Origin: a virus
Lineage: Duplodnaviria > Caudoviricetes
Direction: 5' to 3' (one strand)
Virus record (IMG/VR): IMGVR_UViG_3300048043_000009
Coordinates: 1 to 40,538 of that record
DNA: 40,538 nt
In this document: piece after piece, positions 1 to 40,538 of the stretch
Layout: each line of letters opens with the position of its first letter
How positions within the stretch are numbered: the first letter of the stretch is position 1
Translations under genes and position numbers: made by a program
The notes under the pieces: generated by a model
Databases searched by the model: none
What the model was told of the DNA's origin: nothing
Seen by the model: only the letters and a program-made list of their open reading frames with translations

Positions 1-142
1 ATATACTATAACATTAAGTGTTCCGGCATAAGGATTTTCATTATTAAAAGAATTTACTCTTATTACAAAACCAACATTTGATCTAGCTATAATGCTAACG
101 AAATATATGTCAGTATTTACTAGGAAAGGACTATCTAGATTT
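1..142. repeat. Terminal direct repeat (left copy), circular overlap
   Basis: 1-142 matches 40397-40538 except A16 vs C40412. Confidence 0.97.
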
Positions 143-678
143 ACAGAAACCCCATATAAATAACTCGAAAGAGGTTGTGTGAAAACAATTGTCCAGCTTC
201 TTTGTGATCCTGATGTAACGGGTGTGATAGGGAAATTTATATTAAAAGCATTTCCATTAACGGTTCCTGTTGAATTAAAACAAGCAAAAGCTTGAATGCA
301 GGAGATTGGGTAATCAATATACTTCGTTGCGTCTGTTGGATCTGTTCCAATAACATATTTCAATATTGCATGAGGTTCACCTTCCGTTCCTCCGGTATCT
401 GTCGTGGTGTAAAGGATACCTGCCGCTATTTCTCCATTAACTGCGTTTGTTTGAGACGATGGCGTTGATCGGCTAGGCATACTGACTTGATTATGAAAAC
501 CATCTGTGGGAGTCGTAACGTCGTTCCCTGACATTTGGTGATCAACAGCTAGTGTTCCAGCTGGGGTTATACCTGTGTCGCCTGTCAGATCAAGAAGGTA
601 TAAACTATTATTAAGCAGATCAAGCTGTGAGGCATTTCTTTGATCTCCAGAAAGGGGTTTGTTTTGATACTGAACCAT
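1..678 (-). CDS. Tail-associated virion protein, 229 aa, running through the contig junction (absent from the ORF track)
   Basis: ATG at 678, open to position 1 (MVQYQNKPLSGDQRN...TLNVIVY), continues GIF-TAA at 40396-40385; lies between adaptor and nozzle genes; its stop overlaps the nozzle ATG. Confidence 0.85.
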   Translation of the reverse strand, partial: MVQYQNKPLSGDQRNASQLDLLNNSLYLLDLTGDTGITPAGTLAVDHQMSGNDVTTPTDGFHNQVSMPSRSTPSSQTNAVNGEIAAGILYTTTDTGGTEGEPHAILKYVIGTDPTDATKYIDYPISCIQAFACFNSTGTVNGNAFNINFPITPVTSGSQRSWTIVFTQPLSSYLYGVSVNLDSPFLVNTDIYFVSIIARSNVGFVIRVNSFNNENPYAGTLNVIVY

Positions 679-684
679 GAAACC

Positions 685-1821
685 TCAATATATAGGGAAT
701 ATAGGCCAGCCAGCTTGTCCGTTTTGGGCATTTTCTGCATATTTTGTCGGTATGCGCTGATTGGCGAGTTGTTTAAGACATTTTCTTTGAGCTAATCGTT
801 TGTTTTCTTCGAATGGGCCTTTTAATCTTTCGGCTTCGTCGTAGTCACCTTCTTCAATCAGAATCTTAATGGCAGCGCCATACGCTAGGACTTGCCACCA
901 TTCTTGAAAGAGAGGTTGTTGAGTGTCCAATGACTGAGTAAGAGGGGTGAATTGTGAATAAACCCCAGGTGGGGGATTAACTGGATTTGTGCCTGCATTT
1001 GTTAGATTTGAAATGGCGACGCTAGGTTGGACATAAGCAAGTAGTTTTATTCTGTAGGTATCATTAGGTATTGGACGTAAAAAGAGTTGCTGTTGAAAAA
1101 ACATCATATCTCTAGGACGCGAGGGCACATAAGGATGATAGTGACAGCTACTTTTTGTTCCCAATGGAGGGGGAGTTATATAATTCAGGTTGACAACGCC
1201 AGTTAAATAATCAATAGTTCCCGAGCTTCCAAGATTTCCCTTGAGGATTCCTGGATTTACAAATTGCTCTTCTAATGGCTGATCTAGTAAACAAGGGGTA
1301 TCTTGATCAGTAAAAGTTTCCAATTTAGGACTATTTGGAGATCCATCAATGTTTGGCTTTAAACCAATCGAGACTGTTCCTTGTTGAATTGGAGTTTGTG
1401 TAAGATTGAAAACAAAAGGATCGGCAGAAGTGCCGCTACTTCCATCTGGAGTAAATAAATTGCGATCAATGAAGTTAAACTCTGGCCAAATGCGGTAAAA
1501 GCTTTCAGGATATTGATGCCAGGAACACTGATAGCCATCGACATAAACAGGATCATAAATTTGATAGATATTATTAGGTACGTTGTATGTCCCGACATTT
1601 GGCAAAGCTGTGAATTCGAAGAAATCTCTAAGCTTAAGGGTGCGTAAATGCTCTGGAAAATCCAAAAGGTAAAAGTCATTGATGTAATCAATAATGCCTG
1701 ATGGATTAGAAACACTCACATTTCTGTCATCGCCAGCTTGATCAGGCATTTGGTCAAGATCAAATCTTCCAGCCAGCTTTCTTACAGTGTAGATTAGCCT
1801 AGAGAGATTCCAAACAGTCAT
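685..1821 (-). CDS. Head-tail adaptor / tail tubular protein A-like
   Basis: Adaptor-like motifs (LRPIPNDTYRIK, WWQVLAYGAA); position after the capsid genes. Confidence 0.65.
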   Translation of the reverse strand: MTVWNLSRLIYTVRKLAGRFDLDQMPDQAGDDRNVSVSNPSGIIDYINDFYLLDFPEHLRTLKLRDFFEFTALPNVGTYNVPNNIYQIYDPVYVDGYQCSWHQYPESFYRIWPEFNFIDRNLFTPDGSSGTSADPFVFNLTQTPIQQGTVSIGLKPNIDGSPNSPKLETFTDQDTPCLLDQPLEEQFVNPGILKGNLGSSGTIDYLTGVVNLNYITPPPLGTKSSCHYHPYVPSRPRDMMFFQQQLFLRPIPNDTYRIKLLAYVQPSVAISNLTNAGTNPVNPPPGVYSQFTPLTQSLDTQQPLFQEWWQVLAYGAAIKILIEEGDYDEAERLKGPFEENKRLAQRKCLKQLANQRIPTKYAENAQNGQAGWPIFPIY

Positions 1822-2201
1822 CAGAATTCCGCCATGAATTTATATCTGCATTTTATCTTAGAACCTTTGAGTGGTCTTCCTTCTTCATCTATAAGATGGC
1901 TATGGATTTCATATCCAATGCGCTCATTTATCATACGGGCTACACTTAAAGGAATAGTCGCGCGCTCGCCATCTTCAAAGGTTCTGCAAAAGTAGGGCAT
2001 TCCCTTGTAAAGCCGAGCACAAACTTTAGCTGTCTGACCTGGATATTCTACGTTTACGAAAACGCCAGTGACTTTCTTGTCTGTCTCGGGTGTAAGAGAT
2101 TCAATGGATTCTTTGTTAACCGCTGTATGACTAATCATTGCATGGATTAGGGGAATCCGCAGGTTTTGAGAACTAATATCTGATGGTTTTTGTACTTTCA
2201 T
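1821..2201 (-). CDS. Hypothetical protein in structural operon
   Basis: AGGA RBS; stop overlaps adaptor start. Confidence 0.75.
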   Translation of the reverse strand: MKVQKPSDISSQNLRIPLIHAMISHTAVNKESIESLTPETDKKVTGVFVNVEYPGQTAKVCARLYKGMPYFCRTFEDGERATIPLSVARMINERIGYEIHSHLIDEEGRPLKGSKIKCRYKFMAEF

Positions 2202-2208
2202 GTTTTCC

Positions 2209-2616
2209 TTAAAAAGGTATTTCTACGGTTGAATTGTTATAAACTTGGTCATCTAGTAAATATTCGCATTCGTTATTTAGTGTTTGCCTAACGGTTCCAA
2301 AAACTGGCGTGGGTCCAGCCCCAACGGCAACGATTTGCGGCGTATTCTTCTGCGCTGCATTTACGTAGGTATCAAAAAAAGTGCTGTCAACATTCACTGC
2401 CACTGGAACTTGCGTATATTGCAAGCTGACACTGGTAGAACTAAGCACTGAAACACTGTAAATTTGGTTATTCATTTGCTGCATTCCATACAAATAAGGA
2501 ATCCTCATCCTTGCCACCATCCCAGTCTGAAAATTATGGTCAGTGGTCGTCGTCACCACGGCGGGATTGGCATTCGTTATGTTTGATACGTAGTAAAATG
2601 AGGGAACAAATGTCAT
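2209..2616 (-). CDS. Virion protein with E1-FCCH-like beta domain
   Basis: ITNANPAVVTTTTDHNFQTG motif; paralogous to the C-terminal half of 2685-3752. Confidence 0.7.
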   Translation of the reverse strand: MTFVPSFYYVSNITNANPAVVTTTTDHNFQTGMVARMRIPYLYGMQQMNNQIYSVSVLSSTSVSLQYTQVPVAVNVDSTFFDTYVNAAQKNTPQIVAVGAGPTPVFGTVRQTLNNECEYLLDDQVYNNSTVEIPF

Positions 2617-2644
2617 AAAATCCGGTGTAAAGCTGTTTTACATT

Positions 2645-2664
2645 TGGGGGGACTTTCACCCCCA
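2645..2664 (-). terminator. GC hairpin after the decoration-protein gene
   Basis: GGGGG/CCCCC stem in the intergenic gap; weak U-tract. Confidence 0.35.
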
Positions 2665-2684
2665 CTGTGAACTTTTTTAAGGTT

Positions 2685-3752
2685 CTATACGTCGGCGCGC
2701 CAAGCGGTCCAGGCAATAACATCGCCAGGATTTACACCTATGATGCCGTTGGTCGTCTGCGCTAGCAAACCTGTTCCCACTGTGAAACCTTGGAATTGGA
2801 CGTTTGTGGTCGCATCCAATAAAGTGTCATAGTTATAGATAGGAGGTGTGAGCGTAGGAGTAGGACCAGAACCTATAGGAACAACCTGTGCAGGCGTAAA
2901 TGGCAGAGAAGCCACTGTTGGCCAAGCAAAGGCAGTAAATGCTGTAGAATCAATCCCTGGATTGTTAGAAAGAGGAACAATCCCAAAGGTCATGGTTGTT
3001 GCCGTAACAGCCGTAATCAGACCTTGTAGGTTATTTGCTTGAACCATGCCCAAAGCAGCAGGAACTCGCAAACGAACTACTTGACCAACCGTCAAACCAT
3101 GGGCAGTGGCGGTCGTAACCACCATTGGGTTAGCCTGGGTAATTCCAGTGATAACCGTACTTTGTGGGTAATACAAAGGACCAACGATTATTCTACGCCA
3201 TGAAGTGACGGTCGTAGCGGTAAACATTGCGCCAGTTGTATCAATTGGGATAGTCACAGTATCAACACCAGTCACCGTAACAGTGAAAGGAATACCAGCA
3301 AGCTGGCTCATGGCAGTGGTAGCCGTTAGGGGCTCCATGATCATGATCTGATCACCGGTTTGCAGGCCGTGAGCTACGGATGTCAATTGAGCTGGATTTG
3401 CTTTAGATAATACGCCACCTGTTACAAGAGGGCCGTACTTAACGCTCTTTGTCCCATCATACAGGGTAATACCTGGAGGAGGGGGTAGAGTTGATGGAAC
3501 GGCATTGATCTGGAATGGAAGCAGTGATGTTCCAGCAGCATTTAGCCTGTACCCATTGGTATTTGTTGGGCTTGTGAAATCCCAAAATGCGGATTGCAAG
3601 GCAAAGAAACCTGTGCCTAAATTACCAAAAAGAGTTTCATCGATAAGTTGTACTTTCGTGGGTAGAAATCCGCAATTTACGTCTACTCTGGCTGGTAATA
3701 CAGCTGGAACAATGAATTGTCCTTGAATCATGAAATGTTCTGCGTATGGCAT
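2685..3752 (-). CDS. Capsid decoration / virion surface protein with two FCCH-like domains
   Basis: LSKANPAQLTSVAHGLQTGD and ITQANPMVVTTATAHGLTVG; directly after MCP with AGGAGA RBS. Confidence 0.7.
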   Translation of the reverse strand: MPYAEHFMIQGQFIVPAVLPARVDVNCGFLPTKVQLIDETLFGNLGTGFFALQSAFWDFTSPTNTNGYRLNAAGTSLLPFQINAVPSTLPPPPGITLYDGTKSVKYGPLVTGGVLSKANPAQLTSVAHGLQTGDQIMIMEPLTATTAMSQLAGIPFTVTVTGVDTVTIPIDTTGAMFTATTVTSWRRIIVGPLYYPQSTVITGITQANPMVVTTATAHGLTVGQVVRLRVPAALGMVQANNLQGLITAVTATTMTFGIVPLSNNPGIDSTAFTAFAWPTVASLPFTPAQVVPIGSGPTPTLTPPIYNYDTLLDATTNVQFQGFTVGTGLLAQTTNGIIGVNPGDVIAWTAWRADV

Positions 3753-3763
3753 AAATTATCTCC

Positions 3764-4714
3764 TTATGAGTGCGTTGCGCGCAGGTTGAATATCCAAGCG
3801 TCGTTTAGAATCCTAGGCACTTGAGAGAACTTATAGGCACCAAGTTGCAGTCTACGTAATGGGTCAGTTGGCCCACCGGGCGGAGTGTAAATAAAGCTTG
3901 CTGTGGCCGAAGTTAATTCGATCATGGCATAAGCTTCCTGAGCGGTTACGAAGCAGTTATAAACTGTATTTCCGTTCAAAGATGCATTCAGAGTTGTAGA
4001 ACCTTTAGAGCTGTAAAGCCATCTAACGTTCGATACAGAACCCCATTCAGCATTCAATACGTTCATATTGCTAGGATATTGTGCTTGTGAAATAAACCCA
4101 GTTACTGCTTCTAAATCGTCTAGAATACCTGTATTCATCATAGCCCAGAAAGCTTCACGAACTGGAGCTGTACCGAACTTCAAAGTACCTTCGATATTAT
4201 CACTAATCATCATCGCATCATTACCTAACAATGCAAGAATAACAGCATCAATATCAGATCTACTTAATTCAGTTGGATTATCGCCGTTAACTCCACCAAC
4301 GCAATTAATAACAGAAGCTGTAGATGCAAGCATGTTTCTCAACAGTTCATCTTCGGTTTCTCTCATTGATTGAGCTAATAAGGAAACAGTTTGATTTAAT
4401 ACTGGATCTTGATTCAAAAACATAACCTGATCGGTTATTGTTACGTAAGTTCCATAAAAATCTAGTCTCGCGTCGATGTCGACAGCGGATAAAACTTGCC
4501 CTGGGGGTGTCAATCCAGAATCTGGAAGTGGCACTGTAGCGGTCGCAAGGTTTGTATACCTGCGATAACGAGCAATCCGACCTGAGTTAGAAGGAAGCTC
4601 TTTTTTCATAGCCATCTGCTTGTGGATCAGCTTAGGCATAGGGCGAGATAACAAAACGTTATCGAACCACTGTTGCACTGGCTGAGGTAAAGCGTTGGTT
4701 CCGGTAATAGTCAT
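3764..4714 (-). CDS. Major capsid protein (N4-gp56 family)
   Basis: LLSRPMPKLIH, RYRRYTNL, YGTYVTITDQV, EWGSVSNVRW, DPLRR motifs; 316 aa; follows scaffold. Confidence 0.9.
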   Translation of the reverse strand: MTITGTNALPQPVQQWFDNVLLSRPMPKLIHKQMAMKKELPSNSGRIARYRRYTNLATATVPLPDSGLTPPGQVLSAVDIDARLDFYGTYVTITDQVMFLNQDPVLNQTVSLLAQSMRETEDELLRNMLASTASVINCVGGVNGDNPTELSRSDIDAVILALLGNDAMMISDNIEGTLKFGTAPVREAFWAMMNTGILDDLEAVTGFISQAQYPSNMNVLNAEWGSVSNVRWLYSSKGSTTLNASLNGNTVYNCFVTAQEAYAMIELTSATASFIYTPPGGPTDPLRRLQLGAYKFSQVPRILNDAWIFNLRATHS

Positions 4715-4726
4715 TTAATTTCTCTT

Positions 4727-5410
4727 TTAAGCACCTCTAGCATACTTCTGTGACTCTGCCCAAACATCTGCCTTAGACATATTAGAGAACTTATCCGCTT
4801 GACCTTTGAGTGAACTAGAAGCAGCATTAGCGCTAAGGGGCCTAGAAGTGTTTTTTAAGATCTTCTCGGCTTTAGGACTTGTTTCTTTCTTCATAATTCC
4901 CTCCTCATAGTCATCGGACATTTTTCCTAATCTATAAGCTGTCTCAGCTGGATTCTTTGAGTTCTGTATCTTGTGTGCTAAAGCTGGATCGTTTTTAATA
5001 AGAGGCAGTGCGTAGTTTTCTAGAACATAGTCGTAGTCTTCATGCTTCGCCCTCATGCGTGCCTCGTCTGTGGCTACGGCTTGAGTTTGACTGTATTCCT
5101 GCATCATTCGCTTAGCCGCTTCCATAGCTTTCTTTTCAGCCATCTTCTCGGCCATTTTGCGCGCTTGGAATACAGTTACTGCATCATTAGGGTCTAGATC
5201 GTCGAACTCATCCCTCTCTTCAACTGGGGCTTTAACCTGGTTGTTTTGATGGAGTTGTTCTAGCTCCTGGATACGCTTCTTTTGCATTTCCATGACTTGA
5301 TTGGCGTAATGCCAATTCTTATCAGCTTCTTTAGGTGCAGCCTCTTTGGGCTGTTCCATAACTTCTTGTTCTAGAACTTCTTCCTGGATCTCTTGTGTTT
5401 CTTCTGTCAT
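4727..5410 (-). CDS. Capsid scaffolding protein
   Basis: Acidic, coiled-coil-like, immediately upstream of MCP. Confidence 0.75.
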   Translation of the reverse strand: MTEETQEIQEEVLEQEVMEQPKEAAPKEADKNWHYANQVMEMQKKRIQELEQLHQNNQVKAPVEERDEFDDLDPNDAVTVFQARKMAEKMAEKKAMEAAKRMMQEYSQTQAVATDEARMRAKHEDYDYVLENYALPLIKNDPALAHKIQNSKNPAETAYRLGKMSDDYEEGIMKKETSPKAEKILKNTSRPLSANAASSSLKGQADKFSNMSKADVWAESQKYARGA

Positions 5411-5476
5411 ATACTCCGTTTATAGCCCATAGGTTGGCTTCACCATGTTTATAGTCCGTGTGCCGACTTCGCAAAC

Positions 5477-5495
5477 CAAGTAAAGTATTTACTTG
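5477..5495. promoter_or_regulatory. Palindromic operator-like site AGTAAA-N3-TTTACT (copy 1)
   Basis: CAAGTAAA-GTA-TTTACTTG upstream of scaffold/MCP; core repeated at 6160 and 33360. Confidence 0.6.
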
Positions 5496-5515
5496 ATAGT
5501 CAAAGCAAATTTTTT

Positions 5516-5917
5516 TTATCTGAGAAGGCTATCATAATGATAGGTGATCCCAGATGCCTGAATGGACGCGATAGTTTCCGGAACAGGTTCGTTTGCTCCT
5601 CCTACTGCCCAAGTGGGCCAGTCTCCAGGCAAAGCCCATTCCAAAGTCAATTCGCCCTTCTTGTTATCCACGCCAAACAACATGCAAGAAAGTTGCATAT
5701 GAGGCTTAGTGGGTATTCCCTTGATAATCTTTATCTTTATTCGCCCTGAGTGGTCCGGATAAGGCTTTGCATGCACCAAGATATAATACTTATAATCCAA
5801 AGATTTGAGTTCATTTACGATCCCTTCAATATCCTTAGACATGAGTGTCTTAGTTATAGCTTGACGCGTTTCGCCGAGTTCTTGACCACTTGTGGCATAA
5901 GGTAAATCTAAAATCAT
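5516..5917 (-). CDS. Hypothetical protein
   Basis: 133 aa, coupled to the upstream gene by ATGA overlap. Confidence 0.75.
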   Translation of the reverse strand: MILDLPYATSGQELGETRQAITKTLMSKDIEGIVNELKSLDYKYYILVHAKPYPDHSGRIKIKIIKGIPTKPHMQLSCMLFGVDNKKGELTLEWALPGDWPTWAVGGANEPVPETIASIQASGITYHYDSLLR

Positions 5918-6141
5918 GCTACCTTGCTAAATTTGGATCTGTAGAGCTTCTTAGAATCTTCTTTGACAAACTTATTTTGATTCTCAAAATAACGATTACC
6001 ACGTTCATGATCATCTGGATATACACCACGAGGAGAAAACTTCTCGTTGTCGGAAATGTATCCTTTATCAAATGTGTGAGCACCCTCGTGCATTTGTGGC
6101 CCTTTATCTGGATCACCATGCACACCTTTTGCACCTTTCAT
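5914..6141 (-). CDS. Small basic hypothetical (possible virion core protein)
   Basis: GGAGG RBS, 75 aa, hydrophilic. Confidence 0.7.
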   Translation of the reverse strand: MKGAKGVHGDPDKGPQMHEGAHTFDKGYISDNEKFSPRGVYPDDHERGNRYFENQNKFVKEDSKKLYRSKFSKVA

Positions 6142-6159
6142 ATTCCCTCCTGGAATGTT

Positions 6160-6174
6160 AGTAAATATTTTACT
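6160..6174. promoter_or_regulatory. Palindromic operator-like site (copy 2)
   Basis: AGTAAA-TAT-TTTACT just upstream of the 6141 start. Confidence 0.55.
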
Positions 6175-6267
6175 TTACATTATCTGAGTGCGACGAAGTT
6201 GTCATTAAAATAATTTCTGTAGTTGTGGGAAATCTTAGGCTTGCTTATCTTTTGATAACTTGACTTT

Positions 6268-6358
6268 GCATCCTTAGCTCAAAAGTAGAGCGCATCTGGG
6301 CCGTTTATTCCAATTTTTGGTTTAGGTGAGGATGATGGTGCAAGTCCATCAGGATGCT
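6268..6358 (+). ncRNA. tRNA-like RNA with extended anticodon arm
   Basis: Acceptor GCATCCT/AGGATGC, D arm GCTC/GAGC, T arm GATGG-TGCAAGT-CCATC; anticodon arm is 10 bp (several G-U) with a 16-nt loop; no encoded CCA. Confidence 0.8.
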
Positions 6359-6432
6359 TTAGGGGAAGTGAACCAAAACAGCTTTTGCAAGTAGTTACTT
6401 GCCCCCTTGTTCTATTCCCTTGAAGGAATCTT

Positions 6433-7080
6433 ATGATTGTTGACTGTATATCTGACTTACACGGCTACTATCCAAAACTTGAAGGTGGGGATCTTCTGAT
6501 TGTGGCAGGGGATTTGACGGCTAGAGATCATGAATATGAATACAGAGAAGTTTACGAGTGGTTTTGGATGCAAAATTATGCAGGAATAGTCTTCATTGGT
6601 GGAAATCACGATAATAATATCGGGACAATAACTAAACAAGGACCTCAAAGCATTCAATATTTATGCGATTCAGGTACAGAATTCCTAGGACTGAAGATCT
6701 GGGGATCACCTTGGACTAAGACATTCAAAGGCATGAATCCGCATTGTAAAGCCTTCACTATGGAAGATGATTGCCAGATAGGAGAGAAATTCAAACTCAT
6801 TCCAGACGATACAGATATATTGATTACACACTCTCCCCCTTTGGGCATATTAGATGTTGTACAACGTTGGCCAGACATGAAAATGGAAAACTGCGGAAGT
6901 GGACATTTGCGTACTCATGTAGAAAGAATAAAACCTAAATTGCACGTATTTGGTCATATTCATGAAGGTTATGGCAAACTTCTCCTTAAACACCAAGGTC
7001 CCAATACATGGTGTGTGAATGCTAGCCATGTCAATGAGGTTTACGATCCCATAAATAAGCCTATAAGGATAATCTTATGA
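6433..7080 (+). CDS. Calcineurin-like metallophosphoesterase
   Basis: SDLHG, AGD, GNHD, THSPP, FGHIHE motifs. Confidence 0.93.
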   Translation: MIVDCISDLHGYYPKLEGGDLLIVAGDLTARDHEYEYREVYEWFWMQNYAGIVFIGGNHDNNIGTITKQGPQSIQYLCDSGTEFLGLKIWGSPWTKTFKGMNPHCKAFTMEDDCQIGEKFKLIPDDTDILITHSPPLGILDVVQRWPDMKMENCGSGHLRTHVERIKPKLHVFGHIHEGYGKLLLKHQGPNTWCVNASHVNEVYDPINKPIRIIL

Positions 7081-8045
7081 ATGAAGGTCTAGCTTACATA
7101 GGAAAAATCATATCTCTTGAAGATGTTCCAGATTCTGATTTTATCTCATGCGCTACGGTGGTTTGTGGAAAAGGTGGTAAGTGGAGGGGAGTAGTTAAAC
7201 GCGGAACTCTTTATGTTGGTGGTCGATGTAGGATTTATCTTCCAGACAGTCTTTTAGTTCCTTCTGAAGAATTTCTGTTCATGGATAAGCATAGGTATCG
7301 CGTGCGCATGTGTAAGTTTCGTGATTGCCCTTCCGAAGTACTCATAATGCCCATGAAGATAGAATACATTTCTTGCCCTGTAGGGGAAGATATTACTTCG
7401 TTAGAGGGTGTAAAAAAGTACTTCAAACAAATACCTTTAGATATGCAAGGTGAGATTTATGGAGAATTTCCTCAATTCATACCTAAAACGGATGAACCGA
7501 ATTATCAGACTGTGCCTGATGTTGTTGAAAGTCTGGTTGGCAAGCCTTATTACATCAGTCAGAAGATGGATGGCACGTCATCTACAGCATATAGATACAA
7601 GGGTCATTTTGGGGTGTGTTCGCGCAATTGGGAACTGAAACGTGATGAAAATAATGCATTATGGAAGATAGCTATAGATCATGATTTAGAGAATAAATTG
7701 CCCGAAGGTTATGCTATCCAATGGGAAACCTGTGGTCCTAAAATTCAAAGTAACATGGCTGGATTGAAGGAAATTGAAGGATTTGCGTTCAATATTTATG
7801 ATATAGAGAAACAAGAAAGGCTGTATTTTAGTGATTTTAACGATTTCACAGATAAACTTATGTTTCCTATATGTAGGATTTCAGGCATGGGAGAGGCGTT
7901 TAATGAAGAAATGATGCATATGCATGCCGAGAGACTTACATATGATAATGGACAACCTCATGAGGGTGTAGTTGTGCGCAGTCAAGATCTTATCAATGGA
8001 CAACACATAAGTTTCAAGTGCATAAACCTTAACTACGAGAATTGA
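7077..8045 (+). CDS. ATP-dependent RNA ligase, DRB0094-like
   Basis: Motif I KMDGTS, GVCSRN, WETCGPKIQSN, FNIYD, EGVVVR, SFKCIN; N-terminal OB/tRNA-binding-like module (LAYIGKI...LPDSLL). Confidence 0.9.
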   Translation: MNEGLAYIGKIISLEDVPDSDFISCATVVCGKGGKWRGVVKRGTLYVGGRCRIYLPDSLLVPSEEFLFMDKHRYRVRMCKFRDCPSEVLIMPMKIEYISCPVGEDITSLEGVKKYFKQIPLDMQGEIYGEFPQFIPKTDEPNYQTVPDVVESLVGKPYYISQKMDGTSSTAYRYKGHFGVCSRNWELKRDENNALWKIAIDHDLENKLPEGYAIQWETCGPKIQSNMAGLKEIEGFAFNIYDIEKQERLYFSDFNDFTDKLMFPICRISGMGEAFNEEMMHMHAERLTYDNGQPHEGVVVRSQDLINGQHISFKCINLNYEN

Positions 8046-8046
8046 T

Positions 8047-8265
8047 ATGCCATGTAGATGTTGTGGAGCAGAAGGGCCAGCAAAGGGATTTAAAACAAAT
8101 GAATCACAAGATCCTGCGGATGTGCTAATAAATCATCATTTGGCTTTATCTGCGTATCTTGTAAAAAAACAATATCAAGAACCTCTATACGATCAAGAAG
8201 CATGGTTTAAAGAATGGGAAAAAGCATTTTCACATCATTTGAGAGGTTGCGATGAGAGGTCTTGA
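8047..8265 (+). CDS. Small Cys-containing hypothetical
   Basis: CRCC N-terminus; tightly packed in operon. Confidence 0.65.
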   Translation: MPCRCCGAEGPAKGFKTNESQDPADVLINHHLALSAYLVKKQYQEPLYDQEAWFKEWEKAFSHHLRGCDERS

Positions 8266-8578
8266 ATGGTTCAAAACATCAGATAAACTTCCACCGTATG
8301 ATCTTAAAGTACTTGGATGGATTGCCTGTGAAGCATGCCGTAAGAAAGAAAACCATGCTCATCCAGCGGTTTGGCATGAATGGTCGCAATGTGATTTTTA
8401 TCCTGTCACCCTTAAAGAATTTAGTTGGGAAAACATGAGTTGGGAAAAATCCGAAACAGGGATATGTTTCAAGCCAAAAGAACCTATAGAGGTTAAGAAA
8501 GACAATTGGCGACCTTATCCAAGTCCATCCTATTGGGCGTATATTAATCCACCTAATTTTGAGCAAGATGATGAATGA
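8252..8578 (+). CDS. DUF551-like hypothetical
   Basis: W-x4-D-K-L-P start and SYWAYINPP end resemble DUF551. Confidence 0.55.
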   Translation: MRGLEWFKTSDKLPPYDLKVLGWIACEACRKKENHAHPAVWHEWSQCDFYPVTLKEFSWENMSWEKSETGICFKPKEPIEVKKDNWRPYPSPSYWAYINPPNFEQDDE

Positions 8579-8774
8579 AAATACGGTAAATAACCCCTCA
8601 CACTATCAAGGAAAGTCCCTTGAGGTTATAGACGTTATATCAGATTTTAATTTGAATTTCTGTCTAGGCAATGCAGTAAAATATATTCTTCGTGCTGGAA
8701 AGAAACAAAACCGTGATGAAGATCTCAAGAAAGCTTTGTGGTATATTCAAAGGGAGATAGAAAATGGATTTTAA
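8559..8774 (+). CDS. DUF3310 family protein
   Basis: VNNPSHY, FCLGNAVKY, EDLKKALWY; true start probably 8568 or 8571. Confidence 0.88.
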   Translation: MSKMMNENTVNNPSHYQGKSLEVIDVISDFNLNFCLGNAVKYILRAGKKQNRDEDLKKALWYIQREIENGF

Positions 8775-8874
8775 TTTTAGACCTCCAAGTTGTCTTGCTA
8801 GAGCACAATGGGCACGTAATGAAGAATGTAAGATGCGATCAAAGCATTTAGAAAGGCTTGAAAACAAGGAATAG
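8764..8874 (+). CDS. 36-aa hypothetical
   Basis: ATG after GGGAG RBS (MDFNFRPPSC...). Confidence 0.4.
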   Translation: MDFNFRPPSCLARAQWARNEECKMRSKHLERLENKE

Positions 8875-8926
8875 GTTGAGAAAATACTAAAAGATGTTAA
8901 GGAAAGTCCCTTAAGGGAGATAGAAA

Positions 8927-9091
8927 ATGGAATGTAATTTTTGTGTCGTTCCTGGGTGCTCTGGAGTAGATTGTGAATTAAAAAAAGAGCAAAATGATAT
9001 TTCAGATGCATTCAATAAATATCTTCAGAATCTCCTAAAAGAAATACTTGATGAGTCTCCGATACGTTTGAGACAGACAAGAAATTTTTGA
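8927..9091 (+). CDS. 54-aa Cys-rich hypothetical
   Basis: Same RBS/start context as 8764; MECNFCVVPGC... Confidence 0.5.
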   Translation: MECNFCVVPGCSGVDCELKKEQNDISDAFNKYLQNLLKEILDESPIRLRQTRNF

Positions 9092-9136
9092 ATGATACAT
9101 AACAGCTATTATCAGACGTAGTAAATCAAGGACATC

Positions 9137-9754
9137 ATGATCATTTTTGACTTAGATGGAACTTTAGCTAATTGTGATCATCGCAGACATTTTGTCGATG
9201 CATCTTATAGAACTGATTGCTATTACCATTTTCCTGCTACTCTCTCTCAAAGCGAGGGATGGTTTTACAAGGATCGTATTTTAATGTGCGAACCACCAAA
9301 AGCAATAAAATTTATCCCTGACTGGAAAGCATTCAACGAGGCGTGCGATAAAGATGAGCCCATCCAACCCGTAATGGATATGTTTTGTCGATTGCTGGCG
9401 GAACAGCAACAGGATATAGAGGTGTGGTCTGGAAGGTGCCAATCTGTAGAAGATAAGACAGTAAATTGGTTGAGATATCATTTAGATGATTATTTTGGTA
9501 GAGATGCTTATATTAAATGGAAATACAATATAAAGATGCGTCCCATAGGCGATTCAACTCCAGACGATCAACTTAAAGAGCGTTGGTTAAACGAACGATG
9601 TTCAGATCTTATTGAAGCTATAATAAATGATCTTCCTCATGCAGTGAAACATGATGTCGAATTTGTATTTGATGATCGCCCGAAAGTGATCCGCATGTGG
9701 AGACGTAGAGGTATATTTGTGTTCAACTGTTGTAAGCATGATAGAGAGTTTTAA
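9137..9754 (+). CDS. HAD phosphatase, polynucleotide kinase 3'-phosphatase-like (no kinase domain)
   Basis: FDLDGTLA, WSGR, MRPIGD, FDDRPKV motifs as in the T4 Pnkp phosphatase module. Confidence 0.88.
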   Translation: MIIFDLDGTLANCDHRRHFVDASYRTDCYYHFPATLSQSEGWFYKDRILMCEPPKAIKFIPDWKAFNEACDKDEPIQPVMDMFCRLLAEQQQDIEVWSGRCQSVEDKTVNWLRYHLDDYFGRDAYIKWKYNIKMRPIGDSTPDDQLKERWLNERCSDLIEAIINDLPHAVKHDVEFVFDDRPKVIRMWRRRGIFVFNCCKHDREF

Positions 9755-9755
9755 C

Positions 9756-9923
9756 ATGAAATCGGAAGAAAAATGTGTTTTAGTTCTAGAAGAAATTATA
9801 AAATTACTAGAAAAGCTTTCACCCCAAGAAAGACTGTGGATATTAGAGATTCATGTTCCGCAATATATTTGTTTAACTTGCGGAGATAATATTACTGATT
9901 GCCAGCATGATGAGGAATTTTAA
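9756..9923 (+). CDS. Small Zn-finger-like hypothetical
   Basis: MKSEEK start, CLTC...CQH. Confidence 0.6.
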   Translation: MKSEEKCVLVLEEIIKLLEKLSPQERLWILEIHVPQYICLTCGDNITDCQHDEEF

Positions 9924-9925
9924 TT

Positions 9926-10183
9926 ATGGATTGCCCAGATTGCGGATATGGTCTTTATTGCAGTGACTGCTGGAATGCAATGCAAGTATGTTTTCCCTCA
10001 AAAAATGAAATTTACACCGGACTAGGCATAACCATAACTGAAAATGAGTGTGAGTTAAGTGTGGATAAGGAATGGATCAAGAGTTTGCTTATGGAATTTA
10101 ATTCACATCAATTTCCTATAACGATTGGAATGGGTAAAATTGATAATTTTCTTGAAAAATCAAAAATATGGAATGAAAAATGA
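9926..10183 (+). CDS. Zn-finger-like hypothetical
   Basis: CPDC...CSDC; GAGGA RBS. Confidence 0.65.
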   Translation: MDCPDCGYGLYCSDCWNAMQVCFPSKNEIYTGLGITITENECELSVDKEWIKSLLMEFNSHQFPITIGMGKIDNFLEKSKIWNEK

Positions 10184-10431
10184 AAACTTTAGACGAGTGC
10201 GCAAAATTTTCGCATATTTTAACGATAGAAATATCAAAAATCATAGAAAAAATGACAAAGGAAAGTTTTGAAAGTAAAGAAATTTCAAAACTTGAGTTGT
10301 CAGCCCTAATGTATGGTGTTTTCTATCCAGTTATAGCATGTGCAGTCGCAGGTGGAATAGGAAAAAAGGAGTTGGGTATGATATGTGAACAAATAATTAA
10401 GACATCTTATCCTAAAGATAGCCAGGAATAA
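10180..10431 (+). CDS. Hypothetical protein
   Basis: ATGA overlap with upstream gene. Confidence 0.65.
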   Translation: MKTLDECAKFSHILTIEISKIIEKMTKESFESKEISKLELSALMYGVFYPVIACAVAGGIGKKELGMICEQIIKTSYPKDSQE

Positions 10432-10442
10432 ACCCTGGCTTT
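10420..10442 (+). terminator. Hairpin ending the plus-strand operon
   Basis: AGCCAGG-N7-CCTGGCT in a convergent region. Confidence 0.5.
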
Positions 10443-10644
10443 GCGCTAAGGGCTAAAACATGTTAAAACTACGGCAGCACAACATAGCTATCATCAGTCG
10501 GCATATTCAAAAATCCAAGGCCAACACCAAGAACCACGGAAGTAAATTTAACTACTCCCATTGTTCTTTCGATAATCCCATCATTCTTTTCTATTTTTTC
10601 TTTAACTTCCCTGACGAATTCCAAGTTATACGTCAAGGTATTTT

Positions 10645-12684
10645 CTAACTACCCCCTACGCGCTTGGCAGCAGATTCCGATTTAACTTCATCTTCTTGCA
10701 TTAACTCTTTCTGCTTCAATTGCATATCCAATACGCTATGTATAAGGCCATGAAGGTGATTAGTCTGCATAGATTCGACCTCCTTGAGGGCACGAGCGTT
10801 ATCCAAAGCACCAGATGCCATATCATGTATAGCCTTGCCTTCATGCCATTTTGCAAGAGACATATCTGCAACTGCTCGAGTTTTCTTCTCATAAGCTGAC
10901 GCCATCTCATTTTCTGCTCTAGCGGTTTGCATTTGAGCTTCCGCCTGCATTTTCTGCATCTCAGATTGCATTTGCATTTGCTGCATTTGACCTTGTTGTT
11001 GCTGCATCTTATCCATTTCTTCGATAATGGTTTTCTTATCTTGTAAGTTAGATCTTTCCACGATGTAACGATTGGAAATGGGAACACCCATCTGTTTGAT
11101 TTGTAGGGCTTGTAAGAATTGGAATTGACGCTGTGTAGAAGTAAGCTCACCTTCGTCTACAACACAGTTAAATTTACTAAATAATGTATCAAAGAAACGA
11201 TCAGTAGGCTTTTTGCCAATGATACGAGCAACATGACCTTCACTCCAGTTGTTGACTATTAGATCATCCATTATAGTCGAAACAGCCATTTGAGACACGT
11301 TTAACTTGTCAAAGACACCACGAAGTCCTGTTAGGCCTTGTCCCATTTTGATTTTCATCAAGATGGAAGTCATTTCTTTAGATTTTATGTCATTTCCGAA
11401 TAGTTCTTCAGGACCGACAATGTCCATGATCTCTTTTTCGATATTGGCAATCAATTCTTCCCAACCAGGAGCAACCATAGGAGGATTAATAGGCACTACA
11501 TCAGTCGCTAGATTGGCGTTCTGCTTGAAGTATAGGATTTTACCAGGGCCTTGAAAGAAAGCGTCTTCTGGGTTAACTAATGCATCTTCCTTGACCATTA
11601 GCCCGCTCTGGATCTGAGCATCTAGGATGTCTAGTTGCCTATTACGTCTTCTATTAAGTTCTATTTGAGACGATCTGATATTTCTGGGGATACCCATATA
11701 GCGGTACGCGTAGTTTTGAACCTCTGGAAAATGGTAACACATGAATGGGACAAAAGGAAATTTGTCTAGCCCGTAGGGGCGTTTTTCTTCATACATGTGA
11801 TTGTTATTTACGAGAACATGGAGTTTGACTGAAGGCTTTTGAGCGGTAATAAGTTCAAGATTTGGATTATATCTAGCTAACATCTTGAATTGTTCAGCAT
11901 TGCCTTTCCACTCAACAACTTCGCCTGTGAATTTATCTAGAATCTTTCGGACTTTACGCCAATCGCGCACCCAATATTCATCATAGGCATACATTTCTAT
12001 ATTATATTGCGTCCAGTTTTCGGGCATAAACTGGAATTTACCATCCTTGGAGACATATCCCTTGCCTAAATAGGGAAGATCTTTCTTTAGATCAGGGAAT
12101 AGGGCTAGAAGTTGTCGTCTATTGACATACTTGCGAGTCCATATACGGGTGCAATCGGATAAGTCCTGTTGGGTCCAATAATTGTCCATAACGAACGACG
12201 AATACGGAAGGCGTGTTGTGCGTATGGCAGGATTTTCGGGATCTTCACGCGGATCAAGCCAAATAGACATAAGCTCCAGACCAGAAGTGATACCACCTTC
12301 AAAGCAATCTGAGATCTTTTCATAAGTTCCATCTTGTCTTTTTGCCCAACTAAGAGCAGTTGTGCGTTGTTGCGCTGTTTCTCCCATATCAGGATCATTA
12401 TCAGCTGCTTCCAAGGTTGAAGCAAGTCGATGATCCCTTTGGAAACCGGAGATCATATTACGCACACGAAGGATTTTATTGAACTGAAGTTGCTGTTGCT
12501 GCCTGTAGAAGTTGTTAGACCACATGTAGTTAGCTGCTTGCTGATCACCTGCGGTCATGCGTGTGTCAATATCAGCTTCTACCCAAAACTGTTGAACCAG
12601 AGACTGGGTTTCTCTCCAAAAATCATCAAGTTCCTGTGCAATAGGATTAGCTGCTGGCCATGTAGACGTCATGTGTTGCCTCAT
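10645..12684 (-). CDS. Portal protein (P22-like)
   Basis: LQFNKILRVRNMISG, KFPFVPF, GIPRNIRSSQIELNRRR; Q/M-rich C-terminal helical barrel; downstream of TerL. Confidence 0.88.
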   Translation of the reverse strand: MRQHMTSTWPAANPIAQELDDFWRETQSLVQQFWVEADIDTRMTAGDQQAANYMWSNNFYRQQQQLQFNKILRVRNMISGFQRDHRLASTLEAADNDPDMGETAQQRTTALSWAKRQDGTYEKISDCFEGGITSGLELMSIWLDPREDPENPAIRTTRLPYSSFVMDNYWTQQDLSDCTRIWTRKYVNRRQLLALFPDLKKDLPYLGKGYVSKDGKFQFMPENWTQYNIEMYAYDEYWVRDWRKVRKILDKFTGEVVEWKGNAEQFKMLARYNPNLELITAQKPSVKLHVLVNNNHMYEEKRPYGLDKFPFVPFMCYHFPEVQNYAYRYMGIPRNIRSSQIELNRRRNRQLDILDAQIQSGLMVKEDALVNPEDAFFQGPGKILYFKQNANLATDVVPINPPMVAPGWEELIANIEKEIMDIVGPEELFGNDIKSKEMTSILMKIKMGQGLTGLRGVFDKLNVSQMAVSTIMDDLIVNNWSEGHVARIIGKKPTDRFFDTLFSKFNCVVDEGELTSTQRQFQFLQALQIKQMGVPISNRYIVERSNLQDKKTIIEEMDKMQQQQGQMQQMQMQSEMQKMQAEAQMQTARAENEMASAYEKKTRAVADMSLAKWHEGKAIHDMASGALDNARALKEVESMQTNHLHGLIHSVLDMQLKQKELMQEDEVKSESAAKRVGGS

Positions 12685-12700
12685 TAAAATATTTATTTAC

Positions 12701-12729
12701 ACTGTAAACATTATTTTAATTGAGTGCAA
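12701..12729 (-). promoter_or_regulatory. Sigma70-type promoter for portal
   Basis: TTGCAC-N17-TACAGT on minus strand. Confidence 0.5.
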
Positions 12730-12744
12730 TGAGGGAACCATCAA

Positions 12745-12960
12745 TTACTTTTTTGCTGCCTTACGCTTTGCGTTTTCTGCAATCTTCGCCCTTTTTTTAG
12801 AAAATGCTTCATCAAGCCTAGCTTCCATCTGATTATCTTTACGATTCGCTCCCTTCGTGTCTTTCGCACGAGCTTTAGCACCAAGTCCTTCGTTATGTGC
12901 AAGCGTACTGAATGTTTCCTCACGTTTAGCTACCTTTAGTAAGTTTTTCTTGTCTCTCAT
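12745..12960 (-). CDS. Small K/R/A-rich basic protein
   Basis: Very basic 71 aa upstream of portal. Confidence 0.7.
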   Translation of the reverse strand: MRDKKNLLKVAKREETFSTLAHNEGLGAKARAKDTKGANRKDNQMEARLDEAFSKKRAKIAENAKRKAAKK

Positions 12961-13202
12961 TTTTTAACCTTATTCATTTGATTTCCACAGTCAAGACAAA
13001 TTCTTGTTTCATAATCTTGCCAACAAGCGATGCGTCTATCACAGATTTCGCATTCGAAAAGAACTTTTTGTGATCGATCGCCCGAAATACTTACGTCTAG
13101 GAATGTCTTAGCTGTTTGACCTACACAAAAGTCATTATGTCTGCTGCCGTAAGTCTCTAATCTCATCTTGCTCATTGACACCTTCACTTTGTTCAGATAC
13201 AC
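12957..13202 (-). CDS. Zn-ribbon hypothetical (start uncertain)
   Basis: CEIC...CLDC. Confidence 0.55.
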   Translation of the reverse strand: MYLNKVKVSMSKMRLETYGSRHNDFCVGQTAKTFLDVSISGDRSQKVLFECEICDRRIACWQDYETRICLDCGNQMNKVKK

Positions 13203-13265
13203 TCAGATTGTCTAAAGTTTTCATAACTCTGCCTTCCCCTCTTTGCTCGCGTTAGGAGGGGTTTT

Positions 13266-13469
13266 TTAACATCCCTTCTTCTTCATCTTCTTATATTCTT
13301 TAATCTCTGGATCACGCACTTCGCGGTCTATCTTTACAAGTTTTTCATTAGCTTTCTCAGCACCTTTGAGTTCACGTACAGCTAAACCTTTCTTTCCTTT
13401 CTGGATAGCGCCCTGTGCGGTCTGCATGCGTTTAGTCACTTTGTGCATCTTTTTATCCACCGGATTCAC
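13266..13469 (-). CDS. Small Lys-rich basic protein
   Basis: 67 aa, K-rich. Confidence 0.65.
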   Translation of the reverse strand: MNPVDKKMHKVTKRMQTAQGAIQKGKKGLAVRELKGAEKANEKLVKIDREVRDPEIKEYKKMKKKGC

Positions 13470-13647
13470 CTATATTGTAATTATCATAAAAATGAATATT
13501 AGCATTTATCGTTTTTATCATGCCATGCTCATTGGGATCATGCCCAGATTCCATGAAAGGATATTGCCAGACATGGATAAAGTTAGGAAGAGCATAGATG
13601 TCTTCTCTATCCTCAAGATTAAAACGAACGATAACTCTTTTTTTCAT
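13453..13647 (-). CDS. Hypothetical protein
   Basis: Coupled to neighbours. Confidence 0.6.
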   Translation of the reverse strand: MKKRVIVRFNLEDREDIYALPNFIHVWQYPFMESGHDPNEHGMIKTINANIHFYDNYNIGESGG

Positions 13648-13835
13648 TACTTTAATCCTTGTAAATTTAGGTTTACGTCTAAAAATACCAATTCTTGTCT
13701 AAGTCCGGCCTGCTCCAAAAAATTACAGAAGTCTTCATCCATATCTCTTCCTATTTTTTGACTATATGAGACTCTTTGACACAGTTTTTTCAATGAATCA
13801 TACTCGATCATTATCATTTTAGCTTTAACTTCCAT
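13647..13835 (-). CDS. Hypothetical protein
   Basis: AAGGAG RBS. Confidence 0.65.
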   Translation of the reverse strand: MEVKAKMIMIEYDSLKKLCQRVSYSQKIGRDMDEDFCNFLEQAGLRQELVFLDVNLNLQGLK

Positions 13836-13849
13836 GACACTCCTTCAAT

Positions 13850-13880
13850 AAAAAAGCCTCAAAGTTTTACCCTTGAGGCT
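13850..13880 (-). terminator. Intrinsic terminator after the TerL block
   Basis: Minus strand AGCCTCAA-N10-TTGAGGCT followed by T-run. Confidence 0.65.
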
Positions 13881-14049
13881 CAATAGAAATTTTACAAAAA
13901 CTAGGAAAATCAAATAGCGAAAGCCAACTCGGAGGAAGGCGATGATCCGTTAAGGAGATCGTTAGTAACCATACACAAGATTGCTCATCTCGTCAAGATA
14001 ACCATAAAGTTTTTTACCAAGCCATTTGCGGTAGTTCCTAATACGACAA

Positions 14050-14235
14050 TCACAAAAGTATTTCCCTTCGTAATGGGCTTCTTCCCCACTTCGTTTCTTC
14101 TGTCTCAACTTCTTCTTGGAGATCTGCTTCATTATAGTATCCATCATTCTCCATGCACCACCTACATATGTCAATGCAAGTATGTTCAGATTCCTTAAAT
14201 TTCTTATCACACATGTAGCATATTCTAATATCCAT
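14050..14235 (-). CDS. Zn-finger-like hypothetical
   Basis: CYMC...CIDICRWC, overlaps the TerL end. Confidence 0.55.
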   Translation of the reverse strand: MDIRICYMCDKKFKESEHTCIDICRWCMENDGYYNEADLQEEVETEETKWGRSPLRREILL

Positions 14236-15541
14236 AAGCTTTACGTCTCATTTCGTCAATCTTATCTTTAGTCAAAGAACCAACTCCTTTACCATAAAGT
14301 TTCAATGCCATAGCTAGATATCTAGTCGCATCTGCCGCATGGGATGACCAGTCATGCTGGGGAGTATCGCTATATATCTGCATCTTGTCATTGAATTTCT
14401 TGTGATAACTCTGGAGACATTGAATCAGAACTTTGCATTTGTCTTTATCTATATAGCAATGTGACAGCATCGAGCGTGTCTCTTCAATACCTACATCAAA
14501 GTCCTCTCTAGGAAGAGCAATGCCCTTCAGGCCAAGTTCCCATAGTTTATTGATCCCAGTCATTCCAGTCTGGAAGTGACCAGCGGCAGCGTCATGTGGC
14601 AAGAAATGCTGCCCATAGGCAAAGCCCTTGCTTTGGATCACGCGAACATAGTGGGCCAAGCCTTCACCTTGAGACTCATAGTAGTCGATTATCCTGACTT
14701 CAGTTCCAATGACCTGATACCAGATGATTGAAGTACTGTCTCCGAATCCACAGTCCCATGCCGTATTAACCAAAGCACATGGATCGTAGCCCACTCGGCA
14801 TATCCTACCTTCATCATCCATTTTACCCATAATACGCGCATAGTAGGCACCTTCTGTACCACGAGCAAATGAACAGTAATATTCTTGCTGGATGATCTCT
14901 TCCGATCTTCCTTCAGCTCTTTCTTGATCTATCTGTTCTTGTGTTATTAAACCAGTATCCTCGATAGTCAATTTCTGTCTGAACCAAGTCTTAGAGTCTC
15001 GCATATCATCCCAAAGTTTCCATGCATGATTCTTGCCCATAGGGGTAGTATTGAACACTGCCCAGCCACCATTCTTCAACAGAATAGGAGATAAGATCTC
15101 AGACCAGATACGTGGATCTTGCATAGCGTATTCAGATAGAACGACTCCCTTGGGGTTAGTGCCTCGTATCGCATCGGGATTGTCAGAACCTACAATCTGG
15201 ATGAGCGATCCATTTTTCAATCTAATCTTCATCTCAGAGCTGTTAGGTTGACCTTCAATGAATTGCTTAGGAACATAGTCCAAGAAACGCTTACCACTTT
15301 CATCCATACCGTCCCAGATAACCTTTCTACCTTGATTGTATGTAGGTAGAATATAGTAATAAATTCCTGGAACATCCCTACAGGCTGCATAAATGGTCAG
15401 CATCCAACAGCTATAGTCTTTCCCTGCTCGACGATGGTAAAGAAGGAATGCTCGCCTATATCCAGAAAACATGGCTTTCTCAAACTCAATCTGATACCAA
15501 CGTGGCTTGTAGTCATCTAGGATTTCTATTTCATTGAGCAT
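14225..15541 (-). CDS. terL: Terminase large subunit
   Basis: HRRAGKD Walker A, VVLSEYA Walker B, TTPMGKNH, WDCGFGDST, HAADATRY; start moved to 15541 (GGAGG RBS). Confidence 0.95.
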   Translation of the reverse strand: MLNEIEILDDYKPRWYQIEFEKAMFSGYRRAFLLYHRRAGKDYSCWMLTIYAACRDVPGIYYYILPTYNQGRKVIWDGMDESGKRFLDYVPKQFIEGQPNSSEMKIRLKNGSLIQIVGSDNPDAIRGTNPKGVVLSEYAMQDPRIWSEILSPILLKNGGWAVFNTTPMGKNHAWKLWDDMRDSKTWFRQKLTIEDTGLITQEQIDQERAEGRSEEIIQQEYYCSFARGTEGAYYARIMGKMDDEGRICRVGYDPCALVNTAWDCGFGDSTSIIWYQVIGTEVRIIDYYESQGEGLAHYVRVIQSKGFAYGQHFLPHDAAAGHFQTGMTGINKLWELGLKGIALPREDFDVGIEETRSMLSHCYIDKDKCKVLIQCLQSYHKKFNDKMQIYSDTPQHDWSSHAADATRYLAMALKLYGKGVGSLTKDKIDEMRRKAYGY

Positions 15542-15816
15542 ATCTTCCTCCACTTTGTTACTCCTATCACATGCCCTTGATGCCCACCAAGATCCCATAC
15601 CTCAAGTGTTGATATTTTATCTAAAACGCTTTCCTCTATATCTTCAGGAAATTCCTTCTTCAATCTATATGAAGATATCTCGAATTTGAAGGTGACTTCA
15701 TGCCATTCTGCAATTTCATCCATGTCTTCTTTACAACAATATGTCTTATGTCCAAAACATAGGCATCTCTGATTGTTATCTGGTAAACTTATTAATACAC
15801 TACGCTCTTCACTCAT
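15526..15816 (-). CDS. DUF551-like hypothetical
   Basis: GGAG RBS; ends GVTKW. Confidence 0.6.
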   Translation of the reverse strand: MSEERSVLISLPDNNQRCLCFGHKTYCCKEDMDEIAEWHEVTFKFEISSYRLKKEFPEDIEESVLDKISTLEVWDLGGHQGHVIGVTKWRKICSMK

Positions 15817-15854
15817 ACGTCACTCCGGTTATATTTTCTTAGAAAATCCAACAT

Positions 15855-16058
15855 CTAATCTTCCACTTCAGGTGGTTTTGGTTTTGGCATCCAATGTGTC
15901 ACCATTGTATCTTCCTCCCAGAAGTCAGACGTCATTTCAAATGTATTATCCTCAAAACAATATCTTCCCATAGCTATTAATTTTGGATTGTATACGTCTA
16001 CGCAAATTACAATCTCACCATTTTCTGGACATTCATCCTCTATCTTTATCCATTTCAC
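15855..16058 (-). CDS. DUF551 family protein
   Basis: MKWIKIEDECP...VTHWMPKPKPP. Confidence 0.8.
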   Translation of the reverse strand: MKWIKIEDECPENGEIVICVDVYNPKLIAMGRYCFEDNTFEMTSDFWEEDTMVTHWMPKPKPPEVED

Positions 16059-16191
16059 TTTCTTTTCTCCTAGGGTTAATCATTTTCCACTTGACAGATC
16101 ATCAAAAACTTGACAGCATCGAAGATGCGTATAATTACACAACGTGTGGAGCATCGATGATAGAAAATCCCTTCCTTCACAACTGCGTTGC

Positions 16192-16395
16192 TCAGTCTGT
16201 GATTTTCTTTTTTTTCTCGTTTTTTATTCTTTTGGTAGTTTGTTCATCCCGAGTGGTGACGCAGGAACGAGGGATGTAAACCCTAACATCTGAGTCTTCT
16301 ATAATACTCTCTAAAAACATTAGCTTTTTTTCCAAGGCAGCTAGCTTAACTTCAAGATCAAAAACTCTGTCAAATAAACAATCTTCTTCGCTCAT
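16192..16395 (-). CDS. Hypothetical protein
   Basis: AGGA RBS, coiled-coil-like. Confidence 0.55.
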   Translation of the reverse strand: MSEEDCLFDRVFDLEVKLAALEKKLMFLESIIEDSDVRVYIPRSCVTTRDEQTTKRIKNEKKKKITD

Positions 16396-16399
16396 CGTA

Positions 16400-17040
16400 T
16401 TCCTATAAATGTTAGGTACTTAGATTAATTCTTTCGATTAAAGCACTATGTCGGACACTTTGCATAAAAGTAACCTATAGTCACTTTTTCGTAGAAAAGT
16501 TTTGTACCTCCCCTAATCACTTATTCTCATCCAGCCAGAAGGGGTCGGCCACCCCGTCGACTTTGCCTATTAGGGCAGGCGAGGCGCCTTGCTACGCTGC
16601 GCTGCTGCGCTGTGCCCCATCAATGCTAGTGCAATGCAATGCTAAGCTTGGAGTAGCCAAGCGTCACACTCACACTGATAGCATGCCACACTAGGCGTGT
16701 AACACACACAGCTTACGCGTAGCGAGTTAGCATGCTACATCATATGTTAGTACAGCTATGCTAAGCTAGCACGCTACAGCCAAGCTAATGCAATCATCGC
16801 TACGCTCTGGTTACCTATCAAGCTGGCAAGTAATGGGTAGCCCCCCCTCCCCTATCGGGTCAAAGGAGAGTGAAGTATGCAATCTCTCTCACCTAAACCT
16901 AACCTATCTAATCCAAGTTAACTGGCATTGCATATTGATTGAGCTATGATAAGAGCTAGCAACATGACTAAGATAGTTAGAGACACTAGCATAGTGCATA
17001 GCCAAAACTCAGACATACTAGCGATCAAATCGTTAAGCTT
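16400..17040. other. Long non-coding block; candidate packaging (pac) or genome-end region
   Basis: No ORF of 60 aa or more; unusual composition; lies immediately downstream of terS. Confidence 0.45.
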
Positions 17041-17042
17041 TC

Positions 17043-17492
17043 TCATTCCCCTATTGCCTCTTTAGTCTTTGCTTTGATCTTACTAGCTGTTTGAATCTCT
17101 GCCCTATCAAGTGAGCCTTTATCAACTAGCACTATCTGAGTCTGAGCAACTGTAGAATCAGCTCTAATCTCAGCTTCATGCTCTTTTAGCACTTTGTCGT
17201 ATACAGCCGCATATCTACTGTAGGGAGCGCCATTGCCCTGTTTTAAAGCTAATTGCTCTCTTCTTACTCCTATCCATGTCTTAGCTTGTCTGTATGCCTT
17301 AGCAAATATCTCAGACTCTTGCGTCCAACTCATTAGCTCCTCTTGTGATATTTTGCGATCAATACACCAAGCTCTGAGTATAATGCTATCATCTTTAGAC
17401 GCCCATGTTAGCAAATCACTGGACTCTTTGAGATAGTCATTGCGAGGAGGGCGACCAGTTCGGCTGCCTGGTTTTTTCGGTTTACGTGGCAT
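17043..17492 (-). CDS. terS: Terminase small subunit
   Basis: GRPP N-terminus, HTH-like core, FAKAYRQAK motif; upstream of terL. Confidence 0.75.
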   Translation of the reverse strand: MPRKPKKPGSRTGRPPRNDYLKESSDLLTWASKDDSIILRAWCIDRKISQEELMSWTQESEIFAKAYRQAKTWIGVRREQLALKQGNGAPYSRYAAVYDKVLKEHEAEIRADSTVAQTQIVLVDKGSLDRAEIQTASKIKAKTKEAIGE

Positions 17493-17571
17493 TGTGCACC
17501 CTTATTTAAAATTATTAATGTCTAATGCTCACTGTATCCCAGAGCAACTTAAATTAAAATACCCTTTATCA

Positions 17572-17601
17572 TTGTGATAAATCATACACTTATGATATAG
17601 T
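17572..17601 (+). promoter_or_regulatory. Early promoter
   Basis: TTGTGA-N18-TATAGT with extended TG. Confidence 0.5.
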
Positions 17602-17713
17602 TATGTACATCAAAGCGATCAAGTCTCCCGATAGCCTACACAGTAGGCCGGTTGTAGCAGAGAGCTAAGACACAAAACAAACAATAAACTGAACGAAGTG
17701 AAGAGAGGCAAAT

Positions 17714-17917
17714 ATGAACAAACAATACATGATAACTTATAATGACATTCTAAATAAAGGCTACTTGCCTTCTTTGGCTACCGAATACATGACAAGTAGC
17801 TACTCAGATAGGGCATTTGCCGAAGAGAGAGCTAAAAAGCTAAATATAAAATATGAAACTGAAGGATATTCAGTTGTTAGAATCGTGGACTCAATATCAT
17901 CCTATTTGGCCTTATAA
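17714..17917 (+). CDS. Early hypothetical protein
   Basis: GAGAGG RBS. Confidence 0.7.
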   Translation: MNKQYMITYNDILNKGYLPSLATEYMTSSYSDRAFAEERAKKLNIKYETEGYSVVRIVDSISSYLAL

Positions 17918-17962
17918 CTTAAAAATAACAACTAAGCCCCGAAAGGGGCGAATGAGGGCAAT

Positions 17963-18157
17963 ATGAAATATCAAGCAATAGCACAATCGCAACTAGGGCA
18001 TACAATTGAAAAGACATTTTACTTAGCAGACTTTTGCACTACGCTTAATCTGTACTTAGAGGCCATGGAATGGCTAAAGATTCATCTTAGAGCTAATGAC
18101 TGGCGTATCGGGCAATTGCATGACGGCAAAGAATATGTAATGACAATAAGAAACTAA
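17963..18157 (+). CDS. Early hypothetical protein
   Basis: GAGGG RBS after hairpin. Confidence 0.7.
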   Translation: MKYQAIAQSQLGHTIEKTFYLADFCTTLNLYLEAMEWLKIHLRANDWRIGQLHDGKEYVMTIRN

Positions 18158-18262
18158 TAAACATAGGCCCTTCGGGGCAGAATAGGGGATTATGAGTATA
18201 GAAATAAGCGCTAATTTAGTGATCAAAGACGAAAGAGAATGGCAAAGAAGGGGAGTAGGACA

Positions 18263-18463
18263 ATGAAAGACATAAGCATATTCAAAGGGATAATCGAATT
18301 CAAGACACCCGAAGGAGAGCATTTAGAATGCTTAAACCAAGGTGCAGGTATCTGGCATATATATAAACTGCAATACAATGCCTTTATCATGGATTTAGCA
18401 TGCAAGATAAACGGGAAGGCGAGTTGCCTAAAGCTATACAATCAATACAAGAAAGGGGAATAG
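18263..18463 (+). CDS. Early hypothetical protein
   Basis: MKDISIF start with GGGGAG/AGGA upstream. Confidence 0.6.
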   Translation: MKDISIFKGIIEFKTPEGEHLECLNQGAGIWHIYKLQYNAFIMDLACKINGKASCLKLYNQYKKGE

Positions 18464-18464
18464 C

Positions 18465-18869
18465 ATGAGTATAACATTAGAGCAAGCCAAAAACATGATA
18501 GGGTATCAATTGCATCGTAGGGGATGCTTAGATCAAACGTTTAGAGAATGCCTATTTGAAAATTTAGATCCTGTTTGTACTTTGGATGTTAGGGGATATA
18601 TCAACGATTTAGACAATGAATGGATGAAAAAAGAATATCAAAGGGCCTTGGATATCCAAGGGGAACTTAGCATAGAAGATATAGCAGGGGCGTTGACTGA
18701 ACTAGCTGAAAAGGCTAGTAAAGGATATTTCAGCGGTACTAACTTTGAATATCAGTCCGTTGTTGCCTGTTACGTCAAGCGCTTAGCAGACCTAGCTTGC
18801 GGATGCCGGCATTATGAAAGTACGTTTAAGAGCAAATTGGAAAAAATAACACAACTAGCAGGGGAATAA
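18465..18869 (+). CDS. Early hypothetical protein
   Basis: AGGGGA RBS, 134 aa. Confidence 0.75.
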   Translation: MSITLEQAKNMIGYQLHRRGCLDQTFRECLFENLDPVCTLDVRGYINDLDNEWMKKEYQRALDIQGELSIEDIAGALTELAEKASKGYFSGTNFEYQSVVACYVKRLADLACGCRHYESTFKSKLEKITQLAGE

Positions 18870-18872
18870 GCA

Positions 18873-19184
18873 ATGAAAAGACAAGACGTAACAACAAGTA
18901 ATTTGGCTGATTTTGGATCAAGAGAACGTAAAATGCTAGTGGAATTACTACTAGCTTGGGAAAATCAGGGATTGCCAGACGGTTTCTATCAAGACGAAGT
19001 AACTCCTATGATGAATAGAAATAGCGGTTGCTTATTTCTTACTAACAGCGACTACCAGGTAGCCATGATGAATGGTGACAAGCTTGAAATATGGCATAAT
19101 TGCCCTAATTGCGGGCATGAAGGATTTGCAGAGGATTGCCAGGTTAATGATGAAGATTGTAACGGATGCAGAAAAGATGAATAG
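18873..19184 (+). CDS. Early hypothetical with C-terminal Zn-finger
   Basis: NSGCLFLTN motif, CPNC...C...CNGC. Confidence 0.75.
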   Translation: MKRQDVTTSNLADFGSRERKMLVELLLAWENQGLPDGFYQDEVTPMMNRNSGCLFLTNSDYQVAMMNGDKLEIWHNCPNCGHEGFAEDCQVNDEDCNGCRKDE

Positions 19185-19204
19185 CCCGAAAGGGCTTTCT
19201 TGTT
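19183..19204 (+). terminator. Intrinsic terminator
   Basis: AGCCC-GAAA-GGGCT followed by TTCTTGTT. Confidence 0.6.
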
Positions 19205-19260
19205 GCACCAAATAATAAAAATATGATAAAACACAACAAACGAACGAAGCGAAGAGGGGA

Positions 19261-19446
19261 GTGCTAGCCGTGGTAACCAAAAAACAATTAAAGCCAAAGG
19301 GGAGTCTTAAGGTAAAGACACACCTGTATATCCCAGAGGAGCTAAGCCTAAGATTTAAAGCATACTGTGCACTAGACAGGTATACAATGAGTGAGAAGTT
19401 TGAAGAAATTTTGATAAAATTGCTAAGTGAAAACAAAAAAGGCTAG
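19261..19446 (+). CDS. Ribbon-helix-helix DNA-binding protein
   Basis: KTHLYIPEELSLRFKAYCA...TMSEKFEEIL beta-alpha-alpha pattern. Confidence 0.7.
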   Translation: MLAVVTKKQLKPKGSLKVKTHLYIPEELSLRFKAYCALDRYTMSEKFEEILIKLLSENKKG

Positions 19447-19452
19447 GGGATT

Positions 19453-20184
19453 ATGAACGCGAACACAAAGATTTTGGTTGAAAAAGACCATTCTAAATTT
19501 AAGATTTTTAGCGAAAACAGACCGGTGACTTATGCCCACGTTATGAAAATTTGCGACAATGAAAGCTTTCCGCTAAAATACATGTTAAACCCTATAATCG
19601 TTAATGAGAATATGTATGTAATCGATGGACAGCACAGGCTACAGGCATTGACAATGCTAAATCTCCCTGTGTATTATGTAATCCAAGAAGGCGGGGATTG
19701 TATGTCAATAATCAATTATCAGACGTCAAAAAAATGGACAGTTGAAGATTTTATTAGATTTTATGCACGTAGGGGATTGCGAGATTTCAATTATTTATTA
19801 GAATACAGAGAGCGTTATGAGATATCACTTTTCACGGCAGCCACATTGGTAAGATGCTTTTGTGAAGTTAAGGGAAAATCTAAAAGCTCCATTTTTCGCG
19901 AAGGGATTCTAGATATCACACACAAAGACAAGCTGGAAGATTTTTCGTATCTTTACATACCAGTTGTCAAGAAAATCCAAACGGATATGAAACCTAAAAA
20001 AATACCTCAGCCATTTCATGAGTCTTATATTAGAGCTGCCGTTGAGATATACTATCAAGACAGGGCGCGTTTAAAGATACTGATGGACAAGCTACCAAAC
20101 TATTGCACGTCAATACCTAACACCAGCAAAGAAAATGAAGCACGAGAGAATTTTGAAATAATCATAGCTAGAAGGGCACGATAA
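19453..20184 (+). CDS. ParB/Srx-like N-terminal domain protein
   Basis: NRPV, NPIIVN, IDGQHRLQA. Confidence 0.8.
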   Translation: MNANTKILVEKDHSKFKIFSENRPVTYAHVMKICDNESFPLKYMLNPIIVNENMYVIDGQHRLQALTMLNLPVYYVIQEGGDCMSIINYQTSKKWTVEDFIRFYARRGLRDFNYLLEYRERYEISLFTAATLVRCFCEVKGKSKSSIFREGILDITHKDKLEDFSYLYIPVVKKIQTDMKPKKIPQPFHESYIRAAVEIYYQDRARLKILMDKLPNYCTSIPNTSKENEARENFEIIIARRAR

Positions 20185-20543
20185 TGGAATTGCGCATAGT
20201 TATACATATCGAAATGAAAATTGTGTCTGAACTTAATGTAAAAGAGCACTGGGCTAAGCGTCACCGGCGGCATAAAACACAAAATTTAAAGATATGGCAA
20301 GCTATGCGTACCATTAATCCACAATTACCTTGCAAGGTGAATCTAATCAGAGTTGCCCCTAGGGCGCTTGACTATGATAACCTTGTGGGAGCTATGAAAA
20401 GCATTAGAGATTGTGTAGCAGATCAACTAATACCCGGGCTTGCGCCTGGGCGTGCCGATAATTTTGCTGGTCTCAGTTGGGAATACGCGCAAAAGAAAGA
20501 TAAGCCAAAATACTATGGATTATCAATTGAATTCTTTTGGTGA
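20184..20543 (+). CDS. RusA-like Holliday junction resolvase
   Basis: PRALDYDNL..AMKSIRDCVAD...DN. Confidence 0.7.
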   Translation: MELRIVIHIEMKIVSELNVKEHWAKRHRRHKTQNLKIWQAMRTINPQLPCKVNLIRVAPRALDYDNLVGAMKSIRDCVADQLIPGLAPGRADNFAGLSWEYAQKKDKPKYYGLSIEFFW

Positions 20544-20725
20544 ATTTTATCCAAGTTTTCCTGTATAATTTTCATATTCACACTCATTTTGTCGTCAAAA
20601 TCTGCTTGATGCTCAAAACATTTCCTTAGAGAATCAATACATTCTTGATGATATTTAACTTTGCCGTTCAAATGCCAAACTTTTACCAATAAAAATCCAG
20701 ATACAAAACATAAAAATCCAATCAT
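20513..20725 (-). CDS. Small N-anchored membrane protein
   Basis: Hydrophobic N-terminus plus coiled coil. Confidence 0.6.
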   Translation of the reverse strand: MIGFLCFVSGFLLVKVWHLNGKVKYHQECIDSLRKCFEHQADFDDKMSVNMKIIQENLDKIHQKNSIDNP

Positions 20726-20928
20726 TTCGTACCTCTACATATATTTCTTTCCAAAATATCAAGCCTGTCATGTAAGTCAAAAGCCATCTTTGACAAAGCA
20801 TTTTCCCTAGCAAACAAAGATTTTCGCATTTTATTCATAGATTCGCGCAAAGAATCTATTTCAAGTTGCAAGCATTCTGTCTCTGTAGGTATTGGCTTGA
20901 AAAAGTCATATTGTATAGGTAACGCCAT
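20722..20928 (-). CDS. Coiled-coil hypothetical
   Basis: Coupled to both neighbours. Confidence 0.7.
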   Translation of the reverse strand: MALPIQYDFFKPIPTETECLQLEIDSLRESMNKMRKSLFARENALSKMAFDLHDRLDILERNICRGTK

Positions 20929-21077
20929 TAGTGTAACCCGTGAAAATCACACATTAACTCATAAGTAAAATCCCAATCTTGCTCCAAAGCTGCAAGTATA
21001 ACCTCGAATTGCAGTTGAGTAAGGGCACTTTTTGGCAAAGACTTAACAATATTTTCCAATTCTGTTACAGTTGTCAT
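20928..21077 (-). CDS. 49-aa hypothetical (below track cutoff)
   Basis: GGAGG RBS, MTTVTELENIV..., TAATG overlap with the next gene. Confidence 0.65.
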   Translation of the reverse strand: MTTVTELENIVKSLPKSALTQLQFEVILAALEQDWDFTYELMCDFHGLH

Positions 21078-21083
21078 AAACAC

Positions 21084-21124
21084 CTCCGCGAAGATTATAT
21101 ATAAACTCCGCGAAGATAAGCAAC
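21084..21124 (-). promoter_or_regulatory. Promoter with two 12-bp direct repeats
   Basis: TTGCTT-N18-TATAAT; CTCCGCGAAGAT at 21084 and 21106. Confidence 0.6.
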
Positions 21125-21137
21125 TACAGAAAATATT

Positions 21138-21470
21138 TTAAATATCCAGCTTGAAACGTTTGACTATATTTTCAAAAGCTCCTATCTGTTTTTCCGAAAG
21201 CGTGAAACCTTTTTCTACTTTTTCCCAAAGAGATAGTATAAACTTTTTGTCAAAAGTAGGTTGCGTTTCCGCCCATTTTAGCATCTTTTCCAACCTGTCA
21301 CTCAAAGAGCCAATAGGGCCAACTTTGGGCGATTCAGCATTTGAGTTTATCCTCTTATTATATTCTTCTTGTATTTCATTTATGATGCCTTGATCGCTCT
21401 CGATGCAAGCACCAAACCTCTGATATTTTACGATTACTTCTTCTTTGCTCTTACAATTATCGAAATACAT
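21138..21470 (-). CDS. Protein with degenerate J-domain-like N-terminus
   Basis: YFDNCKSKEEV..KY...EIQEEY pattern without HPD. Confidence 0.5.
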   Translation of the reverse strand: MYFDNCKSKEEVIVKYQRFGACIESDQGIINEIQEEYNKRINSNAESPKVGPIGSLSDRLEKMLKWAETQPTFDKKFILSLWEKVEKGFTLSEKQIGAFENIVKRFKLDI

Positions 21471-21472
21471 AT

Positions 21473-22903
21473 TTACACTCCTACTAGCCCTTCGGCGTAG
21501 CTATCAAATTCAGGGACATAACGCATATAAAAAAACCTCTCAAAACCGCACAATCTATTTTTGCATACTCTGATTTTAACTCTCAAAAGATCTAGGGGAT
21601 CTAGCCTATCCATCCGCGTGATAATCACAACATTATCAGCATATTGTTTGATTCCAGAGCTGCCCTTTAAATCAGACATGCCCACCTCTTGCCCTTCAGG
21701 CAATTGCTTAGGATGCACAACAAGTATTATTCCCATTTGGAATTCCATAGCCAATTCGTGGATACATCGCATTGCCTCTGTGATAGCCTCAGAGGTGTTT
21801 TTTCCATCTGATTCATAAAGATAATCAAGGTGATCTAATAACACATAATCTATGTTATATACGTAAGAAGCTTGCTCAAACAAGTTTCTTAGTTGAGCTA
21901 ATCTAACATTGCTATTGGATATGTTAAGAAACACCTTGTAAACATCGTAGTAGTCTTTACATGACTTTCTATCTTCATCGGAAAAAGCATCGAACTTCAT
22001 CTTTTTCTTCAGAATTAAAGACGCCATTTTTCTGTGTATCGTCTTTGGATTCATTTCAAATGAATTTATCCAAACGCCTTTGCCTTTTTCAGCTAACATT
22101 TTCATAAGATAAAGAGCAAAGCTCGTTTTTCCGCTCCCAGTATCACCACAAAGAACCGTTACTTCCCCTTTGCGCATACCTCCAAGTATGGCGTCAAGCT
22201 TTTCCACGCCAAATTTCACACCTAGATCGACTGGATCGTAGTAGTCTGAAGAAAAATCTGTGCCGTCTGTGATAGCTGGATTATCGATCCTTCTAGCATT
22301 TTGCATTAAAAGCTGTAAATCCGTCATGTCGACCTCAGGATTTTTTATAATCCACTCATTCGCATCCTTGCAAGGAAGAACAAGCCGTCGATACCTCAAT
22401 GGACTAATGAGTTTCTCCGCCTTTTTGGCTGCTTCCTCACCTGGACTGTCCATATCGGTAGCTATGTAAATCAGCTTAAATTGCTGTAAAAACTCGTAGT
22501 TGTTTCGGATAGCACTTTCTATCGATCCAGCCCCGCTTGGCAGAGAAACGCAATTAGAAGCTCCTAATTGAGCTAACGCTATGCAATCGAATTCCCCTTC
22601 GGTGATTATGAGATAATCGCTTGTAGAGCCTTTAAACTGAGAAAAAAAGGGCATCTTGAAGGTGTCCTTCAATTTATCATCGATGTAGTTGTATGTTTGC
22701 ATTTTCTTGTTGCTCATAGCTCTTGACTTCCAGCGAACGATTTCGCCATTGCGGGTAAATGCAAAATGCATGTAACCATCGCATGATGCACAACCGCGTT
22801 TAATTGCCTCAGGAATCGATAAAAACCTTGAGGCAAGGAATTCCCTGCCTTCTGCATCTAACGAGCCTGGAGAGAAGAATAAGGGCATTGTAGGGCTATT
22901 CAT
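21473..22903 (-). CDS. Primase-helicase (TOPRIM plus DnaB-like; T7 gp4/Twinkle type)
   Basis: ITEGEFD, SLPSGA, ATDMD, CKDANEW; Walker A GDTGSGKT; LDHL; VVHP; DLKGSSGIKQYADNV; KNR. Confidence 0.93.
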   Translation of the reverse strand: MNSPTMPLFFSPGSLDAEGREFLASRFLSIPEAIKRGCASCDGYMHFAFTRNGEIVRWKSRAMSNKKMQTYNYIDDKLKDTFKMPFFSQFKGSTSDYLIITEGEFDCIALAQLGASNCVSLPSGAGSIESAIRNNYEFLQQFKLIYIATDMDSPGEEAAKKAEKLISPLRYRRLVLPCKDANEWIIKNPEVDMTDLQLLMQNARRIDNPAITDGTDFSSDYYDPVDLGVKFGVEKLDAILGGMRKGEVTVLCGDTGSGKTSFALYLMKMLAEKGKGVWINSFEMNPKTIHRKMASLILKKKMKFDAFSDEDRKSCKDYYDVYKVFLNISNSNVRLAQLRNLFEQASYVYNIDYVLLDHLDYLYESDGKNTSEAITEAMRCIHELAMEFQMGIILVVHPKQLPEGQEVGMSDLKGSSGIKQYADNVVIITRMDRLDPLDLLRVKIRVCKNRLCGFERFFYMRYVPEFDSYAEGLVGV

Positions 22904-23883
22904 GATTTCACCTTGAGTATGGTTTGTAATTCGTGGTCGGAAAGTTCGATCCCAGCTGATTTCGTTTGAGCCAACGGAAGTTTGATACCTCGACTAGATA
23001 AAAATGATCCACATTTATCCTCAAAGCCTGAACCGAACAAAAAGATCTGCTGAGTTGTGCCTGAAGTGAATGTTATACCCATTGCGTCAATGAAACACTC
23101 GTATCCTGCATAAGTATTTCCATTCTTGAAGTATGCCTTAGCTTGATTTGTGAATGACTGTGTTCCACTTGACTTAGGTTTTGCATCTTGCTGCATGTTC
23201 AATTCCAGCTTGTCGAACTGCTTTTTCAAAGACGCTGTTGAGAGTATATTCTTTCGCCAAAAGTCGTTAGACGGCAACCAGGCGATCACCGCCTTGATAT
23301 TTTCCGCAACCCTACCAGCCTTGAGCATCGAATCGACGATCTTAGCCCAAGCGGCAAGGTTGGGCTCGGGATAGTCAGGCTTAAAAGTTTGGATTTGCTG
23401 ATAAAGAAAAAGAGCAAGTTCGGACGCGGCAGCGGACGTATGTTCTTTCTTATCTTCTTTACTTTCTTTCTTTCTTAGTTCCTCGCCCTTCGGTCGCCCT
23501 TCGGTCGCCCCTGGCTCGCCCTTCCGGTCGCCCTGTTCGTCTAAATTTATGTCGTAAATGTCTGAGCTTATGATCTTTACCTTAGTGCCTACGGTCGCCC
23601 TTCCGGTCGCCCCTTTTTTGCGATTTCTGCAAGTTTCAACAATTTCGATCGCCCTTACGCTCAAAAGTCTCTCTTTTGCTACACGATATTCCTTCTCTGT
23701 TAGTCCTAGTGTTTTGTGATCTCCAATGTGACATTCCCCGGGTAGCAAACCATCTGGATGTCCCGCAAATAATCTAGCGCGCATGGCTATTAAAGTAAGA
23801 AGTCGGTAGGCGTTTGGGTGATTAAAAAAAAGCCATTCAGACTCAGCACTCCTAAGCAATTTTATAAATCCACACATAGACAC
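22900..23883 (-). CDS. Replication initiator (lambda O-like)
   Basis: N-terminal wHTH-like region, internal iterons, FWRKNILSTASLKKQFDKL motif. Confidence 0.8.
   Translation of the reverse strand: MSMCGFIKLLRSAESEWLFFNHPNAYRLLTLIAMRARLFAGHPDGLLPGECHIGDHKTLGLTEKEYRVAKERLLSVRAIEIVETCRNRKKGATGRATVGTKVKIISSDIYDINLDEQGDRKGEPGATEGRPKGEELRKKESKEDKKEHTSAAASELALFLYQQIQTFKPDYPEPNLAAWAKIVDSMLKAGRVAENIKAVIAWLPSNDFWRKNILSTASLKKQFDKLELNMQQDAKPKSSGTQSFTNQAKAYFKNGNTYAGYECFIDAMGITFTSGTTQQIFLFGSGFEDKCGSFLSSRGIKLPLAQTKSAGIELSDHELQTILKVKS
23441..23654. repeat. Iteron array / replication origin inside initiator gene
   Basis: TCGCCC at 23483, 23494, 23505, 23516, 23528, 23595, 23607, 23649 beside a pyrimidine/AT-rich tract at 23441-23480. 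Confidence 0.8.
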
Positions 23884-24200
23884 CTCTCATCCGTCAATGT
23901 GAGTGTGCTTCTTGTATTGACAACTTCATGTTTTATCCATGTGTATCTTTCAAATATTTTAATTGCTCTTGATATCTTAATAAGGGGGATAGATTTGTGA
24001 CAAAGCCGATGTAATTCCCTGAAGGTTATAGAAATTTGTCTTCGATTAAGGAAAATCATTTTTCCATGATCGTCAAATAATCTATCCTTTACGAAGAACC
24101 TAGAAAGCAATACCAAAAATATATGCTGATAATCAGGTGAAAGTTCTTGCCAAAGAGGCTCTTCTAAAAAATCATTTTCAATCTGGATTTTCACAGACAT
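23862..24200 (-). CDS. Stand-alone wHTH-like protein resembling the initiator N-terminus
   Basis: IFLVLLSR...LNRRQISITFRELH...ISRAIKIF pattern. Confidence 0.6.
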   Translation of the reverse strand: MSVKIQIENDFLEEPLWQELSPDYQHIFLVLLSRFFVKDRLFDDHGKMIFLNRRQISITFRELHRLCHKSIPLIKISRAIKIFERYTWIKHEVVNTRSTLTLTDERCLCVDL

Positions 24201-24232
24201 GGCGGTATCCTTGATTAAAATAAATGTTTGAA

Positions 24233-24338
24233 TTGAAATTTAATCAGGATATGATAGAATGGGAGACGAAAAATCCCCAAAAGTATCATATCTCTGATAC
24301 GAAAATAAGCCGGACTACGAATCCGGCTTTTTCTTTTT
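24233..24338 (+). ncRNA. Putative antisense sRNA unit 1 (promoter, about 70-nt RNA, terminator)
   Basis: TTGAAA-N16-TAGAAT with extended TG; AAGCCGGA-N7-TCCGGCTT followed by TTTCTTTTT. Confidence 0.55.
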
Positions 24339-24372
24339 AAGACGCTAACACATCTTAAGCTTAAAGTACACA

Positions 24373-24660
24373 TCAAACGACCTCATTGACCGTGTCCCAA
24401 CCTACGAGCTCAATGCAAAAACTGTCGTCTCTTTCTTCAAAATTTACTAAGGATTCTTTAAGCAGACGAAAAAGAAAATTCCTAAATCTCGTTGTAGATT
24501 CTAGAAATTCCATCCTGATATCTTCATGTAAAATAACAATCTGGTTTTCACTGTCTTTTTTATTCCAGAGCTTGATGTATAAACTTGCCGCTTCGGGGCA
24601 ATGATCTGTAACCTGGGTGAGGAACATAACGGGTGGTAATTCGGGAAAAATGAAATCCAT
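24373..24660 (-). CDS. Hypothetical wHTH-like protein
   Basis: AGAGG RBS; in replication operon. Confidence 0.7.
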   Translation of the reverse strand: MDFIFPELPPVMFLTQVTDHCPEAASLYIKLWNKKDSENQIVILHEDIRMEFLESTTRFRNFLFRLLKESLVNFEERDDSFCIELVGWDTVNEVV

Positions 24661-24698
24661 AAGACCTCTGTAAACATATTTTTAATGCGACAGAGCAC

Positions 24699-24797
24699 TG
24701 GACAAAAATGCGATACTTGCTTAAAGTAATGGCGTTTTTAATGTGCTCTTTGGGGTTAGTTCGGTTGGCACCTTTGGCTAACCCCACTCTTTTTTTT
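24699..24797 (+). ncRNA. Putative antisense sRNA unit 2 (promoter, about 65-nt RNA, terminator)
   Basis: TGGACA-N17-TAAAGT; TGGGGTTAGTT/GGCTAACCCCA hairpin followed by CTC and a T8 run. Confidence 0.6.
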
Positions 24798-24831
24798 GGT
24801 TTCCCAATCATGAAATTATAAATCTTAAATT

Positions 24832-25047
24832 TCAATCTCGATCTACAATCACCGTGAGCAAATATTTTCCTTCGACTTTTTTGACATTAGCGCTTATGTT
24901 GTAGGAAACAATCTTACCGCTAAGGGTCTTACGGATGAAAAATGTGTGGAAAAATCTAGTCGAAATGGTCTGGGAAGACAAACCTTTTTTATACCTTGTC
25001 ATGCTCAATCTGGGGTTTGGCGCGTTTTGCATTTGGCTTTTTATCAT
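24832..25047 (-). CDS. Hypothetical protein
   Basis: Follows the Cro-like gene; start uncertain. Confidence 0.45.
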   Translation of the reverse strand: MIKSQMQNAPNPRLSMTRYKKGLSSQTISTRFFHTFFIRKTLSGKIVSYNISANVKKVEGKYLLTVIVDRD

Positions 25048-25255
25048 TGCGATGCTCTAAACGATATTTGTTATGTGATAGGTCCATGCAGCGCACCGCG
25101 CCTTTAGTCTGTTCTTCTATTATCGATGCAACCGACAAACTTGGCTCTTGTCTGCCGCTGCAAATGTTATAAATCGTTGCAGGTGATACACCTATCTTGT
25201 TAGCGAACCACTCCATTCTCATGCCTGTTTCAACAAAATATTCCTTAAGATTCAT
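24989..25255 (-). CDS. Cro-like XRE HTH regulator
   Basis: FANKIGVSPATIYNICSGRQEPS...IEEQTKGAV..DL. Confidence 0.88.
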   Translation of the reverse strand: MNLKEYFVETGMRMEWFANKIGVSPATIYNICSGRQEPSLSVASIIEEQTKGAVRCMDLSHNKYRLEHRNDKKPNAKRAKPQIEHDKV

Positions 25256-25284
25256 GTGTTTACCTATTTTTTTTAGTTTATGTG

Positions 25285-25313
25285 TTGCACTTAATTCGTG
25301 CGTATGTTATAGT
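25285..25313 (+). promoter_or_regulatory. Rightward promoter of the recombination operon
   Basis: TTGCAC-N17-TATAGT with extended TG. Confidence 0.7.
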
Positions 25314-25387
25314 TGTATCATACGAGGTTACACAAGTCAAGGCTTAATGTCAATCTCGAAACAACAAACACACTGAGAGAAATTTAT

Positions 25388-25564
25388 ATGAATGATGAAT
25401 TTAGAAAGATAAAAGAGAGGACTTGGAGAGAAATATATGCAGATGTAACGGATAGATTCCTTTCTGATGAGCTAAAATGTATTGCAGGTCACATGAGCGA
25501 TCTTAGCGTGAGAGAAAAATTAGTTAGACAAGAAATAATGAAAAGAGGTGCCAACCATGAGTAA
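25388..25564 (+). CDS. Hypothetical protein
   Basis: MNDEFRK start, GAGAG upstream. Confidence 0.6.
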   Translation: MNDEFRKIKERTWREIYADVTDRFLSDELKCIAGHMSDLSVREKLVRQEIMKRGANHE

Positions 25565-25745
25565 TTTACAAGAATTAGTTAGCCTAGCCGAAATGATCAC
25601 CGAGAAACTTGATAGAGCAGTTCGCGATGAGGTGAACTTCGCCGGCATAATCAGCGACACACTTGAATATTATGCGCAGCAGACGAGACGCTTACGCAAT
25701 GATCTTTATCAAGTACAAATGTATTCGGAGGGTGAATATGCTTAA
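25557..25745 (+). CDS. Hypothetical protein
   Basis: GAGG RBS. Confidence 0.65.
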   Translation: MSNLQELVSLAEMITEKLDRAVRDEVNFAGIISDTLEYYAQQTRRLRNDLYQVQMYSEGEYA

Positions 25746-26025
25746 TTTCAAAAGCGATGCACATCTTCAAGCCGCTTCGGATGAGATGTATAAATACTAT
25801 GATGAGGCTTTGGAGATAGTAAAATGTTCGATCTCAGGTCTATTTGCTAAAGACTTGTTAGCCATTCTTAGCGTTACGTGGTGGGAAGGCGAAATGTCAG
25901 CTAAAGTAATGGCTAAGAATTTGGGGCTAACTAAAGCTCATTTTCAAGCGACTCGAGGAAATAATGAGTATTTTGCTTGGATGATCGAAGATGACCTAGC
26001 AGCTCAACAAGCTGAGGGATATTAA
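25738..26025 (+). CDS. Hypothetical protein
   Basis: GGAGGG RBS, MLNFKS start. Confidence 0.7.
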   Translation: MLNFKSDAHLQAASDEMYKYYDEALEIVKCSISGLFAKDLLAILSVTWWEGEMSAKVMAKNLGLTKAHFQATRGNNEYFAWMIEDDLAAQQAEGY

Positions 26026-26109
26026 CAAAGGGGGGACCATCCCCCCTAAGAATCAATAAATTGTCCGTTCAACAAAATATTATATCTTCACAGAGAAAAA
26101 GGAAAGACA

Positions 26110-26934
26110 ATGAGCGCTCAAATACAAGTTTATGAAAAAACGCAAGTACCTGCACATTTTGATGATCAAGTTGCTAGCGCAGTCAAAGAAATGTTTCCAG
26201 AGCTTACAGCCAGCGAGTTTATTCTTTTTGGTATGGTGTGCCAGCGCACAGGGCTTGACCCTATCCTGAAGCAAATCTATGCTGTCAAACGCATGGATAA
26301 CAAGATAGGTCGCAAGGTTATGACTGTCCAAACAGGTATCGATGGATTCAGAATGGCAGCCGAAAGAACCGATTGTTATGCCCCAGGCCCAGAGCCTACA
26401 TTTGCACATGACTCTAACGGTAATTTTATTTCTGCCACTGCCTATGTCAAAAAAATGACTAAGGACGGTACTTGGCACCTAGTGGGGGCTACAGCTTACT
26501 TTGATGAATATTGCCAGAAGTACAACGGGAAACCTACAGGTTTTTGGGCGACAATGGGTAAAGGGCAAACCGCCAAATGTGCTGAAGCTCTTGCAATTCG
26601 CAAAGCATTTCCTAATAGATTTGCTCAACTGTATTCGGTTGATGAAATGAACCAATCGCAAAATGTAACAGTAGTGGAAGAAACAAAATCTAAACCTGCT
26701 CTCGTAGAGAAAAAGGCTCCATCGTTGATAGGGGAGTATGCCTATATCTCCAAAGAGCAAGCTACTGAGCTAAGGGCAGAAATAGGGGAAGATCTTAACT
26801 ATCTCGAACAGTTTATAGACAAAATGAAGTCTCACAAAGTGAATTCTCTGGAAGAAATTCCAGCTAATTGGTACGCTCGCGCGTTAAATTTAGCTAAAGC
26901 AAACACTGAGTCTAAACAAAAAAAGTCGATGTAA
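26110..26934 (+). CDS. bet: Single-strand annealing recombinase Bet/RecT
   Basis: CQRTGLDPILKQIYAV, QTGIDGFR, KCAEALAIRKAFP, LYSVDEM. Confidence 0.92.
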   Translation: MSAQIQVYEKTQVPAHFDDQVASAVKEMFPELTASEFILFGMVCQRTGLDPILKQIYAVKRMDNKIGRKVMTVQTGIDGFRMAAERTDCYAPGPEPTFAHDSNGNFISATAYVKKMTKDGTWHLVGATAYFDEYCQKYNGKPTGFWATMGKGQTAKCAEALAIRKAFPNRFAQLYSVDEMNQSQNVTVVEETKSKPALVEKKAPSLIGEYAYISKEQATELRAEIGEDLNYLEQFIDKMKSHKVNSLEEIPANWYARALNLAKANTESKQKKSM

Positions 26935-26957
26935 AACGGTTTTACATCTAGGAGAGT

Positions 26958-27524
26958 ATGAAAAAGATCCAACTTGAACAGGGAAGCCCCGAATGGCTAG
27001 CTTATAGACAAGATAAAATAGGGGCGAGTGATTGCCCCATCATTATGGGTGTATCACCCTGGCAGAAACCTGGCGATCTATACAAAAATAAGCTTGGGAT
27101 TACCAAGCTTGAGAAGAATTGGGCTATGCAGAGGGGAGTTAATCTTGAAGGTCCAGCACGTGAGGCCTTCATGTTGGAATCTGGGATTTATGTTGAACCT
27201 TGCGTAGGGGAGTGTGAAAAGAATACATGGATGATAGCATCGTTTGACGGTCTTTCACTTGACGATAAAGTTGCCGTTGAGATAAAGTGTCCAGGAAAGA
27301 AAGATCACGATCTAGCTTTAAATGGACAAATACCAGAAAAATATTTCCCTCAGCTTCAACATCAGATGGCTGTTTCTGGCCTTGAATGGATTTACTATTA
27401 TTCGTTTAACGGATCTGAAGGAAAGTTGTTAACGTGTGAACGTGATCAAGACTACATAGACACCTTGATATCTGTGGAACTTAAATTTTGGATGTGTCTA
27501 CAGACCTTCGTTCCGCCTAATTGA
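26958..27524 (+). CDS. YqaJ / lambda-type exonuclease
   Basis: QGSPEWLAYR, IGASD, ASFDG, EIKCP, QLQHQM. Confidence 0.93.
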   Translation: MKKIQLEQGSPEWLAYRQDKIGASDCPIIMGVSPWQKPGDLYKNKLGITKLEKNWAMQRGVNLEGPAREAFMLESGIYVEPCVGECEKNTWMIASFDGLSLDDKVAVEIKCPGKKDHDLALNGQIPEKYFPQLQHQMAVSGLEWIYYYSFNGSEGKLLTCERDQDYIDTLISVELKFWMCLQTFVPPN

Positions 27525-27566
27525 CAACCGTGTCTTGTCAGGAACGTTGTGGCACATCCGTTTATA

Positions 27567-27705
27567 TATGTGTTGGCTGAGTCTGGCCAAAGGCAATCGT
27601 GCGCTAACAAGCGTTTAATGTTTACACGATGTTCCTAGGGATAAAAAAGAGAAGGTAAACACTTCCTAATCCCGGGAACCGCACGTTCGAATCGTGCACA
27701 CATAT
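27567..27705 (+). ncRNA. Oversized tRNA-like RNA (139 nt)
   Basis: Acceptor TATGTGT/ACACATA, class-II-type D arm, T arm GCACG-TTCGAAT-CGTGC; anticodon stem ATCGTG/CACGAT with 23-nt loop; about 50-nt variable arm. Confidence 0.8.
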
Positions 27706-27755
27706 TTCTGATGCTCTCTCGTTTAGTTCAAAGTGCAACGGGGGAGTGTCATTTT

Positions 27756-27826
27756 GGTCATTTCATCTATTGGTAAGATATGCACATCCTAAAGGCATAA
27801 ATGGGGTTCGATTCCCTGGGTGGCCG
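27756..27826 (+). tRNA. Degenerate tRNA, nominal anticodon CCT (Arg)
   Basis: Acceptor GGTCATT/GGTGGCC (3 G-U), D arm ATCT/AGAT, T loop TTCGATT; two mismatches at the loop end of the anticodon stem. Confidence 0.6.
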
Positions 27827-27845
27827 TTGCCCTCAGTTGTTTGTT

Positions 27846-27867
27846 ATCCCCCTAACGGGGGATTTTT
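27846..27867. terminator. Terminator between convergent units (clear U-tract on plus strand)
   Basis: ATCCCCC-TAAC-GGGGGAT followed by TTTT. Confidence 0.75.
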
Positions 27868-28009
27868 ACTTCTGATCAACAAGTTCTTCGATGATCTCTT
27901 CAGCTATCTTAGCCGTCTGAGGCGTACAAGCTACCATTAAAGCTAGCAGGCACATCACTACAAGCATTAGATTTAAATATGACTTAGTTATTGGGATTGT
28001 AGCACTCAT
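27866..28009 (-). CDS. 47-aa putative lipoprotein (below track cutoff)
   Basis: GGAGG RBS; MSATIPITKSYLNLMLVVMCLLALMVA-C-TPQTAK... Confidence 0.65.
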   Translation of the reverse strand: MSATIPITKSYLNLMLVVMCLLALMVACTPQTAKIAEEIIEELVDQK

Positions 28010-28319
28010 AGGGTTTTTTTCCTCCATCACGGCCTTGTATTCCTTCGCAGTATCTTTCTCTAGCTAGCTCTCTTTCTCGCTTTTCTTGCTCGACAAGTCG
28101 ACGCTCAAAACGGCCTTCTTTCTCTGGATTTCCGCCAAATTGGAATCCTTCGTGTTTTTGATTAGGATCGGGTTTGTACTTGGGGGAGTCGTCTCTCTCA
28201 TCATGGCTAGTTTTAACCTTGTGATTCTTTAGATCTGGTTTTTGTCCATCGGGGAACTTTGTTCCTGTATCAGACGATTGGGCTTTGCCATGAGCATACC
28301 CATTGTTTGCTTTAACCAT
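27984..28319 (-). CDS. Hydrophilic hypothetical protein
   Basis: 111 aa, starts right after the upstream stop. Confidence 0.7.
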   Translation of the reverse strand: MVKANNGYAHGKAQSSDTGTKFPDGQKPDLKNHKVKTSHDERDDSPKYKPDPNQKHEGFQFGGNPEKEGRFERRLVEQEKRERELARERYCEGIQGRDGGKKPYECYNPNN

Positions 28320-28320
28320 A

Positions 28321-28500
28321 TTATTTACCTACAGTTTTGTGTGCTTGTAGTACTTGAATCATAGCATCGATCATAGCGTCAGGAACGTTACCGTCTTTGC
28401 CATAATCAGAAGCAGTATAGGATATAAGTTGTTCTAGAGTTTGAACAACCGAGCTAAAATGTGTTATGTTTACACATGCTGCGTAAATTGAGTTGAACAT
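28321..28500 (-). CDS. Hypothetical protein
   Basis: MFNSIYAAC start directly after the upstream stop. Confidence 0.65.
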   Translation of the reverse strand: MFNSIYAACVNITHFSSVVQTLEQLISYTASDYGKDGNVPDAMIDAMIQVLQAHKTVGK

Positions 28501-28501
28501 A

Positions 28502-28639
28502 TTATTTCTTCTTCTTTTTAGATTTTCCAGCCACGCTGAGGGCGATGGCAATACTTTGTTTCCTAGGTTTTCCTTCATTAATTTCTGTAGCGATATTCTT
28601 TGACACAGCAGCTTTGCTCTTGCTTTTGTCTAAAGGCAT
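28502..28639 (-). CDS. 45-aa basic protein of the common phage MPLxKxKS...KQxIAIA type (below track cutoff)
   Basis: [45 protein letters not shown]; GGGAG RBS. Confidence 0.8.
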
Positions 28640-28727
28640 AGGTATAATCTCCCTAAATGTGGAGTTTTATGATAGAAATCTACTGCATCTTAGTATGCAC
28701 AATCTTGTTTTACACGCTAGGCCGAGT

Positions 28728-28937
28728 ATGAAAAATATCGTGTTAGCCCTATTTTTAATACCTCAAATGCTTTTCTGTTCACCTTCGGAGCCCGAAATTA
28801 AGCTTTACGATCTATGTCCCATGATCATGCTTGAGGACTACACTATTTGGCTCCTCATCGATGATCATTGGATACGCATTCATCAGTTAGAGCATGCGTC
28901 TTGGTGTGGGTGCCCTGAATCAAATCAAACGAAATAG
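28728..28937 (+). CDS. Small exported protein on the opposite strand (moron-like)
   Basis: Signal-peptide-like MKNIVLALFLIPQMLFC; C-terminal H-x3-CGC. Confidence 0.55.
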   Translation: MKNIVLALFLIPQMLFCSPSEPEIKLYDLCPMIMLEDYTIWLLIDDHWIRIHQLEHASWCGCPESNQTK

Positions 28938-31900
28938 AAGAATGAAAAATTAAATGTTGTTCCGGCATTTGCCATTTGAACACTAGCAGCTCCAACTCCT
29001 GTACCACAACAAGCAAATTTTGCAGTTGTCGTATTGACTAAACCCTGAATAGCTAAACTAGTTGTTCCCACGGGCCATGTAATAGTACTGCTTGACGTAA
29101 CAGCAGATCCTGTGGGAAGTAAATTAGACGTGTTTTTTATGGTAAAAGGTAAACCCCCTAAAGTTATTATACCTGTACCTGTGGCAGCGCTATAAGTAAA
29201 TGTTCCGATGACATGAACGCAACTTCCTATTCGTATATAAGCACCAACTTGAGTTGTGTAGGTGGTTGTGCCAGCAGTGGTACCCCCCACGGCAGTAGGC
29301 ACCCACGTTCCTTCCTCATAATAACTTTGAATATCACTAGTCGCCGTTCCAGTTCCTCCAGCAGAAGGAAAAGACACTGATGTAGCCGCTGCCACTCCCA
29401 AAACAGGAGTAACCAAAGTTGGAGAAGTTGTAAGGACTATATTCCCTGATCCATTTGTACTTGCGGCAGATATTGCTGTGCCATTTCCTTGCAATATGCC
29501 CGTTATTGTCGTAGATAAAGTTATTGCAGGTGTGGTCGTTGCTGTTGCCACCGTTCCAGCGAATCCGTTGGCAGATACAACAGAAACACTGGTTACAGTG
29601 CCGCTTGTTGCAGGAGCCGCCCAAACAGGAGATGCGCCTGTCGATCCTGTGAGTACTTGCCCAGTCGTTCCGTTCGCCAATGCGCCAAGTTGTCCCGTAG
29701 AGGATATGTTGACGAGGGGACCAACCACAGTCACGCCCGTTATGCCTGCAATAAAAGCCCGATTCTGTTGACCTGCACTAGATCCGTTTACTCCAATTCG
29801 GATTGTGTTGGATTCTGATAATGTTCCGGTATTACCGATAACAATGTTCGAACTCTCAGACGTACCATACGTAGAACCTGCATTTACACCCAAAGCAGTA
29901 TTCTGCGTGCCTGTAGTAATTCCACCTAAAGCATTGTATCCTATACCTGTATTTGATCCCGTTGAAACTTGTAGTGTGTTTAGTGCACTAGCTCCGACAG
30001 CTACGTTTTGAACTGAACCAGTCATAAGAAGAAGAGCATCATTACCTATTGATACGTTATTAATTCCCGTGCTAGTTGCATTACCAGAATTAAAACCAAC
30101 ACATACGTTATTTTCTCCGCTTGTGAGACTGTTTAAAGAACCTTCACCCAACCCAACATTAGATGTTGCAAAATTAATTGATGTGGAGGAACTCCCAATA
30201 ATTAGATTTGTCAAACCAAAATTTAAAGTCTCGGTGTTGGCCGTACCAGCGAATTTGACCGTTGTATTCGCGGTTAAAAAATTAAAGTTCCCTGCACTAG
30301 GAGATTCAGCGCCTCCAGTATTACCGGTGATTGTCTGTATGCCCGATGCGGCCGGAGCCGCCCAAACTGGATCTTCGCCTGTCACGCCGGTTAAAACCTG
30401 ACCGGTGGTTCCTACGGCCGTCGCAGCTATAGAGCTTGTGCCCTCTCCTATTAATACCCCATGCGCTGTGTAATTTGCGGGAGTATAAGGGCCTATGAGA
30501 GATATGACGGGAGTTGTAGTGCCAGTGGCTACGGAAACTTGATTTGCTGTACCTGAGACACTAGTTACAGTTCCAGAGGTTGCAGGAGCTGTGCTTGTCC
30601 AGATAGTCCCGTTTGAGGTCAGCACATTGCCTACTGTCCCCGATGCTGTGAGACCTGTTCCGCCCTGTAAGGTCGATAATGGATAACCCGTAATGGTAAG
30701 CGCAGCATTTATCAAACTTGATGTCCCGTTAAATATAGTTCCACCAATGTTTAAAACCCCTCCTGCTGATCCAGTTATGGCATTCGTGTTAGAGCTGTTT
30801 ACAGCGCCGTTTACAAGAATTAAGTTTCCCAAAGATCCTATAGAGATAGCGGATGCAGTTCCGCTAGAAAAGTAGGAACTCACTGAAAAAGCTGCACCTG
30901 ATCCATTAACAGTTAGTCCTGTTGCCTGAGTGCCTGTGTTGGCCAAATCAACGACAGAATCTTGAACCCCTATTAATCCGGCGCCAGTTGATCCAACGGA
31001 TATGCCAAAATCACAAAAATACAGGTTAGATCCCCCAGCGGAATTACTAGAAATAGTTGTACTTTTTCCTGTGTTATTCATGTACGTATAGTCTGCTCTG
31101 ATCATGCCAGCAGAAGTTGAGTTCCATAAAGCTATACCAGTTGTGGCAAGATTTCCTCGGCAATCCGTGATCTGGATAAGTGAACTTGCACTTGAACTTG
31201 TATAGCTTATGCCGGTATTGTTCAGACAATTCAGATAGCAGCTTTTTAAATTAACAACCGTGGCTGCTGATCCAGAAACCGTCAAGAATGGTGCGCTATT
31301 AGTCTGAAGCCGAATGCCCGAAATGCTGTTAGAACCTGATCCCGTGCAAGTGATTGTACCGCTAATTGTGACATTTGGGGTTAATGCGTCCGCATCAAAT
31401 GCCACTAGGTCTATGCCAGGTGGAAGTGTTAGGTTTTCTGTATACACCCCAGTCAAACCAGGCATGATAAAAATTGTGGAGTTGATCCCGCTTGCTACAG
31501 CCGCCGTTATCGCCGTTGCGATGGTTGTATAGTTGGCTCCCGTTCCTGATCCAACTCCTGCTGAACTTACAATATAAAGTGCTGTATGCAGATCTACTAG
31601 GGGGATCCCAGCTGCTAAAGTGACAAATCCATTTGGATCAACGCCAAATTGAGCACTATCAAAATGAGAGACACCATTTAAAGCCGGAGTAGAAACAGCC
31701 GCACTGGAAGAATCCTGGATTTCTAATGTAATAATGTGTTCCGCTGAAGTATTAGATCTAATTACATCTAGACCAACAACCCCTGGGCCTACTTGATTTC
31801 CTGTGAGGCTTATTGTTCCGGCAGCCGTAGGAACCACCGGATTGTTAATCCCTAAACCATTTGTATCCACCTGGATATTTAATAGATCACCTGCCGCAGT

Positions 31901-32152
31901 GGAGAAAAGCACCCAAAGTGCTCCGCCATTTCTCAGAGCTTCAGCCTTAACTAAAATATAAACGTTAAGATCACTAGTATCTATCCAAATAGAGGGCACC
32001 GGGTAGTACCCTTGATTTAAGGGATCTCTTAAATCATTATGATCAGGCGCTCTATTTCTTCGGTAAGTGGGAAGAAATTGATAATTCTGACCAGAATATT
32101 TTAATAGATTTCTAGATGAATCTGAATTTGGGCTTTGCGGCGATGACGTCAT
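28925..32152 (-). CDS. Long tail fibre / receptor-binding protein
   Basis: 1075 aa G/S/T/N-rich; beta-helix-like segment, NxxxG solenoid repeats, C-terminal YEEGTWVPT...YIRIG...GLPF domain. Confidence 0.88.
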   Translation of the reverse strand: MTSSPQSPNSDSSRNLLKYSGQNYQFLPTYRRNRAPDHNDLRDPLNQGYYPVPSIWIDTSDLNVYILVKAEALRNGGALWVLFSTAAGDLLNIQVDTNGLGINNPVVPTAAGTISLTGNQVGPGVVGLDVIRSNTSAEHIITLEIQDSSSAAVSTPALNGVSHFDSAQFGVDPNGFVTLAAGIPLVDLHTALYIVSSAGVGSGTGANYTTIATAITAAVASGINSTIFIMPGLTGVYTENLTLPPGIDLVAFDADALTPNVTISGTITCTGSGSNSISGIRLQTNSAPFLTVSGSAATVVNLKSCYLNCLNNTGISYTSSSASSLIQITDCRGNLATTGIALWNSTSAGMIRADYTYMNNTGKSTTISSNSAGGSNLYFCDFGISVGSTGAGLIGVQDSVVDLANTGTQATGLTVNGSGAAFSVSSYFSSGTASAISIGSLGNLILVNGAVNSSNTNAITGSAGGVLNIGGTIFNGTSSLINAALTITGYPLSTLQGGTGLTASGTVGNVLTSNGTIWTSTAPATSGTVTSVSGTANQVSVATGTTTPVISLIGPYTPANYTAHGVLIGEGTSSIAATAVGTTGQVLTGVTGEDPVWAAPAASGIQTITGNTGGAESPSAGNFNFLTANTTVKFAGTANTETLNFGLTNLIIGSSSTSINFATSNVGLGEGSLNSLTSGENNVCVGFNSGNATSTGINNVSIGNDALLLMTGSVQNVAVGASALNTLQVSTGSNTGIGYNALGGITTGTQNTALGVNAGSTYGTSESSNIVIGNTGTLSESNTIRIGVNGSSAGQQNRAFIAGITGVTVVGPLVNISSTGQLGALANGTTGQVLTGSTGASPVWAAPATSGTVTSVSVVSANGFAGTVATATTTPAITLSTTITGILQGNGTAISAASTNGSGNIVLTTSPTLVTPVLGVAAATSVSFPSAGGTGTATSDIQSYYEEGTWVPTAVGGTTAGTTTYTTQVGAYIRIGSCVHVIGTFTYSAATGTGIITLGGLPFTIKNTSNLLPTGSAVTSSSTITWPVGTTSLAIQGLVNTTTAKFACCGTGVGAASVQMANAGTTFNFSFFYFV

Positions 32153-32153
32153 G

Positions 32154-32489
32154 TTAAAATCCTAAAACGGTTATGGATAGCGTGCCTGTTCCGGCAGCTC
32201 CAGAGGGGAGCTTGACCATATAAAGAGTATTAGCAGGCACCATAGCTTTTGAATCTTCAGTTTGACCAGATCCGGACAATCCTTCAGAAATATTCAACGT
32301 GGTAGATGCAGGTACATAGAAAACATCGTTCGTTGTCTGATCCTGAATTTGTACGTCAGTAGTTGTACCATTAATTATGATCAACTTATAGGCTGAGATA
32401 GTTACGATTGCTCCAGCCGCTTGATAAGAAGTGGTTAGGCTAGCCCCCGCAAAGGTTCTAACCTGACGTTTCATTAGTCTAGGCGTCAT
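32154..32489 (-). CDS. Small beta-rich virion protein
   Basis: AGGAG RBS, between the two fibre genes. Confidence 0.75.
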   Translation of the reverse strand: MTPRLMKRQVRTFAGASLTTSYQAAGAIVTISAYKLIIINGTTTDVQIQDQTTNDVFYVPASTTLNISEGLSGSGQTEDSKAMVPANTLYMVKLPSGAAGTGTLSITVLGF

Positions 32490-32499
32490 ATTTAACTCC

Positions 32500-33333
32500 T
32501 TATGCGTTTAATACTAAGAAGTCAATTTGAATATCAGCTACTGTTGTGGTCGCTCCCGTTCCGTTTGTAACCACAATTGCCAGAGATCCAGCCGAAGCGG
32601 TCTTGCTCTTTATGCTTAAAGCTGAACCGCTAGTTGCCCCACTCATGCTGAGCATAACTTCGGTTGTCGAAGCAGTGATTGCAGAGTTTGTTAGAGTTAA
32701 TGTTAGATCAGCGCCAGCAGCAATCGAAACAGTTGTAAAAGTTGCTCTACCAGATCTTCCATTAACTACAACGGGATTAGCCGCAATACCAGATGCTTGA
32801 GCAGAGTTTAAAAGAATACCTGTGCCAACTGCTGTTCCAACAAAATTACCGTTAGTAGCTGTGATAGCTCCCGATGTGGCAGTCAGAGTAGTTGCTGAAG
32901 TTATAGAACCTAAAGTGGTAGTTATGTTCCCTGCGGAGGCAACGATATTTCCGGTGGTTGCGGTAATGCCTGTTCCACCGGTTAAAGTCGTTATAGATGT
33001 AATTGATCCAGGGGCAATGAAAGTTGCTGGAATCGTTAGAGTGGTAATTCCTGCGTTAGTTACGGCAGTTATTTGCGTTGCGCTACCGCTGACAATAGCG
33101 ACAATGTCTGATCCACCGCTAGATAAAAGAACCCAGTTACCTGGCTGAGTTTGAACCCAGAGGTTTTGTAACACAGTGTTTAGCCAAAGAGTTCCTACAG
33201 GATTCTTTTTAGCGCTTGTAGTTGGATCTATTTTAGCTTTAACGAAGTTCCATCCCCCTATGGGCACGATAACATTTATACCTTCGTATGCTTGCGGTTC
33301 TTTAGATAGACCGAGTGGATTTTTCCCTGACAT
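32500..33333 (-). CDS. Short tail fibre / virion protein
   Basis: T/G/A-rich, repeated TxGxI units; N-terminal anchor similar to the long fibre. Confidence 0.75.
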   Translation of the reverse strand: MSGKNPLGLSKEPQAYEGINVIVPIGGWNFVKAKIDPTTSAKKNPVGTLWLNTVLQNLWVQTQPGNWVLLSSGGSDIVAIVSGSATQITAVTNAGITTLTIPATFIAPGSITSITTLTGGTGITATTGNIVASAGNITTTLGSITSATTLTATSGAITATNGNFVGTAVGTGILLNSAQASGIAANPVVVNGRSGRATFTTVSIAAGADLTLTLTNSAITASTTEVMLSMSGATSGSALSIKSKTASAGSLAIVVTNGTGATTTVADIQIDFLVLNA

Positions 33334-33359
33334 TTTGACCTCTTTAGGTTTTATCGTTT

Positions 33360-33374
33360 AGTAAAATATTTACT
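33360..33374. promoter_or_regulatory. Palindromic operator-like site (copy 3)
   Basis: AGTAAA-ATA-TTTACT upstream of the fibre operon. Confidence 0.6.
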
Positions 33375-33438
33375 TGATTCTCACCTTAGCAGGTGCAAGT
33401 TTATCTTTAAAGAAATGTTTATGATGTTTGAGTGAAAA

Positions 33439-33482
33439 GTTATAGCTATAACCGTGTATAACTGCCTATAACTTGCTATAAC
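33439..33482. repeat. Phased TATAAC array
   Basis: TATAAC at 33447, 33457, 33467, 33477 plus inverted GTTATA at 33439. Confidence 0.85.
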
Positions 33483-33503
33483 TAGATGAAAAAATGTCTT
33501 GTC

Positions 33504-33532
33504 TGGAAATATTCTGTGGGATGTGATAGAAT
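33504..33532 (+). promoter_or_regulatory. Promoter for the membrane-protein trio
   Basis: TGGAAA-N17-TAGAAT with extended TG. Confidence 0.55.
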
Positions 33533-33563
33533 TTTGGGCGAACAAACAACAAAGGATGGGTTT

Positions 33564-33761
33564 ATGGAATGGATGCATGTATTTACAATATTAGCCGGTA
33601 ACATGGCCCTTATGGGGATAGCTATAGGATTATTTTTATGGTCACGAGCAGAATCTAGGTCTGATATGCGTATGATGATGGGAATTATCAATAGCATTAA
33701 AGATGAGATAAAAGACTTTCATGGAAGATTGTGCGCTATAGAAGAGAGGAATAGGAAATAA
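33564..33761 (+). CDS. Small TM plus coiled-coil protein
   Basis: MEWMHV start after AAGGA; N-terminal hydrophobic segment then IKDEIKDFHGRLCAIEE. Confidence 0.75.
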   Translation: MEWMHVFTILAGNMALMGIAIGLFLWSRAESRSDMRMMMGIINSIKDEIKDFHGRLCAIEERNRK

Positions 33762-33762
33762 T

Positions 33763-33948
33763 ATGGACTGGATAAAAAAACATGCTGATACTGTAATTTT
33801 GATGATAACGATCATCACATCTTTACTGACTTCAGTGATGTGGATGAATACCAAATTTACAGAGCTGGAAAAAGATATATTGGTAATAAAAACCGTGCTC
33901 ATCATAAAAGGCGTAATGCCTATAGAGCTAGCAAAGGCAGGGGAATAA
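33763..33948 (+). CDS. Small TM plus coiled-coil protein
   Basis: AGGA RBS; one TM segment. Confidence 0.75.
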   Translation: MDWIKKHADTVILMITIITSLLTSVMWMNTKFTELEKDILVIKTVLIIKGVMPIELAKAGE

Positions 33949-34025
33949 TGGCTATCGTTGTGATTATTGGAATCATAGCCTACCTTGCGATAGGCTGTTG
34001 TGTAGTGGCAAGTGAGTTTGATTAG
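33948..34025 (+). CDS. 25-aa hydrophobic peptide
   Basis: MAIVVIIGIIAYLAIGCCVVASEFD; AGGGGA RBS, TAATG overlap. Confidence 0.55.
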   Translation: MAIVVIIGIIAYLAIGCCVVASEFD

Positions 34026-37000
34026 CGTTTCTTTTTCTTGGCTACATCCTTACGGGCTTGTTCAACTAGAGTGAATTGCTGTTTTTTTTCTTTTATATCC
34101 ATCTGTTGCATGGTTCTTTCGATTGCATTCATGTTAACGCCAGCTTGCAGGATATTACCTTCAACTGCGTTCTTCATGACTTGGCTATAATGATTACGTA
34201 AAGCAGGGGATGCAACCATTCTATGAACAATCTTCTGAGTGTGGTATATAGGCCACAAACCTACTGCTCCAACCGTAGCAGCTGCTTTAGCTCCTACACC
34301 TACAAAACCAAATAATTTTCTTGTGAGTGGATCAGAAACTTTATCGCCAAAGTTCTTTTGGAGTATATTCCCTAAAGAATTGCTAGTCGCCCATGTGGCA
34401 TATGCCTCATTTCCAGCACGATTAAGTTTTCCCCATTCTGGATCAACTTTTGCATATTGATCAGTTGCCTTAAGTAAAAGGCTTTTGAATCTGTTTAGCC
34501 AGTAAACAGCTTTCTTTCCTATGCTCTTATCTTTAGTGAGATCAAATCCGCCTTTGGCTTCTATGATCTCATTAACGGTTTTTCTCATGCCTACAGCGTT
34601 TTCCATTGGAAGTTTACCACCTGTGCTGAACTTCAGTGATTCTTCAATCTTGGTAAGTGCAGGTCCATGAGAATCAGACTTACCGCCTTTAGTCATTTCT
34701 TTTTCGAGTTTTCGAGCTTCTTTATTAAAATCTCTAGAATGAACATATGACCCAGGAGTTAGTCTTTTATCTGCATCGTTCAGCATGCCTGTAGCATATT
34801 GTCTTGCTCCACCATTTTGTATGCGACCAGCCATAACATCAAAAAATAACATAGTGCCCGAAGCGGCCAGATCTGAAACATTCTTGCTAAAACCAGTGTA
34901 TGTCAACCCTTCTTTAGTTGAAGCTCCTATGACTGGTATTGCTAATGTCCTGAAGAATCCTAATCCACCAGACATGGCATTAGCAACGATATTACTGCCT
35001 AATGCGTCTATCTTCTCATCCATTTCTGTTTTTGGTTCAAAAGCACCTGCTGTCAAATCTTTAATAGTATTTCGAACATCCGTAGAAGTTGGCAAGTGTT
35101 GAGTTGTGTGATCTTTTAAACCTGGTATGAAACCTATCATCCATTTTCCAACAGCTTCAGCATTTCCTGGAAGTCCAATCAGACTTTCTAAAGCTCTAAC
35201 CTGTACTCTTTTCTGTGAAGAATCCCATATATCAGGTTTAGGAGTTCCTTTACTTTTCTCTTCCTTAGCCAAAGGTTTTTCCGTATTAGTCTCTTTAGCT
35301 TGCTCTGCTTCTTTAGCTAACCTGCGTTGTGGTGCTTCATTTATCTCAGAAACAAATTGCTCTTTGCGGGCATTGAATTCTTTTTTTGTAGCAGACAAAG
35401 CATTCGCAACATTTGGATATTTTTCCTTAATTACTCGTTTGACATCTTCCCATGGTGAACCAAAACCTTTAGTTTCTCCAACCTCTTTAGCTTTTTTATT
35501 TATAAAATCAAGTAAAGGCGCAGGGAGCGATTTTCCTTCCTCAGTCAATGGTTCAGTCGTATCAGATGCGATGTCCTGTCCTTGTGCCTCTAATGCGGTT
35601 TCTTGAGGCATTCCAATAGGTTGTGTTTGTGCAGGTTGTTGCATTTGAGATTGAGGCTCTTGAGGCACTTGGCCCATAGGGGAAGCTTGCTGTGCTGGTT
35701 GAGCTTCAACTTGTGCTTGAGGCATAGCCGCTTCTTCCCCTTCAGGCACTTCATATCCAAGATTCTTTGCCATCTGACGTGCAACTTCTGGATCTTTAGT
35801 GATAGATTCAAGATAGGCTAATCTTGCTGGAGTTAGGGGAGTGCCGGGCTCGGCTTTATCCAAAGATTGGATCTTAGAAGGATCATCATTCTCCATGTAT
35901 GTTTGAATCTTAAGCTTGCTTTCTTTAAGCCTTCCCTTTTGATATATATCATTCAAAGCCCTAGCTCTTTCAGCCACGTCACGTTTGACATATCCGGACT
36001 TACCAGGCATTGAAGTTTCTTTGATATCTTGTGCCGATAAATTGCGCACATTATCCCAATAGTTTTTAGCTACATCGACACCATATCTTTTAGCCTCTAT
36101 GACTACTTTATTTGCCCATTCTCTTTTATCAATGGAAGGTAAGCTATTGAAGATCTGTTTATCAATCCAGACGTTAGGTCTGCTGCCCAAACTTTTAATA
36201 TCTTCCACGGTAAAGTTCTTAACAGCTGATTGGAATTGAGCATCAGCAGGTGATGTACCCAAAGGTAAACCAGTCTTTGCGGATAACCAACCAGTAAATG
36301 ACAGATCTTTAGCTGTAGATTCCATTTGGTCTAGGTTATTTACCTTTTCATCGTAAGATGCGTCAAAATCTCTCATTTGCTCTAAAATTTTGTCAGAGAC
36401 TTTAGTGCTGTAGTCTCTTTCTGATTCAAAGTTAGATCGTAAGATCTTGTCATCTTCACGCTTATTTTCAAGTTCCGTTGCCCTAGTTTCTGCCATCTGA
36501 GTTGCTAAAGTACGACTTCCTTTATTGTCTAAAACAGATTCAAAAACCTGCTCTGGAGTCATATTTTTATAATCTGGATGTGATTTAACTTTATCTCTTG
36601 CTATTACCATATCAGGTGTCAAAGCTTGTTCAGCAGCAGGGATCTTTGGCCCAGTAGCCGACTTTTGTTGCTGTTTCATCTGAGCAACAACTTGATTTCC
36701 AAGGATCTGTTTTTGTTGAAGGTCAATAGGAGCGGACTGAATACCTTGGAGCATCTTGTTTAAATCGCCACCGCTTTGCTCATAAAGAGCACCTAGCAAC
36801 TTCGAGTTTTGTTGTTGTTTTTGTTGCTCTTTCTTCTCTTGACGTTCTTCTTCCGCATAGTGCTGTTTAAGCTTTGCTTCTTGCAGTTGCTTAGCTAAAC
36901 TAAGCTCACGTTCTTGCCCTTTCTGCTGTTGATACTCAGCCAGACCAGCGTTAAGACCGCCGGCAAATCCCTGGCCTATACCTTGGCCTATTAACCCACC

Positions 37001-37039
37001 AGTATTATATTTCTCTGGAAGTACTTGAATCTGTGGCAT
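34022..37039 (-). CDS. Large internal virion / DNA ejection protein
   Basis: 1005 aa, helical, Q/E/K-rich with GxxxG segments; podoviral position. Confidence 0.7.
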   Translation of the reverse strand: MPQIQVLPEKYNTGGLIGQGIGQGFAGGLNAGLAEYQQQKGQERELSLAKQLQEAKLKQHYAEEERQEKKEQQKQQQNSKLLGALYEQSGGDLNKMLQGIQSAPIDLQQKQILGNQVVAQMKQQQKSATGPKIPAAEQALTPDMVIARDKVKSHPDYKNMTPEQVFESVLDNKGSRTLATQMAETRATELENKREDDKILRSNFESERDYSTKVSDKILEQMRDFDASYDEKVNNLDQMESTAKDLSFTGWLSAKTGLPLGTSPADAQFQSAVKNFTVEDIKSLGSRPNVWIDKQIFNSLPSIDKREWANKVVIEAKRYGVDVAKNYWDNVRNLSAQDIKETSMPGKSGYVKRDVAERARALNDIYQKGRLKESKLKIQTYMENDDPSKIQSLDKAEPGTPLTPARLAYLESITKDPEVARQMAKNLGYEVPEGEEAAMPQAQVEAQPAQQASPMGQVPQEPQSQMQQPAQTQPIGMPQETALEAQGQDIASDTTEPLTEEGKSLPAPLLDFINKKAKEVGETKGFGSPWEDVKRVIKEKYPNVANALSATKKEFNARKEQFVSEINEAPQRRLAKEAEQAKETNTEKPLAKEEKSKGTPKPDIWDSSQKRVQVRALESLIGLPGNAEAVGKWMIGFIPGLKDHTTQHLPTSTDVRNTIKDLTAGAFEPKTEMDEKIDALGSNIVANAMSGGLGFFRTLAIPVIGASTKEGLTYTGFSKNVSDLAASGTMLFFDVMAGRIQNGGARQYATGMLNDADKRLTPGSYVHSRDFNKEARKLEKEMTKGGKSDSHGPALTKIEESLKFSTGGKLPMENAVGMRKTVNEIIEAKGGFDLTKDKSIGKKAVYWLNRFKSLLLKATDQYAKVDPEWGKLNRAGNEAYATWATSNSLGNILQKNFGDKVSDPLTRKLFGFVGVGAKAAATVGAVGLWPIYHTQKIVHRMVASPALRNHYSQVMKNAVEGNILQAGVNMNAIERTMQQMDIKEKKQQFTLVEQARKDVAKKKKR

Positions 37040-37042
37040 AGC

Positions 37043-37723
37043 CTATTTCCCCCAAGGATTGTTTGATTGGAATGAACTTCCTTGCGAATTTGATTGGAAT
37101 GAACTTCCTTGCGAATCAGCCCAAGGATTATTACTCTGGAATGAAGCACCTTGAGGAGCTGAACCACCTTTATTAAACATACCGCCAAACATGCTCATTA
37201 GAGGACCGGCAGCGGCAAGGCCAACCCCTCCTGTCATAGCTCCAAGTATCGCAGGTAAAGCTGTCTGAAGAAGTCCTTGTGATCCTGGCTGCATTGCCTG
37301 AGTGTTCACGTTCATTCCATTCAGCATGTTTGTATATGGTTGCTGTGCATATTGCAATCCCATTTGAGCGCCTTGTTGCTGCAAACCACCTTTAATAGCA
37401 CCTAATTGAGACATTAGATTAGTCCCGGCAGTTCCCAAGGAGTTGTTTAAAGCGCTTGATCCGGCAGCACCTGCACCCGTGCCCATTCCGGCGAAGCGTT
37501 CGGCTATACCCGGAATAACCTGTTGATTGAATTGATTCATCAGAGGTTGTTCAAACTGTGAAGTATCTCCAGAAAGAAGCTTCATTAAGTAGTCATTTCC
37601 TTGCTGATAAAGAGGATTACTTTGAATACCTTGCGTATATTGGTCCTGCATCTTTTGTTGATTTTTATCTAGTGTACTGATCATTTTAGACTTTGAGCCT
37701 AATATAAAATCCCAGAATGCCAT
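37043..37723 (-). CDS. Small ejection (pilot) protein
   Basis: G/Q/M/A-rich; C-terminal SQGSSFQSN repeats. Confidence 0.7.
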   Translation of the reverse strand: MAFWDFILGSKSKMISTLDKNQQKMQDQYTQGIQSNPLYQQGNDYLMKLLSGDTSQFEQPLMNQFNQQVIPGIAERFAGMGTGAGAAGSSALNNSLGTAGTNLMSQLGAIKGGLQQQGAQMGLQYAQQPYTNMLNGMNVNTQAMQPGSQGLLQTALPAILGAMTGGVGLAAAGPLMSMFGGMFNKGGSAPQGASFQSNNPWADSQGSSFQSNSQGSSFQSNNPWGK

Positions 37724-37725
37724 AT

Positions 37726-38217
37726 TTAAGCCTTTATATATTCAAGCACGACATAGCATGTGACGTATGCAGTCCAATCGCTTGCAGTTGTTATATTAAC
37801 GTTAGTTGTATCTACGAATAATTCTATATTATCATTAGCGTTATTGCTTGCATAGGGAATTGGAATGAAAGAAGTTCCTGGTTGCGTAGCTGTTGCATAG
37901 ATCCTAGTGAAGATTGTTCCGTTAGTAATATTTATTCCATGTGCAACAGCTTTATTCATGGCATTTGGCAACGCGCCGAAATTGACTACTGTGCGGTAAG
38001 TATACCTATTCTTCTTGGGAGAGAAGTTAATCGCGAAGTATTGCTGACCTGATAATATTTCATTGTTTTCGTAATTTCCATTTTCCTTGATATTGACAAT
38101 ATCAGCCGTAAGTCTTTCTCTTTTGCATATAAAATCTATGAAGCTACTTTCATCTTTAGGTAAAGCAAATTCGACAGGAAGAAAAGAAGATTGAGAATTG
38201 ATAGGTGCATAACTCAT
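37726..38217 (-). CDS. Tail-associated protein
   Basis: beta-rich, ends YVVLEY; follows nozzle. Confidence 0.7.
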   Translation of the reverse strand: MSYAPINSQSSFLPVEFALPKDESSFIDFICKRERLTADIVNIKENGNYENNEILSGQQYFAINFSPKKNRYTYRTVVNFGALPNAMNKAVAHGINITNGTIFTRIYATATQPGTSFIPIPYASNNANDNIELFVDTTNVNITTASDWTAYVTCYVVLEYIKA

Positions 38218-40385
38218 CTTTTGATCCTTCCTTCGTTTCTTGTATGGAAGATAACTCCTTGAAGTTCAAAATCTGAAGATCCTACCAATGGATCAGCTAA
38301 CTGCGCAGCGCTAAGAGTAATAGTTATTTGATGCTGTCTAGCTATCATCCCCAAGAAAACGCGCGTATATTTCGAATTGTCGGTTGCGCTAGATAAGTTA
38401 ACGACTCTTTGCAACCAAGGAGCTGAAGAATTATCATCTATATAATTTTGCAATGTAACTTGGCAATTGTCTGTTCCTGTCGTATATAAATCATAATACT
38501 GAAGTCTACAGCGCATTGCCTTGTTGAAGTATGGATTTATCAAATTTGTGGTTAAAACAAAGTTGTAATTAATTCCATTATCAGTTGAAACGTCAGGAGC
38601 CATTATTTGCCAGACACGTGAACTTACATCACCGGCAACAATGATTATTGTGTTTTGCTGATCGAGGGGAGTTTCCCAAGTTGAAGTATCTCCAGCCCAA
38701 ATTGTTGTCCAAGTGCTCCAAATGCTATCTACTGTTTGCTTATATTGACCTAGAGTAGTAAAACTTTGCTGGAATTGTGCCCATGTTGAATCCTGGTAAT
38801 TATAGCAAAGAACATTGTTTGGAGTTTGCGCATTGGTGCCAGTATCTCCATATAACCAATAAACCAAGCGCTTTTGATAATCACGAATGCCTTGAATACG
38901 ATCAATCCCTTCAACGGTTCCACCATCTTCGAAACTATCTACAAAGTCGGGAACTTCAAGATCAATGCGGTCTACATCATTGAAAGTGGATCTGATAATT
39001 CCTCGGCGACTTATACCTAAAAGTCCTTCATCAAATTCGACGGTAGTGAAAGTGCCTTCGATTCCAAATTGCGTGTTAATACGTTCCCAGACGAAGGGTA
39101 AAATCTCATTTCCTGTGTAGCGAAGCCTCCACATACTGAATTGAAATCCCACGATAAGGGTATCTTGGACAATTCCACATGCAACGATTTGTTCACTGGT
39201 ATCTGCATCTATATATCCTCCTTTTCCAGGCACATTATCTAGCCAAGCCGTGGCGTCGTTTGAGAATCCAGCAGGAGCGTTTGCCACGAAAGGAGTACCT
39301 AATTGACTCCAACGAGCACGACTATAAAAGTTTTTGTTTCCTATTTGTGGAGTGGCATTACTTCCTTCTGTCGTATTAAGTGCAACCAAGCGGCCTTTAT
39401 AAGGAAGAATCATTAGCGCGGAATTTAAGTATATTGAATTAACCATGGGTTGAAAATCGGCCCATCCGTTTGTTGTGCTTCCATTAAAAAAACGAATCCC
39501 AACAGGTTGAGCAACCGTATTGAAAATATTGTTTGTAGACCACATTACTGTAGCAAAATTGGAAGTGTAGAAAAAATTATCCTTAGTTCCCGACCATGTA
39601 ATTGGCGCACCTGTGGTGTTAAAACTAATGTCAATGAAGCTATTAGACGTTGTATTGTAAAGCCAAGCTTCTTTGGGATTAAAAACAACAAGTTGCTCGT
39701 TTCCTGTTGATGTCAGGAGGAATGTTCTTGTACCGACTATTGGCAAATAAATGTCAGCCGAAGCGCCTTGCCCAGAAGCCACAACGTTTTGAGATCCAGG
39801 GGGAAGCGCATTCAAAACTTGAAGAGAAAATGTATTTGCATTTATCACCGTGATATAAAAGGCCTGTTTCTCAAGACCGCCAAGTTCTACTGTTCCTCCA
39901 GAAGAATAAGATAATCCGTTTGTTGAAACAGACAAAACGATAGTTGAACCTGAAATGGAGATTATGGGGAATGTTCCTTGATTAAGGATAGTTCCTATAG
40001 AACCAACGATTCCAGTGAGATAAACCGTATTTCCAACAGATATATTTAGAGGTCCAGTTGTAGTTATGCTAGTCGTAATTCCTGGGGTTATTAAGGTGAT
40101 TGTTCCATTCGTTGCCACGACGTTTTCTAGATAAACCATGTCCCCGGTTAATAATCCATGTGCTGCAAGAGTGACGACTGGAGGTGTAGCGTTAGTGATA
40201 GCAGTGGCAGAACCCCAAAGAGGGATACGACCAAGCACAACACTTCCTTCACGCTTTTTTACGCTTCCTCTCCAGGTGTAGCAATTCAGCATTTTGACAA
40301 AAGCATCCTTTCCAATAATGAAAGGCTTGTAATACTGGCTAAGCCCGCTTTTGTATGGAGCTACTAAGTTAGGTTCATATCCCAT
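38214..40385 (-). CDS. Tail nozzle / packaged-DNA stabilisation protein with FCCH-like insertion
   Basis: N-terminal NCYTWRGSVKKREG, YKGRLV, RARWSQLG propeller-type motifs; 723 aa. Confidence 0.7.
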   Translation of the reverse strand: MGYEPNLVAPYKSGLSQYYKPFIIGKDAFVKMLNCYTWRGSVKKREGSVVLGRIPLWGSATAITNATPPVVTLAAHGLLTGDMVYLENVVATNGTITLITPGITTSITTTGPLNISVGNTVYLTGIVGSIGTILNQGTFPIISISGSTIVLSVSTNGLSYSSGGTVELGGLEKQAFYITVINANTFSLQVLNALPPGSQNVVASGQGASADIYLPIVGTRTFLLTSTGNEQLVVFNPKEAWLYNTTSNSFIDISFNTTGAPITWSGTKDNFFYTSNFATVMWSTNNIFNTVAQPVGIRFFNGSTTNGWADFQPMVNSIYLNSALMILPYKGRLVALNTTEGSNATPQIGNKNFYSRARWSQLGTPFVANAPAGFSNDATAWLDNVPGKGGYIDADTSEQIVACGIVQDTLIVGFQFSMWRLRYTGNEILPFVWERINTQFGIEGTFTTVEFDEGLLGISRRGIIRSTFNDVDRIDLEVPDFVDSFEDGGTVEGIDRIQGIRDYQKRLVYWLYGDTGTNAQTPNNVLCYNYQDSTWAQFQQSFTTLGQYKQTVDSIWSTWTTIWAGDTSTWETPLDQQNTIIIVAGDVSSRVWQIMAPDVSTDNGINYNFVLTTNLINPYFNKAMRCRLQYYDLYTTGTDNCQVTLQNYIDDNSSAPWLQRVVNLSSATDNSKYTRVFLGMIARQHQITITLSAAQLADPLVGSSDFELQGVIFHTRNEGRIKR

Positions 40386-40396
40386 TAAAATATACC

Positions 40397-40538
40397 ATAT
40401 ACTATAACATTCAGTGTTCCGGCATAAGGATTTTCATTATTAAAAGAATTTACTCTTATTACAAAACCAACATTTGATCTAGCTATAATGCTAACGAAAT
40501 ATATGTCAGTATTTACTAGGAAAGGACTATCTAGATTT
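40397..40538. repeat. Terminal direct repeat (right copy)
   Basis: Matches 1-142 with one mismatch. Confidence 0.97.

Follow-up and report, generated by a model that had tools for sequence, protein, structure and literature searches.

A predicted RNA-repair block with a tRNA-shaped RNA and an Rnl5-type ligase beside the portal gene of an uncultured 40-kb phage

Introduction

Which RNAs Rnl5 ligases act on in nature is given as unknown in the accessible portions of two reports (PMC4408790, PMC5397189). A locus of an uncultured 40-kb phage, in which an Rnl5-type ligase gene lies behind a tRNA-shaped RNA, raises the question of whether RNA and ligase form a dedicated pair or belong to a looser set. 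An earlier note on this DNA favoured the former and proposed a heal-and-seal anti-defence module that carries its own RNA partner. The window is the whole stretch of 40,538 nucleotides that was analysed. The capsid protein of the phage is less than 30% identical to those of deposited phages, and there is no close isolate.

Results

Layout of the block and its flanks

The predicted RNA-repair block is located on the plus strand, opposite to the strand of the head genes, and is composed of the tRNA-shaped RNA, an MPPED2-like phosphoesterase, an Rnl5-type ligase, three to four small genes, and a stand-alone Pnkp-type HAD phosphatase, in this order (Table 1). The order had been read from the sequence in the earlier note, and was borne out by fold and profile matches. 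The end of the phosphoesterase gene overlaps the start of the ligase gene by 4 nt. The block had been placed between the portal and scaffold genes; the portal flank stands, but 133-aa and 75-aa genes separate the block from the scaffold gene, and three more small ORFs past the HAD gene extend it to position 10431. A scan for sigma-70-like promoters listed none in front of the RNA (18 sites in total versus 16.9 expected), so that the term operon refers to gene spacing only. Only two other loci share the 17-nt motif found upstream of the RNA, and in neither does it precede a tRNA. The site beside the portal gene is a variable interval and an insertion hotspot: across 24 close relatives, the distance from the portal to the 75-aa gene ranges from 0.27 to 7.1 kb, and the interval holds a tRNA-like gene in seven and a phosphoesterase in four. 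Two further tRNA-like genes of the window lie about 20 kb away, behind RecT-YqaJ.

Table 1. Features of the RNA-repair block, its flanks, and the other tRNA-like genes of the window
Feature	Position	Strand	Evidence
tRNA-shaped RNA	6268..6358	+	fold, ARAGORN, shuffles, covariation among relatives
Predicted hairpin between RNA and first ribosome-binding site	6362..6419	+	folding
Binuclear metallophosphoesterase, MPPED2-like	6433..7080	+	PF00149, MPPED2, PADLOC PDC-S10 matches
Rnl5-type ATP-dependent RNA ligase (OB + nucleotidyltransferase)	7077..8045	+	PF09414, PF21189, structure match
72-aa ORF, without family	8047..8265	+	relatives directly behind ligase in L112, L113, L119
108-aa ORF, DUF551-like (lead only)	8252..8578	+	language-model features
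DUF3310 protein, likely start 8571	8559..8774	+	family match
54-aa ORF, without family	8927..9091	+	ORF list, profile search
Stand-alone HAD phosphatase, T4 Pnkp phosphatase type, without kinase domain	9137..9754	+	PF25109, DxDGT intact
Three small ORFs without family, end of plus-strand block	9756..10431	+	ORF list, profile search
P22-like portal gene (flank)	10645..12684	-	profile match
Head genes, other flank: conserved 75-aa and 133-aa genes, scaffold-position gene, N4-gp56-type major capsid protein	3764..6141	-	
Second tRNA-shaped RNA, class II-type D arm, 86-nt middle, unlinked to ligase	27567..27705	+	ARAGORN
Third tRNA-like gene, weak	27755-27827		ARAGORN

The tRNA-shaped RNA

The RNA folds into a cloverleaf, the minimum-free-energy structure of which is identical to the centroid (-32.5 kcal/mol, z = -3.19), and none of 200 shuffled sequences is as stable. 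It keeps the 7-bp acceptor stem (7/7 paired), the D and T arms (stems 4/4 and 5/5), and the elbow pairs of a canonical tRNA, including an A15:U48 Levitt pair. In contrast, the 5-bp stem and 7-nt loop (Y32, U33, R37) of the anticodon arm are replaced by an 11-bp G-U-rich stem and a 14-nt loop. The elbow is an A18/G55 variant, with no G18G19 in the D loop and a G at position 55 in the T loop. Residue 73 is a uridine, and CCA is not encoded. The RNA is predicted not to read codons. ARAGORN missed the RNA when introns were disallowed; with a 19-nt insert allowed, the RNA passes the default score, and no such match was found in 50 shuffled windows. An Rfam search of the window returned no match, including to RF00005 and YrlA, and a search for close sequence relatives of the RNA returned identical copies of this phage only.

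A function as a leader switch was rejected. Pairing of the arm with 10 nt of the downstream hairpin is possible but has to be forced, at a cost of approximately 20 kcal/mol. Trimming the RNA barely alters the access to the ribosome site, and the arm-to-downstream pairing is no better than that of shuffled sequences (p = 0.75 here; p < 0.05 in 2 of 32 RNAs).

Long-arm RNAs of related phages and other tRNA mimics

Related phages encode RNAs with a similarly enlarged arm, referred to here as long-arm RNAs. The detector missed T5 RNA1/RNA2, T4 rnaC, the RNAs of L116 and L337, which ARAGORN found, and the second RNA of L135, found by the model; the counts of long-arm RNAs are therefore lower bounds. 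The core of 20 aligned long-arm RNAs is 98.2% paired, with both-side changes in 10 of 17 pairs, among them the 15:48 pair (GC in 14 and AU in 4). This covariation indicates that the D/T elbow, which the earlier note had singled out as kept, is under selection. Of the 21 distinct pattern matches with G55, 15 have their acceptor and T stems in register, although the pattern does not require it, and the D-loop GG is missing from 14 of the 15. The arms are mutually unrelated, with no common sequence or length, and 11 of 27 beat shuffled sequences in folding at z < -2. Two sub-families keep specific arm features across phages, which suggests that the arm matters at least in those.

T5 RNA1/RNA2 (AY543070) and T4 rnaC (NC_000866) are annotated in tRNA clusters as stable RNAs whose function is unknown, and appear to share the body plan of the window RNA, a tRNA body with an enlarged arm at the anticodon position. 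The likeness is one of predicted folds alone; the T5 and T4 RNAs are longer, have an extra hairpin at the variable position, and have no adjacent ligase in the stretches read. The Y RNA YrlA is placed in an RNA-repair operon with RtcB. It is a tRNA mimic with the D and T arms kept, lies beside Ro60/Rsr, is handled by tRNA enzymes, and is also encoded by phages (PMC4201824), whereas the window RNA has no YrlA match and its ends close an acceptor stem as those of a tRNA do. A TROVE/Ro60 gene was found in none of the five genomes searched, and controls matched in two.

The ligase and the missing kinase

The ligase matches PF09414 (E = 1.9e-19) and, under its cut-off, the OB-domain family PF21189 (E = 1e-4). 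Its score against the TIGR02306 equivalog, 75.9 bits, is below the cut-off of 151.15. The best matches of the predicted structure are those of NgrRnl (PDB: 5COT), with a TM score of 0.79 over the whole chain. Like DraRnl (DR_B0094) and NgrRnl, the enzyme has an N-terminal OB domain, a nucleotidyltransferase domain, and no C-terminal appendage, and it keeps the catalytic lysine, the aspartate, two glutamates, and the motif V lysine. In the comparison with the essential Lys170, Glu227, Glu312, and Lys326 of NgrRnl, and with its Asp53, Lys121, and Asp172, residues K163, D165, E217, E296, K314, and D57 are invariant in all 50 aligned members, and K114 is Lys or Arg in all 50. In contrast, the position of NgrRnl Arg149 is occupied by Asn142, an asparagine in 50/50 members, and an equivalent of Arg4 is absent (Gly4 in 41/50). 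The two arginines are conserved contacts of the ATP gamma-phosphate that are not strictly essential, and R149A keeps 15% activity, according to the available sections of PMC7261155. The neighbours of the clade, RtcB, phosphoesterase, and tRNAs, also differ from the DR_B0095 of DraRnl. By analogy with the characterised enzymes, the ligase is predicted to seal 3'-OH/5'-phosphate nicks in duplexes.

The resemblance of the ligase N-terminus to tRNA-binding OB modules, suggested previously, holds in part. There is a weak match between the ligase model and PheRS beta chains (E about 5e-4), but an OB domain is what defines Rnl5; it is documented as engaging ATP (PMC7261155, sections available) and is no specialised module for binding tRNA. 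In the accessible text of PMC4408790, Rnl5 enzymes seal nicks in duplexes and loop breaks are assigned to Rnl1 and Rnl4; anticodon-loop repair is thus not the documented job of Rnl5.

No 5' kinase was recognised, in agreement with the earlier note: none of the 50 ligase records (one of them a partial copy of this phage) scores above the PF13671 cut-off, against 14/14 controls, and a Walker A scan of the window ORFs of at least 60 aa found the motif in the helicase only. The Rnl1 profile PF09511 matched no record searched and likewise left its positive controls unmatched.

The phosphoesterase and the HAD phosphatase

The phosphoesterase matches PF00149 (E = 1.8e-10) and MPPED2 (E = 3e-26). It shares with MPPED2, Rv0805, and CthPnkp the full set of binuclear motifs DxH, GD, GNH, H, and GHxH (D8, H10, D27, N58, H59, H133, H175, and H177), including the GNH histidine. 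H59 and R31 are spaced as His264 and Arg237 of CthPnkp; the role of the phosphate-binding histidine in binuclear metallophosphoesterases is described in PMC2190708. From these motifs, the enzyme is predicted to be a 2',3'-cyclic phosphodiesterase/monoesterase, an RNA-end activity shown for CthPnkp and not for the MPPED2-like family. Another job is possible, since the phosphoesterase is present in 12 of 36 ligase-negative genomes and strongly matches the PADLOC candidate defence gene PDC-S10 (E = 3e-59).

The HAD phosphatase matches PF25109 (E = 6e-19) and, by profile, T4 Pnkp (E = 1e-11), and its DxDGT motif is intact. This 3'-phosphatase domain is common to the block and the T4 Pnkp-Rnl1 system, from which the block differs in having Rnl5 instead of Rnl1, no 5' kinase found, and the MPPED2-like phosphoesterase.

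Association of the ligase with the RNA and other repair genes

The neighbourhood of the ligase was counted in 62 loci, the window included, many of which are truncated and several near-duplicates. Within 3 kb of the ligase, a phosphoesterase is present in 33, a normal tRNA in 20, RtcB in 19, a long-arm RNA in 12, a DUF3310 gene in 11, and the HAD phosphatase in only 3. An island of Rnl5, RtcB, phosphoesterase, and tRNA genes is common in the phage group, and this clustering upholds the heal-and-seal reading of the block.

Near-complete genomes positive (29) and negative (36) for Rnl5 differ in the presence of the phosphoesterase (22/29 versus 12/36, p = 0.001), long-arm RNAs (10/29 versus 2/36, p = 0.004), RtcB (9/29 versus 2/36, p = 0.009; one is a fragment), and any tRNA-like gene (19/29 versus 12/36, p = 0.013). 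A covariance model found the same two long matches among the 36 negatives. This enrichment of the RNA in ligase genomes is what survives of the partner claim, and it is not significant after tree correction: of 8 pairs, 3.4 change in the same way and 0.2 in the opposite one (median p = 0.25), and with the window left out there are 7 pairs (p = 0.5). Normal tRNAs track the ligase at least equally (4.2 versus 0.7).

The order RNA-phosphoesterase-ligase is found in none of the 61 other ligase loci, and just one of them has a long-arm RNA in the 800 nt upstream of either the ligase or the phosphoesterase, so that an aberrant tRNA-like RNA conserved in front of the ligase, as previously envisaged, was not recovered. 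What the earlier note had named as refuting evidence was largely observed, since the RNA is absent from 19 of the 29 near-complete ligase genomes. Conversely, complete genomes G040, G041, G043, G103, and G109 encode a long-arm RNA and no such ligase.

Discussion

The block is a variation on known phage RNA repair. It is probably a reduced and relocated copy of the RNA-repair-plus-tRNA island of the group, the enzymes of which likely mend RNA cut by host defences. The available text of PMC7824862 describes ligases, RtcB, phosphoesterases, HADs, and tRNAs of jumbo phages together as counter-defence; the window likewise has a ligase and 3'-end-healing enzymes beside tRNA-like genes, in a genome of just 40 kb. 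The phosphoesterase would open 2',3'-cyclic phosphates, the phosphoesterase or the HAD phosphatase would strip the leftover phosphate to give a 3'-OH, and the ligase would seal 3'-OH/5'-phosphate nicks in paired RNA. With neither a recognised kinase nor RtcB in the phage, self-sufficient repair would be limited to breaks that already have a 5' phosphate, and for 5'-OH breaks the phage would depend on a kinase or RtcB of the host.

Given such an island, we tentatively propose that the RNA is a stable decoy for tRNA-recognising host enzymes, and not a dedicated ligase partner. Its maturation from the head of the transcript would fall to RNase P, the CCA enzyme, and a 3' nuclease, since the anticodon arm drifts whereas the 7-bp acceptor stem, the T arm, and the elbow persist. 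Counting against the decoy, nucleases that read the anticodon would be poorly diverted by an RNA that has no anticodon loop. The explanation as a whole, a relocated repair island with a decoy RNA, is evenly poised. Related phages shuffle these parts freely, and a loose translation-protecting kit is therefore more likely than a fixed RNA-enzyme machine.

RNase P needs little beyond the acceptor stem, T arm, and elbow, the very parts that are kept. The RNA could act solely as a signal for processing or stability where the transcript starts, or be a passenger that drifts in a tRNA-rich hotspot, and in neither case would it contribute to defence. The variable interval beside the portal gene and the many long-arm RNAs that sit within tRNA arrays are in line with a passenger, but normal tRNAs would punctuate a transcript equally well and the two sub-families keep their arm features, and we regard this alternative as unlikely.

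A dedicated partner, the long paired arm of which would serve the ligase as substrate, splint, or scaffold, for example a bait nicked by a host nuclease and resealed, appears quite unlikely. It accords with the genome-level enrichment, with the fit of a paired arm to a nick-sealing enzyme, with the weak resemblance of the OB domain to PheRS beta, and with the altered ATP site of the clade. Furthermore, a long-arm RNA lies less than 3 kb from the ligase in 6 of the 10 other genomes that have both (G048, G063, G066, G069, G073, and G078) as well as in the window, and locus L135 contains two long-arm RNAs, one small gene, the ligase, and the phosphoesterase, in that order. However, RNA and ligase occur without each other, the arms are unrelated and fold beyond shuffled sequences in a minority, and the link is not significant on the tree. 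Together with the rarity of the HAD phosphatase and the hotspot character of the site, this leaves a module with its own RNA partner unsupported.

The ligase could instead serve phage DNA metabolism by sealing RNA-patched nicks, with unrelated accessory genes as its neighbours. Without DraRnl, which takes DNA on the 5'-phosphate side, genome reassembly is delayed, a knockout phenotype that lies in DNA repair (PMC5397189, accessible portions); DUF3310 and DUF551-like genes also interrupt the block. The proximity of Rnl5 to RtcB in 19/62 and to tRNA genes in 20/62 loci renders this improbable.

The ARAGORN call would also suit a pre-tRNA (Gly-GCC or Thr-GGU) from which the block enzymes splice a 19-nt intron, and G1:C72, C2:G71, U73, and GCC at positions 34-36 look Gly-like by the identity rules. 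Phage tRNA introns are reported in the available part of PMC6784885. Splicing was rejected as very improbable: neither an endonuclease nor a kinase was recognised, and no single deletion restores a canonical anticodon arm in the window RNA, in a test that recognised 83 of 115 normal tRNAs and that 26% of shuffled arms pass by chance. Every class I long-arm RNA of the group fails it, and L148, L155, L372, and L373 pass. Hardly credible is an RNA charged, perhaps with glycine, that donates its amino acid off the ribosome like the staphylococcal non-proteogenic tRNA-Gly, with which it shares the UGC T-loop triplet (PMC7826273, in part). The U51-A63 pair also favours this reading, but G55 without the D-loop GG is found in five normal-length viral tRNAs too, acceptor ends and discriminators vary among long-arm RNAs, and no transferase was recognised in the block.

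A more far-reaching possibility, which we consider a long shot, joins the phage Rnl5 clade with its remodelled ATP site to the anticodon-less mimics: the long arm would be a renewable bait, nicked by host tRNA nucleases and resealed by the ligase with help from the phosphoesterase. It would be a kinase-free counter-defence and the first function for the tRNA-like stable RNAs of T4 and T5. If the RNA proves to be such a bait, it would represent an RNA-based counter-defence of which no description was found in the literature searched, most subscription papers being outside it. The locus brings an Rnl5 ligase and a tRNA-like RNA together in one compact 3.5-kb block, four genes of which bear both on the natural substrates of Rnl5 and on the function of the tRNA-like stable RNAs. 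Given a kinase-free set here and Rnl5 paired with RtcB in relatives, labour is predicted to be divided according to the chemistry of the break: in phages with both ligases, 5'-OH breaks would fall to RtcB and 5'-phosphate breaks to Rnl5.

A tRNA-shaped RNA heads a predicted RNA-repair block beside the portal gene

The window is a whole virus record of 40,538 bases that encodes a P22-like portal, an N4-gp56-type capsid protein, terminase, primase-helicase, and RecT-YqaJ. The plus-strand block headed by the window RNA has a G+C content of 37%, compared with 42–44% in the head genes. An 18-nt direct repeat inside the block spans a ribosome-binding site and a start codon, and is possibly a trace of small-gene shuffling. 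Elsewhere in the window, a ParB/GmrSD-N-like protein encoded on the minority strand is a possible further conflict gene. The position of the block is a hotspot. Among 24 close relatives that have both flanks, the corresponding interval is 0.27–7.1 kb long and contains a tRNA-like gene in seven, the phosphoesterase in four, and the ligase in none. The group's island of RNA-repair and tRNA genes sits more often just upstream of the terminase. In many relatives (L049, L052–L057, L063, L072, L079–L090), inserts ranging from a few hundred bases to about 1500, probably introns or inteins, interrupt the major capsid gene.

Features of the window and of compared loci (L numbers)
Locus	Feature	Position	Strand	Remark
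Window	Block	6268–10431	+	flanked by minus-strand portal gene and two small conserved genes preceding scaffold-position gene
Window	Cloverleaf RNA	6268–6358	+	predicted fold, z −3.19; as stable in 0/200 shuffles
Window	Phosphoesterase	6433–7080	+	
Window	Ligase	7077–8045	+	
Window	18-nt repeat	about 8751–8768, 8913–8930		
Window	HAD	9137–9754	+	
Window	ParB/GmrSD-N-like	19453–20184	+	
Window	Class II-type tRNA body, 86-nt middle	27567–27705	+	directly behind RecT-YqaJ; then hairpin
Window	Degenerate Arg(CCU)-like gene	27755–27827	+	then terminator-like hairpin
L092	Long-arm RNA	19638–19722		
L104	Long-arm RNA	10282–10386		
L109	Long-arm RNA	11922–12030		
L118	Long-arm RNA	13075–13178		
L135	Long-arm RNA	9586–9685		
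L142	tRNA genes	5438–5564, 5576–5703		
L148	tRNA gene	5378–5498	+	
L149	Long-arm RNA	7519–7603	−	
L149	Class II-type body	7762–7840	−	
L155	tRNA gene	9950–10071	−	
L161	Class II-type body	2604–2699	−	
L184	Long-arm RNA	2474–2556		
L249	Long-arm RNA	581–708		

Structure of the window RNA and its relatives

The window RNA is the sole ARAGORN match at the default score with inserts allowed, and 50 shuffled windows gave none. Its anticodon arm consists of an 11-bp stem with a loop of 14 nt. GG is missing from the D loop, and the T loop carries G55. T5 RNA1 and RNA2 are annotated as 'tRNA-like stable RNA with unknown functions' and T4 rnaC as a stable RNA; because their predicted folds share the plan of the window RNA, its class is already known. 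The UGC T loop resembles the staphylococcal non-proteogenic tRNA-Gly described in PMC7826273.

The loss of the D-loop GG paired with G55 does not reflect decay. Searching viral contigs for the combination of a class I D arm, long middle, and G55 T loop gave 22 loci. The acceptor and T stems are in register in 15 of the 21 distinct matches (one of the 15 is an identical copy of the window phage), though the pattern did not require register. The GG is missing in 14 of these 15 and present in all six off-register matches. Five normal-length viral tRNAs have the same variant, which thus marks a working elbow and not a special family. Among 20 aligned long-arm RNAs, tRNA look-alikes with an enlarged arm at the anticodon position, core pairing reaches 98.2%, a figure inflated by their selection for possessing the stems. 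Their covariation score is 0.71, compared with at most 0.16 in slid controls, and the 15:48 pair alternates between G-C (14) and A-U (4). The anticodon-position arms have no common sequence. No single deletion yields a canonical anticodon arm in the window RNA or any class I long-arm RNA of the phage group, by a test that four outside controls pass and that has a sensitivity of 83/115. We infer that the window RNA does not decode. A leader-switch model failed when tested and was rejected.

Long-arm RNAs of L104, L109, L118, L119, L125, L135, and L249 form a sub-family that keeps a basal helix and a bulged G, with both sides of one pair changed in L249. Those of L092, L149, and L184 all have a 3-nt bulge and tandem G-A pairs where the anticodon arm begins, a possible kink-turn. 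In the arrays of L149 and L161, long-arm RNAs adjoin class II-type tRNA bodies whose anticodon loops are shortened or odd; the anticodon is disabled in several ways within one array. The two adjacent tRNA genes of L142 carry related inserts of ~55 nt, which separate the D arm from an anticodon arm that is nearly canonical. In two large phages (L148, L155), the anticodon loop of a tRNA gene houses a similar 48-nt insert. This insert matched no Rfam family, holds a T-loop-like hairpin, and upon deletion leaves a canonical arm (Lys-UUU in one reading); it is a candidate compact intron.

Predicted repair enzymes

A search with the ligase gives 1010 relatives at E ≤ 0.001. Its predicted model (pLDDT 90.7) aligns with NgrRnl along the full chain (TM 0.79); its match to PheRS beta chains is weak. 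Catalytic residues are invariant among 50 aligned members. In NgrRnl, Arg149 and Arg4 contact the gamma phosphate of ATP, with part of this contact coming from the OB domain (PMC7261155). Arg149 is replaced by Asn in 50/50 members and nothing equivalent to Arg4 is retained; therefore, the ligases form an Rnl5 clade of their own, whose ATP site is altered. Rnl5 seals duplex nicks, and its natural substrates are described as unknown (PMC4408790); a DNA repair defect is described for the DraRnl knockout (PMC5397189).

The phosphoesterase is closest to MPPED2 and retains every metal ligand. It also keeps the GNH histidine and, four residues past the second aspartate, an arginine, with the spacing of His264 and Arg237 described for CthPnkp (PMC2190708). 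It presumably acts on RNA ends. It matches the PADLOC candidate defence gene PDC-S10 at E 3e-59, so the PDC-S10 model may be picking up an accessory gene of phages. No kinase domain accompanies the HAD, which is a phosphatase of the Pnkp type. Kinase PF13671 exceeded the cut-off in none of 50 ligase records (two weak matches), so the absence of a T4-type kinase is general among them. The earlier note, seeing no 5'-kinase, had expected chemistry different from that of T4, and the absence of both kinase and RtcB from the window genome agrees with this.

Association of the RNA with the ligase

Gene neighbourhoods were compared in 62 loci, the window and 61 others, many of them incomplete and including at least five near-duplicate pairs. 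Within 3 kb of the ligase are the phosphoesterase (33 loci), terminase (22), normal tRNAs (20), RtcB (19), long-arm RNA (12), DUF3310 (11), and HAD (3), in freely varying order. The conservation of the RNA upstream of the ligase, proposed as a check, did not hold: among the 61 other loci, L135 alone has a long-arm RNA no more than 800 nt upstream of either the ligase or the phosphoesterase. In L135, a pair of long-arm RNAs whose arms are unrelated is followed by a zinc-ribbon gene and then by the ligase and phosphoesterase.

At the genome level, 29 other near-complete ligase genomes were compared with 36 without ligase, picked by capsid protein; the comparison leaves out the window and two genomes that the RNA-pattern scan had turned up, and most of the genomes compared were 90–100% complete (G028, G059, and G099 84–89%; G112 56%). 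Long-arm RNAs occur in 10/29 ligase genomes vs 2/36 without (p=0.004), the phosphoesterase in 22/29 vs 12/36 (p=0.001), RtcB in 9/29 vs 2/36 (p=0.009), HAD in 3/29 vs 0/36 (p=0.08), and normal tRNAs in 12/29 vs 10/36 (p=0.30). A covariance model, partly trained on positives, gave the same two long matches among ligase-negative genomes. On a portal tree of the 65 genomes, the RNA–ligase link has 3.4 of 8 independent pairs concordant and 0.2 opposite (median p 0.25), or 2.3 vs 0.3 with the window left out (p 0.5). The normal tRNA–ligase link is equally good (4.2 vs 0.7 pairs), and any tRNA-like gene gives a median p of 0.06. Six of the 10 other ligase genomes having both carry the RNA within 3 kb of the ligase. 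Among records with a G55 long-arm RNA, PF09414 ligase is present in 2/15 (1/4 complete ones) and RtcB in 2/14 tested. The earlier reading of a ligase module with its own RNA partner is not borne out, as each occurs without the other. A fair reading is that the ligase travels with tRNA-type genes, perhaps accompanying odd ones more than normal ones.

Proposed mechanism and novelty

The mechanism we favour would be an RNA-repair island with a decoy RNA. Host tRNA-maturing enzymes would excise the window RNA, and its body would persist in a form that elbow- or acceptor-binding enzymes could hold and the ribosome could not use. Cleaning of 3' ends would fall to the phosphoesterase and HAD, and sealing of nicks bearing a 5' phosphate to the ligase. 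Since kinase and RtcB are both missing from the window genome, 5'-OH breaks would need host enzymes.

Sets of ligase, RtcB, phosphoesterase, HAD, and tRNAs are described in jumbo phages (PMC7824862), tRNA mimics adjoining Ro60 in bacteria and phages (PMC4201824), and odd tRNA inserts in Lak phages (PMC6784885). A search of titles and abstract openings found no paper linking Rnl5 with anticodon-less tRNAs. Two things are new here: an Rnl5 clade in small phages that comes without a kinase and has a changed ATP site, and the statistical association of this clade with anticodon-less tRNAs.
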